Shown here piece after piece: positions 1 through 64,000 of a DNA stretch of 64,000 nucleotides. The notes beneath the pieces were generated by a model. That model made no database searches, was not told the DNA's origin, and was given only the letters and a program-made list of their open reading frames with translations. The stretch is taken from assembly GCA_963753055.1 (NCBI GenBank), contig CAVWAP010000004.1:832479-896478 (forward strand), written 5' to 3'. How positions within the stretch are numbered: position 1 is the stretch's first letter; each line of letters opens with the position of its first letter. The position numbers were made by a program, and so were the translations under genes. This stretch comes from an uncultured Bacteroidales bacterium. GTDB lineage: Bacteria > Bacteroidota > Bacteroidia > Bacteroidales > B18-G4.

Positions 1-639
1 ATGTTTTTTCCAATGAATACCGTCGTCAGATATGGCATAACCAATTCTTCTTACTGAGTGTTTACCTTTGTTTTTTCCATTATACCACATGTGAAAGTGT
101 GACCCATTATAAAGAACCTTAACTCCATATATACCATCATTATCCCATTCATTCCCTTTACCTGGATTCATAACCATTTCCGGATGTTTTATCCAGTTCA
201 TGCCATCGTTCGACCATGCATATCCTACACAAAAGGCATGGTCCATTTTTGCAACTCCAATATACCACATGTGATACATAGTATCTATTTTGATGATATC
301 AAAAGATACAATACCAGTATCCCATGAGCTTTCCGGGCATACAAAATCTATGGTAATGGATGCATGTTTTTCCCAGTGGATACCGTCTGGCGAAGAAGCA
401 AATCCATAGCCGGGGTATGGTAGATCTATGAGCCATCCTTTATACCACATATTGTATTGACCATCCTCTAATAAAACTACCAGGGCAAATTTGGCTTCAT
501 CCCATTCATCACTTGTCCCATACTCGAATACAGGATTGGCTGGATACTTGTACCATGTAGCCTGGGCAATTAAATTGTGGTTGATGCCTGACAGATACAG
601 CACAATAATCATAATGAGGTAGCATCGAATGGACTTCAT
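1..639 (-). CDS. secreted beta-propeller glycoside-hydrolase-like protein (C-terminus runs off the window; absent from ORF track)
   Basis: ATG on the complement at 637-639, open in frame to position 1 (213 codons). Signal-like N-terminus MKSIRCYLIMIIVLYLSGINHNLIAQA. Recurring blade-like motifs SPDGIHWEKH, SNDGMNWIKH, SDDGIHWKKH and MWY repeats, as in 5-bladed GH43/GH32/GH130-type propellers. Confidence 0.5.
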   Translation of the reverse strand, partial: MKSIRCYLIMIIVLYLSGINHNLIAQATWYKYPANPVFEYGTSDEWDEAKFALVVLLEDGQYNMWYKGWLIDLPYPGYGFASSPDGIHWEKHASITIDFVCPESSWDTGIVSFDIIKIDTMYHMWYIGVAKMDHAFCVGYAWSNDGMNWIKHPEMVMNPGKGNEWDNDGIYGVKVLYNGSHFHMWYNGKNKGKHSVRRIGYAISDDGIHWKKH

Positions 640-698
640 TATCAGAGGGAATAATGGCACACTATAAATATAGTGAATTTCAGGGAATTAGTCAATAG

Positions 699-790
699 AG
701 TGATTAAGTGACCTGCCCCTGCGAAGGCAGGGGTTAGGTGATTAAGTGATTGAGTGGTATCCGGTATCTGGCATCCGGCATCCAGTATCT
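699..790. repeat. heptad-periodic intergenic repeat block with central hairpin (palindromic core copy 1)
   Basis: GTGATTAAGTGA, then CCTGCCCCTGC-GAAG-GCAGGGGTTA (7-bp stem 716-722/727-733), then GGTGATTAAGTGATTGAGTG, then GGTATCC GGTATCT GGCATCC GGCATCC AGTATCT (756-790). Lies between the divergent starts at 639 and 872. Confidence 0.8.
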
Positions 791-871
791 ATTTGTACAT
801 ATCAATCTCAGCGCTTACTTGCATCAGGGCCATTATCTTATTAACTTTATATTGCACCAACTACATTATAA

Positions 872-2917
872 ATGCGAAGAAGAATTGCTCTTGTTTGTAT
901 ATTATTTCTGGTACCAGTGATCTGCTTTAACCAGATTATTGATGAAATAAATAAGATTAATGCAGATAGCCTGCAAGAGGTGCTTCCGGAATTAGAAGGT
1001 GTTGATAAGATTAATGCTTTAAATAAAATAGCACTATCAGTTAGTTTGAATAATCCTGATAGCACCATCAAAATTGCCAACCAGGTTATAAAAGTGTCAG
1101 AGGAATTGGATTATATGAAAGGTGTTGCCGACGGACATTTCAATTTAGGCAATGCTTATTACATTATGGATAGTTTGAAACTTTCTGTTATCCATAACCT
1201 TAGCTCTCTGCGGATTTACGAACAATTACCGCCGTCAATCTGGATGGGCGTTGCGCTAAATAACCTGGCATTTTTGAACTGGCTTGTTGGCAGGACAGAG
1301 AAGTCTATCGAATATAATAGGCAACAAACACGAATTTATGATCAACTTGAAGTATCTCTATGGTATAAATGGGGGTCATTGATCGAAACAGCTTATTTTT
1401 TCGATGGGATTGGAAGGTATGACTCAATATACTATTATTGTGATAGGGCATTTGAATTGGCCAAGAAACATAATGACACCAGCTTCCTGGCTTATACTTA
1501 TTCTAATTTGTTCAGATTTAAGCTTCGTCATGCCCAGGCTCATCCTGGGGATAAACAAAAGTTATATCAATGTATATCAATGGGATTAAAAGCCCTTGAT
1601 CTCAGGGATTATCTGGATATGGACCGAATGGGTAACACCATATGGCACCTTTTCATGTATATTCACCTGGCGACGGTTTATATTGAATTAGGATCAGAAG
1701 AATCAATGAATACCGGTCTTGAATATTTAAATAAGACAGAGCGCATTTATGATACTATCGATTTTAAATATTCTGATATAATAGCAGTATATAAATTGTA
1801 TGCATCTCTAAGATCAAGGTCCGGAGATTATGAGAATGCTATCATCTATTATGAGAAGGGTATTGAAGAGTTTGAAAGAAATATCCCTCAGGCAGATAAA
1901 ACAATATTATATTCCAATATATTCTGGGAATTTATCGATAAGAAAATTCTTCAGTCTGTTTATGACAGCCTGTACAGGAATTATGAGAGGCTTGGAAATT
2001 TCAGGAAAGCACTTGAATTTCATGTTTTGAGGAATAAGATTGAAGGCGAGATTTTTCAGGAAGATCAATCCAACATGATCGCCATGCTGGAAGCAGATTC
2101 TGAGAATGAAAAAATTGAAAAGCAGATGGCAATGCTGGAAAGGGACAAGCAAATAAAAGAATTACAAGTAGCTCAGTCAAGGTACTTCAATCTGGGTATA
2201 GGGATTTTATTTGTGATCTCCATTCTAATAGGCGTGTTATACTTACGACAGATAAAACTTAAGAATGAATACAAGAGTAGTATACTCGAACAAAAACTTC
2301 TTCGGATACAGATGAATCCGCACTTTATCTTTAATGCTTTGTCAAGCATCCACAACCTTGTGATCAAAGATAATAAGGATAAAGCCTCAGCTTACCTTGT
2401 CAATTTTTCAAAATTGTTGCGTACATCACTTGAAAGTTCAATAGAAGACTATGTCTTGTTGGAGGACGAGATCAGTATTATAAAGAGTTACCTTGAGCTG
2501 CAACAATTAAGACATGATCATAAGTTTGACTTTTCTGTTGAGGTTGACCGGGAGATCAACCGGGAGAATACTATCATACCTCCTATGCTCATCCAGCCAT
2601 TTATAGAAAATTCCATTGAGCATGGGATAAAACATAAGCATACCAAAGGTCATGTGAACATCAAGTTTATAAAGGAAAATAAAAAAGTAATCTGTAAAAT
2701 AAATGATGATGGAATAGGAAGGGAGAAAGCCATGAATTCCCAGTATGAATTTGAGAAGCATAAATCCCTCGCCACAGGGTTAATCAGGGAAAGAATAAGA
2801 ATTCTGAACAAAAAATTCCACCAGAGAATTAAACTCGACATTATTGATAAATACTCGGAAACCGGGCAGGCACTGGGAACATTGGTGCGGCTGGAATTAC
2901 CGTATATTAGTGATTAG
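872..2917 (+). CDS. TPR-repeat sensor histidine kinase, LytS/YpdA-type (His_kinase + HATPase)
   Basis: 681 aa. Signal/TM at the N-terminus, TPR-like repeats, single TM (FNLGIGILFVISILIGVLYL), then the LytS-type signature NPHFIFNALSSI and an ATPase region (IENSIEHGI, DDGIG). Followed by a LytTR regulator. Confidence 0.85.
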   Translation: MRRRIALVCILFLVPVICFNQIIDEINKINADSLQEVLPELEGVDKINALNKIALSVSLNNPDSTIKIANQVIKVSEELDYMKGVADGHFNLGNAYYIMDSLKLSVIHNLSSLRIYEQLPPSIWMGVALNNLAFLNWLVGRTEKSIEYNRQQTRIYDQLEVSLWYKWGSLIETAYFFDGIGRYDSIYYYCDRAFELAKKHNDTSFLAYTYSNLFRFKLRHAQAHPGDKQKLYQCISMGLKALDLRDYLDMDRMGNTIWHLFMYIHLATVYIELGSEESMNTGLEYLNKTERIYDTIDFKYSDIIAVYKLYASLRSRSGDYENAIIYYEKGIEEFERNIPQADKTILYSNIFWEFIDKKILQSVYDSLYRNYERLGNFRKALEFHVLRNKIEGEIFQEDQSNMIAMLEADSENEKIEKQMAMLERDKQIKELQVAQSRYFNLGIGILFVISILIGVLYLRQIKLKNEYKSSILEQKLLRIQMNPHFIFNALSSIHNLVIKDNKDKASAYLVNFSKLLRTSLESSIEDYVLLEDEISIIKSYLELQQLRHDHKFDFSVEVDREINRENTIIPPMLIQPFIENSIEHGIKHKHTKGHVNIKFIKENKKVICKINDDGIGREKAMNSQYEFEKHKSLATGLIRERIRILNKKFHQRIKLDIIDKYSETGQALGTLVRLELPYISD

Positions 2918-3000
2918 TTGTTGGTTGTTAGTTGTTGGTTGTTGGTTGTTGGTGAGATAGATGTAGCGTTCATCCTGAGCGTAGCGAAGGATCTCCTTCG
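2915..3000. repeat. heptad array starting on the kinase stop codon, plus a short hairpin
   Basis: TAGTTGT TGGTTGT TAGTTGT TGGTTGT TGGTTGT TGGTGAG (2915-2956); the first TAG is the stop codon. CGAAGGA-TC-TCCTTCG palindrome at 2985-3000 within CATCCTGAGCGTAGCGAAGGATC. Confidence 0.75.
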
Positions 3001-3033
3001 AATTTGTAATATATTTCTTATCTTTATTACATT

Positions 3034-3774
3034 ATGATCCGTACCCTTATTATCGACGATGAGAAGGATAATCGCCAGTTGATTTCCTATCTGCTGGAAA
3101 AACACTTTCCCAATGTAGCTGTTGTAGGGACCGCGGATGGTGTTGAATCGGGCTTTGAATCCATCGGAAGGTATTCGCCAGACCTGGTATTGCTTGATAT
3201 TAGAATGGAAGATGGGTTGGCATTTGATTTGTTGAATAAGCTCGATCATATTGATTTCAAGATAATATTCATTACGGCATTTGAAGAATATGCTCTGCAG
3301 GCCATTAAGTTCAGCGCCCTTGATTACTTGCTTAAACCAGTATCACTGCTGGAACTGGAAGCTGCCATTACAAAAGCAGAAAACCAGATGATTAAAGATT
3401 TGCATGTTCAGCTGGCCGAATTAAATAATAACCTTCAGTCCATTAACAATAAACGCATAGTCCTCAGAACGGCGGAAAAACTTCATATCATCCCTGTCCA
3501 GAACATTATTCGTTGCGAAGCTGACCGGAACTATTCGAGGTTCTATTTAGAGAATGGAAAAAGTATTATTGTCTCTCATCCAGTGAAAGAATATGAAAAT
3601 ATGCTGGTCGAGCAGGGCTTTTTCCGGGTGCATAAATCCCACCTTGTTAACCTGTCCTTCATCGAAGAATATGTGAAATCAGAAGGAGGGAATGTCATAT
3701 TAACAGATGGCACTTCTATTCCTGTTGCCGAAAGGAAGAAGAACAGCTTATTATCAATCTTCGGTAGATTATAA
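3034..3774 (+). CDS. LytTR-family response regulator (receiver + LytTR DNA-binding domain)
   Basis: 246 aa. Receiver motifs IIDDE and LVLLDIRMEDG. C-terminal LytTR-like FFRVHKSHLVNL. Confidence 0.9.
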   Translation: MIRTLIIDDEKDNRQLISYLLEKHFPNVAVVGTADGVESGFESIGRYSPDLVLLDIRMEDGLAFDLLNKLDHIDFKIIFITAFEEYALQAIKFSALDYLLKPVSLLELEAAITKAENQMIKDLHVQLAELNNNLQSINNKRIVLRTAEKLHIIPVQNIIRCEADRNYSRFYLENGKSIIVSHPVKEYENMLVEQGFFRVHKSHLVNLSFIEEYVKSEGGNVILTDGTSIPVAERKKNSLLSIFGRL

Positions 3775-3896
3775 CTATTTAACAGTCACGATTATCCTGC
3801 ATCCCATAACGCTGGATAATTTTTCTTTTACGTTGGGTCATCTCCTCCAAATTGACTTCTAATCTGTTGTATATTATTGATAAAAAAGGAGGAGTT

Positions 3897-5705
3897 ATGA
3901 GGACAATTATACTCTTTATTGTTTTATTGTTTCCACTTCAGATCATTGCCCAAACACCTGTTCCTCCGGGGCCTGTATCCGGCACCTGGAACCTAAGTGG
4001 CTCTCCTTACATGGTGAATGGTGAAATCTATATTGACCAGGGTTCCTCTCTTACGATCGAACCAGGGGTGCAAGTTCGTTTTACAGGATGGTATAAGTTT
4101 ATTGTTGATGGATCACTAATAGCCAATGGAACAGCAACAGACAGTATTTTATTCACTGCTGATGATACAACCACTCGTTGGCATGGGATAAGAATCATAC
4201 AAAACAGCAGTACGATCAGCGTGGATTATTGCATTGTGTCATATGGAAGAACTGATATGACTGAGCCTAATTTCCCTGAAAATGCCGGGGGGGGAATATG
4301 TATCTATAATTCTCTTGCCGCTTCCATTGCAATCAGCAATACATCCATAAGGCACAATCAGGCATATTATGGCGGAGGAATTCAATGCGATGGCGCTAAT
4401 GCGGTAATCGATAATTGCGAAATAACATACAATACTTGCCTGGGCAGGGGAGGAGGGATACAATATTATTCAAATTGCAATCCATCGCTCACAAACTCAA
4501 CACTCTCCTATAATTATGCACCTAATGGTGGGGGGCTGACTTGTGATGTAGATTGTCAACTGGAAATGATAGGTAATAGGATTATACATAATTCTGCAGA
4601 CGTCCATGGAGGAGGTATTGACATTTGGGATGCGGGTGGCTTAAATGCAAAAGGTAATCTGTTTGCTTATAACTCAGCACAGTGGGGAGGTGGAATTGCC
4701 ATATATACTGGCGAAAATTTAGAATTCTCTGACAATACCATTGCCTATAATGTTGCCACATCGCTTGGACATGGGGGTGGTGTATATTCTTATATATACA
4801 ATACTCCCAGCTTTACCAGCGATATTATTTATTTTAATACACAGTCCGGTTCACCAAACCAGGTTCATCTTATGTTATACGCATTGCCTTCATTCAATTA
4901 TTGTAATATTGAAGGAGATACGTCAGCATTTACAGGTCATGGAGGGAGTGGTTTTTCAGGAGTCTATGAAAACTGTATTGATGAAGATCCGCTATTTGAG
5001 GACGCCATCAAAAACGTTTTTTCTTTATCCTGGAATAACTACCCTCATGTGGACAGTACCAGGTCACCATGTATTGATGCCGGGTGTCCGGGTTTACCTG
5101 ATCCTGACAATACCTGTAATGATATCGGGGCTTATATTTTTTACCAACAGTTAGATATTCCCGAAGCCCTGCCACCAGACAGTATCAGTAATTATGGTTT
5201 TCTTGCAGCATGGACCAGTGCATTTGGAGCACTTGGTTATTATCTTGATATTGCCCTTGATGATGAATTTACAAATATTGTATATGAAGGAATTGAAATT
5301 GTGAGTAATACGACATATTTTGTTGAGGGTCTTAATGGCGGAACGCAATACTATTACAGGGTAAAATCCTATAATAATGCTTTAACCAGTGATTATTCCA
5401 ACACCCAAATGGCTATAACCCTTTCGGTTTCCATTGATGAACAAGATATCATTGATGATGTAGTCATTTATCCTAATCCTTTTATAAACTCTACAACATG
5501 CTCCTTTACTCTCCACAAGCCCACTGATGCTTCCATTATGATTTTTAATTCACAAGGTCAGCTTATAGAAAATATTGAACAGGCGTTTGATCAAGGCGAG
5601 CAACAAATTAGATGGAATGTTGAAGGACTGCCTGCCGGGATATATTACTTCATTATAAGTGATGGAGAAAAAGTACAAAGTGAGAAAATAGTCCTAATGA
5701 ATTAG
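3897..5705 (+). CDS. T9SS-secreted right-handed beta-helix protein with FN3-like domain and Por C-terminal sorting domain
   Basis: ATG 3897 gives the signal peptide MRTIILFIVLLFPLQIIAQ (the track TTG at 3852 is less likely). Repeated GGGI/GGGL beta-helix turns. C-terminal VVIYPNPFINSTT...GIYYFIISDGEKVQSEKIVLMN is typical of a T9SS CTD. Confidence 0.7.
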   Translation: MRTIILFIVLLFPLQIIAQTPVPPGPVSGTWNLSGSPYMVNGEIYIDQGSSLTIEPGVQVRFTGWYKFIVDGSLIANGTATDSILFTADDTTTRWHGIRIIQNSSTISVDYCIVSYGRTDMTEPNFPENAGGGICIYNSLAASIAISNTSIRHNQAYYGGGIQCDGANAVIDNCEITYNTCLGRGGGIQYYSNCNPSLTNSTLSYNYAPNGGGLTCDVDCQLEMIGNRIIHNSADVHGGGIDIWDAGGLNAKGNLFAYNSAQWGGGIAIYTGENLEFSDNTIAYNVATSLGHGGGVYSYIYNTPSFTSDIIYFNTQSGSPNQVHLMLYALPSFNYCNIEGDTSAFTGHGGSGFSGVYENCIDEDPLFEDAIKNVFSLSWNNYPHVDSTRSPCIDAGCPGLPDPDNTCNDIGAYIFYQQLDIPEALPPDSISNYGFLAAWTSAFGALGYYLDIALDDEFTNIVYEGIEIVSNTTYFVEGLNGGTQYYYRVKSYNNALTSDYSNTQMAITLSVSIDEQDIIDDVVIYPNPFINSTTCSFTLHKPTDASIMIFNSQGQLIENIEQAFDQGEQQIRWNVEGLPAGIYYFIISDGEKVQSEKIVLMN

Positions 5706-5753
5706 GTGAAACCTATAACATTTATTAATTAGTATTAATTAAAATTAAAAGCT

Positions 5754-6335
5754 ATGAAACGACTATGCTTATTATTAGTCCTGGGAGCAACCATGATTTT
5801 CTCTGGCTGCCAGAAGGATAGCCCTGAAGAAATCAGCCAGGGTGATCAGTTAGCTCCAGTTCTCAAAGCAACACAGGTTTGGTTTGAAGGAGTCTGTAAG
5901 AATGGGAAGATTTTATATTGCGGAGATATAAAGGAACTTCCCAATGGTATGATACAGGTCATGAATTTTGAATCGGAATGGGAAGACTATTCCAATGATC
6001 CGTTGACAACAGGAAAGTCGCACTGGGTTGAGAATTTCTTATTTGCTAAAGACGGAAAGAGTTATAAGTTCTGGGGTAAAGCAACTTTAACCACAGAGCA
6101 TGGAGAATGGGAATACTCAATGCATGGTTATTCAAATGCAAAAGAAGGCTATATTATTGGTCCTCCCTGTGCCGGACCACCTGTTCCAAGTGAATCTTTC
6201 GCATATATTAATGTTGTAGGTAAATCAGGGGCTGTCAAGGGAATGGTTGGAAAATGGTTTTACTACATGGATTGGTATGGGTTCCCACAAGCATTTGAAT
6301 GGGAGGTAACAGGCTGGTATAAGTACGCTCCATAA
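5754..6335 (+). CDS. hypothetical lipoprotein
   Basis: 193 aa. Lipoprotein signal MKRLCLLLVLGATMIFSGC. No recognisable catalytic motif. Confidence 0.5.
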   Translation: MKRLCLLLVLGATMIFSGCQKDSPEEISQGDQLAPVLKATQVWFEGVCKNGKILYCGDIKELPNGMIQVMNFESEWEDYSNDPLTTGKSHWVENFLFAKDGKSYKFWGKATLTTEHGEWEYSMHGYSNAKEGYIIGPPCAGPPVPSESFAYINVVGKSGAVKGMVGKWFYYMDWYGFPQAFEWEVTGWYKYAP

Positions 6336-6370
6336 ATACTTGCCGGCTTCAATATCTTCACGTACCTGGA

Positions 6371-7345
6371 TCAGCCAAATAACTGCTCATAAAACCGTTC
6401 TCTGCCCAATGCATTAAGATAATCAATTTTTCGTTTTTCGTAAAAATCTTCGGCTTGCCTTCTGTTAAAATACCATACGCAATCAAACAGAATGCTCAGT
6501 TTAAATACATCATAAAAATGCCGCTTTTCATTGTTGTTCAGAGACCTGTGCTTCATATATTCAGTCACAACTTTTTTGGCTTCAGGAAAATTGAACACGT
6601 CCTCTGCTTGATAGCGCTTATCCCAGTCCTTCCAGTTAAATGAGGAAACAAAAGGATCCATCAGGCAAGCCAGGTCATACAAAAGGTATGTATAGTTCGC
6701 ATCGTCAAAGTCGATGAGGGCCCTGATTTTTCCATTATGAAAGAGCACATTGGAAAAATGAAAATCACAATGACATATCCCTGTTGGCAGTGATCGTGGG
6801 AGAATCAGTATTGAGACTTCCTGCTTTAACCATAACATCTTATCCCTGGAGTCAGGTGTATTTATCTCTTCAGCCCTCGTTTTGGCTAGATGTACGCATA
6901 GTTCAGAATTGTAATTCCATCTGTATTCTTTATAAAAAGGCCTGTAATTCCTGCTTATGTTTTGCAGGTCGGCAGCCAGCTGTATCAATTGCTTTCTCTG
7001 ATTTTCAGAAGGGCTTTCAATGTGCTCACCATGAATAAATTCAAAAATGATATAAGGCTTTTTATTATGTAACCCGACAAATGATCCTTCCGAGTTTCGC
7101 TGCGGGGTAGGGCAGGGGTACTGTCTTGATACAAGGTATTTGATCAGGTTTACTTCAAATAACACTGATTTCAATGGCCGGTTTTCATAATATCTTAAGA
7201 TATAATTATTGGATGTTGTCTTTAAGAATATGTTGGTTTGTACAGTTCCTGTTGTTATTGGATGAAAATCAATTAGTTCTCCAAGGTCATAATTTGAAAG
7301 TATGGTCAATAGATCGCTCCTGCTGATATGAGTCTTTACCGCCAC
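6371..7345 (-). CDS. APH/choline-kinase-fold phosphotransferase (homoserine kinase type II-like)
   Basis: 324 aa, GTG start. Kinase-fold motifs ICHCDFHFSNVLF (HxDxxxxN) and LIDFDDA. Confidence 0.65.
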   Translation of the reverse strand: MAVKTHISRSDLLTILSNYDLGELIDFHPITTGTVQTNIFLKTTSNNYILRYYENRPLKSVLFEVNLIKYLVSRQYPCPTPQRNSEGSFVGLHNKKPYIIFEFIHGEHIESPSENQRKQLIQLAADLQNISRNYRPFYKEYRWNYNSELCVHLAKTRAEEINTPDSRDKMLWLKQEVSILILPRSLPTGICHCDFHFSNVLFHNGKIRALIDFDDANYTYLLYDLACLMDPFVSSFNWKDWDKRYQAEDVFNFPEAKKVVTEYMKHRSLNNNEKRHFYDVFKLSILFDCVWYFNRRQAEDFYEKRKIDYLNALGRERFYEQLFG

Positions 7346-7363
7346 TTAATAATTTTTTTGTCT

Positions 7364-8611
7364 TTATTCTCCTGTACTAAACCAATATGATATTGTTTCA
7401 GTCTTAAATTCTACTTGATTTGCAGATGTTGATTTGATCTTCCAATAATATGTTGTATTTGGCAGCAGGCCTTCAACGGTTTTACTGAATTGTACAACTT
7501 GATCTGCCTCTTCCTGTTCGTCCTCTTTTTTACATTGATAACTCATTGATACACTTATTAATAATGTAATAGCAAGGAGTATTTTCCTTTGCCTCGGGAT
7601 CCATAACATAAACAGTAGAAATGCCGGGAAGAAACACATTATCACATGTTGATTGGCAGTTTTATTGTCCTTGACTTTCACCAGCACAGATTTGTAATCA
7701 CTGAAATCATTGCTTGTGGAATATGCCAATTCATAAGTACTCTCCGGAAGCCCCTGCCAGCCAAATGTCACTGAGGATGGGCTTAACACTACACCATTTC
7801 CGGGACTTTGCAGTTTCACCTGCGAGAATAACCTGGGGATACCGTAGTTTCTTTTTCCTTTACTTAGCTCTTCCTGCAGGTCAATCAGAAGGTATTCTTC
7901 ATAATTGTGATAATAAAACAAATATACAAGACATTGCTTCAAATCATAAATTACAGAATATTGGGTCGGATATTTCCCTTCCTGATGCGTCGCAGATAAG
8001 ACAGAACCCATCAGGTAAGGTGTGGGCTCATTCATATCGCTGAGAATTTCGCTGGCAGCTTCATATCTCCAGCAAGGATACCCTGCCAGGTCAGGATTGG
8101 AATGATAGAAGTTTGTCATGAGCTGATAATCATTTTCTTTGGAGATAATGCTATCACCCTCAACTATAATTGAATGCCCGGAAGAGTCCCCTACAAGGTA
8201 TTGTGCATTGTATTGATCCTGGCAATATTGTGCGGAGAAAATGACCAGTGCCTCTTCAAGGTTTTTACACTCCTCAATGATCTTTTGCATAAGAGGTCCG
8301 GGATATAGCTCTTTGTTTTCTTCTGAATAAGGCATTCCAAGGTATGCAACTGAGGAAGCATCCCAAAACAGGCCATGATCATTCATCCCTCCCTGGGGAA
8401 AGCCACTTCCCCAGCCAAATTTAATCCAACCGTGCTTACCACCATCTGCTGGATAGAAAAACACTTTAGGGAAAGGATCTTTCCAGTCCTCGTTACTGCC
8501 AGCTAATATGATATCACCTTTAGCAATGTAAAAAATAGTACATGAGTAGAGCTTAGCTCCGTAAAGCAAAGATGAGATCAATAATATTCTAATGATCCAG
8601 GTCCTGAGCAT
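7364..8611 (-). CDS. secreted Ntn (Cys-nucleophile) hydrolase, C45 / acyl-CoA:6-APA acyltransferase-like, with C-terminal FN3-like region
   Basis: 415 aa. Signal peptide ending ...LYS/CTIFYIAKGDIILAGSNEDW (Cys nucleophile directly after the leader). C-terminal SPGNG...VTFGWQ...YYWKIKS FN3-like motifs interrupted by hydrophobic segments. Confidence 0.6.
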   Translation of the reverse strand: MLRTWIIRILLISSLLYGAKLYSCTIFYIAKGDIILAGSNEDWKDPFPKVFFYPADGGKHGWIKFGWGSGFPQGGMNDHGLFWDASSVAYLGMPYSEENKELYPGPLMQKIIEECKNLEEALVIFSAQYCQDQYNAQYLVGDSSGHSIIVEGDSIISKENDYQLMTNFYHSNPDLAGYPCWRYEAASEILSDMNEPTPYLMGSVLSATHQEGKYPTQYSVIYDLKQCLVYLFYYHNYEEYLLIDLQEELSKGKRNYGIPRLFSQVKLQSPGNGVVLSPSSVTFGWQGLPESTYELAYSTSNDFSDYKSVLVKVKDNKTANQHVIMCFFPAFLLFMLWIPRQRKILLAITLLISVSMSYQCKKEDEQEEADQVVQFSKTVEGLLPNTTYYWKIKSTSANQVEFKTETISYWFSTGE

Positions 8612-8618
8612 TGCAGTT

Positions 8619-9029
8619 TTATATTATTTTTTCCTTCCACCCTACAATTGCGGCGGGCAGAATATGCGCCAGGTAAAGCAGGCATGCTGCAATAATTACA
8701 TCTATTGGCCCTTTCTCAGCCAGTGCAAATCCATAAATGATCAGAAGCGTGATCACCGTAAATCCACCATATGAATATTTTAAGGCATTGAGTACTACTT
8801 GCAGTTGTCGTTCATCAAGGCTGGTATCTTTTGAATGCGAGAACTTCCAGAGTCCTGTTTTTATATAAGCTTTGATAAAGGAGATAACGAAAAGTATTGC
8901 AACAATTCCTCCTGTAATCAACAGCCAGACTGGCCAGTTGATATTCTTGCCTGTGTAATAAATGAAAATGACCAGCATTAACATTACGAAGTTAATGACG
9001 ATCCAGATTTGTCTGTGTTTCCTGTCCAT
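8619..9029 (-). CDS. small integral membrane protein (3-4 TM), partner of the upstream XRE regulator
   Basis: 136 aa, four hydrophobic segments. Starts 11 nt after the HTH gene stop. Confidence 0.5.
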   Translation of the reverse strand: MDRKHRQIWIVINFVMLMLVIFIYYTGKNINWPVWLLITGGIVAILFVISFIKAYIKTGLWKFSHSKDTSLDERQLQVVLNALKYSYGGFTVITLLIIYGFALAEKGPIDVIIAACLLYLAHILPAAIVGWKEKII

Positions 9030-9040
9030 TTGTTCTTCTT

Positions 9041-9307
9041 TTAATGGTTATAATCAACTTTTCTTTTTAACTCCATGATCTCCTCGATCATAGGTTTTTG
9101 TGGAACTGAAGAGAATATAATCTCAACGGGTAGTTCCAGTACCTCACTAATCCTGAAAGCAAGATCCAGGCTGGGATTGTACTCCTCCCTTTCAAGGTAA
9201 CCTACAGTTTGAAAATTGACACCAATTTTATCTGCAAGCTCCTTGCGCGACAAACCCTTCTCCTGCCTTAATATGGATATCCTATTGTATATTTTTCTAG
9301 ACTTCAT
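9041..9307 (-). CDS. XRE-family helix-turn-helix transcriptional regulator
   Basis: MKSRKIYNRISILRQEKGLSRKELADKIGVNFQTVGYLEREEYNPSLDLAFRISEVL is a classic HTH_3 pattern. The ATG at 9307 is preferred over 9325 because a TATATTTG box (complement of 9312-9319) lies between them. Confidence 0.8.
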   Translation of the reverse strand: MKSRKIYNRISILRQEKGLSRKELADKIGVNFQTVGYLEREEYNPSLDLAFRISEVLELPVEIIFSSVPQKPMIEEIMELKRKVDYNH

Positions 9308-9401
9308 GCTGCAAATATAATACATATATTGTAAATATACAACAAAAATATTTAAATTTTTTTTAATCTTCGTTATGAAGCCTTAGGATTTTTTTTAGGT
9401 T

Positions 9402-9626
9402 TTACTTAACTTCTACCTGGTTTTTAAATGCCCGGATAAGTCTGTTTTGTCTTCTATTGTGAAAGTACCGGTCAATTGAAAATAAAGGAAGGAATATTAT
9501 GCAAAATAATGCTAATCCAATGTAAAGCATCAGGTAGTTTTGTGGAAGTCCTACATATGGTCCAAAAAACCAAAGGGAAAGTGAAATTAATCCTAGGATC
9601 CCTGCAGTGTAAATTAGTATTCTCAT
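9402..9626 (-). CDS. small 2-TM membrane protein, hypothetical
   Basis: 74 aa, two hydrophobic helices, basic C-terminus. Confidence 0.4.
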   Translation of the reverse strand: MRILIYTAGILGLISLSLWFFGPYVGLPQNYLMLYIGLALFCIIFLPLFSIDRYFHNRRQNRLIRAFKNQVEVK

Positions 9627-9801
9627 TTTAGTAATTTATAAGTTCAAGTTTAATCACCTCAAAAGGAGAGGGGAAAGAAGTGATCCAAAGCTTTGGGTTA
9701 AAATAAGCTGCCCCACTCTCAGGCCACAAATATAATAACTACAGTGGCTTTGTCAAGAAGCTATGGCTTAATTTTTTAAAAATAAGTATAATTACTATCA
9801 T

Positions 9802-11877
9802 TTATCTCGATTTCATCAGCCAGATGAAGTCGATCTTTACCTTTCCCTGGTTTCCCTCTGCTGGTATGATAGAGATCTTATTTAATCCGCTGTCCAGTTG
9901 CATAGGCTGGGAGCGATAGTTACGGGACAATTTCCTGTAAGGATCCTGGAGGTTCACTATATCATTTCCCTTGAGATTGAGAAAAGTATCACCTGCTTTT
10001 ACCTTGAAGGAACCGCCTTCAGCGTCGAGTCCAAAAGTGAAAATAATGGTATAATTTCCGGCCTCCTCAATGGGTAAATACATCGTAAGCGTCTCTTTGC
10101 CAGTTGTCGGCTTCCAGGCCATAATGCTTCCACCGGACCATAGTCTGTCATGCTCCAGTTTTATGTGTTGCTGGTTCTCAAGTAGCAGTTCTGCCTGGAA
10201 AAATTTTGCATTATGTGATCCCTTTTTCCCTTCAGGATACCAACGATCCGGCAGTTCAATGTGTCTCAGGTCTTCACCTGTGATTCCTAAGTGATCATCG
10301 TACATCCCGGGCAGGGCGTAAAGGTACACCGTGCGCCCATAGGAGAAATCAGTTACTGGTTCATGGCTCATTAGTTCCATGTAAAAAGCAAACCCTGATT
10401 GAAACGGGATATTGTCAAGTATATGCCATCGGTAATTTGTGACGAACCCCCTGTTTCCTGGCCCATCATTCCTGGGCTGTCCGCAATAGGCATGATAGAA
10501 GATATCACTGGATGACCATGCGTAATTGTAATAATCTTCCGATCCGGTTCCAAAGAATGCAGGGAAATCTGCCTGATCAATGTAGATCTTTTCATCTCCT
10601 TCGCCCCACCAGTTACCCCATGAAGAAGGAACTGATGTGGGGTTGTATAAGAAAGCAACGGCACCTACACAAACTCCTTTACCTGAACTAATTAAATATG
10701 GTATATCCTGTGATGGACGATAGGAAGCCAGCAGTCCGTGATCTATTCTCCATCGTGCCCTGAAGTGCATACTGCTGCCTTTCTTCCATGTATAAGGTTC
10801 TGTATAAACCTCGGTATAAACGTGTGCAGGCTCCTGGCCCGTATTTTTTATGGAGATAATTACAGAATCCTGATAAGGCATATAGTACCTACAGATCATA
10901 CTTCCGTCAGGAAGCACAGAGAATGGAAGCGAGTGATAGGGATTAACTCCGGGGGCAGCACCAAAGAAATCACCTATTGGTGATTCAACTTGAGCGGACG
11001 GAGCCCCATCAAAACTTATCCTAATTATATTTTGCCGCAAAGCCCTTGTTAAATCTTCTGACATGATTTTTATCTTCAGCTGTGTAATAGCCTGTTCTCC
11101 CTTTAGCACAACAAATTCCTTGTCTTGTCCTGCCTGTATCGATTGTGAGAATATCTTCTTATCGCCCTGAGGTGATAAATGTTCCTGGGGATCCAGCAGT
11201 GTGTTGCTCACCTGCTCAATATGACTTTTGTATTCTTTCAAATCGCTGACCTGGAAACTGCTTACCTGTGCCTCGGGATTATACATTCTGACTTGCACAT
11301 GGTAAAAATGGAGGTCCTCTATTTTCCCAATCCAAATCATTTTTAGATTTTTCTCAAAGGGTATGGGATAATAGCCAGCCATGTTTTGCCTGAAAGCCCC
11401 ATCCCGGTTGAATTGATCTTTGCTTCCAGCCATAGCATCATAGGCATCCAGGAAAAAATCCTGGGCAGGACCATCATAAAGAGCTGTTTCACTATTATCA
11501 AGGTATACTTCCAGGTCACCTATAATCCATGCTGTCCATAATCTGACAACAGCACCCGGGCCCTCCACATCACAAATTAAATATCTGCCGATGCCATCTG
11601 CCCCGGGTTCTTCAAGAACTTTCTCAAAACCCGGAATGGACTCTCCACCGAAGCCATCGGAATTGGCAAACCAGCCCTCCTGGTCAGGGGTGATGCTGTG
11701 ACGGTCATATGAAGAAAATTGTAGGGTTTCAAATGATGGGGATGGAAATTCTGCAAGCTTTTTCAGATTGATCATCTCTTCAAGCAAGGTTCCTGTAGTA
11801 ACCTGGGCATGACTGCCAATGAAGATGCAAACCAGGAGGATCGTTAAGGATAACCTGGCTAATGTTAATATTTTCAT
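9802..11877 (-). CDS. DUF2961 / glycoside hydrolase family 172-like secreted protein
   Basis: The ATG at 11877 gives the signal MKILTLARLSLTILLVCIFIGSHAQ (the track start 11970 would overlap the upstream gene). Motif NWWGEGDEKIYIDQ...FFGTGSEDYYNYAWS is typical of DUF2961. Confidence 0.7.
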   Translation of the reverse strand: MKILTLARLSLTILLVCIFIGSHAQVTTGTLLEEMINLKKLAEFPSPSFETLQFSSYDRHSITPDQEGWFANSDGFGGESIPGFEKVLEEPGADGIGRYLICDVEGPGAVVRLWTAWIIGDLEVYLDNSETALYDGPAQDFFLDAYDAMAGSKDQFNRDGAFRQNMAGYYPIPFEKNLKMIWIGKIEDLHFYHVQVRMYNPEAQVSSFQVSDLKEYKSHIEQVSNTLLDPQEHLSPQGDKKIFSQSIQAGQDKEFVVLKGEQAITQLKIKIMSEDLTRALRQNIIRISFDGAPSAQVESPIGDFFGAAPGVNPYHSLPFSVLPDGSMICRYYMPYQDSVIISIKNTGQEPAHVYTEVYTEPYTWKKGSSMHFRARWRIDHGLLASYRPSQDIPYLISSGKGVCVGAVAFLYNPTSVPSSWGNWWGEGDEKIYIDQADFPAFFGTGSEDYYNYAWSSSDIFYHAYCGQPRNDGPGNRGFVTNYRWHILDNIPFQSGFAFYMELMSHEPVTDFSYGRTVYLYALPGMYDDHLGITGEDLRHIELPDRWYPEGKKGSHNAKFFQAELLLENQQHIKLEHDRLWSGGSIMAWKPTTGKETLTMYLPIEEAGNYTIIFTFGLDAEGGSFKVKAGDTFLNLKGNDIVNLQDPYRKLSRNYRSQPMQLDSGLNKISIIPAEGNQGKVKIDFIWLMKSR

Positions 11878-11905
11878 GGTGGTATATTGTTGGTATGAAA
11901 TTGTT

Positions 11906-12940
11906 CTATATTTCCGGGACTTCACCAGTGAGAGCAGCCAGAAAAGCAAACATGGCATCAATTTCTTCATCTGATAACTCTTTGTTTAACTGTGTTTTTG
12001 CCATGATCGCAATGGTTTCCTTTAAATCAGCAATACTGCCATCATGCAGGTAAGGATGAGTTTTTTCAACATTCCTCAGGGTTGGTACTTTAAATTTAAA
12101 TTTATCAGATTTATTTTCAGTAACGACATACCTGCCTTCATCAACTTTTTCACTATGCGTGTATTCCCAATAATCCCCGTACAATCCAAATTTCTGGTAC
12201 ATGTTTCCTCCCAGCAAGCTCCCCATATGACATGCAATACATCCTATATCGATAAATGCCTGTAGTCCTTCTTTTTCATGAACGGTCAACGCTGATTCAT
12301 CTCCGGCAAGGTAAAGATCAAACCTGGAGGGTGTGATCAAAATACGTTCAAAAGCCCCTATCGCTTTCTTGAGGTTTTCATATGTGATAGGGTTCTCATC
12401 TTCAGGAAAAGCCTTTGAAAAGAGCACAACATATTCATCAACGCCGGATAATCTTTCCACTACAGCTTCTTCGCTCGGCATTGCCATCTCTGCCGGGTTT
12501 AATATCGGGCCTCCTGCCTGTGCTTCAACATCGGGTTCCCTGCCATCCCAGAACTGTGTCATATGTAATGCTGCATTTAAAGTGGTAGGAGAGTTCCTGT
12601 CACCTTCACCACCATCATTCCCATCTGATAATGGTTCATTATCCACACCGTAGGTTTCAAGGTTGTGACAATCGTTGCAGCTTTGTGTGAAATCCTTTGA
12701 TAGCCGTACGTCGAAATATAACTTTTTACCCAATTCAATTTTCTCAGGTGTGAGCGGGTTATTAGGGCTTTCAGCAACCTCTGGTAACTGTCCGAAGAGG
12801 CTGGCTGCTTTTTGCTGAAGCCCGGCAAATTGTTCGGATGCCGTATCCTTTTCAGAATTTGCACTTTCTTTCTGACCTTCATTAAAACCACAACTGGCTA
12901 ATAATGAGAGGATAACTCCTATAATGAATAGTTTTTTCAT
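11906..12940 (-). CDS. di-haem cytochrome c peroxidase (CCP/MauG family), lipoprotein
   Basis: The ATG at 12940 gives MKKLFIIGVILSLLASC. Two CxxCH haem sites (CNDCH, CIACH). C-terminal PYLHDGS motif. Confidence 0.85.
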   Translation of the reverse strand: MKKLFIIGVILSLLASCGFNEGQKESANSEKDTASEQFAGLQQKAASLFGQLPEVAESPNNPLTPEKIELGKKLYFDVRLSKDFTQSCNDCHNLETYGVDNEPLSDGNDGGEGDRNSPTTLNAALHMTQFWDGREPDVEAQAGGPILNPAEMAMPSEEAVVERLSGVDEYVVLFSKAFPEDENPITYENLKKAIGAFERILITPSRFDLYLAGDESALTVHEKEGLQAFIDIGCIACHMGSLLGGNMYQKFGLYGDYWEYTHSEKVDEGRYVVTENKSDKFKFKVPTLRNVEKTHPYLHDGSIADLKETIAIMAKTQLNKELSDEEIDAMFAFLAALTGEVPEI

Positions 12941-13229
12941 AATTATTTGGTTTCTGGATTTGACCTTGAAAAAGAAGTGATTAATATACAAAAAATATAT
13001 ATACGACCTGGAACAGGCTCAAATATTCTTATCGTCAAATTCCGATATAACCGAAATAATCATAAGAATCCATTAATAACCGAGGCTAACCTTATGAAAA
13101 GGCTTGCTGGATAATGGATAGAAGGAAATAAAATAAGTGGGATGGCATCCCATCTATTTAACCCCCCTCAAACGCTTGCCAGTCCATCGGAAGCGGGCAT
13201 TTTATGCTATGTAAAATTTAATTATTCTT

Positions 13230-13715
13230 TTAATGCTCGTGTGTATGAAAATAGGACTTTGCAAACTCATCAACCGTAGCCTTCATCTTGGCTATATATT
13301 CCAGATCCGTGGTCTGCTTGCTCTTCATTGCGTAAACCAACAGGTGATGAAGTAATTCCAGCTCTTTCTGGTATTTGGTATAAGCTTCTTTGTCGGAAGA
13401 GTCGGTGATCTTCAGGCGCTGATGAAGGAAGTACTGGCTTGCAATATCCTGGATCTTCTCTGCATGTTCTTCTTTGTTCATGGTCCACCTGACCAACTGA
13501 TTATAATCCGGAGTACTTTCAGCGGATAACTCATTGATCTTGTTCATCGACTTTTCAATGGTTGTAATATGTTCCTTTATAAGGGCAATCCTCAGTGAAT
13601 CTCCATATATCCCACATGGAATTTCACAATGAGCGTAAGTCTTTTGATTGATCATGAAGAACAACCCGGCAAAAAGCAAAATGCCCATCAGGTTTCTTTG
13701 TATTGAACTTTTCAT
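13230..13715 (-). CDS. sodN: nickel superoxide dismutase precursor
   Basis: 161 aa. Ni-hook HCEIPCGIYGD (compare the Streptomyces HCDLPCGVYDP) directly after a Sec-like leader MKSSIQRNLMGILLFAGLFFMINQKTYA. His-rich C-terminus FHTHEH. Confidence 0.85.
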   Translation of the reverse strand: MKSSIQRNLMGILLFAGLFFMINQKTYAHCEIPCGIYGDSLRIALIKEHITTIEKSMNKINELSAESTPDYNQLVRWTMNKEEHAEKIQDIASQYFLHQRLKITDSSDKEAYTKYQKELELLHHLLVYAMKSKQTTDLEYIAKMKATVDEFAKSYFHTHEH

Positions 13716-13868
13716 AATAATTTATATTTTAAAACTGTTTAGTTTAATAAATGATATTGCAGGGCATTTTGTTCATTCCAGATGAAGATAATAATCATAA
13801 AAAGCACTCGCCTTGTTTACAATAGTTTACTATTTTAGCTTTTCTTTATAATATAATACCGTACTTCT

Positions 13869-15179
13869 ATGCAGGAACCAACAATCCAAGCGCCTGGCAT
13901 TAAACGATTTATCAATGAGGAAACCATTGGTGGCCTGATCCTGATTGCTTCAGTAATTGTTGCAATGATCTGGGCAAATTCGGGGTTTTATGACCTGTAC
14001 CATTATATCTGGAATGATATAAAAGTTGGCTTTGTACTTGGTAAGATCAACATGGTTTCTTCCATTCACCATTGGATCAATGATGGCCTGATGGCCCTGT
14101 TCTTTTTTACCATCGGACTGGAAATCAAACGGGAAATTATGGCTGGTGAACTTTCATCCATCAAGAAAGCATCATTGCCAATTGCTGCCGCAGTAGGAGG
14201 GATGATCATTCCTGCGGTATTGTATACCATTGTTGCTGCAAGTAACCCTGAATACCTTCATGGTTGGGGGATACCAATGGCTACGGATATAGCTTTTGCA
14301 CTGGGGCTACTGGCGATGCTTGGGAAAAAAGTTAATGTTAATCTTAAGATATTCCTGATGGCCCTGGCAATCGCTGATGACCTTGGCGCTGTGATGGTTA
14401 TCGCGATCTTCTATACTGAGAGCATTGATTATTTTGAACTATTAACAGGTGGTTCATTTATACTGGTTTTATTGGTGGCCAATTTTCTGGGGGTAAGAAG
14501 AACCCTGTTTTATGCACTAATTGGCTTTCTCGGGGTATGGGCAGCCTTTGTTTATTCTGGTGTCCATGCTACCATAGCCGGTGTACTAATCGCGCTGACT
14601 ATTCCGGCAAGGACCAGGATCAGCAAAAATGAATATATTGAGAAATTGAATAGACTTAGCTCAGATCTGGCAAATGAAAAGCCTCCACAAGGCAGGTTGC
14701 TGACCCATAACCAGGTTGAAAAACTGGCTGAGATTGAGGATATAAGCTATAAAGCACATACTCCCCTGCAGCAGCTTGAGCATTCACTACACCCGATTAC
14801 GACATACTTCATCCTCCCCATCTTTGCGCTCAGCAATGCAGGTATCAGGATAGAAGGAAGGATTGTGGATATGATTCTGCACCCTGTTTCCCTGGGAATC
14901 ATTGTTGGTCTGGTGCTTGGTAAATCCATCGGTATATCCCTGATATCGAAACTAATGATCCGGTTAAAATTAGCAAGCTTACCGGAGGGTGTGAGCTTCA
15001 AGCAGATAATCGGAGTGGGTTTTATGGCCGGTATTGGCTTCACCATGTCCATATTCATCGCAGAATTGGCCTTTGGACCAGGAGAATACAATCAAATAGC
15101 CAAAGTTGGGATCTTTGTGGCCTCAATTCTTTCGGCTGTGATTGGGATGTTGATACTATCCAGCGTGAAACCGAAATAA
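13869..15179 (+). CDS. nhaA: Na+/H+ antiporter NhaA
   Basis: 436 aa polytopic protein. Conserved WINDGLMALFFF and LAIADDLGAV segments characteristic of NhaA. Confidence 0.9.
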   Translation: MQEPTIQAPGIKRFINEETIGGLILIASVIVAMIWANSGFYDLYHYIWNDIKVGFVLGKINMVSSIHHWINDGLMALFFFTIGLEIKREIMAGELSSIKKASLPIAAAVGGMIIPAVLYTIVAASNPEYLHGWGIPMATDIAFALGLLAMLGKKVNVNLKIFLMALAIADDLGAVMVIAIFYTESIDYFELLTGGSFILVLLVANFLGVRRTLFYALIGFLGVWAAFVYSGVHATIAGVLIALTIPARTRISKNEYIEKLNRLSSDLANEKPPQGRLLTHNQVEKLAEIEDISYKAHTPLQQLEHSLHPITTYFILPIFALSNAGIRIEGRIVDMILHPVSLGIIVGLVLGKSIGISLISKLMIRLKLASLPEGVSFKQIIGVGFMAGIGFTMSIFIAELAFGPGEYNQIAKVGIFVASILSAVIGMLILSSVKPK

Positions 15180-15256
15180 GTGAGCACTGAAGACTGACCA
15201 CTGATCAGAAATCAGATATCAGATATCAGATATCAGATATCATAAATCAGATATCA
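15180..15256. repeat. 11-unit heptanucleotide array filling the stop-to-stop gap
   Basis: GTGAGCA CTGAAGA CTGACCA CTGATCA GAAATCA GATATCA x4 TAAATCA GATATCA. Starts at the base after the nhaA TAA (15177-15179). The last unit contains the TCA (15254-15256) that is the TGA stop of the convergent gene. Confidence 0.9.
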
Positions 15257-15889
15257 CTTAAGCCCCACCAACACCTTCCTCTTCGTCATGTCATTGACGA
15301 TCCTTTCAGCATACTCTTTGGTAGTTATGTCGAAGTTGGCGAGAGGAGTGGTTTTTGATTGTGCAGCCCATATCATCTGGCCTTCAGGGTAAGAATATAA
15401 AGCGCATTCCAGGTAGTAGATACTTGAAGTTGAAACATGGACCGGAACAGATGCATAACCAGCCATTTGTCCGTAGTAATCATTGAATGGTACATTGTAC
15501 ATAGGTACCCAGCCGGCACCGACAGACACTGTGGAATTTACTTGAGTACCTGTAGACAGAACCGAGATAATCATCACAGCATCAAACTTTTCAACATCCA
15601 GGAACCTAAAGAATACATCCCGGGAGATGTTATCCTTGGTCGCGTTTGGTGGAAGAAAATCAAGAGCCCCAATAGCATTTATTCCTTTGGAATCCAAATT
15701 CTCCTCCAGGGCAAGCTCCATAATTTTTCGGTTCTCAGCACGCTTACCTACTCCAACTACACACATTTTCTTGAATTGAACAGGTGTAACGGCTACATTC
15801 GACCAGGAATCAGTGATCTTGGTCCCGCCCGAACAGCCCGCAAGTATTAATGCAGCTAGGATTGAGATGAAAGTGATGCGTTTAATCAT
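15254..15889 (-). CDS. hypothetical lipoprotein
   Basis: 211 aa. Lipoprotein signal MIKRITFISILAALILAGC. Confidence 0.5.
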   Translation of the reverse strand: MIKRITFISILAALILAGCSGGTKITDSWSNVAVTPVQFKKMCVVGVGKRAENRKIMELALEENLDSKGINAIGALDFLPPNATKDNISRDVFFRFLDVEKFDAVMIISVLSTGTQVNSTVSVGAGWVPMYNVPFNDYYGQMAGYASVPVHVSTSSIYYLECALYSYPEGQMIWAAQSKTTPLANFDITTKEYAERIVNDMTKRKVLVGLK

Positions 15890-15930
15890 ATGGAATGGGT
15901 TTTATAGGTTGAATAGCAAAGATAATATAA

Positions 15931-15959
15931 GTGAACAGTGAACAGTGAACAGTGAACAG
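15931..15959. repeat. (GTGAACA)x4 heptad repeat in a divergent 5' region
   Basis: GTGAACAGTGAACAGTGAACAGTGAACAG read directly from the sequence. Confidence 0.9.
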
Positions 15960-15980
15960 AAATTTTATAATTTTAGAAAC

Positions 15981-16496
15981 ATGAATAGTGATATAGAAAA
16001 TCTTCTTAATGACTCTTCACGGGTGGTGATGGATCAGAATGCGGCATTAGCATGCAAGAATCCGGCGATGATCAGGGATTTACTCGACCTGGCTTACCTG
16101 GAGAAAGAAAAGTTTTCTCCAAGGGCTGCCAGGGTGGTCTATTTTGTTGCCCGGACCGATCCTTCCTTGCTTGATCCATACGTGAATGAGATCATACAAT
16201 CACTTCCACAAATAAACAACACGAGCATAAAATCCAATTTCACGAATTTATTAACATTTATTGATCTGGAAAAGCACCAGGAGTATCTTGGAACTGTTGT
16301 AGACCAATGCTTTAAATGGCTCAGTAGTCCTGCAGATACAGCTGCTACCAAGGTTTATTGCATGGAAATACTTCTCCAGGTTACCAGATTTATCCCTGAG
16401 CTGAAAGATGAACTGATTTCTACTGTCGAAGATCAGATGACAAAAGGTACATCCGGGGTCAAAGTAAGGTGCTGGGAGATACTCAATAAGCTGTAA
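15981..16496 (+). CDS. hypothetical all-alpha (HEAT/ARM-like) protein
   Basis: The ATG at 15981 is preferred; the track start 15945 is a GTG inside the heptad repeat. No catalytic motif recognised. Confidence 0.45.
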   Translation: MNSDIENLLNDSSRVVMDQNAALACKNPAMIRDLLDLAYLEKEKFSPRAARVVYFVARTDPSLLDPYVNEIIQSLPQINNTSIKSNFTNLLTFIDLEKHQEYLGTVVDQCFKWLSSPADTAATKVYCMEILLQVTRFIPELKDELISTVEDQMTKGTSGVKVRCWEILNKL

Positions 16497-16700
16497 GACT
16501 TTGTAAAACAGTGATATAAAAGAAAGTTTGAAATATTTTCAATTATACCGGAACAAAATGGAAGAAATGCGGTATAAATAGTTGCTTTCTTATTCCTGAA
16601 TTCTATTCTTTTTTGCGTTCCACAATTAGTCTAAGCATTATTTTTTAGTAGTTGAAATTAGTTAATGTTTTATCGTTTACTTGAAATTCGATAAGTTACT

Positions 16701-17123
16701 ATGATTGCTAATTTGACTGTTATTTTGTTTTTAGGTGTAATTGGAATTTGGAAGTCTATACCAGTCGGTTTTATTCTCGATATGCATCCTATTCTTGTTT
16801 GTACCATGACTATCCTGGGAGCATCCCTGGGTGTACTCACAATCTATCTAATTGGCAGCAAGGTAAAACAACGGATATTTCTTTCTCTTCAAGGGAAAAC
16901 AACAAATAAGAAACAACAAAAAATCAATAAAATATTTAATCGTTATGGTGTACCCGGCCTGGGTATGCTGGCAACCTTGTTAGTAGGACCAGCATTAACT
17001 ATGGTACTGGGACTGACCATTGTAAAAAACGGAAAGACTTTACTACTTTGGACGAATATCGGGATCGTGGTTTGGAGCGTCTTACTTACTCTAATTGGAC
17101 AAGTTGGTGTTAACATTATGTAA
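16701..17123 (+). CDS. small 4-TM membrane protein (possibly small multidrug-export-like family), paralog A
   Basis: 140 aa; IGIWKSIPVGF...YGVPGLGMLATLLVGPALTMVLG. Clearly similar along its length to the ORF at 17303-17725. Confidence 0.5.
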   Translation: MIANLTVILFLGVIGIWKSIPVGFILDMHPILVCTMTILGASLGVLTIYLIGSKVKQRIFLSLQGKTTNKKQQKINKIFNRYGVPGLGMLATLLVGPALTMVLGLTIVKNGKTLLLWTNIGIVVWSVLLTLIGQVGVNIM

Positions 17124-17198
17124 CTAGGTCTGCTTTATTTCTAACTAATACTACTAAACCTGATTCCGGTAAACTACATTTACTAACTAATCACTAAT

Positions 17199-17235
17199 AA
17201 CCAGGGCATGATGAAAATAGGCCCTGGTTTTTTTT
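17199..17235 (+). terminator. Rho-independent terminator
   Basis: AACCAGGGC (17199-17207) / 13-nt loop / GCCCTGGTT (17221-17229), running into a T8 tract (17228-17235). Preceded by the heptads TACTAAC TAATCAC TAATAAC. Confidence 0.7.
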
Positions 17236-17276
17236 ATTTGCGTGAAGCGTAAGGAGGAAAGCGTAAAGCGATTTAC

Positions 17277-17284
17277 TATATTTG
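17277..17284 (+). promoter_or_regulatory. Bacteroidota-type -7 box TATATTTG
   Basis: Matches TAnnTTTG, 19 nt upstream of ATG 17303. No clear -33 TTTG at the canonical spacing. Confidence 0.4.
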
Positions 17285-17302
17285 CGGAAAGTGAATATAG
17301 AT

Positions 17303-17725
17303 ATGATTGGTGAGCTTGCATTAGTATTTTCCATTGGCATTCTTGGTATCTGGAAATCTATCCCTGTTGGTCTGGCTATGGGGATGGCTCCACTTTGGAT
17401 ATCCCTGATGACAATTCTCGGGGCTACTGCTGGCATAATTATCATCTATTTCATTGGGAATAAAATCAAGAAGTACCTGAGAAAGATGATGAAGGAATCC
17501 AGCATAGAAAAGAAGGAGAATCGTCTTATCAACCTTTTTAACAAATATGGGGTGCATGGCCTGGGGATCATCGGCACTTTTTTTCTTGGTCCAAATATGA
17601 CAATGGCTCTCGGTATTGCGCTTGTTAACAAACCAAGAACTCTTTTTATCTGGACCTTTATTGGTATTGTTGTTTGGACGTTTGCCTTAACCTATCTGGG
17701 TCATTTCGGAATAAGCATCTTTTAA
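17303..17725 (+). CDS. small 4-TM membrane protein, paralog B
   Basis: The ATG at 17303 is preferred (the track TTG at 17282 lies inside the -7 box). LGIWKSIPVGL...YGVHGLGIIGTFFLGPNMTMALG parallels paralog A. Confidence 0.5.
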   Translation: MIGELALVFSIGILGIWKSIPVGLAMGMAPLWISLMTILGATAGIIIIYFIGNKIKKYLRKMMKESSIEKKENRLINLFNKYGVHGLGIIGTFFLGPNMTMALGIALVNKPRTLFIWTFIGIVVWTFALTYLGHFGISIF

Positions 17726-17754
17726 ATGTGAGAGAGAAATGAATAACATGTAAC

Positions 17755-18777
17755 ATGTCAAACGAAGCATTATTTGGAAAAACATTATCAGAATTGACAG
17801 CTGTTGTTGCTGATCTCGGTATGCCTAAGTATACTGCAAGACAAATAGCTGAGTGGATGTATATAAAAAATGTCGACTCCTTTGATGAAATGAGCAATTT
17901 GTCGAAACAGAACAGGCAGCTGCTTATTGACAAATACAACATAGGCTTGGCCGAGCCTACAAAAGTTCAGATCTCCTCCGATGGCACCAAAAAATACCTC
18001 TTCTCCACCATTGGAGGAGCGTTTATAGAAGCTGCTTATATACCTGAGGGCAAGAGAAATACACTTTGCATATCATCCCAGGTGGGATGTAAGATGGGCT
18101 GTCTGTTTTGTATGACCGGAAAACAGGGCTTCCAGGGAAACCTGAGTGCTGGTGAGATCATCAACCAGATCCGGAACCTGCCGGAAAGGGATCAATTGAC
18201 CAATATCGTATTCATGGGTATGGGCGAACCTCTTGATAACACTGAAGAAGTACTCAAAAGCCTGGAGATTCTTACGGCAGACTGGGGCCTGGGCATGAGC
18301 CCTAAAAGGATCACGGTGTCAAGCATCGGCATTATTCCGGCAATGAAGAGTTTTATTGAACAGAGCCCCTGCCACCTGGCAATAAGCATGCATACTCCTT
18401 TTGATGATGAGCGGAGTAAATTAATGCCTATTGAGCATGTTTATCCCTTGAAAGAGATCATCAAAGTATTGAAATCATATGAATTTGGCCGGCAAAGGCG
18501 GGTTTCATTTGAATATATAATGTTTGCCGGGCTCAATGATACCAAAAGGCATGTCAATGAGCTTGTCCGTATCCTTCATGGCCTCAAATGCAGGATCAAC
18601 CTGATCCGCTTCCATCCCATCCCTGACACACCACTTAAGGGTTCAGACGAGCAGACCATTACAGCGTTCAAAGATGCCCTGAATGCAAAAGGTATTACCA
18701 CCACTATCCGTGCATCAAGAGGGGAAGATATCCTTGCAGCCTGTGGTTTGCTGAGCACCAAGGAGTTGAAGCTTTAA
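17755..18777 (+). CDS. rlmN: 23S rRNA/tRNA (adenine-C2)-methyltransferase, radical SAM
   Basis: 340 aa. CKMGCLFCMTG (CxxxCxxC), GMGEPL, and the C-terminal conserved Cys in ILAACGLL. Confidence 0.9.
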   Translation: MSNEALFGKTLSELTAVVADLGMPKYTARQIAEWMYIKNVDSFDEMSNLSKQNRQLLIDKYNIGLAEPTKVQISSDGTKKYLFSTIGGAFIEAAYIPEGKRNTLCISSQVGCKMGCLFCMTGKQGFQGNLSAGEIINQIRNLPERDQLTNIVFMGMGEPLDNTEEVLKSLEILTADWGLGMSPKRITVSSIGIIPAMKSFIEQSPCHLAISMHTPFDDERSKLMPIEHVYPLKEIIKVLKSYEFGRQRRVSFEYIMFAGLNDTKRHVNELVRILHGLKCRINLIRFHPIPDTPLKGSDEQTITAFKDALNAKGITTTIRASRGEDILAACGLLSTKELKL

Positions 18778-18875
18778 GAGATACAGGTTCAGGCTACAGG
18801 CTACAGGTTGCAGGCTTGCCCTTGCGAAGGCAGGGACTATGAATTACTGGTCACTGTTCAGTGATCACTGGTCAC
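18778..18875. repeat. 14-unit heptad array with embedded palindromic core copy 2
   Basis: GAGATAC AGGTTCA GGCTACA GGCTACA GGTTGCA GGCTTGC CCTTGCG AAGGCAG GGACTAT GAATTAC TGGTCAC TGTTCAG TGATCAC TGGTCAC. Begins right after the rlmN TAA (18775-18777). The last unit holds the TCA (18872-18874) stop of the convergent gene. Hairpin CCTTGC-GAAG-GCAGGG at 18820-18835. Confidence 0.85.
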
Positions 18876-19795
18876 TCTTCTTTAACATACCCAAACCTGT
18901 ATGCAACACCCAAACCGAATGCTTCTTTGAACTGAGTCCTTGGACCTGTATTTCCGTCCTTGTCGGTAACCATAACATCATGATCATAGATAAGGTTAGT
19001 CATAAGGTTTGCTGTCAGCCAGTTATTGATCTTAAAGTCGATGATCAGATCCCATTTAATATCTATGTTCTGCGGGTCTTCCAGGTAGTTGGAAAATAAT
19101 TCAAGATAGGTCCATAAGACAACATTCTTTACAACCTCTTTCTTAAACATTGCTTTAATCGAAGCACCAAACTCATGCCTGGTCGTGCTGGCATTCTCAA
19201 TAACATTCCCATTCTCATCTAATTTTGCTGGATCAAGTCCATACATGCCAAGATTAGCCAGTGATTGATTGGCTACAATGGTTAGTTTATAGGCGATGGG
19301 AGACAGGGATACATAAAAATTATCGTTTGGCTGATAAGTCATACCCAGGCCAGCAAGCAGATATCCCGGTGCCAGCAGGTCTGAAACAAGACTGTCGTCA
19401 ACATCTGCATCATATCCTGGAGCGAATTGTGTGTTGAAAGATAAGTTAGCACTATAATACCATTTCTTTACGGCATTATATCCGTAATTGGACATGAGGT
19501 CAAATCTATCCTGTGTCTTCTCCATAGGATCTTTACCAATTTTCTGCATGCCATATGCAGCGGTCAGGAAATTGTTCCACACATTCTTGCCTTTTGCATA
19601 GTCGGCAAAGGCGTTGAAGGTACCTACTCCGGAATAAGAGTTCTTCCCGCCTGCAGCCCAGTTGGTAAATGAAACCTGTGAAAAAGTGAGGGCAATATCG
19701 CCTCCTATCTTCCAGGGCTTTAAGGTATCAGCATCCTGCGCAAGCATACTTATAGATAAGAAACTTGCTATGACAATAAGTAAAAGTTTTTTCAT
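18872..19795 (-). CDS. outer-membrane beta-barrel protein, DUF3078-like
   Basis: 307 aa. Signal MKKLLLIVIASFLSISMLAQ. Motif SQVSFTNWAAGGKNS. Alternating beta-strand pattern, aromatic-rich C-terminus. Confidence 0.6.
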   Translation of the reverse strand: MKKLLLIVIASFLSISMLAQDADTLKPWKIGGDIALTFSQVSFTNWAAGGKNSYSGVGTFNAFADYAKGKNVWNNFLTAAYGMQKIGKDPMEKTQDRFDLMSNYGYNAVKKWYYSANLSFNTQFAPGYDADVDDSLVSDLLAPGYLLAGLGMTYQPNDNFYVSLSPIAYKLTIVANQSLANLGMYGLDPAKLDENGNVIENASTTRHEFGASIKAMFKKEVVKNVVLWTYLELFSNYLEDPQNIDIKWDLIIDFKINNWLTANLMTNLIYDHDVMVTDKDGNTGPRTQFKEAFGLGVAYRFGYVKEE

Positions 19796-19880
19796 AATCC
19801 GTTCATTTTATATTATGGGTGTTTATCGAAAAATTTTCAAAAATGCAAATATATGAATATGAAATATAATAAAGAACAAG

Positions 19881-20957
19881 CTATTGATTGTAATAGATAA
19901 TAATGTCGACAGCTCCTACTCCAAACTTTGCCAGTGAGGCACTTTGATGCTCAAGCTTTTCATAAGCTTTCATCTCCTCAATGATGGCGTCTTTCAAGGT
20001 GCCATTTCCTACTCCATGTATGAAAGTTACCTTCCTCAACCCATTTTTCATGGCATTTTCAAGACATTTCGTAAAATGATTGATTTGAACCTGTAGCATA
20101 TCATGTGGAGACAGGTCTGTCAGATCATCCACCACCTGTCCAATATGCAGGTCAACAACCGCTTCATCACGACTGGTCATGTACTTGTCGATCAGCTGCT
20201 CTTCTTTTGGCTGAACAGCTTTTTGCTTGATAGGCTGAGGCGCTTCTGTACTTGGCTTCTCCTGCTTAAGCTCTTGAATTATAGGTTTTTCGGTGATCTT
20301 GACGATCAGTGATTTATCGGGTAAAAGAAATGATTCCTGATATTGTGAATCATTGGCAAACCTGGAGGATTTAATACTGAAGTCTGAACTCACCGGTGGC
20401 AATAGCTGAGAAGGCTGGTCATTATGGAATAATACCTGCACAGCCCCCTGGTTCCAGCGACGAATATGATCATGGTCTATCGTCTCAACCAGGTATTTCG
20501 AGTAGGGCTGCAAGGAGCCATAATCTATACCTTCGTATTTTTTGCCTTCGGCCTCTTTAATAAATATACTGAAGAGGATATCCGTTTTGGTATAGTTTAT
20601 TAAGTAAATATCCAACATCCCTGTTACCAGCCATCTCTGATCATGAGGATGATAAGCAAGGTAAATGCCTTCTTCCTGGGTGCCCTGTTTGCCGGCTCTT
20701 TCCAGCTTACTGGTCCTGATACCACTTTCATCAATAGTCTCACTAAGTTCCTGTGATAATTCAACATTGAAATCTTCCCTGAACATATCGCTTGTATGAC
20801 CATCGCTTTCAATCCTGATAAGTTCACTGGTCAATACCGGGATGTCAAACCCTTCCTCAATGCTCACGTTGACCATGCTGGTGCTGATGATCTTACATAC
20901 GATCCCTCCGCCGGGCTCATTTAAAAACTTTACTTTGTCTCCAACCTTGAATTTCAT
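19881..20957 (-). CDS. Smr-domain protein (DUF2027 + Smr architecture)
   Basis: 358 aa. C-terminal VVDLHIGQ...LRKVTFIHGVGNGTLKDAI resembles the Smr/MutS2 C-terminal nuclease domain. Confidence 0.6.
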   Translation of the reverse strand: MKFKVGDKVKFLNEPGGGIVCKIISTSMVNVSIEEGFDIPVLTSELIRIESDGHTSDMFREDFNVELSQELSETIDESGIRTSKLERAGKQGTQEEGIYLAYHPHDQRWLVTGMLDIYLINYTKTDILFSIFIKEAEGKKYEGIDYGSLQPYSKYLVETIDHDHIRRWNQGAVQVLFHNDQPSQLLPPVSSDFSIKSSRFANDSQYQESFLLPDKSLIVKITEKPIIQELKQEKPSTEAPQPIKQKAVQPKEEQLIDKYMTSRDEAVVDLHIGQVVDDLTDLSPHDMLQVQINHFTKCLENAMKNGLRKVTFIHGVGNGTLKDAIIEEMKAYEKLEHQSASLAKFGVGAVDIIIYYNQ

Positions 20958-21086
20958 TACTGAAGTTTGGGCAAAAATACCACATTATTATTGATTTCTA
21001 ACCTATTTAGAAACCTGTATAAATTATATATCTAATAAAAATAAATATAAAAAATGAGTAGTTTTGTTTATCAAACCATTTTACTT

Positions 21087-23195
21087 ATGAAAAGGATTGC
21101 TTTAATAATCATGAGCCTGTCCTGTTTTATTATTACTTATGCCCAGGTTGATAAAGAATTGGATACATTAATTAGCCTGAAAAGTGTTGAAATCAGGGGG
21201 ATTGCAGGTGAAGAACCGCCTTACCAGGTTGAGACTATCCAGCAGAAATTAATTAAATCAGAGCCGGCCAAGGATATAGGGATATTGTTACGGCAAATTC
21301 CTAACGTTTCTGGGATCAGAAAGGGTGGAATAGGTATTGATCCGGTTGTCAGGGGATTCAAATACAGTCAGATAAATACCCAGGTCAACAATGGAATGAA
21401 AATAGAAGGGGGTTGCCCCAACAGGATGGACCCTACCGTTGCACACGTTGATGTTGATGATATCCAAAAACTTGAAGTTATAAAAGGCCCGTTTGCACTG
21501 AAGTACGGACCAGTTCTGGGATCTGTGGTCAATATCAAAACCATACAACCCATGCCGCATGAAAAGTTCAAGGTTAATGTTAAGGGTTTATTTGGCTATG
21601 AAAGCAACTGGAATGGGATGAAACAACATTTATCAGTTTATGGTGGCAACAAAGCAGTGTATTTCTCCCTGTCCGGAAACTATAAGAAGTATGGTAATTA
21701 CACTGCCGGGAACGACATCCTTGTAAAATCAGAATTTACCAGGTATAACTGGACCGCTAACCTTGGGATATCTCCGGCTAAAGGCCATCATATCCTGCTT
21801 AGCTACGATGACTCGCATGGCAGGGATGTGATGTATCCTGCATTACCAATGGATGAAAGAAAAGATGATACCCGCCTGTTGTCGGTAGATTATAAAATTG
21901 ATAAGATATCGAACACATTCAGGAACTTTAGCGTAAAGTTTTACCATTCAGATGTTAACCATGAAATGGACAACAAGAACAGGCCATTCTCTGATACGGT
22001 AGTGGCTGTATCAGAGATCCATGCAGTCAATGCTGGCTACAGGATCGAAACAATGATGAATTTTGGCGAAAATAATATCTGGATTGGGAGTGACTTTGAG
22101 GATATTTCAAAGGATGGTGATCGTGTGAAAACAAAAATTCTTGAACCCACTATGCCCGTGATGGGTGAGAAACTCTGGAATGATGCAAAGATCAATAACC
22201 TTGGTTTTTTCGCTCAATATGACAGAAGATTCAATCGTATTGATTTTGTTGCTGTGGCCCGGCTGGACCTGAATTCAGCAACATCAAACGACCTCCTGTT
22301 AAAAAGGCAAGAGAATACACTTTACTCCAATACAGATGTTGAATCACAGCATACCAACCTGAGCCTGAGTGCTTCTGGGACATATAACTTCAATAAAAGA
22401 TGGTCGCTTGGACTTACCCTTGGCAGGGGGGTTAGGAGCCCTGATATGACTGAGAGATATATTATACTATTGCCCGTTGGTTATGATCCTTATGATTACC
22501 TGGGTAATCCCATGCTTGATCCGGAAGCTAATAATGAAGTTGATTTAAAAACTATTTATAGGAATGAAAATGTTGGTGGTTTTGAAGCGGTGGTTTTCTT
22601 TTCTTATTTACAGAACTTTATCCTGGGCAAATACGTACCACCTTCAGAAGTCAAACCACAGACAAAAGGAGTTCTGGGGGTTAAGAAATTTTATAATGAA
22701 GATTATGTATTCCTGTCTGGAATTGAATTTGCTTACATGAGCCCGGCAAAATATAAATGGGGACTGAATGCCACTGTGGCTTATACTGCCGGAGTTAATC
22801 CTGATGCAGAGGGACTTGTATTTGAGGATGGTGAAGTCGTCGATAAGGAAAAAATAAAGAATGATCCTCTGCCTGAAATCCCACCTTTTGAGGGTAATTT
22901 TGCTTTTAACTATAAGTTCCTGGATGCCAGGCTGGTCCCGGAGATTGCCCTTCGATTGGTGGCCGCGCAAAACAGGGTTTCCCAGGCTTATCATGAAACA
23001 AAATCACCTGGTTTTACAACAATGGATATAAAGATTACATATCACTTTAATAAATACCTGGATATTTTCGCCGGTGTTAGCAACCTGTTCAACAAAGCAT
23101 ACTATGAACATCTAAACAGGCGGATTATTGGAACAAATCAGAATTTATATGAGCCCGGCAGAGTGTTCTATATAAACCTCGTTTTTAATATTTAA
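21087..23195 (+). CDS. TonB-dependent outer-membrane receptor (MbnT-like position)
   Basis: The ATG at 21087 gives MKRIALIIMSLSCFIITYAQ. Plug-domain motifs (IEVIKGPFALKYGP). C-terminal ...VFYINLVFNI ending in a hydrophobic OMP signature. Confidence 0.85.
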   Translation: MKRIALIIMSLSCFIITYAQVDKELDTLISLKSVEIRGIAGEEPPYQVETIQQKLIKSEPAKDIGILLRQIPNVSGIRKGGIGIDPVVRGFKYSQINTQVNNGMKIEGGCPNRMDPTVAHVDVDDIQKLEVIKGPFALKYGPVLGSVVNIKTIQPMPHEKFKVNVKGLFGYESNWNGMKQHLSVYGGNKAVYFSLSGNYKKYGNYTAGNDILVKSEFTRYNWTANLGISPAKGHHILLSYDDSHGRDVMYPALPMDERKDDTRLLSVDYKIDKISNTFRNFSVKFYHSDVNHEMDNKNRPFSDTVVAVSEIHAVNAGYRIETMMNFGENNIWIGSDFEDISKDGDRVKTKILEPTMPVMGEKLWNDAKINNLGFFAQYDRRFNRIDFVAVARLDLNSATSNDLLLKRQENTLYSNTDVESQHTNLSLSASGTYNFNKRWSLGLTLGRGVRSPDMTERYIILLPVGYDPYDYLGNPMLDPEANNEVDLKTIYRNENVGGFEAVVFFSYLQNFILGKYVPPSEVKPQTKGVLGVKKFYNEDYVFLSGIEFAYMSPAKYKWGLNATVAYTAGVNPDAEGLVFEDGEVVDKEKIKNDPLPEIPPFEGNFAFNYKFLDARLVPEIALRLVAAQNRVSQAYHETKSPGFTTMDIKITYHFNKYLDIFAGVSNLFNKAYYEHLNRRIIGTNQNLYEPGRVFYINLVFNI

Positions 23196-23205
23196 ATAAC
23201 ATATA

Positions 23206-23565
23206 ATGAAGAAATTCTGGATTCTTTTATCAATAATAATCCCCCTGCTTGCCTGTGAGAAAGAAGAGGAAGTAAGCGTAGAGTATCTTGTGTCCAATAA
23301 CTCATCTGGGTTCCTGGTTAATTATTTAAATGAGAATGGTAACCTGATCACTGAGGCAGTAGATAATAATAGTGCACAGGACAGATGGTCTTACTCATTT
23401 AAAACTGACAGGGGGAATATTGTTTTTATCTCGGCCATTTACACGGAAGTCAATGATGGGATCAAGGTGACATTAATAATTGATGGAAAGACCTTTAAGC
23501 AAGGATCCAGCAGTAATGATACAATAAATTATGTCACTGTCTCAGGCACTGTTCCGTATAAATGA
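23206..23565 (+). CDS. small hypothetical lipoprotein
   Basis: 119 aa. MKKFWILLSIIIPLLAC lipobox followed by acidic residues. Confidence 0.45.
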   Translation: MKKFWILLSIIIPLLACEKEEEVSVEYLVSNNSSGFLVNYLNENGNLITEAVDNNSAQDRWSYSFKTDRGNIVFISAIYTEVNDGIKVTLIIDGKTFKQGSSSNDTINYVTVSGTVPYK

Positions 23566-23602
23566 CAGCTGGAAGCAACCAGTTATTAATTTTTGATGTC
23601 TG

Positions 23603-24412
23603 ATGTTTATGATGCGCAAAATCTTCTCCTGGTTATCATTGCTAATCTTGTTCTTTTCCATTGTCTTAATTTCTTGTGAGAAAGCAGAAGACAATGAGGA
23701 AGACCCATATGGTAATATCAAATTCACATTCCTTCACAAGGTTGATGGCACACCGCTGGAAGTTGATATTATGCAATACGTGAATGCAGCCGGAAATCAG
23801 TATATGGTTAATGAAATTCAATATTTTATTTCTAATGTGACATTACACAGACCCGATGGAAGCACATTCATAATTAATGATTTCAAGGACATTCATTATA
23901 TTGATACTGACCTGGAAGGAACCTGGTCATGGCAGGTGTTTGATCATATACCCACCGGCAATTATTCATCCATTTCGTTCACTTACGGAATAGGTGAGGA
24001 TAAGAATCATTCATTAATGTATGTTAACCCGCCGGAATCATTTATGTTTTGGCCGGAGTATCTTGGAGGAGGCTACCATTATATGAAACTTAATGGAAAA
24101 TGGTTGAATAGTGACCAGCAGATTTCCCCCTTTAATTTTCATCTGGGTATTGGCCAGATTTACGATTCTACCGGGCAAATAACAGGGTTTATCCATAATA
24201 ATTTTGAAGTCAGTTTGCCCCAATCATCATTTATTATCAATGAAAAACAGTGGACAGATATTGATATCGTCATGAACATTGAGAAATGGTTTAAGTCTCC
24301 CCATGCTTATGATCATAATGTCTGGGGGGGTGATATTATGCAGACACAGGAGGCAATGAAAATTGCCTGTGAAAATGGGCATGATGTTTTCACTGTAAAT
24401 ATCCTGGAATAG
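23603..24412 (+). CDS. MbnP-like lipoprotein (putative copper-binding partner of MbnH)
   Basis: 269 aa. Lipobox ...VLISC. GNIKFTFLHKVDGTPLEVD...IQYFISNVTLHRPDGS resembles the Bacteroidota MbnP family. Stop is 1 nt before the peroxidase start. Confidence 0.55.
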   Translation: MFMMRKIFSWLSLLILFFSIVLISCEKAEDNEEDPYGNIKFTFLHKVDGTPLEVDIMQYVNAAGNQYMVNEIQYFISNVTLHRPDGSTFIINDFKDIHYIDTDLEGTWSWQVFDHIPTGNYSSISFTYGIGEDKNHSLMYVNPPESFMFWPEYLGGGYHYMKLNGKWLNSDQQISPFNFHLGIGQIYDSTGQITGFIHNNFEVSLPQSSFIINEKQWTDIDIVMNIEKWFKSPHAYDHNVWGGDIMQTQEAMKIACENGHDVFTVNILE

Positions 24413-24413
24413 C

Positions 24414-25580
24414 ATGAGGATCTATCAACATAGCTATCGGTTTGGCGCTCTCCTGGTGGTAATGGCAGGGCTGCTTTTATTGTTTTCATGCAAGAAAGAA
24501 GACAGCGAGATCGTGAGTGAATACAAGGCCAGGCCTTATGATATTGAAATCCCGTTTGGTTTCCCCACTAAAATGAACATACCGTCAGATAACCCCATGA
24601 CGATTGAAGGTGTGGAACTGGGAAGATACTTGTTTTACGATGGAAGATTATCCGGTCGCACTCACCCGGATTCCCTGATGAGCTGTGCAACCTGCCATAT
24701 TCAGGAAAATTCATTTGAATGTGGCATCGACCACCCGGTCTACCAGGGTGGGATTACACATGGCCTGACAGGGATACCAACGCATCATGTGATGCTACCG
24801 CTGGTCAACCTTGTTTGGAATCATACAGGATACCTATGGAACGGCAAATTATATCCGGATAACCCGGAAAGTTACTATAGAAATATTGAAGACCTTGTTT
24901 GGATGGGCGTTGTGGCTCCTCATGAAATGGCAGGGGATACGAACCGGGTAAAAGCATTATTCCAGACCATCCCGGGCTATCCCAAGTTGTTTCAGCATGC
25001 TTTTGGATCAGATCAGATCACCATGAAAAATATTAGCCGGGCCATTGCCCAATTCATTCGGACTTTGATCTCAGGTAATGCTAAATTTGACAAGTACATG
25101 CGAGGGGAGGTTCAGCTAAGTGGTTCAGAGTTAAATGGATTTGTGCTTTTTACTACTGAAGAAGGGGCAGATTGCTTCCATTGTCATGGTGGTTATGGTA
25201 ATCCATTATTCACTACAAATCTCTTTTATAATAATGGCAAGGACACCATCTTTGATGACCCCTTAGACAGGTATTCCATCACTGGAGATCCTAATAACAA
25301 AGGTGCTTACAAAGCCACAACACTAAGAAATATTGAACTCACCGGCCCGTACATGCATGATGGACGATTCCAGACCCTGGAAGAAGTGATTGAATTTTAC
25401 AACCAGGGACTGCTATGGTCACCCCAGATTGATCCCCTGATGCATCATATAAATGACGGCGGAACACAGCTTACCGCCCTGGAAAAAGCTGACCTGATTG
25501 CGTTTATCAAGACCTTGCGGGATGATGATTTTCTAAGCAATCCGGATTTCGCAAAACCAGAGAAATTCCCGGATGAATAG
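24414..25580 (+). CDS. di-haem cytochrome c peroxidase, MbnH/MauG-like
   Basis: 388 aa. CATCH and CFHCH haem motifs, PYMHDGRF motif, lipoprotein-like leader ...LLLFSC. Confidence 0.8.
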   Translation: MRIYQHSYRFGALLVVMAGLLLLFSCKKEDSEIVSEYKARPYDIEIPFGFPTKMNIPSDNPMTIEGVELGRYLFYDGRLSGRTHPDSLMSCATCHIQENSFECGIDHPVYQGGITHGLTGIPTHHVMLPLVNLVWNHTGYLWNGKLYPDNPESYYRNIEDLVWMGVVAPHEMAGDTNRVKALFQTIPGYPKLFQHAFGSDQITMKNISRAIAQFIRTLISGNAKFDKYMRGEVQLSGSELNGFVLFTTEEGADCFHCHGGYGNPLFTTNLFYNNGKDTIFDDPLDRYSITGDPNNKGAYKATTLRNIELTGPYMHDGRFQTLEEVIEFYNQGLLWSPQIDPLMHHINDGGTQLTALEKADLIAFIKTLRDDDFLSNPDFAKPEKFPDE

Positions 25581-25604
25581 CGTATAGCTTCCTGTTTTCC
25601 TTTC

Positions 25605-27728
25605 TTAGAACTTAGGTGTCACACCTAAGTTCTGAAAAACAAACGCCCACATATCCGTAGCTTCATCGATTCTTTTGGAAGTTGGCTTGCCCGCTCCGTG
25701 CCCTGCTTTAGTTTCAATCCTTACCAGCACAGGGTTATCCCCGACGTGATTCTCCTGTAATGTTGCCATGAACTTAAAAGTATGTGCAGGTACCACCCGG
25801 TCATCATGATCGGCAGTGAATGCAAGTGTTGCGGGGTATGCCACACCTTCCTTGATATTATGAAGAGGAGAGTAACCATATAGATAGTTGAACATATCTG
25901 CGTCATCCTCGCTTGTTCCATAATCAGCAGCCCAGGCCCAGCCAATAGTAAACTTATGGTAACGAAGCATATCCATTACTCCGACAAATGGCAAGGCAAC
26001 CTTAAACAATTCAGGACGCTGGGTCATGCAGGCGCCTACCAGCAATCCGCCATTTGAACCACCCATGATGCCTATCTTCTCACTGGATGTATACTTGTTA
26101 TCAATCAGATATTCTGCTGCAGCAATGAAGTCGTCGAAAACATTCTGCTTTTGCTGCAATATTCCAGCTTCGTGCCAATCTTCACCATATTCACCTCCAC
26201 CACGAATATTAGCCACAGCCCATATACCTCCATTTTCAAGTAAAATAAGCCTGCTAACATTAAAGCTAGGTGTTATGCTTATATCGAATCCTCCATATCC
26301 ATAAAGCAATGTTGGATTATTTCCATTCATTTCGATGCCTTTTTTATGTACGATGAACAGAGGAATTTTGGTGCCATCTTTACTGTTGTAGAACACCTGT
26401 TTTGTCTCAAAATCATCAGCATTAAAGTCGATCTCGGCATCCCTGTAGATGGTTGAGGCATTTGTTTTCAAATCAAATTTATAAATCACGGTTGGGAAGG
26501 TGAATGAAGTGAAACCGTAAAAAGCAATATTATCACCCTTCTCACTGCTGAAGCCGGCCAGGGTACCCAGGGTAGGTAATTCAATGTCCTTGGCATACTC
26601 CCCTTTTATCGTGTACAATTGTGCTACGCTATGAGCATCTTTCATGTACTCTGCCATGATCATGTCACCTATCAGGCGAACACCATCAAGGACTTCTTCT
26701 TTCTCGGGAATGAGGACTTTCCAGTTTTCCTTCTCAGGCTTCTTTGTGTCAACCATGAAAAGTTGATTCTTCGGTGCTCCGTCATTGGTATTGAGCAGCA
26801 ACTTGTCACCGATATTATCCACAACTCCATAATCATGGTCAAACCCTTCCGCCAGTAAAGTAAATTCTGATTCTTTCTTTTCCAAATCCTTAAAGTACAA
26901 TGAATTGCCACTCGTTGATTCGGATTCATAGAGAAGCAGGAATCGTTCATCTTCTGTCGTGCCGGCATAATAATTTCTCAAAGGGAATTCCGGGTTTTCA
27001 TACACAAGAATATCTTCATCCTGCGCAGTACCGATCTTATGGTAATATAGCTTATGGTTTTCATTCTTATCGCTAAGCTCCTCACCCTCGGCGGGTGGGT
27101 CATAGCTTCCATAATAAAAGCCATCATCTTTCCATGAAATACCTGAGAATTTCACCCATTTGATATGATCATCAAGGTTTTCTCCGGTTTCCAGGTCCAT
27201 GACAAAGATTTCATTCCAATCAGAACCTGCCCTTGCAATCTTATAGGCAAAGTACTTTCCATCCTTTGAAATATCTGTACCGGAAAGGGCAACAGTACCA
27301 TCTTCACTTAGGGAGTTGGGATCAAGCAGTACTCTCGGTTCTGCCTCAAGATCATCCATGATGTATAATACGCTTTGATTTTGCAGCCCGTCATTTTTAT
27401 AAAACAGGTAGTGGTTGCCATCTTTGTAAGGAACACCATGCTTGGGATAATTCCAGATTTTTGTAAGGCGTTCTCGCAACTGGTCGCGGAATGGGATCTT
27501 TGCAAGGTAGGCTTCTGTTACAGCATTTTCTGCTGTAACCCATTCTGCTGTTTCGTCAGCATTGTCATCTTCAAGCCAACGATATGGATCTGCGACGCTC
27601 GTCCCAAAATAATCGTCTACCTGATCAACTTTCTTGGCCACAGGATAATTGATTGTGGCCTTTTCCTCAGTACACCCCATTGTAATCATAATTGTTGCAA
27701 CGATAAGTAATGTGAGATACTTTTTCAT
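25605..27728 (-). CDS. prolyl oligopeptidase (S9A)
   Basis: 707 aa. Lipoprotein-type leader, beta-propeller N-half, catalytic GGSNGG serine motif, C-terminal ...GHGAGKPT. Confidence 0.9.
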   Translation of the reverse strand: MKKYLTLLIVATIMITMGCTEEKATINYPVAKKVDQVDDYFGTSVADPYRWLEDDNADETAEWVTAENAVTEAYLAKIPFRDQLRERLTKIWNYPKHGVPYKDGNHYLFYKNDGLQNQSVLYIMDDLEAEPRVLLDPNSLSEDGTVALSGTDISKDGKYFAYKIARAGSDWNEIFVMDLETGENLDDHIKWVKFSGISWKDDGFYYGSYDPPAEGEELSDKNENHKLYYHKIGTAQDEDILVYENPEFPLRNYYAGTTEDERFLLLYESESTSGNSLYFKDLEKKESEFTLLAEGFDHDYGVVDNIGDKLLLNTNDGAPKNQLFMVDTKKPEKENWKVLIPEKEEVLDGVRLIGDMIMAEYMKDAHSVAQLYTIKGEYAKDIELPTLGTLAGFSSEKGDNIAFYGFTSFTFPTVIYKFDLKTNASTIYRDAEIDFNADDFETKQVFYNSKDGTKIPLFIVHKKGIEMNGNNPTLLYGYGGFDISITPSFNVSRLILLENGGIWAVANIRGGGEYGEDWHEAGILQQKQNVFDDFIAAAEYLIDNKYTSSEKIGIMGGSNGGLLVGACMTQRPELFKVALPFVGVMDMLRYHKFTIGWAWAADYGTSEDDADMFNYLYGYSPLHNIKEGVAYPATLAFTADHDDRVVPAHTFKFMATLQENHVGDNPVLVRIETKAGHGAGKPTSKRIDEATDMWAFVFQNLGVTPKF
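25607..25633 (+). terminator. perfect 12-bp hairpin overlapping the last codons of the prolyl oligopeptidase gene
   Basis: AGAACTTAGGTG (25607-25618) / TCA / CACCTAAGTTCT (25622-25633). Lies 27 nt downstream of the convergent MbnH-like stop. No flanking U-tract, so terminator function is uncertain. Confidence 0.4.
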
Positions 27729-27774
27729 TTTTTTTTGATTTACGTTAATAAATAAATATTATAGTGTGTTTATG

Positions 27775-29115
27775 CTACGTTTCCTGCTTGATCAATACTT
27801 TTAATTTCCACCTCCCGGTTGAATAATAGATAAATGACAGGGTGACACCTGTAAACCAGGCCAGTGGTATTCCCCACCATATGCCTGTTTCTCCCATCTG
27901 TTGTGCCAGGTAATAACAGGCAGGTATCCTGACAACCCATAATGCCATGAATGTAATGATCATGGGCACTAGCGTGTCCCCGGCACCACGCATTACTCCT
28001 CCTATAATGAACATTGTCGAGAATACAATATAGAACGGGCTTACAATCAGCAGGTATTCGCTGCCTATCGCAATCACATTCTGGTCTGATGTAAAGAGAC
28101 TTATCAGTTCATCTGATAAGGTAAATGCAAAGGTACTTATTGTTAGTGAGATTAAAGCTGTCATCCGTAAAGTGGAAATGAGCCCTTGTCGAACGCGTTC
28201 TGGTTTTTTGGCTCCCAGGTTTTGCCCAACAAAAGTTGATAATGCAGCTGCAAAATTCATGGCCGGCAGGGAGGCGAAGGAGTCAATCCTGAATACAACA
28301 CTGTAGGCAGCAACTACATCCGTTCCAAATGGATTGACCAGCCAGTACATAACTATCATGCTCAGTGATACAAACACCATCTGAAACCCGATAGGAAACC
28401 CGATTCGGAAATTCTTAACAAATATGTTCCTGTCAAAATATAAACGCCGCCAGGAAAGATTGATAATAGGATGTGTCCTGTTCAGGTAGATAATGGCCGA
28501 AAGAAAGGCCCCTGCCTGAGCCACAATAGTTGCAATGGCAGCACCAGCAATACCCCATTTGAAGATGACGATAAACAGGTAATCGAAAAAGATATTGGTG
28601 ATTGTCGCTATGATCATGAAGTAAAGGGGCGTTTTGGAATCACCTAATCCCCTTAAGATGGCACTTGTACCATTGAATCCGAAGTGAAAAAGAACACCGG
28701 TAAGATAGATGTTCAGGTACAGAGTAGCCTGTGGTATAATATTCTCCGGTAGTTTGATAAGCCTGAAGATGCCACTGCTTGCACTTATTCCAATAATGCT
28801 TATGGCAATTGATGCAAAAAAGATAAAAATGTATAATGTGTCGATTGCGCGCCTGACATTTTTAATATCCTTGGCTCCAAAATATTGCGAAATGATAACT
28901 GTGGACCCGATAGCAATGCCAATGAGCAGTGAGATTAAAGCAAAGATGATAGGGAAGGAGGCACCCACTGCTGCAAGGGCCTCTTTTCCAAGTACATTAC
29001 CTACAATGATGCTGTCGACTACATTGTACATCTGCTGGAAGATATTTCCCAACAACATCGGAGTGGCAAAATTCAGGATCAATTTGCCTTCTTTACCTAC
29101 ACTCAGATCTTTCAT
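27775..29115 (-). CDS. MATE-family efflux transporter
   Basis: 446 aa, about 12 TM. N-terminal LILNFATPMLLGNIFQQMYNVVDSIIVG is typical of MATE/NorM. Confidence 0.85.
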   Translation of the reverse strand: MKDLSVGKEGKLILNFATPMLLGNIFQQMYNVVDSIIVGNVLGKEALAAVGASFPIIFALISLLIGIAIGSTVIISQYFGAKDIKNVRRAIDTLYIFIFFASIAISIIGISASSGIFRLIKLPENIIPQATLYLNIYLTGVLFHFGFNGTSAILRGLGDSKTPLYFMIIATITNIFFDYLFIVIFKWGIAGAAIATIVAQAGAFLSAIIYLNRTHPIINLSWRRLYFDRNIFVKNFRIGFPIGFQMVFVSLSMIVMYWLVNPFGTDVVAAYSVVFRIDSFASLPAMNFAAALSTFVGQNLGAKKPERVRQGLISTLRMTALISLTISTFAFTLSDELISLFTSDQNVIAIGSEYLLIVSPFYIVFSTMFIIGGVMRGAGDTLVPMIITFMALWVVRIPACYYLAQQMGETGIWWGIPLAWFTGVTLSFIYYSTGRWKLKVLIKQET

Positions 29116-29293
29116 TAAATCAAGGGATAAAAAAAATAAACACTGAAGGAGGAGGATTTGTTGCGACCCTTTGCACTATTGCCTTGTAAAGTTATAAAAA
29201 CATATTGGTTAAAAACTTTATTGGAGCTGAAAATAAACATCCTGGGTATGGGTTAATTTTGCATTATCTTAAATCAATATTACTTACTCTTTT

Positions 29294-31027
29294 ATGAAAT
29301 TAGAAAAGCACCTGTTTATTATCCTTATTTTCTTTTGCTCCATTTCTACAAAGGCTCAGGAAGACTACAGTAACAATACATTCAGATTCCCATTGGATTT
29401 TAGCCCGGTGTTGTCAGGTACTTTCGGAGAACTGCGGTCCAATCATTTTCATTCAGGGATTGATATTAAAACACAGGGAGCAATTGGAAAACCCATTTAC
29501 GCCCTGGAGGATGGATATGTATCAAGAATTAAGGTTTCCCCATCCGGGTTCGGAAATACACTGTATGTCAATCATGAAGATGGGTATACATCTGTTTTTG
29601 CACATCTGCAGGGATTCCGGCGTGATATGGCTGACTTTGTGAGAGAAGAACAGTATAGCAGAGAATCATTTGCAGTAGACCTGTACCTGGATAAAGACCA
29701 ATTTTTAGTTCGCAAAGGTGAAATCATAGCTCTGTCCGGTAATTCTGGCTATTCTTTTGGACCTCATCTTCATTTTGAAATTCGTGAGGCTTCAACACAG
29801 AAGCCGATTAATCCACTCTTGTTTGGTTTTAAAGTCAAGGATGATATTCCTCCTAAGATCAAAAAACTTAAAATCTATCCCGAATCTGATTATGCGCTGA
29901 TTAATCACCAAAATGCCCCATTGGACATTAGTGTAACTGGCTACGGAACAAGGCATTATATTGAAGATTCTGATACAGTACTTGTCTGTGGCGACCTTTC
30001 CTTCGGGTTGCTGACCTATGATTTATTGAATGGTGCAGCTAATAAGAATGGCATTTATGAAATGAAAATATGGTACGACACTACACTGTTTTTCCATCTC
30101 CGCCTGGAGAAATTTGCCTTCTCCGAAACAAGGTATATAAATAGCCTTATTGACTATGCAGAATACCAAAACAGCAAACAGCGGTATATCCGTTCAAAAC
30201 TTGACCCGAATAATCGACTGAACATTTACGAGCATATTTTGAATGATGGTGTAATAACTTTAAATGACTCTAATATCCATGTAGTTAAGTTTGAGGTTGT
30301 TGATGTTTATAATAACCGGTCTGCATTATCTGTGGTACTTAAAGGGACAGGTGTAGTAAATAATAAGGATGATAAAGGCAAAGCATTGAATGTCCGGGAG
30401 ATATCATGGAGGGATGAATCTACATTTGAAGCTGAGGGCATCAAACTATTTTTTCCGGCATACTCTTTCTATGATAATGTATCTTTTGAATATGGTACGA
30501 CAGCCTCATTCACCGGGACATATTCTCAAGTTCATCACCTGGGCAATGATAAGATACCTATTCACAAATACCTGACATTATCAATTCAACCGCTTGGCCT
30601 GCCGGCTGAATTGCTGGATAAGGCTTTACTTGCCTATGTAAATGGTGAAAAAGGTCAAAACCTCACAGGGGCAGGAGGCGCATACCAGGACGGAATGGTT
30701 ACAGGAAAGATAAGAGATTTTGGAAAATACACAATCGCTATCGATACTGTTTCACCTTATCTGAAACCTTTGAATGTAAACAACAAACAGCTCATAAAGA
30801 GGGGGCAGCGTTTAAAGTTTAAGATCAAGGATAAATTCTCTGGTATCAAGTCATACAGGGGAACCATAAACGGGGATTGGATCCTTATGCAATATGACGC
30901 AAAAAATGATTTACTTTACTATATTGTAGATGATCGTTCAATAAAAGGGGATAATCATTTCAAACTTGAAATTATAGATCAAAAAGATAATATCACCATT
31001 TTTGAAGCTGAACTTAAATTAAAGTGA
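29294..31027 (+). CDS. M23-family metallopeptidase, secreted
   Basis: 577 aa. Signal peptide. HFHSGIDI (HxxxD) and GPHLHFEI (HxH) zinc motifs. Confidence 0.8.
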   Translation: MKLEKHLFIILIFFCSISTKAQEDYSNNTFRFPLDFSPVLSGTFGELRSNHFHSGIDIKTQGAIGKPIYALEDGYVSRIKVSPSGFGNTLYVNHEDGYTSVFAHLQGFRRDMADFVREEQYSRESFAVDLYLDKDQFLVRKGEIIALSGNSGYSFGPHLHFEIREASTQKPINPLLFGFKVKDDIPPKIKKLKIYPESDYALINHQNAPLDISVTGYGTRHYIEDSDTVLVCGDLSFGLLTYDLLNGAANKNGIYEMKIWYDTTLFFHLRLEKFAFSETRYINSLIDYAEYQNSKQRYIRSKLDPNNRLNIYEHILNDGVITLNDSNIHVVKFEVVDVYNNRSALSVVLKGTGVVNNKDDKGKALNVREISWRDESTFEAEGIKLFFPAYSFYDNVSFEYGTTASFTGTYSQVHHLGNDKIPIHKYLTLSIQPLGLPAELLDKALLAYVNGEKGQNLTGAGGAYQDGMVTGKIRDFGKYTIAIDTVSPYLKPLNVNNKQLIKRGQRLKFKIKDKFSGIKSYRGTINGDWILMQYDAKNDLLYYIVDDRSIKGDNHFKLEIIDQKDNITIFEAELKLK

Positions 31028-32190
31028 GCAGAAACCTGCTACTGTTGCTAATCTCACTCTGCGTATTTTTTCAATCCTTTGCGCAGGATACTGACTTTAA
31101 ATTGATCAGAAAAGCCAGACAGGATTCTGTCCGGCAAGCCCGTAATTTTAGAATCAGCGGTATGGGAGGGCCAGGTTATACTCCTGAGCTGAAATTAATC
31201 CTTGGAGGCAACCTGCTAATGACCTTTTCTGCCAATTTTGCTGATACTTCCCTGCAGAGGTCTTCAATCATTACTGAGCTGGCAGTAGGAATAGAAGGAG
31301 CTGTTATTTTTAACAATGAGGGAAATATCTTTCTTAAAAATGATCGCTTCAGGGTCCATTACCTGGTCAGGGTTAAATATATGCCAGACAATTATTTTGG
31401 TGTTGGTTATGAATCTGCTGTTAATGTTCCGAAAGGGCCTAATACCACTGCCTATCATAAAAATTGGTTCCAGGTCACTCCAGAGTTCCTTTTTAAAGCT
31501 GTCCATAAACTTTACGCTGGTGTGCTTATGGATATTAACCAGACCTTATGCACAGATGTAAATCCTTTAATGCAACAAGATCTTTATTATAGCAGCTTTG
31601 GCCCAAGCAATTTTAATGCTGGTTTTGGTGTTATCGGACAGTATGATTCCAGGGATAATGTGGTTAATGCTTACAAAGGATTATATGCCAGGATCGTAGC
31701 ACTGGATTATTCATCACTGTTTGGCAGTGAGAATAGTTACCAGGTATTAGATTTTGATTACAGGCAATTTAAGGAATTGAAGAGGCCAAGGCACGTCTTC
31801 GCCTGGCAAATAAAAAGCAGGATAGGTATGGGTAATGTGCCATATACTGAAATGTCAATGGTTGGTTCACCATACGACCTCAGGGGATATCTGTGGGGAC
31901 GCTTCAGGGAAAGGACTATGCTGATAGGGATTGTGGAATACAGGCATATGTTTAATCCGATAAACCCAAAAAGGCAACAGAATTTCTGGTCAAAGCATGG
32001 CCTTGTGACATGGGTCGGAGCTGGATTCATGGGGCATGGTATCAACGATTGGAATTTGCCTGAAACCATACCAAACATTGGCCTGGGATACCGGTTTGAA
32101 TTATTACCGAGGATGAATGTAAGGTTTGATGCAGGCTTCGGCCTGGATGGTTCTACAGGATTTTACCTGAAAATGACCGAGGCATTTTGA
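31024..32190 (+). CDS. Omp85/BamA-like outer-membrane beta-barrel (surface antigen D15-like)
   Basis: 388 aa. GTG start overlapping the upstream TGA (GTGA at 31024-31027). Signal ...FFQSFAQ. C-terminal ...GFYLKMTEAF ending in Phe. Confidence 0.55.
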   Translation: MSRNLLLLLISLCVFFQSFAQDTDFKLIRKARQDSVRQARNFRISGMGGPGYTPELKLILGGNLLMTFSANFADTSLQRSSIITELAVGIEGAVIFNNEGNIFLKNDRFRVHYLVRVKYMPDNYFGVGYESAVNVPKGPNTTAYHKNWFQVTPEFLFKAVHKLYAGVLMDINQTLCTDVNPLMQQDLYYSSFGPSNFNAGFGVIGQYDSRDNVVNAYKGLYARIVALDYSSLFGSENSYQVLDFDYRQFKELKRPRHVFAWQIKSRIGMGNVPYTEMSMVGSPYDLRGYLWGRFRERTMLIGIVEYRHMFNPINPKRQQNFWSKHGLVTWVGAGFMGHGINDWNLPETIPNIGLGYRFELLPRMNVRFDAGFGLDGSTGFYLKMTEAF

Positions 32191-32200
32191 AATATTCTGT

Positions 32201-33208
32201 TTATTTCTTCGTGAATTTTACCATCTGCGTTTCCCTATCCATGTCTATCTTCAGGATGTATAGTCCGGCATTCAATGCACTGATGTCAATGTTAGTTTCC
32301 TCTTCGGAAGATGAAGTTTGAATGATCTGCTTCCCTGTAATGTCAAATACGCTGAATTGTAAAACAGACTGATTATTTTGCAACTCGATAGTTAAGCGGT
32401 CGTCTGCTGGGATTGGGAATATTTTGATTTTATCTAATGACAATTCTTCGGTGTAGAGTAAGGAACCACAGAAAAGATCCCACCTTGCTGTTACCTGAGT
32501 AGGGGTCCAGGCCCTGTTGGTGATGACTATGTTGGAAACAAAACCAGGTGAAGCTTCGTTAGCCATTACTGATGGATGGTCTCTGAAAAATTTCAGGTAG
32601 TCCTTATCCGGCTGTGGAAGATATTCTTCAGTTGAAGAATCATCATAATCTGCAAATTCTTCGCCGTTGATATAAACTGTGACCAACCCAGTTTCATCCC
32701 TGACAAGGATTAACTGGTAATAATCATCTGTATTAAAGAAATCAGGCGTGCCTACTGTACCATGAGGCCAGAAGTCAAGAGTGCCTGTAAGCGGAGCATT
32801 CGAGAGGTATATATATATACCATAATCGTCTTCATGGGTAAAACTCAAAATCCTCACCCAGGGTGGTGGTTCTATAAACTCATCAAAATGAAAAATCATT
32901 GATAATGAATAAATCCCTGCATCAATGAAGCCCTCAGGATTATCAAATTGAAGGCCGGCATCATCCTCAAAAAAATAGCCCTTGGCAATACCTCCCTGTT
33001 CGCAGGTAGTAACGGGTACAGAGCGAGCCACAAACTCTCCGGTAAGTGAATTATTATTAGGTATTTGCGTTAATGGAGGTGCCCCAGCCTCTAAGCCATT
33101 AAAACTGGCGCTCAGGGGATAAGTGTAAGTAGTATACTGGGCATTTGAACTTTGCAGGCAGAAGAAAAACAGGGATAAAAAAACTGCTGAGTATATAGTC
33201 TTTTTCAT
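32201..33208 (-). CDS. T9SS-secreted LamG/concanavalin-like protein
   Basis: 335 aa. Signal peptide. C-terminal KIFPIPADDRLTIEL...LNAGLYILKIDMDRETQMVKFTKK is a Por CTD pattern. Confidence 0.6.
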   Translation of the reverse strand: MKKTIYSAVFLSLFFFCLQSSNAQYTTYTYPLSASFNGLEAGAPPLTQIPNNNSLTGEFVARSVPVTTCEQGGIAKGYFFEDDAGLQFDNPEGFIDAGIYSLSMIFHFDEFIEPPPWVRILSFTHEDDYGIYIYLSNAPLTGTLDFWPHGTVGTPDFFNTDDYYQLILVRDETGLVTVYINGEEFADYDDSSTEEYLPQPDKDYLKFFRDHPSVMANEASPGFVSNIVITNRAWTPTQVTARWDLFCGSLLYTEELSLDKIKIFPIPADDRLTIELQNNQSVLQFSVFDITGKQIIQTSSSEEETNIDISALNAGLYILKIDMDRETQMVKFTKK

Positions 33209-33287
33209 GACTTATTATTTGATTGGTTTGAAACACCTAAAGATAAGAAAATATTCAAAGTAAGTCAATATGAAGAATGAAAAGTTC

Positions 33288-34907
33288 CTAATGAAGTAGA
33301 AGACAGGTCCCTTTTAAGGTTTCTGAGAAAGGTTTTTCGGAATTTGAGAGATTTTCATAAAAAATCACCCATACATAAACACCGGTAGGGCACGGTTCTC
33401 CTTTGATTTTTCCATTCCACCCGTATTCAAGAGAATTAGACTCAAATACCATGGATCCCCACCTGTCATAGATAAGCATACGGTATTGACCGATATTAAC
33501 TCCCTTTGGCAGGAATATGTCATTTTTAAGATCACCATTTGGGGAAAAGGCGTTGGGGACAAATAATGCGGGATTGCAATTGATGTATTCAAGATAGACC
33601 GTATCAGTATCAAACCCACAAGGATTACTCACATCAAGCCAGTAATATCCAGAATCAGAAACTGTTAGTTCCTGTTCTGTGCTGTTGTCATTCCAAAGAT
33701 AATTCATGTAAGGCCCATTTATCTCAGGATCTAAGGTTATCTCATACCCTGTGCATAAGGTTGAATCGTTGCCAAGACTGAAATCGGGGATTGTGATTGA
33801 AACGATATCCACTGTATCATAGAACCTGCAACCATGCTCTGATAATACCTCTACCCAGTAAAGTCCTTCTTCTTCTGCAGTATATGTTTGATCCTCGCTG
33901 CCATCCTGCCACGTATATGAATCAAATTGGTCTCCTGCATCAAGTATTATCTGGTTACCGGAACAAATGGCAGTATCATTTGAAAGGAATGGATATGGGT
34001 TATCGTAATAATCGATGGTGATCTGGTCATAGCTTGGTGAACAACCGAATTCAACTTCGACACTGTATGTGCCAGGCTGGAATACAGTCCGCTGAGGATC
34101 ACTAGAGCCATTTTCCCATGTATAATTTGCTTCTCCGGGTATGGAAGCATCTAACATAAGAGATTCACCCGGACATAAGGTAGTGTCATTGCCTAATTCC
34201 AGCCAGGAATGTTCTGGCTCTACACTGATTTTATCTATGTAATAGGAGGCGATCTGCAGGCTGGAGTTTGAAAAAGTATGAATAGTTAATTCAATGTCAG
34301 CCAGGAAATTACCTATCGTAATATATTGCTCCCCTCCCTGTGCAGTATAAGAACCCGATATTTGTACCCAGTGGTCTTTATCCTGTAGTGCGGTTCCGGG
34401 AGTATTATTAATATGAGGATCTCCCGGGATAGGGATAACCACTTTTCCGGGTTGAATTATAGGGCCCGTTGAAAAAAATAATCCCATTCCATCAACCGCA
34501 AAGCGGCTGCCATCAGAACATGAAACATAAAAAGAAACGGTATAAGTCTCATTTGCTATTAAGGGTGCAGCAAGGTTAACCTGGATATATTCCCGGTACT
34601 GGGGTTGGGTAGGATAATAGCAAATAATGTGAGCATAAGCAAATCCTTCTTTGGCTGTTTGTGAGCCCCAAAGATTTGTGGGTACACTATATTCGCCTGA
34701 GTTGCATTTGTTGCAATAATCCGGTGTACCTTCTCCCGGGGAATACCAATCCCGGCAAAAGTTCATTTGTCCGCTGTTATAAGGACAATTAGTATAACTC
34801 ACGAAATTGCAGTTAAAAACCAGGTTCTGGGTAGTCCCCGTGTAAGAAAGAAAAACCAGGATTATTATGAAGAGTAATGAAGTGCTATTGCTTTTTACCC
34901 GCTTCAA
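33288..34907 (-). CDS. T9SS type-B sorting-domain (gliding-motility C-terminal domain) protein
   Basis: 539 aa, TTG start. Repeated Ig-like Cys-containing modules. C-terminal VPNAFSPNGDLKNDIFLPKG...YRMLIYDRWGSMVFES...GWNG is the type-B CTD signature. Confidence 0.7.
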   Translation of the reverse strand: MKRVKSNSTSLLFIIILVFLSYTGTTQNLVFNCNFVSYTNCPYNSGQMNFCRDWYSPGEGTPDYCNKCNSGEYSVPTNLWGSQTAKEGFAYAHIICYYPTQPQYREYIQVNLAAPLIANETYTVSFYVSCSDGSRFAVDGMGLFFSTGPIIQPGKVVIPIPGDPHINNTPGTALQDKDHWVQISGSYTAQGGEQYITIGNFLADIELTIHTFSNSSLQIASYYIDKISVEPEHSWLELGNDTTLCPGESLMLDASIPGEANYTWENGSSDPQRTVFQPGTYSVEVEFGCSPSYDQITIDYYDNPYPFLSNDTAICSGNQIILDAGDQFDSYTWQDGSEDQTYTAEEEGLYWVEVLSEHGCRFYDTVDIVSITIPDFSLGNDSTLCTGYEITLDPEINGPYMNYLWNDNSTEQELTVSDSGYYWLDVSNPCGFDTDTVYLEYINCNPALFVPNAFSPNGDLKNDIFLPKGVNIGQYRMLIYDRWGSMVFESNSLEYGWNGKIKGEPCPTGVYVWVIFYENLSNSEKPFSETLKGTCLLLH

Positions 34908-35033
34908 GTATAATTGTTTTGATTATTGGTTTCAGGACAAATATACGAGATGATTCAATGTGAACCAACGGGTAATCAGTTTATGGTTGAATTAAATCAG
35001 TATCCGGTTATTATGAAGCTTCCAAAAGCGAAG

Positions 35034-35089
35034 AGGGGCAAGCCTGTAACCCCTGCCTTCGCAGGGGCAAGCCTGTAACCTGTAACTAT
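35034..35089 (-). repeat. 8-unit heptad block with palindromic core copy 3, directly after a stop codon
   Basis: Minus-sense read: ATAGTTA CAGGTTA CAGGCTT GCCCCTG CGAAGGC AGGGGTT ACAGGCT TGCCCCT, beginning at the base after the TAA (35090-35092 complement). Perfect stem CCCCTGC/GCAGGGG (35050-35067). Confidence 0.85.
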
Positions 35090-35896
35090 TTAAAGGTTTA
35101 ACAGACTGGCTTCGTATTGGAAGTAGTCGTTGAGGTCCCTGCGGGAGAAGTTGGTCAGTTGCTTGGTGCGTCGGATGGTGCAGGTTTTGCAATGAAGGTA
35201 GCTGAGGACTTCTTCCATACAGAGTTCATCAAAATGGTCATTTGTAAAGATCTCATTGACCAGGCCCAGGTCTTTGGCTTCCTCAACTGTGATTTCCTGA
35301 CCCAGTTGAATAGCCATTGATTTAGAGTGGCTCATGTAATTTGAAAGGAAAAAAGGTAAAGCTCCGCTGGGATGCAACCCGAATTTATTGTGAGCCATGA
35401 TAAACCTGCAATCCTTGGAGGCAAACCTGAAATCTGCAGACAGGGCAGTACCGATGAATGGTGTTACAACTTCACCGTGGATGCCCATAAAGCTTAATTT
35501 CTGATAGGATGCTATGCCACGAATAATCTTATTCAGAATGTTGATCTTACGAAACCGGATGTTCTTTTTTGAGAACCGTGGGGAGTCTTCTTTGGAAGCA
35601 CTGATGTTTGTTTCCAAAATTTTACGGATGAATTGATCATAAGCTTCCTCTCCAATGCATCCAGGTTCATTCAGGAACAGAATGGCCATGATGCTGTTAT
35701 CATATTCAGTCTGCTTAATGAAATCCATCAAATGTTCACTTTCGTCAAGGTCAGTGACAAGGTCAAAGACTTTGTCCTTAATTTTTATCACAGCAATATG
35801 ATCTCTTTTCTCAGTGTGAAAAGCCTCACGCTCAATAAAATAATTCATTGTTCCGGGATTAGTGTTTATGAAAACAAAATACAAAATTCCTTTCAT
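35090..35896 (-). CDS. enoyl-CoA hydratase/isomerase (crotonase-fold) family protein
   Basis: 268 aa (start may be M17 at 35848). HIAVIKIKDK...ILFLNEPGC...FMGIHGEVVTPFIGTALSADFRFA resembles the crotonase oxyanion-hole region. Weak call. Confidence 0.45.
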   Translation of the reverse strand: MKGILYFVFINTNPGTMNYFIEREAFHTEKRDHIAVIKIKDKVFDLVTDLDESEHLMDFIKQTEYDNSIMAILFLNEPGCIGEEAYDQFIRKILETNISASKEDSPRFSKKNIRFRKINILNKIIRGIASYQKLSFMGIHGEVVTPFIGTALSADFRFASKDCRFIMAHNKFGLHPSGALPFFLSNYMSHSKSMAIQLGQEITVEEAKDLGLVNEIFTNDHFDELCMEEVLSYLHCKTCTIRRTKQLTNFSRRDLNDYFQYEASLLNL

Positions 35897-35953
35897 TAAA
35901 ACAAAAATATTTTCATGATTTGCGACCCTTGATTTTATCTCTTGTCATTATTA

Positions 35954-38347
35954 ATGAAGTTGCAAACAATGAAAAGGATGAATAAACTTAAAAGAATCGT
36001 ACTTCTTATATTAACTATAGGAATTTCTTCTAATATTTTAGCGCAGGATATCAAACAGACAATCCGGGGAACCATAGTTGACCGTGAGACCACAGGTCCA
36101 TTACCCGGGGCCACAGTTATTCTGATTGGTTCTGATCCATTGATAGGTACAACAACAGGTCCTGATGGGGAATTCAGGTTAGACCAGGTGCCTGTGGGGC
36201 GGCAAACACTGAGGGTTTCATTCATTGGCTATGAGGAGATAGCTATACCCGATATTCTTGTTAGTTCGGCCAAGGAATCCGTAATTGATATTGCTCTTAC
36301 GGAGTCAGTGGTGAAGCTTGGAGAAGTTACGATCCTTTCAAAGCGTGAGAAAGGGAAGCCAATCAACGAGATGGCAACAGTTAGTGCCCGGTCATTTACA
36401 GTGGAAGAAACCAAAAGGTACCCGGCATCCATTAGCGACCCGGGAAGGATGGTGCAGGCATATGCTGGTGTAACAGTAGGGGATGATGCATCTAATGAAA
36501 TCATCATCAGGGGCAATTCACCAAGTGGTGTGCTATGGCGCCTGGAAGGGGTTGAAATCCCGGGGCCTAACCACTTTGCAGAGGAGGGATATTCCTCAGG
36601 ATTTGTAAGTATCCTCAGTTCTAACTTGATTGCAACATCGGATTTTTTTACCGGGGCCTTCCCGGCAGAGTATGGTAATGGCTATTCAGGTGTCTTTGAC
36701 ATAAACCTGAGAAATGGCAATAACCAAAAAAGGGAATATGCATTTCAGTTTGGGACATTGGGGACTGACCTGGCATTGGAAGGACCGTTTTCCAAGAATT
36801 ATAAAGGCTCTTACCTGATCAATTACCGTTATTCAACACTGGCATTGTTGGAAGCAATGAATATTGGCCTCATCGAGGATGAGGTGCCCAGATACCAGGA
36901 CCTTTCATTCAAGCTTCATCTTCCTACCAACAATGCTGGAACATTTAACATTTGGGGTATCGGCGGCCTGAGTGCTTCCCTGGAAGGTGAGACTAGTGAC
37001 TCAACCAAATGGGAATACAAGTATGACAGGATTACCTGGGATTTCAGAACAGGTATGGGGGCTGCAGGCGTAACACATATCTATTCTCCCACAAAGAATT
37101 CATTTCTTAAAACTGTAATCTCATACTCCGGTAATTATAGCCAGGACGATGCGGAAATATATGATACACCAGATGAGAAAAGAGATTATTATCGTGATAA
37201 ATACAGCAACAGGACTTTCAGGTCATCACTAGCATATAACCTGAAACTGAATTCCAGGCTTTTAATGAAAACTGGTGTCATTTACAGCCATTTAATGTAT
37301 AATATGAAGGCGGAGGGGCAGGATTACCATGATGAAGACATCTGGAGGGTATATAATGAAGAAAAGGGAAATGCCAATCTTTACCAGGCTTTCATTCAAT
37401 CCAAATATCGTGTTTCACCAGAATTATCTTTAACTGCAGGTGTTCATGCTTTGTATTTTGCATTGAATAAAAAGTATTCTATCGAGCCACGACTAGGGCT
37501 CCTCTGGCAGGTCAATCCGAAAAATTCTGTTGGTTTTGGTGCCGGACTGCATAGCAGGATAGAAGAGATGTCAGGATATTTCATGCGTGAGTTTAAGCCT
37601 GACGGATCATTTGCATTGCCTAACAGGAACCTGAATTTCAGAAAGTCACTGCACCTTGTCGGATCATACAGCCATTGCTTCAACAAGAATTTGTGCTTGA
37701 AGACAGAAGTTTACTACCAGTACCTGTATGACCTTGCAATAACCAAAAATCCCGAACATACATTTTCTGTGGTTAACGGAAAATGGAGCGAATCCTACAG
37801 AGCTCCTATGACAAATAACGGTATTGGCAGAAATTATGGCCTGGAGCTAACCTTTGAAAGGTACTTCTCAAACCATTTTTATTTTATTGTAACCAGCTCA
37901 TTGTTTGATTCAAAATACAGGGCCGCCGATGGTAACTGGTATGATACCAGGTTTAATGTAAGATATGCCAGTAATTTTATCATAGGTAAGGAATTTATTG
38001 TAGGTAAAAACAAAGAAAACCTGCTGGGAATAAATGGGAAATTTATCTGGGCAGGAGGTAGCAGGGAAACACCCATTGATATGGAAGCCTCAAGGGAGAG
38101 TGGCGAGCAGGTCCTTATTGAGAGCCAGAGAAATACTATTCAAAACCCAGACTACCTGCGGATGGATGCCAGCATCAGCTACCGGTTGAACAAACCCAAA
38201 GTGTCCCATATTCTCTCATTTGACGTGCAAAACCTGACTAACAGGGATAATATCATGGGTAGCTACTATGATTCTGAGACTCAGCAAACAACAACATATT
38301 ACCATCTTGGAATTTTACCTATCCTGAGTTATAAGATTGAGTTTTAA
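35954..38347 (+). CDS. TonB-dependent receptor with N-terminal carboxypeptidase-regulatory-like domain
   Basis: Start uncertain (ATG at 35954, 35969 or 35978; the track TTG is at 35942). IRGTIVDRETTGPLPGATVIL CarbopepD_reg motif, plug domain, beta-barrel ending ...LSYKIEF. Confidence 0.8.
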   Translation: MKLQTMKRMNKLKRIVLLILTIGISSNILAQDIKQTIRGTIVDRETTGPLPGATVILIGSDPLIGTTTGPDGEFRLDQVPVGRQTLRVSFIGYEEIAIPDILVSSAKESVIDIALTESVVKLGEVTILSKREKGKPINEMATVSARSFTVEETKRYPASISDPGRMVQAYAGVTVGDDASNEIIIRGNSPSGVLWRLEGVEIPGPNHFAEEGYSSGFVSILSSNLIATSDFFTGAFPAEYGNGYSGVFDINLRNGNNQKREYAFQFGTLGTDLALEGPFSKNYKGSYLINYRYSTLALLEAMNIGLIEDEVPRYQDLSFKLHLPTNNAGTFNIWGIGGLSASLEGETSDSTKWEYKYDRITWDFRTGMGAAGVTHIYSPTKNSFLKTVISYSGNYSQDDAEIYDTPDEKRDYYRDKYSNRTFRSSLAYNLKLNSRLLMKTGVIYSHLMYNMKAEGQDYHDEDIWRVYNEEKGNANLYQAFIQSKYRVSPELSLTAGVHALYFALNKKYSIEPRLGLLWQVNPKNSVGFGAGLHSRIEEMSGYFMREFKPDGSFALPNRNLNFRKSLHLVGSYSHCFNKNLCLKTEVYYQYLYDLAITKNPEHTFSVVNGKWSESYRAPMTNNGIGRNYGLELTFERYFSNHFYFIVTSSLFDSKYRAADGNWYDTRFNVRYASNFIIGKEFIVGKNKENLLGINGKFIWAGGSRETPIDMEASRESGEQVLIESQRNTIQNPDYLRMDASISYRLNKPKVSHILSFDVQNLTNRDNIMGSYYDSETQQTTTYYHLGILPILSYKIEF

Positions 38348-38425
38348 CGGTTAATTCTTTATCCTGCCCTGGTAGTATTCTCAATTTTCACTATTTTAGA
38401 GGTGACCAAATAATTAGCGCGCTCT

Positions 38426-38785
38426 ATGAAACCCCAGATCGATTCAACCTCTTTTGGCTGTATTACAATTGACGGTCAAGATTACCACCATGATGTGCTC
38501 ATACGACTGGATGGTAAAATAGAAAAGAGAAAGAAGAAGTTATCAAAGATCATTTTCGGGACATCTCACATCCTCTCTCAGGATGAAGCAAAATACATCT
38601 ATGAGGACGGTGTAAGTAAAATTGTGATAGGTACCGGACAATACGGTGAGCTCGTGTTGTCAGATGAAGCGAAGAGTTACCTTGAAAACAAATGTGAGAT
38701 TGAACCGATGAACACAAAGAAAGCTATTGTGGCTTACAATTTATCTGAAGAACAGGTCATTGGCTTGTTTCATGTAACTTGTTAG
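38426..38785 (+). CDS. Mth938/NDUFAF3-like (DUF498) small protein
   Basis: 119 aa. FGCITIDGQDYHHDVLI...IVIGTGQYGELVLSDEA...TKKAIVAYN...GLFHVTC matches the family pattern. Confidence 0.6.
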   Translation: MKPQIDSTSFGCITIDGQDYHHDVLIRLDGKIEKRKKKLSKIIFGTSHILSQDEAKYIYEDGVSKIVIGTGQYGELVLSDEAKSYLENKCEIEPMNTKKAIVAYNLSEEQVIGLFHVTC

Positions 38786-39158
38786 AGCCATCTATGCATG
38801 GTATGTCCAGTTTGATCTCAAATTCTATTATTTCAGATTCTTGAGCTTCAACGGTATTCCATTTTATTTTACGGACATTATCCATTATCGCTATCTGGTA
38901 ACAGTGATTATCACCATTGGCTGGTTTTACCCCGGTTACCTTACCTGAATGATCTATCTCAACCCGAATGATCATACTGCTTTCGCCACAGCACTTTGTG
39001 TTTTCCCTTATCTCATCGATCAGGTATTGCTGGACAGTATAATCAATTTTATCAAACTCCATTGTCTTCCTGTCTGCCCTGGATTTGGATATATCCTTTT
39101 GCGCTGTTGATACTATCGTTGAGGCAAGCAAAAACAATACGATTAATAATGATTTCAT
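38757..39158 (-). CDS. small secreted hypothetical protein
   Basis: 133 aa. Signal MKSLLIVLFLLASTIVSTAQ. Its 3' end overlaps the convergent gene by 29 nt. Confidence 0.4.
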   Translation of the reverse strand: MKSLLIVLFLLASTIVSTAQKDISKSRADRKTMEFDKIDYTVQQYLIDEIRENTKCCGESSMIIRVEIDHSGKVTGVKPANGDNHCYQIAIMDNVRKIKWNTVEAQESEIIEFEIKLDIPCIDGSNKLHETSQ

Positions 39159-39171
39159 GTCAATATTTTGA

Positions 39172-39324
39172 TTAATTGCAAGTTAGGTGTGTTCTAATTC
39201 TGAAAGTCTCATCCATCTTGCTCTTTTTGAATCCTTTCCTGACTCCCCGCGTTACCATCCTTATTACCCAGAGTCCAATAATAAGCGTAAATAAAGCAAT
39301 AAGAACTTTTGGATTTTGATGTGC
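39172..39324 (-). pseudogene. possible remnant of the 5' part of an MscS-type mechanosensitive channel gene
   Basis: Open 50-codon frame with no start codon reads ...PKVLIALFTLIIGLWVIRMVTRGVRKGFKKSKMDETF.... This resembles the first TM helix plus basic linker of Bacteroidota MscS proteins. It is bounded by TAA on both sides. Confidence 0.3.
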
Positions 39325-39379
39325 TTAAAGATACATAATGAATTGAAAATATTCCGCATCAAATACATATCTTTGTCGC

Positions 39380-40909
39380 ATGGAAGAAACAATCCTTATC
39401 CTGGATTTTGGTTCCCAGTATACTCAATTGATCGCCAGGAGAGTACGAGAGTTGAATGTTTATTGTGAGATCTATCCCTATAATAAAATACCGGATACCA
39501 ATAAACACATAAAAGGAGTGATCTTGTCGGGAAGCCCTTTTTCTGTTCGTGATGAGAATGCCCCCGCTCCAGATCTGACTTCCCTGGAAAGAAAACTGCC
39601 CATTTTGGGCGTGTGTTATGGGGCCCAGTACCTTGCGATGAGCCAGGGTGGTGATGTTGAACCCTCTAAAGTCAGGGAATATGGCCGTGCCAACCTTGCC
39701 TATATCAATGCTAATTGTGAATTAATGAAGGGCATGACCATCGGAAGCCAGGTGTGGATGTCGCACGGGGATTCCATTCAAAAGATTCCGGATAGCTATG
39801 ATATTATAACAAGTACACGTGATGTTGAAGTGGCTGGATTTAAGGTGCATGGAGAAAGAACCTATGGCATTCAATTTCACCCGGAAGTGTATCATACACT
39901 GGAAGGCAAAGTCCTTCTGGAAAATTTTATTGTTCATATTTGTGGGTGCTCACAATCCTGGACCCCTGCTTCATTCATCGAAACGACAGTCGACTCATTG
40001 AAACAGCGTTTAAATAATGATAAAGTGGTTCTTGGCTTATCCGGAGGAGTGGATTCTTCTGTCGCTGCAGTACTTCTGCACAAAGCAATTGGTAAAAATC
40101 TGCATTGTATCTTTGTCGACAACGGATTGTTAAGGAAAGATGAGTTTGAGTCGGTGCTGGACTCTTATGAACATATGGGATTGAATGTTCGTGGTGTGGA
40201 TTCTAAAGATAGATTTTATGATGCCCTGGAAGGTATCTCAGAACCTGAAAGCAAAAGGAAAGCAATAGGCAGGACGTTTATTGAGGTGTTTGATGAAGCT
40301 GCTCATGAGATCCAAAATGTATCCTGGCTGGCCCAGGGCACAATCTATCCTGATGTTATAGAATCGGTGTCAGTCAAAGGGCCTTCAGCAACCATTAAAT
40401 CTCACCATAACGTGGGTGGATTGCCTGAACTAATGAAACTGAAAATAATTGAGCCTCTTAACGCGTTGTTCAAAGACGAAGTTAGAAAGATCGGCAGGGA
40501 GTTGGGCATGTCGGAAAATATACTTGGCCGCCATCCGTTTCCCGGGCCTGGTCTGGGAATCAGGATAATTGGTGATATCACAAGAGAAAAGATTAGAATA
40601 TTGCAGGATGTGGATGCCTTGTTTGTTGGCGGACTTAAAAAGCATAAATTATATGACGAAGTGTGGCAGGCTTTTGCAGTACTGCTCCCGGTACAGTCAG
40701 TTGGTGTAATGGGCGACGAGAGGACTTATGAGAACGTTGTGGTACTGCGGGCCGTAGGGTCCACAGATGGGATGACAGCAGACTGGTCGCACCTGCCATA
40801 TGAATTTCTGGCCAAGGTATCTAATGAGATCATTAATAAAGTTAAAGGGGTGAACAGGGTCGTCTATGATATCAGTTCCAAGCCTCCTTCAACCATTGAA
40901 TGGGAATAG
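39380..40909 (+). CDS. guaA: GMP synthase (glutamine-hydrolysing)
   Basis: 509 aa. [20 protein letters not shown], GATase Cys in GVCYGAQ, SGGVDSS PP-loop, C-terminal ...PPSTIEWE. Confidence 0.95.
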
Positions 40910-40939
40910 CTATATAAAAAAATAGAATCCATACCGGTG

Positions 40940-43291
40940 ATGAAATTAACATTGCTCAGATTTTTTGTTTTAATTGCCATAATTGCTTTCGGGGGCTACA
41001 CTGCTGAATCGCAGGTAGTTGTGGTTAAGTCATCCATAACCGAGGTAATTGAAGGTAAAAGGTACTATATCCATCCTGTTGAGCAGGGGCAAACTGTTTA
41101 TTCAATTTCCAGGGCCTATGATCTGACAGTCGATGAGATTTATTTTGAGAATCCTGAGGCCAAAAAAGGGCTCCAGGTTGGCACAAATTTGAAGATCCCT
41201 GTTCTTAGCAGAGACAAGGAAATATCTGATGATCTTCGTTCAAGCGAATATAACTTCATCTTCCATATCGTTCAGAAAGGTGAAACCCTGTATAGCATTG
41301 CAAGGATATATGATGTCCAGCTTGAAGAGCTGGAGCGCGCCAACCCGGGCACAGATAAGGCGTTGAAAATTGGGCAGTACCTGAAAATTCCTGTCAAAGC
41401 TGTAGAACTGCCTGATGAAGGGGATATGCCTGTTGACCCGGACCTGGATTCCAAATTGATAGAACATGTGGTGGTGGCCGGGGAAACACTGTTTAGCATC
41501 GCCCAGCATTATGGTTTTTCAGTTGATGAAATTAAAAAGGTCAACCCTGGATTAACCAACCAGATTAGCGTTGGCAGTATAATCTATATCCCTTTTGGCA
41601 AAAAGGAAGATCCGGTTGAGCAACTATCATATATTGAGCATACGGTTAAAGCTAAAGAGACACTTTACGGGATTGCCATATATTACGGTGTAAGCATAGA
41701 CAGTATAAAAATGTTGAACCCAGGTCTCACCTCATCAATACATATCGGCCAGCTTATACTGATACCAAAAAGAAACGACCAAAGGGATTATATCACACAC
41801 CAGGTTGCAAAGAAATCCAGGCTTAGCAAGATTGCAAATATGTATTCCCTGGATATAGATGAGATCAGGGAGATCAATCCCTCAGCAAGAAACAAAGTTC
41901 AACAGGGCGCAATTCTTCGGATTCCAATCCCTCCAATGGCGGGTTTGCCAGAAACTGATCCGGATGTTAATGAGATACCGTCTGAAGTATATAAATTGGT
42001 GGATGCGGATAGTATCCGCTGCCATCAGGATCGTGACCACAGCGATTTAATCTTTAATGTTGCGCTGATGTTACCTCTTTATCTTGAGAAGGCCGACAGC
42101 ATACCTAGGCTTACAAGCAGAAATCTGGATAAGTACTTGGATATGCCTTCCTTTAATTTTATCCAGTTTTATGAAGGCTTTTTAATCGCAGTTGATTCTC
42201 TTAGAAAACAAGGACTTAATGTAGACCTTCATGTTTATGATGTTGATGAAAAAGTAGCAAAGACGATTAAGGTACTACAAGACCCGGCACTTATGGAAAT
42301 GGACCTTATCATTGGACCACTTTTCAGGAAGAATTTTAAGCTGGTCTCCAATTATGCCAAGCTGTTTGATATAAAAATTGTCAATCCCCTTACAACAAGG
42401 GATGAAATCCTTGACTATGAGCATGTATTTAAGGTTACACCATCTCAAAAGACCCAGCTGTACCTTGTTGATCAAATTGTCAAAGCCAACTATGCTAATG
42501 CTAAAATAGTGATTGTCAGGCATAATCAGTTTAGATATGGAGAAATGGCGAATGAGCTAAGAAGCATACTGGAGCGTGGTATCAAGGAGAAGGTCCGGAT
42601 AGCCAATTCATTACTGGATAATATCATTAGAGAATACTCTATTCTTGATACAACACTTACTGATGGAGAATTGCTTGAAAACCTTTTGGTTGAAGATGTG
42701 ATGGTATATAGAGAATTTCTGGAGATGCAATTGGATGACAGCACTAGCTTCCAGAATAGGGTGGATGAGGTAGTTTATACTGAAGAAGGTATTGAAGGAA
42801 TCATGAAGAAAGCATCCATTATCAGGCCAACAGTTATTGTAGCTTTAAGTGATAAAAAAGTATTTGCCCTTGAGCTGCTTACTCAATTAAATGAATTCCG
42901 GGACTCCTTGCATATAACATTGTTTGGGTTTCCTGATTGGCATACCTTTTCAGCCATGGAAACCGAGTATCTTCAAAATCTGAATACCCATGTCTTCAGT
43001 ATTTCCTATATCGACTACACAAGACCGGAAGTAATTTCCTTTGTTACAAAGTTCCGCAAGCTCTATTATACAGAACCAATGAAATATGCTTATGATGGCT
43101 TTGATGTCGGCTTTTATTTCCTTGGAGCTTTGCTGAAGTATGGAAAGCAATTTGAGAATTGTATCCCTTATTTTGAGAAAGACCTGATCCAAAACAGTTA
43201 TCTTTTCAGACATAAACGGTCGAAGGGCTTTGAAAACCAGCACTGGAATGTTTTACTTTATGAAAACTATTCCATCCGGAAATTAAATTGA
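40940..43291 (+). CDS. multi-LysM peptidoglycan-binding protein fused to a periplasmic-binding-protein-like domain
   Basis: About 783 aa. Five to six LysM repeats (H.V..GETLYSIA..Y....EL...NP) followed by a type-I PBP-like C-half. Confidence 0.75.
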   Translation: MKLTLLRFFVLIAIIAFGGYTAESQVVVVKSSITEVIEGKRYYIHPVEQGQTVYSISRAYDLTVDEIYFENPEAKKGLQVGTNLKIPVLSRDKEISDDLRSSEYNFIFHIVQKGETLYSIARIYDVQLEELERANPGTDKALKIGQYLKIPVKAVELPDEGDMPVDPDLDSKLIEHVVVAGETLFSIAQHYGFSVDEIKKVNPGLTNQISVGSIIYIPFGKKEDPVEQLSYIEHTVKAKETLYGIAIYYGVSIDSIKMLNPGLTSSIHIGQLILIPKRNDQRDYITHQVAKKSRLSKIANMYSLDIDEIREINPSARNKVQQGAILRIPIPPMAGLPETDPDVNEIPSEVYKLVDADSIRCHQDRDHSDLIFNVALMLPLYLEKADSIPRLTSRNLDKYLDMPSFNFIQFYEGFLIAVDSLRKQGLNVDLHVYDVDEKVAKTIKVLQDPALMEMDLIIGPLFRKNFKLVSNYAKLFDIKIVNPLTTRDEILDYEHVFKVTPSQKTQLYLVDQIVKANYANAKIVIVRHNQFRYGEMANELRSILERGIKEKVRIANSLLDNIIREYSILDTTLTDGELLENLLVEDVMVYREFLEMQLDDSTSFQNRVDEVVYTEEGIEGIMKKASIIRPTVIVALSDKKVFALELLTQLNEFRDSLHITLFGFPDWHTFSAMETEYLQNLNTHVFSISYIDYTRPEVISFVTKFRKLYYTEPMKYAYDGFDVGFYFLGALLKYGKQFENCIPYFEKDLIQNSYLFRHKRSKGFENQHWNVLLYENYSIRKLN

Positions 43292-43325
43292 TCTTTAATT
43301 CAGCGTTTTTAATATTCTAATCGCA

Positions 43326-43994
43326 ATGAAAAAGTTTGCCCATTTACTATTTACCGTATTAATAGTCTTATTCTTGCTTCAGGCTTGCTCCAGGACTGAC
43401 GTTCAGTATTGGGAAAATGGCAATATCAAATCTGAAATAAAATACAAAAACGGGAAGATCCATGGCCTGGCTACATGGTACTACGAGGAAGGCAAAAAGT
43501 ATTATGAGGCTAATTATGTTGATGAAAAACTTGAAGGCCCACTGACTAAATGGTATTTAAATGGATTTATTCAATCAAGAGAGCATTATGCTAATGATAT
43601 GTTAAACGGGAAATCAGTTTTATTCAACCTCAGAGGGCGAAAAACAGAAGAAGTCACCTTTGTTAATGACACTATGCAAGGGGATTACAGGGCCTGGTAT
43701 GATGACAGGAAGATGCGCATGGAAGGACAATATAAGGACGGCATGATGACTGGAAAATGGTTTTATTGGGACCAGATGGGTAACCTGATAGGAGAGGGGA
43801 ACTTTGTGGATGGCTCCGGCGTGCAAAAAAAGTATAATCCGGATGGATCTTTGCAGGGTAGACTCACTTTTAAGAACAATGAAAAACATGGAAAAGAACT
43901 CTATTATAATGCTGATGGAGAGGTGATTAAAGAGATAATATATGATAATGGCGAGTTTATTAAAGAAACTATCCTGAATCCGATGAAAGAGTGA
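43326..43994 (+). CDS. MORN-repeat-variant (YwqK-like) lipoprotein
   Basis: 222 aa. Lipobox ...FLLQAC. Repeated YxNGxxxxExxYKNGKxHG-type motifs. Confidence 0.7.
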   Translation: MKKFAHLLFTVLIVLFLLQACSRTDVQYWENGNIKSEIKYKNGKIHGLATWYYEEGKKYYEANYVDEKLEGPLTKWYLNGFIQSREHYANDMLNGKSVLFNLRGRKTEEVTFVNDTMQGDYRAWYDDRKMRMEGQYKDGMMTGKWFYWDQMGNLIGEGNFVDGSGVQKKYNPDGSLQGRLTFKNNEKHGKELYYNADGEVIKEIIYDNGEFIKETILNPMKE

Positions 43995-44016
43995 TAAGAA
44001 AATATTTTATAAAAAA

Positions 44017-44049
44017 TTTGGAACTTATTACTTAAAGTATCTACATTTG
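44017..44049 (+). promoter_or_regulatory. Bacteroidota sigma-A-type promoter of gdhA
   Basis: -33 TTTG (44017-44020), 21-nt spacer, -7 TACATTTG (44042-44049). About 70 nt upstream of the ATG. Confidence 0.5.
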
Positions 44050-44121
44050 CACTGTTAAATATATAACAGTGTTAATTTTTTAACAAACATACTTGGTATA
44101 AACCTTAAAATACTACATGCC

Positions 44122-45459
44122 ATGGATTTAGAGAGAATAATGCACGACCTGGAGAAAAAGCACCCGGGAGAAAGCGAATACCTTCAAGCAGTGCGCGAGG
44201 TATTAGAATCAATTGAAGAAGTTGTGAATGAAAATCCTCATTTTAAGACTTCAGGTATCGTTGACCGGATCATAGAGCCGGACAGAATATTTATGTTCAA
44301 GGTACCATGGTTAGCTGACGATGGAAAAGTACATGTAAACCTTGGTTACCGTGTACAATTCAATAATGCAATCGGGCCATATAAAGGTGGGTTGAGATTC
44401 CACCCAAGTGTGAACCTGAGTATCCTGAAATTTCTTGGTTTTGAACAAATATTTAAAAATAGCCTCACAACTTTGCCTATGGGTGGAGCTAAAGGCGGAT
44501 CAGACTTTGATCCTAAAGGCAAATCTGATGATGAGATCATGCGCTTCTGCCAGTCATTTATGCTTGAGCTCTGGAGAATTATCGGACCTGAAACTGACGT
44601 CCCCGCAGGAGATATCGGGGTAGGAGGAAGGGAGATCGGTTTTATGTTTGGAATGTACAAAAAGCTTGCTAGAGAGCATACAGGTGTTTTAACCGGAAAA
44701 GGAATCAACTGGGGTGGAAGCCTCATTCGCCCTGAAGCAACTGGCTTCGGAGCAGTTTACTTTGCAAAAGAGATGCTTGCTACCAAAGGAGAGGATATCA
44801 AAGGTAAAACCTTTGCAATTTCCGGGTTTGGTAATGTTGCCTGGGGTGCGGCAAAAAAGATCAACGAGCTTGGCGGCAAGGTAGTTACCTTATCCGGACC
44901 TGATGGTTATATTCATGATCCCGAAGGCATCACAGGTGACAAGATTGAATACATGCTGGAACTGAGGGCTTCAAACCAGGATATCGTAAAGCCATATTCA
45001 TACGAATTTCCGGAAGCAAAATTCTACCAGGGTAAACGTCCCTGGGAAGTGAAATGTGATGTTGCCATGCCATGTGCTACCCAGAATGAATTGAACAAAG
45101 AAGATGCAGAAGACCTTGTTAAAAACGGATGTATATGTGTTGTGGAAGGCGCTAATATGCCTTCAACACCTGCAGCTGTAGAGATATTTCTTGAGAACAA
45201 GATCCTCTTTGGCCCTGGAAAAGCAGCCAATGCCGGAGGTGTTTCCACATCAGGACTTGAAATGTCTCAAAACTCCATGAAACTGGGATGGCCTGCCAAG
45301 GAGGTGGATAACAGGTTGCACCAGATCATGATAGACATACACAAAACCTGCGTCAGCCAGGGAACAGAAGCTGATGGCTATATCAACTACGTTAAAGGAG
45401 CCAACATTGCAGGCTTCCTCAAGGTCGCCAACGCCATGATCGATCAGGGAGTTTTGTAG
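44122..45459 (+). CDS. gdhA: NAD(P)-specific glutamate dehydrogenase
   Basis: 445 aa. GPYKGGLRFHP and LPMGGAKGGSDFDPKGKSD catalytic-Lys region. Rossmann GFGNVAWG. Confidence 0.95.
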   Translation: MDLERIMHDLEKKHPGESEYLQAVREVLESIEEVVNENPHFKTSGIVDRIIEPDRIFMFKVPWLADDGKVHVNLGYRVQFNNAIGPYKGGLRFHPSVNLSILKFLGFEQIFKNSLTTLPMGGAKGGSDFDPKGKSDDEIMRFCQSFMLELWRIIGPETDVPAGDIGVGGREIGFMFGMYKKLAREHTGVLTGKGINWGGSLIRPEATGFGAVYFAKEMLATKGEDIKGKTFAISGFGNVAWGAAKKINELGGKVVTLSGPDGYIHDPEGITGDKIEYMLELRASNQDIVKPYSYEFPEAKFYQGKRPWEVKCDVAMPCATQNELNKEDAEDLVKNGCICVVEGANMPSTPAAVEIFLENKILFGPGKAANAGGVSTSGLEMSQNSMKLGWPAKEVDNRLHQIMIDIHKTCVSQGTEADGYINYVKGANIAGFLKVANAMIDQGVL

Positions 45460-45611
45460 AGAAGAGAGAGAGAAAGAGAGAAGAGAGAAGAGAGAAGAGA
45501 GAAGAGAGAAGAGAGAAGAGAGAAGAGAAAAGAGAAAAGAGAAAGAGAGAAGAGAAAAGAGAGAGAGAGAAGAGAAAAGAGAGAGAAATTTAGAATGTAG
45601 AATGTAGAACG
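45458..45611 (+). repeat. 131-nt uninterrupted polypurine (GAGAAGA)n tract, then 3 x TAGAATG
   Basis: Positions 45458-45588 contain only A/G. The tract starts within the gdhA TAG stop. TAGAATG TAGAATG TAGAACG at 45591-45611. With the TT at 45589-45590 and GT at 45612-45613, these fill the gap to the convergent stop at 45614. Confidence 0.95.
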
Positions 45612-45613
45612 TA

Positions 45614-46162
45614 TTATAAGAGATGGGTCTGGAGGAGCTGGGCCCATTTTTCGTATCCTTTCTCTGTAAGATGACCGCCATCGTAAGTATATTCAGGATT
45701 CAATTTTCCGTCATGTAGAAAATGAGGATGGAGATTTATATATTTGATTTTCCTGTATATACAAAAACCTTCCAGTTGTTTATTGATTTCAGTTATTTTA
45801 ATATTCATGTTATCTCCTATTATAAAGTATTCCTCATTAATAGGCAATATACTTTGAACAGATAGTTTTGTTCCAGGTGATTCTTCCAGGATCCTATCGA
45901 TGATGGTTTTAAGGTTTCTTACGATTTGTTCAACAGGATAACCCTGGAAGACATCATTGATTCCTATCATCAGGTAGATCTCTCCTGGTGTAGCATTCGT
46001 AATCTCACCCATTCTATATAATACCCCATCAGTGATATCTCCTGCAACACCACGATTAACCAGGTTATTTCTCTTAAAGTATTCCTGAAGATTAAACCAT
46101 TCAGTTAAACTATCTCCAAGAAAAACAATACTATCATCCGAAATACTCTTTTTCCACAACAT
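45614..46162 (-). CDS. SGNH/GDSL-family hydrolase
   Basis: 182 aa. Block I FLGDSLTEW, block III GINDV, block V DGGHLT. Confidence 0.8.
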   Translation of the reverse strand: MLWKKSISDDSIVFLGDSLTEWFNLQEYFKRNNLVNRGVAGDITDGVLYRMGEITNATPGEIYLMIGINDVFQGYPVEQIVRNLKTIIDRILEESPGTKLSVQSILPINEEYFIIGDNMNIKITEINKQLEGFCIYRKIKYINLHPHFLHDGKLNPEYTYDGGHLTEKGYEKWAQLLQTHLL

Positions 46163-46182
46163 ATTAATCTAATACCTCCAAA

Positions 46183-46258
46183 TCTCTTTTCTCTTCTCTC
46201 TTCTCTCTTCTCTCTTCTCTCTTCTCTCTTTTCTCTTCTCTCTTCTCTCTTCTCTCCT
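46183..46258 (-). repeat. 76-nt polypyrimidine tract on + strand, i.e. (GAGAAGA)n on the minus strand
   Basis: Positions 46183-46258 contain only C/T. In minus sense the tract starts within the TAG stop (46257-46259 complement) of the radical SAM gene and ends 20 nt before the SGNH ATG (TTTGGAGGTATTAGATTAAT-ATG). Confidence 0.95.
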
Positions 46259-47420
46259 ACTTCCACACTCCCGCAATCTCTTCCATACAACTCTTGCATT
46301 TACCGTTTTCCAGGTTGTTCTGAATAATCTTATACCCTTTTCTTTCAATGACGATCTTTTTGCAGCCCGGACAATAGGTGTTTTCTGCATCTGAACCAGG
46401 CACATTGCCGATATAAACATAATTGATACCAGATGCCTTAGCTATTTCTCTTGCTTTTTCCAGGGTTTCATACGGGGTAGGGGGCAGCTTGGTCAGTTTG
46501 TATTGAGGATGAAAGCGGCTGAAGTGTAACGGGCTGTCTTTTAGCCCATTATCGTAGAGCCAATCGCACATCTTCCTAATCATATCAAAATCATCGGTCC
46601 ATTCGGGTACCAGCAAATTTGTGATTTCCAGCCATACTCCTTCTTCATGCAATATTTTAAGGGTGTTTAAAACTGGCTCAAGGGTGCCGGCATTAAGCAT
46701 CTCATAGATCTCATCACTGAAGCTCTTCAGGTCAATATTGGCTCCATCCAACACCTGGCACATCTCCCTTAAAGGTTTTTCGTTGATATAACCTGCAGAG
46801 ATAAATACATTCTTTATCCCCTCAGCCATAGCGATCCTGGCAGTGTCATAAGTATATTCGTAGAAAGCGATTGGATCAGTATAGGTATAGGCAATGGATT
46901 GACATTTGTAGGATTTACAATCCCTGACGACAGCCTCCGGCATTAAATCATAGTTCCTTGTGTCAAGCGGACTGGCTTGTGAGATGGACCAGTTCTGACA
47001 ATTCAAACAGGCCAGGTTGCAGCCTGCGGTTGCAATGGAAAATGCTGTGCTCGAGGGCAGGAAATGATAAAGTGGCTTTTTCTCGATCGGGTCGACATGG
47101 ACTGCACAGGGATTACCATATGCTATGCAGTAAAGCTTCCCCTTAATATTTCTTCTGGTGCGGCAGTCGCCTGTTTCATCTTCTTTGATATCACAAGCCT
47201 GGGGGCATAACTTGCACTTAATCCCTTTTGGAGTCTGGATGTAATACATGGCTTCAATACTCCACTTCCATAAATCATCCTCCGGCATATCAGGGACAAT
47301 GATTTTGCCTGCGCTCCTGGCCAGGCTGTCGGTTACATTTAGTCCAAGTGCGATCCCGCAGCACCCCAGTGCAGCATGTTTTAGAAATGTACGTTTGTCT
47401 ATGTCTTTTGAAGTCTTCAC
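46257..47420 (-). CDS. AmmeMemoRadiSam-system radical SAM enzyme with an N-terminal Tat-like leader
   Basis: 387 aa. CNLACLNCQNW (CxxxCxxC), upstream CKLCPQAC...GDC cluster, DPIEKKPLYHF. First ~40 aa are MKTSKDIDKRTFLKHAALGCCGIALGLNVTDSLARSAG. Confidence 0.8.
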   Translation of the reverse strand: MKTSKDIDKRTFLKHAALGCCGIALGLNVTDSLARSAGKIIVPDMPEDDLWKWSIEAMYYIQTPKGIKCKLCPQACDIKEDETGDCRTRRNIKGKLYCIAYGNPCAVHVDPIEKKPLYHFLPSSTAFSIATAGCNLACLNCQNWSISQASPLDTRNYDLMPEAVVRDCKSYKCQSIAYTYTDPIAFYEYTYDTARIAMAEGIKNVFISAGYINEKPLREMCQVLDGANIDLKSFSDEIYEMLNAGTLEPVLNTLKILHEEGVWLEITNLLVPEWTDDFDMIRKMCDWLYDNGLKDSPLHFSRFHPQYKLTKLPPTPYETLEKAREIAKASGINYVYIGNVPGSDAENTYCPGCKKIVIERKGYKIIQNNLENGKCKSCMEEIAGVWK

Positions 47421-47445
47421 ATAAAAGGCTTTCCTGGATATAAAA

Positions 47446-49581
47446 TTAGGCTTTTATTCTTTTTCCCATAACACTGAAGCTGATTAAAAAGTTTAATCCG
47501 GCGATGATCATACAGGTTTCCACAATTCCCAACAATGGAACAAGCATCAGGGCAGTTACCAGTGAACCAACAGTCGATCCCATCAGGTCCACACCATAAG
47601 TAGAAGATGCTGCCCTGCCAACATTACCTTCCTGGAGATGCGCAGCCTGTTTGAACTGAAATCCAATCATGATCCCGGTAACCAGGCTTAGGAGGTTGAT
47701 AATAATGATGATGGCTGTTTCAGAGCCACCAGGCTTGGATAAATACTGGATCGAAAGTGGAATAAAAATGGCTAATACCCCAATACCCAGCTGAAAGAAA
47801 TAATATTTCTTTCTGCTTGGAGATATCAACTTTGGGAGGATCAATGCCCCTAAAGCCAGGCCTCCCATAAATAATGTTATTAGTAAGCCCGTCATCTGGT
47901 AAACGTAACCATAGATGGCCTGGAAACAAATAATAAGGATAAACTCTATTGAGGCTCCGCTAAAACCACTGACGAACAAGGCTTTATTTATCCCATTGGC
48001 AAAGATGATCACTGTGATAGATAATAAAATAAGGAAGATGCCTATACCCCAGAGGTTGCTTCTGAAATGACTCAGCCAGTAGCTTAACTGAATGAAGTAG
48101 GATTTTGGTGCCAGGTCATGATTGACACCCACAGAGGGTTCCAACACTTCTTGAATTTTCTCAGACCTCATGGCTGTAAGTTCCGGGATATAATAGTAAG
48201 CATTAACATATGTGTTTTCAATACCTGACTTTAGTAAATGATCAAGTATATCAAAAGATAATGTTTTGTCAGAAGCTATAAAGTAATCATTTGTGCCAGG
48301 AAAGATGATGGTATGCTCAAATACAGATTGTAAGGTATTATTCAGCGTGGAATGTGATTGTATCAGTGCCGGGCTTAAATAATTGGCTGACGAAGGGAGA
48401 TGAATAGAAAAAATTCCATTGCTTTTCAATGCCTGTCTTACTTCAAGAAAAAACTCTAATGTATAGTAGCGATTTATCTGAGCTGTTGCAGGTGCCGGCA
48501 GGTCAATGATCACAACATCATATTCATTCTTTGTGTTGCGGATATGTCTTCTTGCATCCATGGATACAGGCCTTACGTTCGGAAATGAAAGAGCCTCAGT
48601 ATAAAGCTCTCCAATTTCAATCCAGGCAGGGTTGATCTCTATGTAATCTATCTGAATATCAGTGTATTTCTGAATTTCAAGGGTGGTGCCACTGATGCCT
48701 CCGGAAACAAGCAGGACCTTTTCCGGCTGATCATGCTGGGCCATGGCGTAATGAATTATTTCCTCATTCTTTTCGACCTGGTTTGAAGAGAAATATAAAG
48801 CACCATTCTCATAAAAATTAACCTGGCCGGCTGATTCAGCTAGTACGATCTTTCCATACGGTGTTTCCTGATGTAAAATTATATCCTGACCGGGGTATTG
48901 AAGCTGTGTAATGCTATCATCAATATCAACAATTAATAACAATGGAATAACGATGATACCCATCAATATTGATAAGATTGAGAGTATGCGGAATTTTTTG
49001 GATAGTGATAAAACAAGGACTGCAGAAATATTTAACCAGAAAAGAATAAACAATGAATGGAAAGCAGGTAGAACATGGGTTAGCAACAAACTAAAGATAA
49101 GGCCACCACTTATACTTCCAAGGGCTTCAATTCCATAGACTTGCCCGATACTTCTTTGATTGGTAAATTGTGTAAGTGTTGTGCAGAATAATGTAAATAA
49201 AGCACCGGATAAAAGGCAGAATGGAACCAGCATGGTGAAGGTCAATAACCATGTTTGGCCCGGACTAAACATTACTCCCGGCTTAACCAGTCCGGTTGAT
49301 ACCAGGTACATCCCGGCTATGGTTATAACCGGCAGTATTGCAATGATCAACTGGGTGATGCTGATAAATTGCAAATTGTATTGATGCTTGCCGCTGAAAC
49401 GTCCTAAGTATGCACCGGCACCGGTCAGTAACATCCAGTTGGACAAGAGAATTCCGATCACAAGCTCATTTCCCTGAAATATATTCAAGGCTTCCCTCAG
49501 TAATACAATTTGCGTTGCCAGGGCAGTAAATCCCATGATAAATATGGCATAACGCAAAGCACTTTCAATTCTGAGGTGCAT
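47446..49581 (-). CDS. polytopic membrane protein with a central spermidine-synthase-like domain (fused MFS/spermidine synthase type)
   Basis: 711 aa. About 7 hydrophobic helices, then VLLVSGGISGTTLEI and DVVIIDLPAP (SpeE/class-I MTase fold), then about 6-7 more helices. Confidence 0.7.
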   Translation of the reverse strand: MHLRIESALRYAIFIMGFTALATQIVLLREALNIFQGNELVIGILLSNWMLLTGAGAYLGRFSGKHQYNLQFISITQLIIAILPVITIAGMYLVSTGLVKPGVMFSPGQTWLLTFTMLVPFCLLSGALFTLFCTTLTQFTNQRSIGQVYGIEALGSISGGLIFSLLLTHVLPAFHSLFILFWLNISAVLVLSLSKKFRILSILSILMGIIVIPLLLIVDIDDSITQLQYPGQDIILHQETPYGKIVLAESAGQVNFYENGALYFSSNQVEKNEEIIHYAMAQHDQPEKVLLVSGGISGTTLEIQKYTDIQIDYIEINPAWIEIGELYTEALSFPNVRPVSMDARRHIRNTKNEYDVVIIDLPAPATAQINRYYTLEFFLEVRQALKSNGIFSIHLPSSANYLSPALIQSHSTLNNTLQSVFEHTIIFPGTNDYFIASDKTLSFDILDHLLKSGIENTYVNAYYYIPELTAMRSEKIQEVLEPSVGVNHDLAPKSYFIQLSYWLSHFRSNLWGIGIFLILLSITVIIFANGINKALFVSGFSGASIEFILIICFQAIYGYVYQMTGLLITLFMGGLALGALILPKLISPSRKKYYFFQLGIGVLAIFIPLSIQYLSKPGGSETAIIIIINLLSLVTGIMIGFQFKQAAHLQEGNVGRAASSTYGVDLMGSTVGSLVTALMLVPLLGIVETCMIIAGLNFLISFSVMGKRIKA

Positions 49582-49585
49582 TTTG

Positions 49586-49593
49586 TATATTTG
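49586..49593 (+). promoter_or_regulatory. -7 box TATATTTG for the Memo-AMMECR1 gene
   Basis: Matches TAnnTTTG, 29 nt upstream of ATG 49623, inside the 41-nt divergent spacer. Confidence 0.4.
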
Positions 49594-49622
49594 TTAATGG
49601 GGAATGTATATATACGAAATTA

Positions 49623-51143
49623 ATGAAATTTATGTGTAAGGTAAAATATATCCTTCTTATGATCACAGGTTTATTGTTCTTTGACGGCAGCCATGCCCAG
49701 GATAAAGGTGATGAAATTGCCCTGCAAAACAGAAAAGCGGTAGTTGCCGGCCAGTTTTATGACTCAGACCCTACGACTTTAAAAGCCAGCTTGAAACAGA
49801 TGTTCTCTGAAGCAGAACCTAAAAAATATGATAATGTGAAAGCTATTATCACTCCGCATGCGGGTTATGTTTTTTCAGGTGAAGTGGCAGCATCAAGCTT
49901 CAACCAGGTTGATGAAGAGGTGAGATATGATAATGTTTTTATCCTGGCTTCCAGTCACCGCATTGCTTTTAATGGGGCATCTATCTATAATGCAGGACAT
50001 TATGAAACACCTCTCGGAACAGTTAAGGTAAACCTGAGTCTTGCAAAAGAGTTAATCAAAGAGAACAGGGTGTTTACTTTCCGGGATGATGCCCATAGCT
50101 CAGAGCATAGTCTGGAAGTCCAGCTACCGTTTTTGCAATACAAGCTAAAAAATGAATTTCAGATCATCCCGATAGTTATTGGTACGCAGGACCCGGCAAC
50201 CTGTAAGGATATTGCCAGGGTGCTTAAGCCATATTTTAAGGGCAATAACTTATTTGTGATCAGTACCGACTTCTCACATTATCCTTCATATGAAGATGCT
50301 CAGATTGTAGATCATCTTACTGCAGATGCTATCGTATCAAAAGATCCGGATAAATTTTTACTGACCCTTGATAATAATGCTTCAAAGGGTATTGACAACC
50401 TGGTTACCAGCTGCTGTGGCTGGAGTTCTACTCTGAGCTTGCTTTATATGGTTGCTGACAGCCCTGACTATGAGCTTCATAAAGTCCAATACAAAAACTC
50501 GGGCGATGCTCAGTATTATGGAGATAAAGACAGGGTGGTTGGCTATTATTCCATCGTCGTTACGGGTCCGCAGGGTCAGCCATCAGGTGATGCTGACTTT
50601 AATCTGTCGAAGCAGGATGAGGACGATCTTCTGGCTATTGCCAGGAAAACATTGGAAGAGTATATCAGGAATGACAAAATACCATCTATTGATGAAACCG
50701 CCCTCTCTTCAAATATTAAAGAGCATTGCGGGGCTTTTGTATCACTGTATAAAGACAAGCATTTGCGTGGCTGCATCGGCCGTTTCAAGGTTGAAGAACC
50801 ATTATACCGGATCGTTCAGCAAATGACCATCGCATCAGCTACACAGGATTACCGCTTCCCAAGGGTGAATGAAACTGAGATCGAAAACCTGGATATCGAA
50901 ATCTCTGTCCTGACACCTATGCGTAAAATCAGCTCTATCGATGAAATTGAAATGGGCAAACATGGGATCTATATTAAAAAAGGCAGCGCCTCAGGAACAT
51001 TCTTGCCCCAGGTAGGATCACAGACTGGCTGGACCAAGGAAGAATATCTTGGCCATTGTGCAAAGGACAAAGCAAGGATAGGGTGGGATGGATGGAAGGA
51101 TGCTGAAATTTATATTTATGAAGCACTCGTCTTCGGCGAATAA
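49623..51143 (+). CDS. fusion of AmmeMemoRadiSam protein B (Memo-like) and protein A (AMMECR1-like) with a Sec-type signal peptide
   Basis: 506 aa. MKFMCKVKYILLMITGLLFFDGSHAQ leader. Memo motifs AGQFYDSDP, ITPHAGYVFSG, HSLEVQLPFL. AMMECR1 motif CGAFVSLYKDKHLRGCIGRF. Confidence 0.85.
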   Translation: MKFMCKVKYILLMITGLLFFDGSHAQDKGDEIALQNRKAVVAGQFYDSDPTTLKASLKQMFSEAEPKKYDNVKAIITPHAGYVFSGEVAASSFNQVDEEVRYDNVFILASSHRIAFNGASIYNAGHYETPLGTVKVNLSLAKELIKENRVFTFRDDAHSSEHSLEVQLPFLQYKLKNEFQIIPIVIGTQDPATCKDIARVLKPYFKGNNLFVISTDFSHYPSYEDAQIVDHLTADAIVSKDPDKFLLTLDNNASKGIDNLVTSCCGWSSTLSLLYMVADSPDYELHKVQYKNSGDAQYYGDKDRVVGYYSIVVTGPQGQPSGDADFNLSKQDEDDLLAIARKTLEEYIRNDKIPSIDETALSSNIKEHCGAFVSLYKDKHLRGCIGRFKVEEPLYRIVQQMTIASATQDYRFPRVNETEIENLDIEISVLTPMRKISSIDEIEMGKHGIYIKKGSASGTFLPQVGSQTGWTKEEYLGHCAKDKARIGWDGWKDAEIYIYEALVFGE

Positions 51144-51185
51144 TAACCACTAACCCCTGCCTACGCAGGGGCAGGCCACTAACCA
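51144..51185. repeat. six heptads exactly filling a stop-to-stop gap, with palindromic core copy 4
   Basis: TAACCAC TAACCCC TGCCTAC GCAGGGG CAGGCCA CTAACCA lies between TAA (51141-51143) and the complement TAG (51186-51188). Stem CCCCTGC/GCAGGGG at 51154-51171. Confidence 0.9.
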
Positions 51186-54044
51186 CTACCTCCCACATAT
51201 CCTGATATAAGGACAGTACTTACAATTTTCTAATTCTTCTGTTTGACTAAATGAATTGTTCGGATCGAAGATCTTTTCAAGGATTGAGATAATAACATTT
51301 ACCACAAGTGTTTTTTCTTCTTGATTGATTTCCAGTATCTTGCTCTTGAGTTTTATAGGCAGCAAACCCTGGCTTGATTTAGGCACAGATAGAATTCCTG
51401 CATTGCAGGTGACTGTTTTATCCGGATTGTTTTGGAGATAGAGGTAGGAGTATATTAATAATTGCAAAGCCTGGGCATAATTGGCATCATGCTCAAGGTC
51501 CTCCCAGTCCTTGATGTTCAAGTGTGTTGGATTGACCATCCCTGTTTTGTAGTCCATAACCAGGATATGACCATCCAGCTCATCTACCCTGTCAATAGTG
51601 CCTTTGATCAGGATTGGCAGTGAGCCATTTCCTGTTTCAATATTTATATTGCTGGTGAACCGCTCTTCCAGGTACCTGATGATCCACGACTGACTTTTAC
51701 CTCCGGTCTTATCGAAGATATCTGCATGCACCATGCGCTTGATCCACTGGACGGCTACCCGGGTGATAAGATAATTCTTGCCGTAGTCAGTATCACCGCC
51801 CGTATAATATTGCCGGAATGCAAGGTGGACTTCCTTTTCTATTTCCTTTTCGTTTATTTTAATCTTATCCCTTTGCAGTTGCTGATTGATGTATGGAGTT
51901 ATCAGCTTTTTGAGAGCCTGGTGGACAACGCTCCCCATAGTAGCAGCATCAATGCTTTCATCAATTTCCTCCGGCTCACTAAGCCCCAGTATTTCAGTGA
52001 AATAGAACTTAAGCGGACAGCGGATATACAGGTTGATAGAGCTTGGGGAAAAGCCTTTTTCAGCCTTGGATTTTAGTTTATCTATGATGCTGGCATCCTT
52101 TGGGATCTCTATTGGAGCTGGCAGTTCATTTCTTACATCGCTGCCTAGCAGATGCTCACTGATCTGGATCCCAGGATTATATTTTGGCATCTCATACATG
52201 AGTTGAGTGATAAACCTTGACTTATCACCTCCACCGAGTTCATCAGCTTCGGTGTTGTAGACCAGTGTGATGTCTTTTGCACGCTGGGTCAGCCGGTAAA
52301 AATGGTAAGCGAAAATTGCATCCTTTTCTCGATATGTGGGTAGCTTAAATTCCCTGCGAATATCAAACGGAATAAAACTTTGATAGTTCTTGCCTGTTGG
52401 CAGGATGCCCTCATTGGCAGATAACAGTATTATTTTTTCAAAGTCAAGCGCCCTGGTTTCCAGCATTCCCATGATCTGAATCCCTTCAAGGGGCTCTCCG
52501 TAGAAGGGCAGGGATGACATACTGAGAATATTGTTGAATACTTTTCGTAAAGTTTTTGTGCCTATTTCCAACTTGTAAGTTTCCAGGATATTAACCAGGT
52601 TTGTAATGGCTTTTGAGAAGGCATATAAGTATTCAAACTCAAGTTTCTGATCCTCCTCAGTCTCTTCCTTTTTCAATATAAAAACATCACGCAGGCATTG
52701 AATGATCTCCATCATACTTCTCATTGCTGACACGGGGTCCTCCCAGGTTCTAAAGATCAGTGAAAAGTATGCCATGGTATATGTACCGGCATTCTCCAAC
52801 TGGCCTAATAATGCCCCTGGTGTTATAAAAACCTGGTTGGATTGAGTAAGTTGCACAATGAATGATGATATCTCAAAGGCACTTTTATCAATAAGATCCA
52901 GTGACCTGGAATAAGGATGTTTTAGAATGTTGAGCAGGTCACGCGTTAAAAACCTTTCCTGATCATGATTCTGTAAACGCCTGATCCTTTCTGCATTCTC
53001 ATGCAATGACATGATAGATTCAAGAAGTGCATACAATGGAGTGTGCTCCAGCCCCAGGCCCATGGTAACATTGAATGCACGAACGCTGGAAGGAATGGAA
53101 TTCAACATGGGGAGAAGTAATGCCTCGTCTGCCAGTACAATGGCTGTACTGTAATGAGAAGCAGCATCCCCGGGTATCCCGGAAATCAATTCCCCTGTGA
53201 TCTTTACCTGCCCGGCGGTCTTTGGTACTCCAATAACCTCGATTTTTTTCTTGCCCTCTTTGAACGCATTATCAACCCAGTTGAACCCGGTGAGGTTCCA
53301 TTGTCTTTTATAATTCCGTAGAAACTTTCCTGCCTCCTGGATCTCATTGTCCATGTAATAAGCATCAGTATCCCACAGCACCTCTGCCTGCCCGGTCCTG
53401 ATCATGGTCCTGATTATCTTTTCTTCCGAAGCCGTTAATGCATTAAATCCAATAAAAATGATCTTATGGTATTTCTCTGTCCACCTTTGATCCGCAATAC
53501 TATCCGCGGCATTTTTAGAGACCAGGCCCTGGTAGCCTTGCTTTTGCTCCAGTAAATTACTGGTAAACAGTTTGTAGTAATCAATCAAAGAGTTAAAGAA
53601 TCGCAGGTAATTCAGTTCAAACTCAGTGAGCGGTTCCTCTCCCAGGGTCCATTTGTCTATTACTTTCGTTTCACTCAGGTAGGAATACAGACTGTCAGCC
53701 TCAACGAGATACTGGTCAATATCATTGAAATCAGCGATCAACACATTACCCCATCTGATAAACTGGTCAAAGGTCTGGGCATTCTCTTTTTCAATGTTTT
53801 GATGTACCCTGTACAATTGAAATATCAAGTTTGTATTGTCGATGATCCTCAGTCCTGATAACTGTTCAGCAACTTCTTCAATAGTATAAAAAACTGGTGC
53901 AAAAAACGGTTGATCTATATGCTTTGCGAGGTGGTTCTTGAGAAATAATGATGCCCTTTTGTTTGGCAGCACAATACATAAAGACGACAGCTGATCCTCA
54001 TAGTGCTTGAGTATAAATTCTGCCGATCTCTCTAAGAATGTCAT
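51186..54044 (-). CDS. AddB-like PD-(D/E)XK nuclease family protein
   Basis: 952 aa. C-terminal nuclease region with DRVDELDGHILVMDYKTG and terminal Cys cluster ...CKYCPYIRICGR, as in AddB/Cas4-type Fe-S nucleases. No adjacent UvrD/AddA-like helicase in the window. Confidence 0.65.
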   Translation of the reverse strand: MTFLERSAEFILKHYEDQLSSLCIVLPNKRASLFLKNHLAKHIDQPFFAPVFYTIEEVAEQLSGLRIIDNTNLIFQLYRVHQNIEKENAQTFDQFIRWGNVLIADFNDIDQYLVEADSLYSYLSETKVIDKWTLGEEPLTEFELNYLRFFNSLIDYYKLFTSNLLEQKQGYQGLVSKNAADSIADQRWTEKYHKIIFIGFNALTASEEKIIRTMIRTGQAEVLWDTDAYYMDNEIQEAGKFLRNYKRQWNLTGFNWVDNAFKEGKKKIEVIGVPKTAGQVKITGELISGIPGDAASHYSTAIVLADEALLLPMLNSIPSSVRAFNVTMGLGLEHTPLYALLESIMSLHENAERIRRLQNHDQERFLTRDLLNILKHPYSRSLDLIDKSAFEISSFIVQLTQSNQVFITPGALLGQLENAGTYTMAYFSLIFRTWEDPVSAMRSMMEIIQCLRDVFILKKEETEEDQKLEFEYLYAFSKAITNLVNILETYKLEIGTKTLRKVFNNILSMSSLPFYGEPLEGIQIMGMLETRALDFEKIILLSANEGILPTGKNYQSFIPFDIRREFKLPTYREKDAIFAYHFYRLTQRAKDITLVYNTEADELGGGDKSRFITQLMYEMPKYNPGIQISEHLLGSDVRNELPAPIEIPKDASIIDKLKSKAEKGFSPSSINLYIRCPLKFYFTEILGLSEPEEIDESIDAATMGSVVHQALKKLITPYINQQLQRDKIKINEKEIEKEVHLAFRQYYTGGDTDYGKNYLITRVAVQWIKRMVHADIFDKTGGKSQSWIIRYLEERFTSNINIETGNGSLPILIKGTIDRVDELDGHILVMDYKTGMVNPTHLNIKDWEDLEHDANYAQALQLLIYSYLYLQNNPDKTVTCNAGILSVPKSSQGLLPIKLKSKILEINQEEKTLVVNVIISILEKIFDPNNSFSQTEELENCKYCPYIRICGR

Positions 54045-54087
54045 AAAATTTATAATTCTGTATTGTGTATGTGCCGGTTTCGAGTTA

Positions 54088-54804
54088 TTACAATAGTGAT
54101 TCAGCCTTTTTGAGTCCCTCTGCTGTGCCTAAATCAACAAAATATCCTTCCGTATGCTCGAATCCTATAATCTTTTCCTGGTTTGCGATTTCAAGATACC
54201 TGTTAATAATACGGGCTGGCCTGGCCTCTTTAAGAAAATCAAAAATGCGTGGATCAATCACATGGATCCCACTGAAAGCTAATTTCTTAAGAGGAACAGC
54301 GGGCTTATCAACCAGGATGGTCTCTTTAGTCTTTTCGTTTAACCAACCATTCAATGTCATTTTCTCGTCAAACAGCAAGTACCGGGAAGAAGTCCTGTTT
54401 CTTACAGCCAGTGTTACCAACGGATTGTACTTTTGATGATCCTTGATCATCCTGGAAAGGTCGATATCTGAAAAGATGTCGACATTGTGGACCAGGAAGG
54501 GGCGGCTGCCATCAAGGAACCATTTTGCATTGGCAAGGCCTCCGGCAGTATCCAGCAGATCTTCATCTTCATGTGAAAAGGCTATTTCAATACCGAAATT
54601 GCTGTTCTCCTCTATATAAGCTTTGATTTGATCCGGGAAATGATGAATATTGATGATAATCTGATCAATTCCAATTGATTTAAGCCGTTGGATTAGCCTC
54701 CCCAACATGGGTATGCCTGATACAGCGATCAATGCTTTTGGCTTCTGGGCGGTCAAAGGCTGAAGCCTGGTACCCAAACCAGCTGCAAAGATCATCGCTT
54801 TCAT
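54088..54804 (-). CDS. murU: sugar-1-phosphate nucleotidyltransferase, MurU-like
   Basis: 238 aa. MKAMIFAAGLGTRLQPLTAQKPKALI signature G-x-G-T-R-L. Downstream of the AmgK-like kinase. Confidence 0.7.
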   Translation of the reverse strand: MKAMIFAAGLGTRLQPLTAQKPKALIAVSGIPMLGRLIQRLKSIGIDQIIINIHHFPDQIKAYIEENSNFGIEIAFSHEDEDLLDTAGGLANAKWFLDGSRPFLVHNVDIFSDIDLSRMIKDHQKYNPLVTLAVRNRTSSRYLLFDEKMTLNGWLNEKTKETILVDKPAVPLKKLAFSGIHVIDPRIFDFLKEARPARIINRYLEIANQEKIIGFEHTEGYFVDLGTAEGLKKAESLL

Positions 54805-54944
54805 GATGTTGTGGCTTTTTTGGGTTTACAAAGGTGTTTTTCTTTTCTGGCAGATGACCCGCATGACTTGCACTCGAACCTGATTGCTTTGGCTTCCTTT
54901 TTCCCCTTTTTCTTTTCTGCTTCCTTGCATTTCTTAGTTGCCAT
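54801..54944 (-). CDS. unannotated 47-codon Lys/Cys-rich small ORF
   Basis: MATKKCKEAEKKKGKKEAKAIRFECKSCGSSARKEKHLCKPKKATTS. Its TGA overlaps the murU ATG (ATGA, 54801-54804). Below the 60-aa cutoff of the ORF track. Confidence 0.4.
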   Translation of the reverse strand: MATKKCKEAEKKKGKKEAKAIRFECKSCGSSARKEKHLCKPKKATTS

Positions 54945-54967
54945 AGTTCTGGTCTTGTCTTATTTTC

Positions 54968-56392
54968 TTATGAGAGTTCTTTATGCACTAAATTAACCTT
55001 AACAGGGAAGTTTTGTTCAAGGAATGACTTTGTTTTTTCCGCACAGAATACAGACCTGTGCTGGCCTCCTGTACATCCAAAATTAACCATCAGATCCATA
55101 AAACCTCTTTGTAAATAATTATCAATGGATTGCCTGAGGATATCGTTTACTGAGCTTAGGAATCCATTCACCTCATCCTGTTTTTCAAGATAGTCCTGAA
55201 CAGGTTTATCCCGACCCGTTAACTCTTTGTATTCCTCTAACCTGCCTGGATTGGGTAAGATCCTGCAATCAAAAACAAAGCCACCTCCATTGCCCGACAT
55301 GTCTATCGGTATGCCCTGCTTATAAGAAAAACTATACAATGAAATTGTGAATATCTGCTTTTTGGATTCTTGATTGTCAGGATAACCCTTAAATTTCTTG
55401 GAGACTTCTGTTAATACCCTGTTCAGTTCAGGTAGCTTGATTTCAAGGTCAACCTGATTTAATAGCCAGTTAAAATTATTAACCGCATAGGGTATACTGT
55501 TGATAAAATGTGGTTTTCTCTCAAATAATCCTCTTAAACCATATGCCCCCATGACCTGCAGCATCCTGAGTAGCACAAATCCATAATAGTACTTTTTGAA
55601 CCTGTTATTGTCCAGGGGTATGATTTTGCCGGCCTGATCCAGGTAATAATCCAATAACTGCTCCCGGATTTCAAATGGAATATCTGCTTTAACCTGGAAT
55701 AGTAATGATGCCAGGTCGTACTGCAGGGGTCCCTTTCTTCCTCCCTGGTAGTCAATGAAATGTGGTTTTTCGTTCCGGATCATGATGTTCCTGGCCTGGA
55801 AATCCCTGTAAATGAAGAAATCTTTATTTTCTTCCAGTAAAAAAGAAATCAGGGCCTGAAAATCAGCCTCTAGAAGCTTTTCATCAAACGCTGTCCCGGC
55901 CAGCTTGAGGAAATTATACTTGAAGTAATTAAGATCCCAGGTGATTGACTGACGGTCAAATACCGGACTTGGATAGCAAACACTATAATCAAGGTCCTTG
56001 CCCGCAATAAGCTGAAATATGATAAGCTTATCAATCACTTGCTGGTACAAGCCTAACAAATTATTATCAAAGCCTTCGAGATTTTTTGAATTTAAAACCA
56101 GGTCAAAAAGTGTGAGATCGCCCAGGTCTTCTAATAAATAAACACCCTGTTCCAGGTCTTCCATGATAATTTCAGGAACCGGTAAACCATGCTTCATGAA
56201 ATGATGAGTAAAGGTAATGAATGCTCTGTTTTCCTGGGCATTAGGATGATATGCTCCTATGACAGTTTCCTGGTTATCAGACATCCGGAAGTACTCCCGG
56301 TTCGATCCCGATGTCTGCAACCTGTTCACCTGGGAGGGTTCATGCCCTTTCCAGCGTTGAAAAAGATCTGTGACTAATGCTTGTGATTCCAA
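54968..56392 (-). CDS. AmgK-like anomeric sugar kinase (APH fold) fused to a RapZ C-terminal-like domain
   Basis: 474 aa. N-part has SGSNREYFR, YRDFQARNIMI, FIDYQGGRKGPLQYDLASLL (AmgK pattern). Residues ~346-474 have SFSYKQGIPID...FVFDCRILPNPGR...LTGRDKPVQDYL...FGCTGGQHRSV. Compare E. coli RapZ SFGFKHGIPID...FVFDVRFLPNPHW...MTGLDKPVAAFL...IGCTGGKHRSV. Confidence 0.75.
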   Translation of the reverse strand: MESQALVTDLFQRWKGHEPSQVNRLQTSGSNREYFRMSDNQETVIGAYHPNAQENRAFITFTHHFMKHGLPVPEIIMEDLEQGVYLLEDLGDLTLFDLVLNSKNLEGFDNNLLGLYQQVIDKLIIFQLIAGKDLDYSVCYPSPVFDRQSITWDLNYFKYNFLKLAGTAFDEKLLEADFQALISFLLEENKDFFIYRDFQARNIMIRNEKPHFIDYQGGRKGPLQYDLASLLFQVKADIPFEIREQLLDYYLDQAGKIIPLDNNRFKKYYYGFVLLRMLQVMGAYGLRGLFERKPHFINSIPYAVNNFNWLLNQVDLEIKLPELNRVLTEVSKKFKGYPDNQESKKQIFTISLYSFSYKQGIPIDMSGNGGGFVFDCRILPNPGRLEEYKELTGRDKPVQDYLEKQDEVNGFLSSVNDILRQSIDNYLQRGFMDLMVNFGCTGGQHRSVFCAEKTKSFLEQNFPVKVNLVHKELS

Positions 56393-56520
56393 AAATCTGG
56401 GTGTTATTCAGGAACAAAAATAATGAAAAAGCACATTGATAGGGCCGGTATTATCGTAAGCAATAAACAAATTTCATTTATATTTGTCTACTTGATAAAA
56501 CAATCCTATAAACATTTCAC

Positions 56521-57021
56521 ATGGCAAAATCAGCAGTAGATATTCTTAAGGAAGCCATCCTGTTAGAAAGAAGAGGAAAGGCATTTTACGGTACCTGTGC
56601 AAAGCAAACACAGAGTGAAGCTGCCAGGAAAATCTTCCAGATGATGGCAGATGAAGAAGATGAGCACATTGAATTCTTATCCAAACAGTTTGCTCATTAC
56701 GAGAAAAACCAGGCATTCATGGAGAATGAAGTTACAGCTCATCCTGACGAGGATGCAGTTATGGAGATCCTATCAGAAGAGGTTAAGAAAGAGATCAGTG
56801 CTGCAAGCTTTGAAGCCGCAGCCATATCAGCCGCAATGGATTTTGAAACACGTGCGGTGAAGGTCTATTCAGACAGGGCAGAGCAGGCAACAGACCCAAA
56901 CGAAAAGCAAATGTATCAGATGCTGGCTGATTGGGAAAAGGGACATCATTTCTGGCTTCATAAGATCAATGAAGAATTGAAAGAACAAGTATGGTATGAC
57001 AATAATTTCTGGCCATTCTAA
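56521..57021 (+). CDS. ferritin-like di-iron (rubrerythrin-family) protein
   Basis: 166 aa four-helix pattern with E...EEDEH...E...EKGHH ligand spacing. Confidence 0.6.
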   Translation: MAKSAVDILKEAILLERRGKAFYGTCAKQTQSEAARKIFQMMADEEDEHIEFLSKQFAHYEKNQAFMENEVTAHPDEDAVMEILSEEVKKEISAASFEAAAISAAMDFETRAVKVYSDRAEQATDPNEKQMYQMLADWEKGHHFWLHKINEELKEQVWYDNNFWPF

Positions 57022-57040
57022 AGAATTAGAAATTTATTAA

Positions 57041-57075
57041 AAAGACTGCTCTTTTTGGCAGTCTTTTTTTGTTTT
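57041..57075 (+). terminator. Rho-independent terminator
   Basis: AAAGACTGC (57041-57049) / 8-nt loop / GCAGTCTTT (57058-57066), followed by TTTTGTTTT. Confidence 0.7.
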
Positions 57076-57156
57076 AAAACGTCTTTTTTACAATTAAATT
57101 CTAACTTTGTAGTTATCATATTTAGATTTCTTTAATATTTAAAACCACTAACAGAA

Positions 57157-58338
57157 ATGAGTTTAAAAAAATCAGGATTTAGTTCAAAACTGATTCATGG
57201 AGGAGAATATCATGATCCTTTGGGTAGTGCCGTTACCCCTATATTCCAATCTTCAACATTTAAATTTAAGAGTGCTGAACATGGAGCTGCCTGCTTTGCT
57301 GGGGAAGATGATGGTTTTATCTATACCAGGATTGCAAATCCGACAATCAGAGACCTGGAAAAAACCATGGCTGAACTGGAAAACGGTTACGATGGAATAG
57401 CTACATCGTCCGGTATGGGTGCGATAAATTGCGTTTACCTCGCATACCTGGGTGCTGGAGCACACATTATAAGCCATGAGGCTGTCTACGGACCGGCCAG
57501 GGTGGTTCTTGAAACCCTTTATGTGCAGTTCGGTGTCGAGAGTACATTCGTCAACACCTCTGACCTGGAGCAGGTTAAGGAGGCGATCAGACCTGAAACC
57601 AAACTGATTTATACTGAGACTCCAGCTAATCCAACAATAGATATCTCAGATCTACAGGCATTGGCAGAACTGGCCCATGAACATGAAATCCCTGTTTGTG
57701 TCGACAATACCTTTTGCAGTCCTTATTTGCAAAAACCATTAGACCTGGGTGTAGATATTGTTTTACATTCCATGACTAAATTTATTAACGGTCATGCTGA
57801 TGTAGTTGCTGGCATGCTTGTAACGAAAACCGAGGAGGACTATAAGCGCTTGAGAAGTGTTATGGTAAATGTTGGATGTAATATGGATCCACACCAGGCC
57901 TTCCTGGCTAGAAGAGGACTCAAGACCCTGGCAATCAGGATGGACAGAGCTCAGGAAAACGCAATAAAGGTTGCCAACTACCTTGATGAGCATCCCAAGG
58001 TGGATTGGATCAAATATCCCGGTCTGAAGTCACATCCGCAATATGATCTGGCCCGGCGTCAGATGGAAGGGCCTGGAGCAATGATCAGCTTTGGACTGAA
58101 AGGTGGTTATGATGCTGGTAAAAAATTAATGAATTCTGTTAATCTCGCTCTTCTGGCTGTATCTTTAGGTGGAATTGAAACCCTGATCCAACACCCAGCA
58201 TCAATGACTCATTCCAAGATGAGCAAAGAAGCTAAACAACATGCAGGAATTTCTGACGGATTGGTTCGGCTGAGTGTGGGTATTGAAGATGTTGAGGACA
58301 TTATTGCAGACCTGGATCAGGGATTGAATAAAGTTTAA
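57157..58338 (+). CDS. mgl: methionine gamma-lyase (Cys/Met-metabolism PLP enzyme family)
   Basis: 393 aa. PIFQSSTFKF, FIYTRIANPT, PLP-Lys motif HSMTKFINGHADVVAG. Confidence 0.75.
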   Translation: MSLKKSGFSSKLIHGGEYHDPLGSAVTPIFQSSTFKFKSAEHGAACFAGEDDGFIYTRIANPTIRDLEKTMAELENGYDGIATSSGMGAINCVYLAYLGAGAHIISHEAVYGPARVVLETLYVQFGVESTFVNTSDLEQVKEAIRPETKLIYTETPANPTIDISDLQALAELAHEHEIPVCVDNTFCSPYLQKPLDLGVDIVLHSMTKFINGHADVVAGMLVTKTEEDYKRLRSVMVNVGCNMDPHQAFLARRGLKTLAIRMDRAQENAIKVANYLDEHPKVDWIKYPGLKSHPQYDLARRQMEGPGAMISFGLKGGYDAGKKLMNSVNLALLAVSLGGIETLIQHPASMTHSKMSKEAKQHAGISDGLVRLSVGIEDVEDIIADLDQGLNKV

Positions 58339-58355
58339 GCAATTAATTACCGGCG

Positions 58356-60656
58356 ATGAACTCCTATCTGACAAGACTTCTGTTCATCTTTCTCATTTGT
58401 TGCATATCCTTGGTAACAAATGCCCAAAAAGTTGCCCTGGTATTAAGTGGGGGAGGCTCAAAGGGTGTTGCTCATATTGGTGTCATCAAAGCCCTTGAGG
58501 AAAATGAAATTCCAATTGATTATATTACCGGGACGTCAATGGGCGCCATTGTTGGCGGTTTATATGCCAGTGGCTATTCACCGGATGAAATAGCTACTTT
58601 AGTGAACTCTGATGAATTTGATGTGTGGCTGTCAGGCGAAATGGTAAGCAATTACAGGTATTCTTTTGAGCGGGATGCTGACAATGCTTCCTGGGTGACC
58701 ATCAAGTTTGACTATGATGTTGGGAAGGACAGGCTGAAGACCAAATTACCAACAAATATCATAGCCCCGTATCAGATGGATTTCGCTTTTATGGAGCTAT
58801 TTTCAGGCTCCAGCGCTGCATCGGATTATAATTTTGATAGCCTGATGATCCCGTATCGTTGCGTTGCATCTGATATTGAAGCTCGACAAGCTGTCGTTTT
58901 GAGTAAGGGACAACTTGGAAATGCAATCCGGGCATCCATGACTTTCCCATTCTTGTTTAAACCCCTGGAAATAGATGGCAAACTACTGTTTGATGGTGGA
59001 ATGTACAATAATTTTCCTTCTGATATTGCTATAAAAGACTTCCAACCAGACGTGATTATTGGTAGTAAAGCAGCTGGTAATTATGATAAGCCCGACCCGG
59101 ATGATATTATTTCACAGATCCAGAATATGTTGGTGGCCAGAACGGATTATGATATTGTCATGGAGTCTGGTGTGCTGATTGAACACGACCTGGGAGATGT
59201 CAATGTTATTGATTTCAAACACACACCGGCCTTTATCGATAGTGGGTACGTACATGCGATCCAATATATGGGGGAGATAAAAGAGCTTGTGAAAGAAAGG
59301 ATTACTTGTGATGAACTTCTTCAAAAGCGTAATGCTTTTAAGGAGAAAAAGCCTCCATTGATTATTGATTCGATAAGGATTTCCGGACTAACCAAAGGCC
59401 AAACTAGTTATGTCATTAAGCTTTTAAGACATAAATCAGACTTGAGAACGCTTGATGATATTGAAGAGGATTATTTTGAGATGGTTGCTGATGACAAAAT
59501 TCAGCAAATGCATCCCCAGCTTGAATATAATAAATCGACAGGTCGTTACACGCTCTACCTTAAAGTCAAACCAGCGGAAAGATTTCAGATCCAGTTTGGC
59601 GGTAATGTAAGTTCTACAACTGCAAATGCTGCATATGTTGGGTTAAAGTATAAATACCTTGGCGCCCAGGCAATTGAGTTGGGTGGTAATGTGTATTTTG
59701 GCAGGTTCTACAGCTCCGCTATGGCAATGACAAGAATTGATTTTCCTTCAAGCCCAAAGACTTACCTGGAAGGTGGGTTTATATACAACAATAAAAATTA
59801 TTTCAGGAGTGCTGCTTATTTCTTTGAAGACATCACACCTGCCTATTTGATTGATAACGAGAGCTTCTTTTATCTTGATTTAGGTATGCCACTAGACCAA
59901 AATGGGAGGTTCACCTTTGGCGGAGCACTGGCCAGAACCAAATATAAATATTACCAGTCCAATTCATTTTCACGATTGGATACGGCTGATGTGACTTACT
60001 TTGATTATTATTCCCCCCAGGTTTTATATGAATTGAATTCGATGAACTACAAGCAGTACCCTAATAAGGGAGTCCGTCTGCTGGTTTCTGCAAACTATGT
60101 GAATGGTAACGAGAAAAATATTCCCGGGTCGACTTCCATCGATTCTGATGAATTTGAGGCAAGGCATCAATGGGTTCAATTCAAATTACTTTACGATAAT
60201 TATTTTCAACGCCTGGGACCTTTTACCTTTGGATTCCTGGGAGAGTTGCTAATTACAAACCAAGAGCTGTTTAATAACTATATCTCCACCATGATGGCTT
60301 CCCCGGCCTTTACACCTATTCCTGAAAGTCAGGTCCTTTTCCTTCCTGACTTTCGGTCGCATAGCTACGTTGCTGGTGGTTTAAAGATAATATCAAGATT
60401 GCATCAAAGGATAGATCTGCGCTTGGAAGGGTATCTTTTTCAACCTTATAAGGAGATAATTCAAAATCCGGATCAATCTGTAAGTTATGGCCCTGAATTT
60501 TCAACGCGTTCGGTGATGGCAACTGCCGCCTTCGTATGGCATAGCCCGCTTGGTCCATTAAGCCTCAGCGCTAACTATTATGACAAGGCTGTGGATCAGT
60601 TTACATTCTTCTTCAATGTTGGTTATATCATTTTCAATCGATCAGCTATTGAATAA
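58356..60656 (+). CDS. patatin-like phospholipase fused to an Omp85-type beta-barrel (PlpD-like)
   Basis: 766 aa. Signal peptide. GGGSKG oxyanion motif, GTSMG serine motif, DGG aspartate motif. Long C-terminal beta-barrel-like region. Confidence 0.8.
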   Translation: MNSYLTRLLFIFLICCISLVTNAQKVALVLSGGGSKGVAHIGVIKALEENEIPIDYITGTSMGAIVGGLYASGYSPDEIATLVNSDEFDVWLSGEMVSNYRYSFERDADNASWVTIKFDYDVGKDRLKTKLPTNIIAPYQMDFAFMELFSGSSAASDYNFDSLMIPYRCVASDIEARQAVVLSKGQLGNAIRASMTFPFLFKPLEIDGKLLFDGGMYNNFPSDIAIKDFQPDVIIGSKAAGNYDKPDPDDIISQIQNMLVARTDYDIVMESGVLIEHDLGDVNVIDFKHTPAFIDSGYVHAIQYMGEIKELVKERITCDELLQKRNAFKEKKPPLIIDSIRISGLTKGQTSYVIKLLRHKSDLRTLDDIEEDYFEMVADDKIQQMHPQLEYNKSTGRYTLYLKVKPAERFQIQFGGNVSSTTANAAYVGLKYKYLGAQAIELGGNVYFGRFYSSAMAMTRIDFPSSPKTYLEGGFIYNNKNYFRSAAYFFEDITPAYLIDNESFFYLDLGMPLDQNGRFTFGGALARTKYKYYQSNSFSRLDTADVTYFDYYSPQVLYELNSMNYKQYPNKGVRLLVSANYVNGNEKNIPGSTSIDSDEFEARHQWVQFKLLYDNYFQRLGPFTFGFLGELLITNQELFNNYISTMMASPAFTPIPESQVLFLPDFRSHSYVAGGLKIISRLHQRIDLRLEGYLFQPYKEIIQNPDQSVSYGPEFSTRSVMATAAFVWHSPLGPLSLSANYYDKAVDQFTFFFNVGYIIFNRSAIE

Positions 60657-60658
60657 TT

Positions 60659-60689
60659 TTTGTCTTTCCCGGTAAATGTTCTATTTTTG
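60659..60689 (+). promoter_or_regulatory. Bacteroidota sigma-A-type promoter upstream of ATG 60759
   Basis: -33 TTTG (60659-60662), 19-nt spacer, -7 TATTTTTG (60682-60689). Confidence 0.5.
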
Positions 60690-60758
60690 CATTCCTTGTA
60701 ACACATAATTAGAAATCTTTAACAGTCTTTAATTAGACATACTCTAATAGAATATATA

Positions 60759-60989
60759 ATGGATAAAAAAGAACAGCTGGACAACGAAGAAGCCAAGACG
60801 GAGAAGGCAGAAGAGAAGAGAGAAGAGAAAAGTGAGAAGAGAGAAGAGAAAAGAAGGAGAAGAGAGAAGAGAAAGAAGAGAAGAGAGAAGAGAAAGAAGA
60901 GAAGAGAGAAGAGAAAGAAGAGAAGAGAGAAGAGAAAGAAGAGAAGAGAGAAGAGAAAGAAGAGAAGAGAGAAGAGAAAGAAGAAGTGA
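60759..60989 (+). CDS. 76-codon ORF: either a coupled upstream gene or the displaced N-terminus of the DUF349 protein
   Basis: ATG with a promoter 70 nt upstream. MDKKEQLDNEEAKTEKAEEKREEK... then (KRREKRK)n encoded by the polypurine tract. Its TGA (60987-60989) overlaps GTG 60986. Confidence 0.3.
   Translation: MDKKEQLDNEEAKTEKAEEKREEKSEKREEKRRRREKRKKRREKRKKRREKRKKRREKRKKRREKRKKRREKRKKK
60809..60986 (+). repeat. 178-nt polypurine tract (one T, at 60833) including 6 perfect copies of a 21-nt (3-heptad) unit
   Basis: GAAGAGAGAAGAGAAAGAAGA x6 at 60859-60984. Same GAGAAGA family as the tracts at 45458 and 46183. Followed by 4 x 12-nt GTGAAGGAAAAG-like repeats (60986-61033). Confidence 0.95.
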
Positions 60990-62878
60990 AGGAAAAGGTG
61001 AAGGAAAAGGTGAAGGCAGAGGTGAAGGCAGATGCGCCGGTAGAACCTGAAAAGGAGCTGGTACTGAGTATTGAAGAGTACGAAGCGGAAGAGGATGACC
61101 AGGAGGAAGAGGAGCATGAAGAGGAGCATGAAGAAGATGAAACCATTAGCGCGGAAGTAAAAGAGATCGACTATGATAAGCTGGGCCGGGAAGAACTAGT
61201 TGATAAGCTGGAAGAGCTGGTACAGGAAACAGAAATCCCAACCATAAAGTCAAAAGTAGCCTTGGTCAAGGTTGCTTTTTTAAAGCTAACAAAAGAAGAG
61301 AAGGAAAAACAGTTTCAGGCTTATACCTCAGAGGGTGGAACTGAAGAAGATTATAAGCCAGTTGACGATGCTTTGGAAGCCAGGTTCGAAAAAGCATTCG
61401 AGGGCTATAAGAGGAACAAGGCTAAATATCTGCAAAGACTGGAGAAATCAAAGACTGAAAACCTTGAGAAAAAGAAACAGATCCTGGATCAGCTAAAAGA
61501 GTTGATCGGTTCTGAAGAGACACTCAAGAAAACCTATGATGATTTCAAAAGATTACAGGATGAATGGAAAGAAATAGGACTGGTGCCTGCCGGTGAAGTA
61601 TCCAACCTGTGGCAGAGCTATCATTTCCTGGTTGAGAAGTTTTTTGACAAAGTGAAGATCAATAAAGAGCTTCGCGATCTTGACCTGAAAAAGAACCTGG
61701 AGTCAAAAATAAAGTTATGCGAGCTCACTGAAGAGCTTCTGCTGGAAACTTCCATTATCAAATCCTTCAAGCAGCTTCAACAATACCATGAAGAATGGAA
61801 GGAAATTGGGCCTGTACCAAATGAGAAGAGGGACGAAATCTGGGAACGGTTTAAAACTGCTACAGATAAGATAAACGAACGAAGAAAAGAACATTACGAA
61901 AAGCTGCATGAAGAACAGCAAAAGAATTTCGTTGCCAAAACCGCCCTTTGTGAAAAGGCAGAAGAGATTCTGACCAAAGAAGCCGTAAGCCTTAAGGAGT
62001 GGCAGAACCAGACCAACCAAATCAATGAGCTGTTTAAGATATGGAGGACAATAGGCAGGGCCCCCAAGAAAGAAAATAATGAAGTATGGAACCGGTTCAA
62101 GACCTCATTGAATACTTTCTTTGAAAATAAAAAGGAGTATTTACACAAGATCAAGGATGAGCAACTTCACAATTATAACTTGAAAATTGATCTTTGTGTG
62201 CAGGCTGAGAATATGAAGGGCAGCACGGATTGGAAAAAAACATCGCAGGACCTGATCAGGCTACAGCAGGAATGGAAAAAAAGTGGCCCCGTTCCGCGTA
62301 AACATGCTGATAAGATATGGAAGAGGTTCCGGGCTGCTTGTGATGAATTCTTTAATGCGAAATCAACATATTACGCAAATATTCACGAACACGAAGCTGA
62401 TAACCTGAAGAAAAAGCAGGAGATCCTTGAGCAAATCAAGAAACATAAATTTGGAGATGACAAAACAGAAAACCTGAATACCATCAAGGACTATCAGAGG
62501 AAATGGATAGAGATTGGTTTCGTTCCCATCAAAGAAAAGGAAAACATCCAGAATGAATTCAGGAAAGTGATAGACCAACATCTTAATAAGCTCAAAATCA
62601 ACTCACTGGAGCTTCAGGCTGAGGCTTTCAAATCACGTTATGAAACGGTGAAAGGTACGGCTGAAGGTAACCACATGATGAGGAAAGAGCAAAACTTCAT
62701 CTCAAACAAGATCAATAAATTAAGAGATGAGATCAACCTGTGGGAGAACAATATTGGCTTCCTGGCTAATTCCCAAAAGGCCAATTTGCTTAAAGAAGAA
62801 TTCGAAAAGAAGATCGATAAGGCTAAAAAGGACCTGGCACTGCTTGAAGCCAAGCTGAAATACCTAAGACAGGCATAG
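60986..62878 (+). CDS. DUF349 repeat protein
   Basis: 630 aa from GTG 60986 (true start uncertain). Multiple W(K/Q)EIGPVP...IW.RF+ repeats typical of DUF349. Confidence 0.8.
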   Translation: MKEKVKEKVKAEVKADAPVEPEKELVLSIEEYEAEEDDQEEEEHEEEHEEDETISAEVKEIDYDKLGREELVDKLEELVQETEIPTIKSKVALVKVAFLKLTKEEKEKQFQAYTSEGGTEEDYKPVDDALEARFEKAFEGYKRNKAKYLQRLEKSKTENLEKKKQILDQLKELIGSEETLKKTYDDFKRLQDEWKEIGLVPAGEVSNLWQSYHFLVEKFFDKVKINKELRDLDLKKNLESKIKLCELTEELLLETSIIKSFKQLQQYHEEWKEIGPVPNEKRDEIWERFKTATDKINERRKEHYEKLHEEQQKNFVAKTALCEKAEEILTKEAVSLKEWQNQTNQINELFKIWRTIGRAPKKENNEVWNRFKTSLNTFFENKKEYLHKIKDEQLHNYNLKIDLCVQAENMKGSTDWKKTSQDLIRLQQEWKKSGPVPRKHADKIWKRFRAACDEFFNAKSTYYANIHEHEADNLKKKQEILEQIKKHKFGDDKTENLNTIKDYQRKWIEIGFVPIKEKENIQNEFRKVIDQHLNKLKINSLELQAEAFKSRYETVKGTAEGNHMMRKEQNFISNKINKLRDEINLWENNIGFLANSQKANLLKEEFEKKIDKAKKDLALLEAKLKYLRQA

Positions 62879-63040
62879 CAGTTCCTGCAACTTCAGATCC
62901 ATCATCTCTATCTGCGAGTATTAATATTCTCAAGTAATATTTATACAATTTTCAGAAATTATTTCATTCCCACTCGCTATTTCGTAAATTTGAAATGCGG
63001 CGATCAAGAAGCGTTATTGCAAACAGCAAAATAAAATACC

Positions 63041-64000
63041 ATGAAAAAGAAGTCTAATCGTATCTGGAAGTTCTTCAAAGTATTAATTATCATCTTTATC
63101 AGTTTGCTGATAATCATCAGTGTACTACCATACTTTTTTAAGAACCAGATCATGGATTCGGTAAAGACAGAAATCAATCAACAGGTTGAGGCCAGGATTG
63201 ATTTTAAAGACTTCGGTCTTTCATTGATCCGGAATTTCCCACATTTCAATTGTAATCTGGAAGGTATTAGCGTCGTCGGTATAAACGAATTTGAGGGCGA
63301 TACCCTGGCATATATTCACTCATTTTCCATGACCATAGACCTGCTCAGCGTGATAGAAGGCGATAAATATAGAATTCGTAAGATTACCATTGAACAGCCG
63401 GATCTCTTGTTGAAAGTGAATGAGGATGGAAAGGCCAACTGGGATATTGCAAAAAAGACAGAGGAAAAAGTTGTAGAACCGGCCAGCGAAGAACCATCAG
63501 ATTTTGTGGTTACACTTAAAAAACTGGAGATAATTAATGCCAATCTTTCATTTATTGATGAGCCGTCTGACATATGGATCATTCTTGATGGCCTGCAGCA
63601 CACCCTGAGTGGCGATTTTGGAGCAAACAATACAAAAGTCAATTCACTTACTTTGATTAACTCAGCCACAATAACTGAAGGTGGTGTGAAGTATTTTAAT
63701 AATTCAGTCATTGAGTTTAAAGCCGTTATAGATGCAGACCTTAAGAATGAGATATATACTTTTATGCAGAACAGCCTGAGAATCAATGAGCTGATACTGA
63801 AGTTCAATGGGTCGCTAGCCATGGTGAATGAAGACATCAATGTCACTATGACCTTTCAGGCACCACAAAACAAGTTTAAGAATTTCCTCTCACTTATCCC
63901 CGCAATCTATGCTAAAGAATTCCAGGGTATTGAAGCTGCCGGCAAGCTGGCAGTTGATGGTTATATAAAAGGCGTGTACAATAGTCAAAACCTGCCTTCC
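63041..64000 (+). CDS. AsmA-family outer-membrane biogenesis protein (N-terminal part, runs off the window; absent from ORF track)
   Basis: ATG 63041. MKKKSNRIWKFFKVLIIIFISLLIIISVLPYFFKNQI N-terminal anchor, then a FGLSLIRNFPHFNCNLEGISVVG-type AsmA N-domain. Open to the window end. Confidence 0.7.
   Translation, partial: MKKKSNRIWKFFKVLIIIFISLLIIISVLPYFFKNQIMDSVKTEINQQVEARIDFKDFGLSLIRNFPHFNCNLEGISVVGINEFEGDTLAYIHSFSMTIDLLSVIEGDKYRIRKITIEQPDLLLKVNEDGKANWDIAKKTEEKVVEPASEEPSDFVVTLKKLEIINANLSFIDEPSDIWIILDGLQHTLSGDFGANNTKVNSLTLINSATITEGGVKYFNNSVIEFKAVIDADLKNEIYTFMQNSLRINELILKFNGSLAMVNEDINVTMTFQAPQNKFKNFLSLIPAIYAKEFQGIEAAGKLAVDGYIKGVYNSQNLPS

What the first reader, a model, noticed from the sequence alone, without database searches (positions are those of the whole stretch)
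46257..51143. AmmeMemoRadiSam locus with predicted export signals on all soluble parts and an embedded spermidine-synthase-like membrane protein
Seen: 49623-51143 fuses a Memo-like N-half with an AMMECR1-like C-half (LRGCIG) behind a Sec-type leader (MKFMCKVKYILLMITGLLFFDGSHA/QD). Divergent from it, across only 41 nt, a 711-aa protein has about 7 hydrophobic helices, a central SpeE/class-I-methyltransferase-like domain (VLLVSGGISGTTLEI, DVVIIDLPAP) and about 6-7 more helices. Applying the positive-inside rule by hand (basic loops RFSGKH and SKKFR inside) puts the central domain on the outer face. The radical SAM partner (CNLACLNCQNW) follows 25 nt downstream, and its first ~40 residues resemble a Tat leader with a KR pair (DKRTFLKHAALGCCGIALGL...ARSAG). 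The polypurine spacer and the SGNH hydrolase come next on the same strand. Known: AMMECR1, Memo and a radical SAM enzyme form a conserved trio defined by comparative genomics, with unknown substrate and function. Radical SAM and aminopropyl/methyl transfer need SAM or dcSAM, which are normally cytoplasmic. Tat exports folded Fe-S proteins. Inference: this organism may run the whole system outside the cytoplasm, with the polytopic SpeE-like protein as membrane partner (supplying a cofactor or substrate, or modifying an envelope target). I do not know of this being described.
Basis: partly seen in the sequence, partly recalled or inferred. Interest (0 to 1): 0.8.

Follow-up and report, generated by a model that had tools for sequence, protein, structure and literature searches.

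The report
Exported AmmeMemoRadiSam system with membrane partner
A three-gene module in a Bacteroidales genome appears to place a radical SAM enzyme and its Memo–AMMECR1 partner outside the cytoplasm, next to a transporter-like membrane protein that displays a spermidine-synthase-fold domain on the outer face. If this is real, it would be the first radical SAM system known to work in the periplasm.

Summary
All ORFs, domains, spacers (41 nt and 25 nt) and N-terminal sequences are as described.

- The radical SAM leader is conserved. It reads S/T-K-R-x-F-L/I-K in 113 of the 120 closest homologs. In Spirochaetota-, Terriglobia- and "Woesearchaeota"-labelled relatives, and in about 25 of 150 distant representatives, the same position carries the canonical S-R-R-x-F-L-K.
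- tatC lies inside or next to the cluster in six related loci.
- The Memo–AMMECR1 fusion carries a classical Sec/SPI leader that ends small-x-small/Gln (the Bacteroidetes Q-rule) in 62 of 68 complete homologs.
- The 711-aa protein is a 6+2+6 MFS-like 14-helix protein (AF2 pLDDT 89). Family-level K+R is 13.4 on the inside loops against 1.5 on the outside loops, which puts the SpeE-fold domain outside.
- The membrane gene is linked to the other two genes in 44 of 48 testable genomes.

The same radical SAM family is also found fused to DsbD_2, FMN_bind and NapH-like electron-relay modules. The SpeE-like domain keeps its adenosine-binding residues but lacks the dcSAM-selecting and catalytic aspartates, so it is not a spermidine synthase. 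The SGNH hydrolase and the GA repeat are not part of the module.

Caveats: nothing here is experimental; some lineages have a leaderless radical SAM gene; SAM supply by the membrane protein is inferred.

The parts
49623..51143 (+). Memo-AMMECR1 fusion protein (506 aa), AmmeMemoRadiSam components B+A in one polypeptide
   Evidence: Pfam and NCBIfam hits above cut-off. The fusion is conserved in 64 of 80 linked loci.
49623..49697 (+). Sec/SPI-type leader MKFMCKVKYILLMITGLLFFDGSHA / QD (residues 1-25, predicted cleavage before Gln26)
   Evidence: An n-region, h-region and small-x-small/Q site are conserved in homologs. 62 of 68 complete leaders end this way, and the h-region KD is 2.37. Fits the Bacteroidetes Q-rule (PMC5837995).
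49737..50558 (+). Memo (LigB-like) domain, residues 39-312
   Evidence: PF01875 E 1.6e-61; TIGR04336 247 bits.
50634..51134 (+). AMMECR1 domain, residues 338-504, with the LRGCIG motif
   Evidence: PF01871 E 5.7e-48; TIGR04335 154.6 bits. The motif is seen in the translation.
49582..49622 (.). 41-nt divergent intergenic region between the fusion gene and the membrane-protein gene
   Evidence: Sequence. The fusion gene is divergent in some related loci and co-directional in others.
47446..49581 (-). 711-aa 14-helix MFS-like membrane protein with an inserted SpeE-fold domain
   Evidence: AF2 pLDDT 89.3, pTM 0.89, 7+7 helices. The family is present in 543 GTDB species genomes. It is adjacent to the fusion gene and/or the radical SAM gene in 44 of 48 testable loci.
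48925..49581 (-). TM1-TM7 (residues 1-219): the first 6-helix repeat plus central helix TM7
   Evidence: Hydropathy; AF2 helices; TM1-6 are homologous to TM9-14 (hhalign prob 95%, E 4e-8).
48055..48924 (-). Central SpeE-fold domain (residues 220-509), predicted to face the periplasm
   Evidence: Foldseek TM-score ~0.72 to 1uir, 1inl and 3o4f. Positive-inside statistics are 13.4 vs 1.5 K+R. E315 and D342 are kept, the D101 equivalent is never Asp, and K305/R344/N370/R371/D489 are invariant.
47449..48054 (-). TM8-TM14 (residues 510-711): central helix TM8 plus the second 6-helix repeat
47421..47445 (.). 25-nt spacer between the membrane-protein gene and the radical SAM gene (same strand, operon-like)
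   Evidence: Sequence. The radical SAM gene follows directly, or overlaps, in most related loci.
46257..47420 (-). AmmeMemoRadiSam radical SAM enzyme (387 aa, GTG start)
   Evidence: TIGR04337 379 bits. AF2 pLDDT 92.5. The core is closest to PFL-activating enzyme 3cb8/8fo0, TM-score 0.81-0.83.
47301..47420 (-). Tat-type leader or signal anchor (residues 1-40). The D-K-R-T-F-L-K motif is at 47379-47399, followed by a Gly/Ala/Cys-rich h-region.
   Evidence: KR motif in 113 of 120 homologs. RR at the same position in non-FCB orthologs. h-region KD 1.69 with 51% G/A/C. Helix 9-37 is detached from the core by a disordered linker at 38-54.
46998..47021 (-). CX3CX2C radical SAM cluster motif (C134, C138, C141)
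   Evidence: Invariant in alignment A7, together with the Cys sets C69/C72/C76/C86 and C350/C353/C375/C378.

Best explanation
This is a conserved three-gene, extracytoplasmic variant of the AmmeMemoRadiSam system.

How the parts are placed:
- The radical SAM enzyme has a PFL-activase-like core with three Cys clusters. It is made and loaded with its Fe-S clusters in the cytoplasm, then moved across the inner membrane by Tat. It uses a KR version of the twin-arginine leader, which may stay attached as an anchor.
- The Memo-AMMECR1 fusion is exported unfolded by Sec and cut by signal peptidase I before Gln26.
- The third gene encodes a 14-helix MFS-type membrane protein. A SpeE-fold domain inserted between its two central helices sits on the periplasmic face.

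Proposed role of the SpeE-fold domain: it has kept the adenosine-binding pocket but lost the dcSAM-selecting and catalytic aspartates. I therefore propose that it handles the adenosyl cofactor for the exported enzyme, by delivering SAM and/or removing 5'-deoxyadenosine or MTA through the MFS part. The target would be a membrane-associated or envelope substrate.

Shown by computation: domain identities, leader conservation, topology, gene linkage.
Inferred: actual export, the SAM-handling role, and the substrate.
For: - Identities.
- Tat-type leader: 113 of 120 closest homologs have [ST]KRxF[LI]K. In linked loci the count is 46 KR, 5 RR, plus 2 further RR cases (L010, L043) that the automated count missed. 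About 25 RR leaders occur among 150 distant representatives, and there are many RR leaders in an independent metagenome sample.
- tatC (PF00902, E 1e-55 to 1e-60) lies inside or beside the cluster in 6 loci.
- The leader is detached from the fold. Its h-region is significantly less hydrophobic and more Gly/Ala-rich than the partner's Sec leader (1.69 vs 2.37, p 9e-24).
- A natural KR Tat signal is known (TtrB; PMC1182353).
- Sec/SPI leader with Gln at +1; PMC5837995.
- Topology. Natural fusions place FMN_bind one helix after TM14.
- Linkage: 38 of 48 loci have both partners and 6 of 48 have the fusion gene only. Only these three families are conserved across the loci.
- Electron supply across the membrane is suggested by fusions of the same radical SAM family to DsbD_2, FMN_bind and Fer4_5. 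P0377 and P0383 have no helix between FMN_bind and the radical SAM domain.
- Ligand pocket of the SpeE-like domain.
Against: - No experimental localisation exists. SignalP, TatP and DeepTMHMM could not be run, so the leader calls rest on motifs, conservation and hydropathy.
- KR is invariant in the FCB group, although Lys substitution is poorly tolerated in E. coli (PMC7317946).
- TatC was not found in the 64-kb window. The rest of the genome was not available.
- Some family members put the Fe-S domain behind a Sec-type leader (P0365, L118, L122), which does not fit the logic that Fe-S proteins need Tat.
- In one subgroup the radical SAM gene is leaderless while Memo-AMMECR1 is exported or anchored (L137, L139, L144, L147, L148, L151, L152).
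- About 8 RR-leader loci with 8-10 kb flanks have no SpeE-like gene, so a SAM-supply function is not always encoded alongside.
- No periplasmic source of SAM or of a low-potential reductant is known in this organism.
Confidence: 0.6

Rival explanations
1. Split-compartment pathway. The radical SAM enzyme performs its SAM-dependent step on the cytoplasmic side. Either it acts before Tat transport, or it is exported pre-loaded with SAM for a single or regenerative turnover. The MFS part moves an intermediate or a lipid substrate outward, where the SpeE-fold domain and Memo-AMMECR1 finish the job. No free periplasmic SAM pool would be needed.
For: - Related lineages have a leaderless radical SAM gene next to an exported or anchored Memo-AMMECR1 and an MFS-SpeE-like protein.
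- Tat exports folded proteins with bound cofactors (established knowledge).
- The PFL-activase-like core is compatible with a one-off activation of a protein partner.
- Several RR-leader loci lack the SpeE-like gene.
Against: - In the window's clade the Tat-type leader is conserved in essentially every ortholog. That argues that the mature enzyme's place of work is outside.
- The Sec-exported partner is unfolded during transport, so it cannot be modified beforehand.
- Fusions of the radical SAM domain directly after an FMN_bind ectodomain (P0377, P0383) imply catalysis outside.
Confidence: 0.2
2. Membrane-tethered but cytoplasm-facing system. The N-terminal hydrophobic segments are anchors that hold both enzymes at the inner face of the membrane, the SpeE-fold domain is cytoplasmic, and nothing is exported.
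For: - SAM, dcSAM and low-potential reductants are cytoplasmic (established knowledge).
- KR is a weak Tat motif in E. coli (PMC7317946).
- No signal-peptidase site is conserved after the radical SAM leader.
- In L151 the charges flanking the Memo-AMMECR1 anchor are ambiguous or favour C-in.
Against: - Basic residues precede both hydrophobic segments, giving an N-in, C-out orientation.
- The small-x-small/Gln cleavage site is conserved on the fusion protein.
- Orthologs carry the canonical SRRxFLK motif, and tatC is adjacent in some loci.
- The K+R bias across 90 homologs is about 9:1.
- The 6+2+6 MFS-type layout has its termini inside.
- FMN_bind lies on the same side as the SpeE-fold domain.
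Confidence: 0.12
3. The 711-aa protein is an ordinary membrane-bound polyamine aminopropyltransferase or polyamine transporter that merely happens to lie next to the trio.
For: Pfam Spermine_synth and several NCBIfam polyamine aminopropyltransferase models give sub-threshold or domain-level hits. The fold is that of SpeE.
Against: - Linkage holds in 44 of 48 genomes across several phyla.
- All equivalog cut-offs are missed by a wide margin.
- The dcSAM-selecting Asp is absent in 114 of 114 members, and the catalytic Asp is replaced by Asn in most.
Confidence: 0.03

Closest known systems
AmmeMemoRadiSam system (NCBIfam/TIGRFAM TIGR04335, TIGR04336, TIGR04337; Memo-AMMECR1-radical SAM contexts of Burroughs et al. 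2019, JBC, not readable here)
   Same: The same three protein families, all scoring above the curated cut-offs and encoded together.
   Different: - Memo and AMMECR1 are fused.
- Both soluble proteins carry export leaders that the family models do not cover (the models start at residues 37 and 65).
- A third gene, the MFS-SpeE-like membrane protein, is conserved alongside.
Pyruvate formate-lyase activating enzyme (PflA; PDB 3cb8, 8fo0)
   Same: The best structural match to the radical SAM core: TM-score 0.81-0.83, rmsd ~2.4 A, with the CX3CX2C motif.
   Different: - Only 20% identity, and far below the PflA equivalog cut-offs.
- Extra invariant Cys sets (C69/C72/C76/C86 and C350/C353/C375/C378).
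- A Tat-type leader.
- The substrate is unknown.
Spermidine synthase / polyamine aminopropyltransferase SpeE (PDB 1inl, 1jq3, 1uir, 3o4f)
   Same: The complete SpeE fold, including the N-terminal beta-hairpin domain. The ribose-binding Glu (E315) and the adenine-contacting Asp (D342) are conserved.
   Different: - The Asp of GGGDGG is always hydrophobic here.
- The catalytic Asp is Asn in most members.
- There are new invariant residues: K305, R344, N370, R371, D489.
- The domain is inserted into a 14-helix membrane protein and predicted to lie outside the cytoplasm.
NCBIfam NF037959 'fused MFS/spermidine synthase' and PRK03612-type membrane-bound SpeE homologs
   Same: An N-terminal polytopic region followed by a SpeE-like domain. 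NF037959 scores 42 bits against a cut-off of 40.
   Different: Here a second 7-helix block follows the domain (7+7), and the gene is tied to the AmmeMemoRadiSam genes. I found no published function for the family.
Tat-exported iron-sulfur proteins, including Salmonella TtrB with a natural KR signal
   Same: An Fe-S protein with an S/T-[KR]-R-x-F-L-K leader and a weakly hydrophobic h-region (PMC1182353, PMC7317946).
   Different: The cargo is a radical SAM enzyme, which needs SAM and a low-potential electron donor. To my knowledge no such Tat cargo has been described, and none turned up.
Extracytoplasmic flavinylated electron-transfer modules (FMN_bind PF04205 with NapH/NosR-type Fer4_5; DsbD-type relays)
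   Same: Relatives of this radical SAM enzyme, and of the MFS-SpeE-like protein, are fused to these modules.
   Different: The window's own three proteins carry no such module. The 840-aa variant of the membrane protein has only a faint DUF4405 / cytochrome-b-like N-terminal extension.

Membership tests
AmmeMemoRadiSam system | Radical SAM enzyme matching TIGR04337 above cut-off | tested here: met
   379 bits against a cut-off of 220
AmmeMemoRadiSam system | Memo homolog matching TIGR04336 above cut-off | tested here: met
   247 bits against a cut-off of 26, residues 37-313
AmmeMemoRadiSam system | AMMECR1 homolog matching TIGR04335 above cut-off | tested here: met
   154.6 bits against a cut-off of 99, residues 336-504
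AmmeMemoRadiSam system | The three families are encoded together | tested here: met
   Within 4.9 kb in the window. Both partners are adjacent in 38 of 48 related loci.
Tat signal peptide | Twin-arginine consensus S/T-R-R-x-F-L-K near the N-terminus | tested here: inconclusive
   The window has D-K-R-T-F-L-K (KR, not RR). KR is invariant in FCB homologs, and RR occupies the same position in non-FCB orthologs. KR is a known natural variant (PMC1182353) but a weak one in E. coli (PMC7317946).
Tat signal peptide | Moderately hydrophobic, Gly/Ala-rich h-region followed by a c-region with a basic residue | tested here: met
   Maximum 12-residue KD is 1.69 against 2.37 for the Sec leader of the partner, with 51% G/A/C. 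R35 and K39 follow the h-region.
Tat signal peptide | Tat machinery (TatC/TatA) present in the genome | not testable with these tools
   There is no TatC in the 64-kb window and the rest of the genome is not available. tatC is adjacent to the system in 6 related loci.
Tat signal peptide | Tat-dependent export shown experimentally | not testable with these tools
   Needs a tatC mutant or a KR-to-KK variant and fractionation.
Sec/SPI signal peptide (Bacteroidetes Q-rule) | Basic n-region, hydrophobic h-region, small residues at -3 and -1, Gln at +1 | tested here: met
   MKFMCKVK / YILLMITGLLFF / DGSHA | QD. 62 of 68 complete homolog leaders end small-x-small/Q. PMC5837995.
Spermidine synthase (SpeE) family | SpeE fold and Pfam PF01564 match | tested here: met
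   PF01564 59.9 bits against a cut-off of 22.9. Foldseek TM-score ~0.72.
Spermidine synthase (SpeE) family | Equivalog-level score (TIGR00417, NF002010, NF002956) | tested here: not met
   61 vs 249.6 bits, 79 vs 260 bits, and 166 vs 472 bits
Spermidine synthase (SpeE) family | GGGDGG Asp that binds the aminopropyl amine of dcSAM (T. maritima D101) | tested here: not met
   Ile296 in the window. The position is never Asp in 90 + 24 family members.
Spermidine synthase (SpeE) family | Catalytic Asp pair (T. maritima D170 and D173) | tested here: not met
   The window has D360 and A363. Across the family the first position is N in 64 of 90 and D in 21 of 90; the second is D/E in 78 of 90. Neither position is invariant.
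Major facilitator superfamily (14-TM type) | Two homologous 6-helix bundles in the same orientation, with both termini inside | tested here: met
   hhalign of TM1-6 against TM9-14: prob 95%, E 4e-8. K+R-rich N-terminus, C-terminus and even-numbered loops.
Major facilitator superfamily (14-TM type) | Sequence or structure match to known MFS transporters | tested here: inconclusive
   No Pfam MFS hit. Profiles of the TM halves find nothing in the PDB. The Foldseek list was filled by SpeE hits. Only NF037959 passes, marginally.

The most novel reading that the evidence does not exclude
Radical SAM chemistry takes place outside the cytoplasm. A Tat-exported radical SAM enzyme and its Sec-exported Memo-AMMECR1 partner act on an envelope or membrane substrate. 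A dedicated MFS transporter with an adenosyl-binding ectodomain delivers SAM and/or removes 5'-dA. In other lineages, electrons arrive through fused DsbD-, FMN_bind- or NapH-type relays. This would be the first extracytoplasmic radical SAM system and the first dedicated route for supplying SAM to the periplasm. It would also restrict the unknown substrate of the Memo/AMMECR1 families to something membrane- or envelope-associated.
Probability: 0.35. Interest if true: 0.9.

Novelty: new variant of a known kind. Interest (0 to 1): 0.78.

Why it matters
- Radical SAM enzymes are regarded as strictly cytoplasmic, because they need SAM and a very low-potential electron donor. A widespread family with twin-arginine leaders, exported partners, a conserved membrane protein showing an adenosine-binding domain on the outer face, and natural fusions to transmembrane electron relays would challenge that view. 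It would also imply that SAM is trafficked to the periplasm.
- It gives a handle on a long-standing open question, namely what Memo and AMMECR1 do (both are linked to human disease). An exported version cannot act on RNA or cytoplasmic metabolites, which narrows the substrate to envelope or membrane molecules.
- It offers a compact three-gene module that can be tested by fusions, knock-outs and lipid or envelope profiling.

Tried and rejected
- Literature: no paper in the held library links AmmeMemoRadiSam, AMMECR1 or Memo to Tat, the periplasm or flavinylation, and none deals with the fused MFS/SpeE family. Burroughs et al. 2019 (PMC6664185), the key comparative paper, is not held, so prior description of some contexts cannot be excluded.
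- SGNH hydrolase and GA-repeat spacer as parts of the system: rejected, because only three gene families are conserved over the 80 loci.
- TatC in the window: none found.
- RR versus KR usage by other Tat substrates in ~1 Mb of related DNA: too few candidates to say.
- Profiles of the two TM halves against PDB sequences: no relatives.
- Lipobox reading of the conserved Cys in the radical SAM leader: rejected. The Cys lies only ~9 residues after KR, the preceding residues do not fit L-[AS]-[GA]-C, and its position is not fixed in RR-type orthologs.
- Lipoprotein reading of the fusion protein: possible for the many homologs with a Cys 1-4 residues before the Gln (47 of 68), but the window protein has no Cys there.
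- A 21-sequence RR-type alignment (A5) was too diverse for the locus scan, so a 7-sequence one (A6) was used instead.
- My automatic leader classifier mislabelled several RR leaders as 'none' (L084, L096, L104, L111, L125). I corrected these by eye, so the cross-tabulation in that call should not be used as printed.

Full report
**Observation**

- The 506-aa protein is a Memo (residues 39-312) plus AMMECR1 (338-504) fusion that passes the curated cut-offs of TIGR04336 and TIGR04335.
- The 387-aa protein is an AmmeMemoRadiSam radical SAM enzyme (TIGR04337, 379 bits against 220). The family model begins only at residue 65.
- The 711-aa protein has a Spermine_synth domain at 272-395 and marginally passes NF037959, 'fused MFS/spermidine synthase'.
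- The fourth ORF is a GDSL/SGNH hydrolase.

The GA-rich spacer is a 7-nt tandem repeat of 10.6 copies.

**Are the leaders real?**

Among the 120 closest homologs of the radical SAM enzyme (64-96% identity, Bacteroidota MAGs), 113 carry [ST]-K-R-x-F-[LI]-K followed by a Gly/Cys/Ala-rich hydrophobic stretch. The other seven are truncated or mis-started.

In 58 loci recovered through the neighbouring membrane gene, the motif is KR in 46 and RR in 5. The RR cases are the Spirochaetota-labelled loci (L011, L045) and three of the 'Woesearchaeota'-labelled loci (L046, L068, L073). Reading the sequences also shows RR in L010 and L043 (Terriglobia-labelled), which the automated count left as unclassified.

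An exhaustive search of 1.84 billion cluster representatives gave 7,506 relatives. I classified the best 150 by eye from the sequences printed, because the automatic tally there under-counts. About 80 are leaderless, about 25 carry a canonical twin-arginine leader (for example MDRRGFLR…, SRRDFIKK…, ISRREFLK…), a few carry KR or RK, and the rest are fusions.

So the KR leader is the FCB-group form of an ordinary Tat leader at a homologous position.
- Its h-region is much less hydrophobic than the leader of the partner protein (maximum 12-residue Kyte-Doolittle score 1.69 against 2.37; 51% against 9% Gly/Ala/Cys; Mann-Whitney p 9e-24). That is the textbook difference between Tat and Sec signals (PMC7317946).
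- In the AlphaFold2 model (pLDDT 92.5), residues 9-37 form a lone helix. A disordered linker (38-54, pLDDT about 50) joins it to a very confident core.
- tatC (PF00902, E 1e-55 to 1e-60) lies inside or next to the cluster in six related loci, including four of the five 'Woesearchaeota'-labelled ones.
- A natural KR Tat signal is known for the Fe-S subunit TtrB, and Arg1-to-Lys is tolerated at reduced rate (PMC1182353). However, Lys is poorly tolerated in E. coli in general (PMC7317946), so the strict KR conservation is unexplained.

The Memo-AMMECR1 fusion has a basic n-region, a 12-residue h-region and the site S-H-A / Q-D. Of 68 homologs with a complete N-terminus, 62 end small-x-small/Gln. 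This matches the Bacteroidetes Q-rule for signal peptidase I substrates (PMC5837995, PMC10653852). Every fusion partner in the linked loci, including those from the divergent lineages, starts with a hydrophobic leader, lipobox or anchor.

**The membrane protein**

- Family-averaged hydropathy gives 7 + 7 hydrophobic helices, and so does a confident AlphaFold2 model (pLDDT 89.3, pTM 0.89).
- Over 90 homologs, the short loops on the N-in side carry 13.4 K+R per protein, against 1.5 on the other side.
- TM1-6 and TM9-14 are homologous and run in the same direction (hhalign probability 95%, E 4e-8). The layout is therefore 6+2+6, as in 14-helix MFS transporters, whose termini are cytoplasmic. The soluble domain is inserted between the two extra central helices, on the outer face.
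- An independent check comes from natural fusions (L151, L152, L148). There the same protein continues with exactly one more hydrophobic helix, then an FMN_bind domain with the T-G-A-T flavinylation motif, then NapH/NosR-type Fer4_5 motifs. FMN_bind domains of this type are extracytoplasmic (established knowledge of RnfG, NqrC and NosR). This requires the end of TM14 to be inside, and it places the SpeE-fold domain on the same side as FMN_bind.

The central domain has the complete SpeE fold (Foldseek TM-score about 0.72 to 1uir, 1inl and 3o4f). Aligned to Thermotoga SpeE and counted over 90 + 24 family members:
- The ribose-binding Glu (E315) and the adenine-contacting Asp (D342) are kept.
- The Asp of GGGDGG, which binds the aminopropyl amine of dcSAM, is never Asp.
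- The catalytic Asp is Asn in most members.
- K305, R344, N370, R371 and D489 are newly invariant.

This is an adenosyl-ligand-binding domain, not a spermidine synthase.

**Linkage**

Relatives of the membrane protein occur in 543 GTDB species-representative genomes. Of the 80 loci fetched, 48 have enough flanking sequence to judge. Among those, 38 have both the fusion gene and the radical SAM gene next to the membrane gene, 6 have the fusion gene only (mostly an 840-aa variant), and 4 have neither. All-against-all clustering shows that only these three families are conserved (80, 64 and 58 loci), so the SGNH hydrolase is not part of the module.

A second, independent sample seeded with non-FCB RR-type radical SAM enzymes again found a Memo-AMMECR1 fusion with a leader and an MFS-SpeE-like gene beside many RR-leader genes. 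The module is therefore not confined to Bacteroidota.

**Further context**

The radical SAM core is closest to pyruvate formate-lyase activating enzyme (TM-score 0.81-0.83), the type that acts on a protein or peptide loop. It has two additional invariant four-Cys sets.

Distant members of the same family are fused to other modules:
- DsbD_2 (P0363, P0370).
- DsbD_2 + FMN_bind + Fer4_5 (P0382).
- FMN_bind + Fer4_5 (P0372, P0374).
- A single anchor helix + FMN_bind (P0377, P0383).

In the last two there is no hydrophobic helix between FMN_bind and the radical SAM domain, so both domains lie on the same side of the membrane. These fusions point to electrons being relayed across the membrane to this enzyme family.

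**What most likely happens**

- Shown by computation: the three genes form a conserved module; the radical SAM enzyme has a Tat-type leader; the fusion protein has a Sec/SPI leader; the SpeE-fold domain is predicted on the outer face.
- Inferred: the Fe-S enzyme is exported folded by Tat and may stay anchored by its leader, since no cleavage site is conserved. The partner is exported by Sec. The MFS-like protein supplies or clears the adenosyl cofactor: SAM outward, 5'-dA or MTA inward. The substrate is an envelope or membrane molecule.

I rate the extracytoplasmic placement at about 0.6-0.7, and the SAM-handling role of the membrane protein at about 0.3.

**Evidence that does not fit**

- Some relatives place the Fe-S domain behind a Sec-type leader. 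Examples are the triple fusion P0365, and L118 and L122.
- One subgroup has a leaderless radical SAM gene beside an exported or anchored Memo-AMMECR1.
- About eight RR-leader loci with 8-10 kb flanks lack the SpeE-like gene.

These observations keep alive a split-compartment model, in which the radical SAM step happens on the cytoplasmic side or with pre-loaded SAM and the MFS part moves an intermediate.

**Comparison with what is known**

By all curated criteria this is a member of the AmmeMemoRadiSam system. It is a variant of that system: export leaders, a Memo-AMMECR1 fusion, and a conserved MFS-SpeE-like third gene. It is not a member of the spermidine synthase family in the functional sense, because defining residues were tested and not met.

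I found no paper describing an exported version. However, the main comparative study (Burroughs et al. 2019) could not be read. From memory, its abstract links Memo contexts to nucleotide-base and isoprenoid modification, and that is a lead, not a test.

**Verdict**

It is a new variant of a known kind, of high interest because it predicts radical SAM chemistry and SAM trafficking outside the cytoplasm, and because it narrows the possible substrates of Memo and AMMECR1.

Noticed in passing
window 46183-46256: A perfect-looking 7-nt tandem repeat (TCTCTTC on the + strand, 10.6 copies, 95% matches) fills the gap between the radical SAM stop codon and the SGNH hydrolase start. The antisense ORF at 46169-46420 (…REERREKRKE…) is an artefact of this repeat. 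Neither the repeat nor the SGNH gene is conserved next to the module in 80 related loci.
   Followed up: partly
L005, L009, L022, L025, L030-L032, L036, L041, L051, L053, L058, L062, L069, L079 (first ~130 codons of the SpeE-like gene): An ~840-aa variant of the membrane protein adds about three N-terminal helices with conserved His residues (HRKxWN … LHVDFG … FHFxWH). It gives only faint hits to DUF4405 (E 0.004) and to prokaryotic cytochrome b561 (E 0.014), so it is possibly a haem-binding electron-relay module. In 6 loci with this variant the radical SAM gene is not adjacent.
   Followed up: partly
P0363, P0370, P0382, P0372, P0374, P0377, P0383: Radical SAM domains of the same family are fused to DsbD_2, FMN_bind and NapH/NosR-type Fer4_5 modules. 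P0377 and P0383 have a single anchor helix, an FMN_bind domain with the SGAT flavinylation motif, and then the radical SAM domain with no helix in between.
   Followed up: partly
L151:12772-16689, L152:3185-6631, L148:3623-6724: These are 1,030-1,300-aa proteins that join the MFS-SpeE-like protein to one more helix, an FMN_bind domain and NapH-like Fer4_5 motifs. The neighbouring radical SAM gene in these loci is leaderless, while Memo-AMMECR1 has an anchor or lipobox.
   Followed up: partly
L041:6020-6835, L046:14365-15048(-), L057:4470-5165, L068:5986-6687, L073:4438-5124, L077:2-445(-); also L153:2359-3132: tatC genes (PF00902) lie inside or directly beside the module. In L153, tatC sits immediately upstream of a leaderless radical SAM gene.
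   Followed up: partly
P0365 (835 aa); L118:1620-2744; L122:9821-11008: Radical SAM domains of this family sit behind Sec-type (non-RR) leaders. P0365 is a Sec-leader + Memo + AMMECR1 + radical SAM triple fusion. It is unclear how Fe-S clusters would be inserted if these proteins go through Sec.
   Followed up: no
window 47340-47375 (residues ~16-27 of the radical SAM protein) and homologs P0001-P0120: One or two Cys residues (G-x-C-G, here LGCCGIALG) are conserved inside the Tat-type h-region. They do not form a convincing lipobox, and their role is unknown.
   Followed up: partly
L006, L010, L039, L046, L057, L066, L068, L073: MAGs labelled Nanoarchaeota, Woesearchaeota or Methanosarcinales carry this module with bacterial-style RR leaders and tatC. 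Their fusion proteins are divergent (about 335-367 bits against about 800). This could be a distinct lineage, horizontal transfer or mis-binning.
   Followed up: no
P0408, P0416, P0418, P0432, P0433, P0437, P0443, P0446, P0451, P0455, P0456: These are ~900-1,150-aa representatives with a leaderless radical SAM domain at the very N-terminus. They are presumably cytoplasmic multi-domain fusions of the system. I did not analyse them.
   Followed up: no
window 51186-54044 (-): A 952-aa ORF lies next to the fusion gene. Homologs sit in the same position in 7 related loci (for example L013:235-3153), which looks like local synteny among close relatives rather than membership of the module.
   Followed up: no

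Follow-up and report, generated by a model that had tools for sequence, protein, structure and literature searches.

The AmgK-MurU pathway is an anabolic route of MurNAc recycling present in Pseudomonas putida and Pseudomonas aeruginosa, and also in Caulobacter, Legionella and Tannerella forsythia. Cysteine-dependent phosphatases of the dual-specificity or PTEN type are characterized by a C-x5-R-[ST] loop placed between a beta-strand and an alpha-helix. In RapZ and YvcJ, the C-terminal domain acts in the control of envelope-precursor supply in Gram-negative and Gram-positive model bacteria, and the role of its conserved pocket and essential cysteine is presented as a standing question (PMC9841335). 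The isolated C-terminal domain of Escherichia coli RapZ is reported to bind GlcN6P specifically and to respond to it (PMC7073468). Metabolite binding was proposed as the primordial function of this domain (Khan et al., 2020; PMC7073468), so the view of RapZ_C as a metabolite-binding module first and foremost predates this work. The pocket described in the E. coli protein holds sulphate or malonate and is formed by H190, T248, G249, H252 and R253, plus C247 (PMC5737377, PMC9841335). A C247S mutant is inactive, for which the authors suggest that the thiol has a specialised role in catalysis, and GlcN6P seems 'chemically transformed' in a crystal of the domain (PMC9841335). Phosphatase activity was reported at the protein level for the RapZ homologues YvcJ and HpaP (PMC7525490, PMC9742497).

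We analysed a locus in which a RapZ C-terminal domain is joined to an AmgK-like kinase; our literature search found no paper on such a fusion. Positions are those of the window, the whole 64,000-nucleotide stretch of DNA that was analysed. The gene and its parts are:

54968..56392, minus strand: kinase-RapZ_C fusion gene, 474 aa, TTG start, stop codon at 54968-54970 (ORF list, Pfam, AF2 model)
55385..56392, minus strand: kinase domain, residues 1-336, APH/protein-kinase-like fold, AmgK-like (Pfam, NCBIfam, 3csv)
55358..55384, minus strand: flexible linker, residues 337-345, the sole segment with pLDDT <50 in the full-length model
54971..55357, minus strand: RapZ C-terminal domain, residues 346-474 (PF22740, fold match to RapZ, domain-only model)
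56415..56422, minus strand: TATTTTTG, putative promoter element matching the Bacteroidota -7 box, located 23 nt upstream of the TTG codon

The reading frame is open for only five more codons upstream of the TTG. L10, F11 and W14 hardly vary across the homologue alignment, so that the following ATG of the frame, M37, lies too far in to serve as the start. The consensus of the Bacteroidota -7 promoter box is TAnnTTTG; a promoter and terminator scan of the locus gave consensus-level matches only (13 found, 7.0 +/- 2.9 expected), and no convincing terminator between the genes.

Pfam assigned residues 29-254 of the 474-aa protein to APH (E 3.3e-13) and residues 349-473 to PF22740, RapZ_C (E 1.2e-34; 119.6 bits for a cut-off of 27). 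The initial annotation, which proposed a kinase-RapZ_C fusion, is thus borne out by the domain scan, and the coordinates it gave for the second domain, 54971-55357, are exact. The full-length AF2 model had a pLDDT of 90.9 and a pTM of 0.73, and Foldseek searches with it returned kinase-fold matches only. Given the disordered linker and this pTM, no fixed docking of RapZ_C on the kinase is predicted.

The fusion is real and widespread: it was present in 118 of the 120 best database matches and in at least 598 species genomes belonging to several phyla. An assembly chimera, which would have undone the initial proposal, was rejected because the architecture recurs in hundreds of genomes. Split forms exist too. 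In 3 of 30 carrier genomes the kinase, a 133-135-aa RapZ_C and murU are three separate genes, which divide at linker residues 337-345, and at least 22 free-standing RapZ_C proteins of 131-146 aa were encoded on contigs >15 kb. The domain is lost in one genome (G028) and is not found in the kinase-MurU pairs of one family (f19). Across fused and split forms the order kinase, RapZ_C, murU is constant, and stop and start codons often overlap. In relation to the kinase-MurU pair, RapZ_C behaves as a detachable third part, mostly fused, sometimes separate and in a few cases lost. The same unit occurs in Bacteroides thetaiotaomicron, whose genome, part of our control panel, was positive for PF22740 and negative for PF03668 (RapZ_N).

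The kinase domain matched PDB 3csv by sequence (phmmer E 1.6e-19) and by structure (Foldseek E 6e-14, TMt 0.79). Its catalytic loop is located as follows:

55751..55804, minus strand: catalytic loop R196-D197-F198...N202 and I213-D214, a Brenner-type motif with the Mg-binding Asp

Residues R196, D197, N202 and D214 are invariant among 44 aligned homologues, and the loop aligns with the HRDFHAQN and IDFQD segments of 3csv. The NCBIfam AmgK models scored below their equivalog cut-offs (NF045759, 73.1 bits vs 550; NF045698, 57.7 vs 500). The domain is AmgK-like, its predicted reaction is the phosphorylation of MurNAc or GlcNAc at C1, and it probably recycles cell-wall sugar.

The second domain is close to RapZ in sequence and in fold. 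Residues 346-458 aligned with residues 158-265 of E. coli RapZ (5o5o; phmmer E 1.8e-15), and a model of residues 346-474 alone (pLDDT 94.4) superimposed on RapZ structures 5o5q and 5o5s with Z 21.0 and 20.8 and an rmsd of 1.3 A over 122 and 121 residues, at 36% identity; beyond RapZ, the best match in this fold search had Z 7.4. The four motifs by which the domain had been recognized, SFSYKQGIPID, FVFDCRILPNP, LTGRDKPV and GCTGGQHRSV, are all in the translation. As had also been claimed, the domain is carried by a kinase fold other than the P-loop domain of RapZ: this follows from Pfam, from the fold match and from the RapZ_N search (PF03668), which found that domain neither in the fusion protein nor in its own genome, nor in any of 201 genomes of the phylum. 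Two segments of the domain need to be located:

55280..55297, minus strand: Gly-rich insertion S366-G-N-G-G-G371, ahead of F-V-F-D375-C376-R377 and not in E. coli RapZ
55052..55075, minus strand: C440-T-G-G-Q-H-R446-S447, an invariant loop flanked in the models by strand 433-440 and helix 446-461

All 117 fused and all 63 free-standing homologues share the C440-TGGQH-R446-S447 loop without change, and C440 and C376 never vary in these 180 sequences. Among 62 sequences of about 55% identity, 24 positions of the domain are invariant, including C376, C440-T-G-G, H445-R446-S447-V448 and H470. The Gly-rich insertion lies opposite a five-residue gap in the alignment with E. coli RapZ; G369-G371, D375, C376 and R377 are invariant in the homologue alignments. 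Four of the five E. coli pocket residues H190, T248, G249, H252 and R253 are kept, or five of six if C247 is added. The exception is H190, which is replaced by G383, invariant in the subfamily and followed by the nearly invariant R384. By alignment, the C440-TGGQH-R446-S447 loop is the likely counterpart of the E. coli sulphate/malonate pocket, and its C-x2-G-x2-R-S pattern makes it a putative phosphatase-like phosphate-binding loop.

In E. coli the same pocket residues are reported to contact the backbone of the small RNA GlmZ (PMC9841335). RapZ_C could accordingly be an RNA adaptor, as in enterobacterial RapZ, and tie salvage to post-transcriptional regulation through a bound small RNA. We consider this highly improbable. 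The C-terminal tail of the fusion protein, EQNFPVKVNLVHKELS, is devoid of the basic motif quoted in PMC7525490, and the RNA-binding tail is reported to occur only in Enterobacteriaceae (PMC7073468). GlmZ (RF00083) was not found in the own genome of the fusion, and Rfam gave no match at E <= 1 over 53900-56700. Also missing is the N-domain, a contributor to the tetramer of RapZ. The extra RapZ domain may be a small enzyme rather than an RNA binder.

The reading that we tentatively favour, at less than even confidence, is that RapZ_C handles MurNAc-6-phosphate, and does so probably as a phosphatase that feeds the fused kinase. The domain would be a phosphohydrolase dependent on cysteine: its invariant C-x2-G-x2-R-S loop would bind an amino-sugar 6-phosphate, and the substrate, turned into MurNAc, would most likely be MurNAc-6-phosphate, the product of AnmK. 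Support for a Cys nucleophile is indirect and comes from the phosphatase activity reported for YvcJ and HpaP and from the C247S phenotype in E. coli. The fused kinase would then phosphorylate MurNAc at C1, and MurU would convert MurNAc-1-P to UDP-MurNAc. Overall, the fusion enzyme would spend one ATP to shift the phosphate from C6 to C1, and RapZ_C would fill the step given in Pseudomonas to MupP, an unrelated HAD phosphatase. In the domain-only fold search, seven chains of cysteine phosphatases of the DSP/PTEN type were among the top 50 neighbours (Z 4.7-5.5); P-loop kinases and phosphofructokinase are just as much among the neighbours at Z 5-7, so the likeness of RapZ_C to cysteine phosphatases is tentative. 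An ESM Atlas search with the C-domain, own families excluded, gave no usable match, and no general acid residue was identified in RapZ_C. Against a phosphatase stand the replacement of the E. coli H190 by G383 and the fact that the E. coli domain is a high-affinity binder, not a known enzyme.

Nearly as likely is a non-catalytic sensor, the feedback sensing suggested in the initial annotation: RapZ_C would bind GlcN6P, MurNAc-6-P or a UDP-sugar in the same pocket and exert allosteric control over the fused kinase, and the flow of salvage into UDP-MurNAc would track the state of the precursor pool. Ligand binding is the sole demonstrated function of the domain, the isolated E. coli domain being specific for GlcN6P (PMC7073468); the pocket is largely kept, and the absence of RapZ_C from G028 and from the f19 pairs makes it dispensable for the kinase fold, as for a regulatory add-on. 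However, a phosphate-binding loop needs no invariant cysteine, yet C440 and C376 are constant, and in E. coli even the C247S change is inactivating (PMC9841335). Allostery also fits poorly with the disordered linker and with a pTM of 0.73 next to a pLDDT of 90.9, and a free-standing 133-aa gene between two enzymes resembles a pathway component more than an allosteric domain.

The genes that follow the fusion complete the unit:

54801..54944, minus strand: previously unannotated Lys-rich ORF with four cysteines, 47 aa, MATKKCKE...FECKSCG...LCKP..., its stop overlapping the murU start (ATGA)
54088..54804, minus strand: MurU-like sugar-1-phosphate uridylyltransferase gene, 238 aa (Pfam NTP_transferase, NCBIfam)

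The MurU-like protein matches PF00483 over residues 2-235 (E 2.4e-26) and contains the N-terminal G-x-G-T-R motif (AAGLGTRLQP). Its best NCBIfam family is MurU, NF045761, at 148.4 bits for a cut-off of 250, and NF045697 gave 88.9 bits for a cut-off of 370. Both proteins, which the initial annotation had named AmgK-like and MurU-like, thus stay under the curated equivalog cut-offs of those families. The same annotation had the MurU-like gene in one operon with the fusion; it does belong to the same unit, but it is not directly adjacent, being separated from the kinase gene by a 163-nt gap that contains the conserved 47-aa ORF. Of 80 related loci, 14 have this ORF directly 3' of the kinase gene. 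Its four cysteines, K40 and P41 do not vary and are encoded by a mixture of synonymous codons, and pairwise differences at the three codon positions are 1558, 1222 and 2601. A profile of the 47-aa protein retrieved 423 cluster representatives at E <= 0.001; searches with family models gave no curated family at threshold. In conclusion, the unit is probably one of cell-wall amino-sugar salvage, composed of an AmgK-like kinase, RapZ_C, a four-cysteine protein and a MurU-like uridylyltransferase.

The fixed gene order, with its frequent stop/start overlaps, would suit a role of RapZ_C in assembly, in which it dimerises or docks MurU or another partner and builds a kinase-uridylyltransferase complex for the channelling of MurNAc-1-P. 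The RapZ domain is reported to dimerise in a manner that requires D182 (PMC5737377, PMC7073468), and the equivalent D375 is invariant here. Such a scaffold is nevertheless improbable. Conservation is centred on the loops that shape the pocket, at the strands' C-terminal ends, and not spread across a surface, and unfused kinase-MurU pairs function without RapZ_C in other lineages, including those of the Pseudomonas and Caulobacter literature. In addition, tblastn found a MurU-like homologue 3' of the kinase gene in 49 of the 80 loci, and murU is unlinked in 27, a copy elsewhere in the genome being present in 27 of 27 tested among the loci without an adjacent one.

The genome of the fusion encodes AnmK (231 bits) and MurA; MurQ was not found in it. 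It has no MupP equivalog (best score 28-29 bits for the 359-bit cut-off of NF009696), which says little because the model is narrow: none of 14 control genomes, Caulobacter included, passes this cut-off. Pfam searches found several generic HAD phosphatases in this genome, which could fill the role and in this respect speak against a RapZ_C phosphatase. Free MurNAc can be imported in Bacteroidota (PMC7670621), so that the kinase would not always need a phosphatase.

In the sample of 201 genomes of the phylum, all 25 genomes with AnmK and a kinase-MurU pair have RapZ_C. Kinase matches without RapZ_C occurred in 39 genomes, all 39 without AnmK (MurU adjacency checked in 4); kinase-MurU pairs without the RapZ domain are thus confined, within this sample and with adjacency checked in those 4, to AnmK-less genomes, a contrast that comes down in essence to two lineages independent of each other, the f19 family and the G028 genome. 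The three relatives of G028 that carry RapZ_C are likewise without AnmK. Eleven genomes of the sample have AnmK and no MurQ, and 10 of these carry the module. In these 10 carriers a MupP-type role would otherwise be unfilled. The pattern suggests a genomic need for such a step and counts in favour of the phosphatase.

Among 55 carriers, AnmK was undetected in 12, namely 5 of the 30 that belong to the phylum sample and 7 of the 25 from other lineages, the latter being MAGs of unknown completeness; these 12 weigh against the phosphatase and fit a sensor better than an enzyme specific for MurNAc-6-P. MurQ is present in 33 of the 55, so carriage of the module does not depend on a pathway without MurQ; in these 33 the presence of MurQ creates a branch point at which regulation by a sensor would be of use.

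The phosphatase reading has a broader form, which we hold to be somewhat less likely than the narrower one: RapZ_C would be, instead of a binding module later turned into an RNA adaptor, an ancient cysteine-dependent amino-sugar-6-phosphate phosphatase always placed beside a kinase, and the missing MupP analogue of Bacteroidota and allied phyla, the P-loop N-domain of RapZ and YvcJ being a non-homologous replacement of the kinase half. If true, RapZ and YvcJ would descend from a bifunctional phosphatase/kinase of cell-wall precursors, which would account for the essential Cys247, for the 'chemically transformed' GlcN6P and for the phosphatase activity of YvcJ and HpaP. The narrower proposal, RapZ_C as a MurNAc-6-P phosphatase, would by itself fill a missing step of peptidoglycan recycling across a large part of the bacterial tree, and the cell-wall labelling tools based on T. 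forsythia AmgK/MurU would then deserve re-examination. If RapZ_C is instead a sensor, the unit is a simple system in which to define the ligand specificity of the domain. The kinase-RapZ_C-MurU unit provides a plain metabolic setting with few candidate ligands, free of RNA, RNase E, a two-component system and GlmR as confounders; natural split, fused and deleted versions can be compared, and genetics is available in the carrier B. thetaiotaomicron. What is new here is the pocket loop kept without an RNA tail, the co-occurrence with AnmK and MurQ, and the 47-aa four-cysteine gene.

Compared with cysteine phosphatases, RapZ_C has a C-x2-G-x2-R-S sequence in a strand-loop-helix arrangement, reported to bind sulphate or phosphate in RapZ crystals (PMC5737377, PMC9841335); the usual His before the Cys is a Gly here, and homology is only hypothetical. 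Compared with E. coli RapZ (YhbJ; PDB 5o5o, 5o5q, 5o5s, 8b0i), residues C247, T248, G249, H252, R253 and D182 have their conserved counterparts in C440, T441, G442, H445, R446 and D375, whereas H190 is G383, five Gly-rich residues are inserted and the second invariant cysteine, C376, is a Val in E. coli. Unlike enterobacterial RapZ, the fusion protein has no basic RNA-binding tail, nor its genome a GlmZ, and, in contrast to both RapZ and YvcJ, the fusion protein has an unrelated kinase fold in place of the P-loop N-domain. The YvcJ of Bacillus subtilis has GlmR as a partner, and GlmR/YvcK (CofD family, PF01933) was not found in the genome of the fusion, which is 94.3% complete. The likeness to MupP, the Pseudomonas HAD MurNAc-6-phosphate phosphatase, lies in the proposed role only, which is to turn the AnmK product into free MurNAc for AmgK; the two are unrelated in fold and chemistry, and functional equivalence is hypothetical. 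As in Pseudomonas, AnmK is present without MurQ, while no MupP equivalog was found with the narrow model that all 14 controls fail. As in the AmgK-MurU pair, an APH-fold kinase whose catalytic loop is intact precedes an NTP_transferase nearest to the MurU family, with scores far under the equivalog cut-offs (73 vs 550, 58 vs 500, 148 vs 250). The kinase-MurU pairing is kept across phyla and, unlike in the proteobacterial systems, the kinase bears, or precedes, a RapZ_C module.

The interval 54088-56392 contains three genes, all in the same direction on the minus strand:

54968..56392, minus strand: kinase-RapZ_C fusion gene, 474 aa, TTG start
residues 29-254 of the fusion protein: APH domain (Pfam, E 3.3e-13)
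residues 349-473 of the fusion protein: RapZ C-terminal domain, PF22740 (Pfam, E 1.2e-34)
54801..54944, minus strand: unannotated 47-aa Lys-rich ORF with four cysteines, in the 163-nt gap between kinase stop and murU start
54088..54804, minus strand: MurU-like gene (NTP_transferase), best family MurU at 148 bits (cut-off 250)

The initial annotation had described an AmgK-like kinase fused to a RapZ C-terminal domain (RapZ_C). Its motifs and coordinates proved correct: both domain models were matched in the Pfam scan, and NCBIfam, solved structures and structure models agreed. In NCBIfam the fusion protein matched the C-terminal half of RapZ at 113 bits; its scores against two AmgK models, 73 and 58 bits, fall far short of the 550 and 500 required of an equivalog. 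Among solved structures, residues 27-307 aligned with the APH-like protein 3csv (E 1.6e-19) and residues 346-458 with residues 158-265 of E. coli RapZ (E about 1e-15). The full-length AlphaFold model, with 44 homologues as input, has two well-folded domains (mean pLDDT 90.9) and a disordered linker between them (residues 337-345); as its pTM is only 0.73, the placement of one domain on the other is not fixed. The C-domain modelled alone (pLDDT 94.4) superposed on E. coli RapZ (5o5q/5o5s) with Z 21, an rmsd of 1.3 A and 36% identity, the next-best neighbour having Z 7.4. The frame is open for only five codons upstream of the TTG, and starting instead at M37, the next ATG in frame, would cost the protein L10, F11 and W14, which are near-invariant in the homologue alignment. 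The TTG is preceded at a distance of 23 nt by a TAnnTTTG-type box (56415-56422, minus strand), and a rubrerythrin/ferritin-like gene (56521-57021, plus strand) diverges from the kinase gene across a shared 128-nt spacer.

The MurU-like uridylyltransferase announced downstream of the fusion is indeed encoded there. Of 80 related loci, the set kept for comparison from the species-contig matches, 49 have a MurU homologue downstream of the kinase gene; in 47 of the 49 it was on the same strand and within 342 nt, and MurU was the sole widely conserved neighbour. Where murU was unlinked, all 27 genomes tested had a MurU-like gene elsewhere, with a comparable score (97-152 bits). From the kinase fold, the MurU partner and the T. 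forsythia precedent, we infer that the kinase acts on MurNAc and/or GlcNAc. In three loci (L006, L014 and L062, with L007 added by clustering) a YebC/TACO1-family regulator takes murU's place after the kinase-RapZ_C gene and murU is elsewhere in the genome; in L006 and L007 the small Cys ORF stands between the kinase-RapZ_C gene and the regulator gene. In the window, a 952-aa AddB-like PD-(D/E)XK nuclease with a Cas4-like, Cys-containing C-terminus (51186-54044, minus strand; PF12705, E 3.8e-32) lies directly 3' of murU; a homologue is downstream in 11 of the 80 loci, with no apparent functional tie to sugar salvage. Further on, 49623-51143 (plus strand) encodes a Memo-AMMECR1-type fusion protein with a signal-like segment at its N-terminus.

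The TGA of the 47-aa ORF overlaps the murU ATG, and 14 of the 80 loci have a version of 39-47 aa after the kinase gene (several Prolixibacteraceae, Draconibacterium, Mariniphaga, Carboxylicivirga, Saccharicrinis, and unclassified Bacteroidales or Bacteroidota). M1, C6, C25, C28, C39, K40 and P41 are invariant. Both TGC and TGT are used at each invariant Cys and all four codons at the invariant Pro, and pairwise differences at codon positions 1/2/3 amount to 1558/1222/2601; this pattern indicates selection as a protein. A profile of the ORF retrieved 423 cluster representatives (E <= 0.001) among 1.84 billion, most of them 39-63 aa long, and a Y-x-C-x2-C-G...L-C-x-P unit is present three times in some relatives of 75-190 aa. 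No Pfam or NCBIfam model reached threshold, with generic zinc-ribbon or rubredoxin-like hints only; our guess is a small Cys4 metal-binding protein.

The fusion recurs widely. All 8000 scored candidates from a 5.8-billion-protein collection matched; among the best 120 of them (388-517 aa), PF22740 was present in 120 and PF01636 also in 118. At least 598 species contigs, at one genome per species, encode a relative (598 of 600 pattern matches), and the 80 loci span Bacteroidales, Prolixibacteraceae, Saprospiraceae, Chitinophagales, Cyclobacteriaceae, Ignavibacteria, Calditrichia, Gemmatimonadota, Elusimicrobia, Acidobacteria, Lentisphaeria and others. An assembly chimera is excluded by the 118 fused proteins among the best 120 matches and by the at least 598 species genomes. 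Among 201 good-quality genomes sampled from the window's phylum, RapZ_C was found in 30 and the RapZ N-domain in none; Bacteroides thetaiotaomicron, in the control panel, likewise had a PF22740 match and no PF03668 (RapZ N-domain) match.

RapZ_C also occurs apart from the kinase. In three of the 30 phylum-sample carriers, kinase, RapZ_C and murU are separate adjacent genes in unchanged order:

L082: kinase 339 aa; RapZ_C 133 aa, starting at a separate ATG 3 nt past the kinase stop; murU overlap ATGA
L083: kinase 338 aa; RapZ_C 135 aa; murU 237 aa
L084: kinase 327 aa; RapZ_C 133 aa; murU 258 aa

In L084 the kinase and RapZ_C genes share 35 nt, read in different frames, and a sequencing frameshift is possible. 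Free-standing RapZ_C proteins of the fused subfamily (131-146 aa) are frequent, at least 22 lying on contigs above 15 kb (longest 612 kb). In genome G028 (locus L085, contig G028:C44), the gene for a 330-aa kinase, a close homologue with 40% identity to that of the window, overlaps murU by 4 nt, and RapZ_C was found nowhere in the genome, which suggests that the domain was lost recently. One family of the sample, f19, has a distant unfused APH kinase (26-34% identity) in 38 of 39 genomes, and RapZ_C, AnmK and MurQ are absent from all 39. In the three f19 loci examined for MurU adjacency (L089 in G105, L090 in G165, L091 in G045), kinase frames of 340-400 aa (24-28% identity over the tblastn match) are directly followed by a MurU-like gene; such pairs lend themselves to comparison with the fused form. 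The kinase-MurU unit has RapZ_C as a third, separable component.

Of the residues at the RapZ pocket, all but H190 are conserved. In E. coli the pocket consists of H190, T248, G249, H252 and R253 with C247 nearby, and dimerisation of the C-terminal domain depends on D182, as described in the available text of PMC5737377 and PMC9841335. By pairwise alignment, H190/T248/G249/H252/R253/C247/D182 correspond to G383/T441/G442/H445/R446/C440/D375 here. Across 117 fused and 63 free-standing homologues, residues invariant or nearly invariant in both groups were S354, F355, P362, D364, G369-G371, F374-D375-C376-R377, N381-P382-G383, G393, Y426, R429, F431, G439 to V448 and H470. In the structure models the invariant residues lie at the C-terminal ends of the four strands and in the loops that follow, the usual location of the active site in alpha/beta domains. 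A scaffold or dimerisation part, to which the retained D375 would speak, is improbable as the main role of RapZ_C beside such a pocket. RNA binding, the known activity of the domain in the RapZ-GlmZ complex, is highly improbable here. The last 16 residues (EQNFPVKVNLVHKELS) bear no likeness to the basic consensus for RNA binding given in PMC7525490, and Khan et al. (PMC7073468, in the text available) describe this consensus as restricted to Enterobacteriaceae. GlmZ, a GlmR/YvcK homologue and the RapZ N-domain were not found in the window's genome (94.3% complete), so that all known RapZ and YvcJ partners are missing from it.

The sequence C440-T-G-G-Q-H-R446-S447 is invariant and has the form C-x2-G-x2-R-S between a strand and a helix, as does the loop with which cysteine-dependent phosphatases bind phosphate. 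The top 50 fold neighbours of the C-domain, in an all-against-representatives search, include seven DSP/PTEN-type Cys phosphatases (Z 4.7-5.5); equal or higher values (Z 5-7.4) were reached by P-loop kinases (T4 polynucleotide kinase, gluconate kinase, PFK-2) and by phosphofructokinase, and by the tool's own warning such values are common among unrelated folds. The likeness of the modelled domain to Cys phosphatases is a resemblance, with no demonstrated relationship. According to the available text of the sources, the equivalent loop in RapZ crystals holds sulphate or malonate via backbone amides and Arg (PMC5737377) and contacts RNA phosphates in the RapZ-GlmZ complex, and function is lost in C247A and even in C247S (Islam et al., PMC9841335). 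Foulquier et al. (PMC7525490) ascribe 'NTPase and phosphatase activities' to YvcJ, and Xanthomonas HpaP, cited among RapZ/YvcJ homologues there and by Khan et al. (PMC7073468), is described as having ATPase and phosphatase activity (PMC9742497), each said of the protein as such in the text available. We tentatively propose that the RapZ_C pocket could be that of a phosphohydrolase which depends on Cys and has an amino-sugar phosphate, with MurNAc-6-P the likeliest, as its substrate, a reading held at well below even confidence. A non-catalytic sensor of an amino-sugar phosphate such as MurNAc-6-P would use the same pocket and is nearly as likely. The remaining probability goes to the pocket doing something else.

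A phosphohydrolase of this kind could fill a step of MurNAc salvage. In Pseudomonas, anhMurNAc is converted by AnmK to MurNAc-6-P, by MupP to MurNAc, by AmgK to MurNAc-1-P and by MurU to UDP-MurNAc (PMC13691567, PMC13046382, available text). The window's genome has AnmK (231 bits) and MurA and no MurQ, the sole MurQ match being one of 35 bits within a 616-aa frame. With AnmK present and MurQ absent, use of MurNAc-6-P requires a phosphatase. The best MupP match there scored 28-29 bits against a cut-off of 359, a weak negative because neither the 31 genomes searched nor the 14 control genomes gave a match that reached this cut-off. Generic HAD phosphatases are present; the closest MupP/Gph-like HAD protein of the genome (L087, G000:C1:884948-885583, outside the window) has W-D-W-N-G-T at the expected catalytic D-x-D-G-T and, judged from this motif, may be inactive or atypical.

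Among the 201 phylum genomes, AnmK was found in 137 and MurQ in 145. Eleven have AnmK without MurQ, and ten of these, from at least seven families, carry the kinase-RapZ_C module (G000, the window's genome, and G015, G026, G034, G048, G078, G082, G137, G150 and G166). The eleventh, G063, is the sole MurQ-less genome among 33 of its family, and its assembly is in 170 contigs. The kinase domain was matched in 69 genomes, 30 with RapZ_C and 39 without; AnmK was present in 25 of the 30 versus none of the 39 (G028 and 38 of f19), a contrast that amounts to about two independent lineages. Exceptions were also observed: five carriers lack AnmK (G074, G118, G056, G100 and G120), the three RapZ_C-keeping relatives of G028 are also without AnmK, and MurQ is present in 16 of the 30 carriers. 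In 25 carriers of other classes or phyla, MAGs whose completeness is unknown, AnmK was found in 18, MurQ in 17 and AnmK without MurQ in only five. Import of free MurNAc is possible in Bacteroidota, according to the available text of PMC7670621. With these exceptions, the AnmK/MurQ pattern fits, and does not prove, a role in handling MurNAc-6-P.

In conclusion, kinase, RapZ_C and MurU very probably form an amino-sugar salvage unit in which RapZ_C is a conserved, separable pocket domain and no RNase adaptor. The unit makes the role of the conserved pocket and essential cysteine of RapZ/YvcJ addressable by simple enzyme and binding assays. The architecture is already catalogued under Pfam and NCBI names, source names of matches including 'phosphotransferase', 'RNase adapter RapZ' and 'RapZ C-terminal domain-containing protein', and is not new as data. 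Literature searches on AmgK together with RapZ returned no paper, and those on the RapZ C-terminal domain in Bacteroidetes nothing beyond one unrelated review; the available text of PMC7670621, PMC10941766, PMC11957156, PMC13046382 and PMC13691567 mentions no extra domain on AmgK. No published account of the kinase-RapZ_C combination was thus found. Compared with E. coli RapZ, the domain described here has five extra residues, rich in Gly (SGNGG), and another invariant cysteine, C376, where E. coli has Val; compared with the known AmgK/MurU pathway, the new element is a third, RapZ-derived component.
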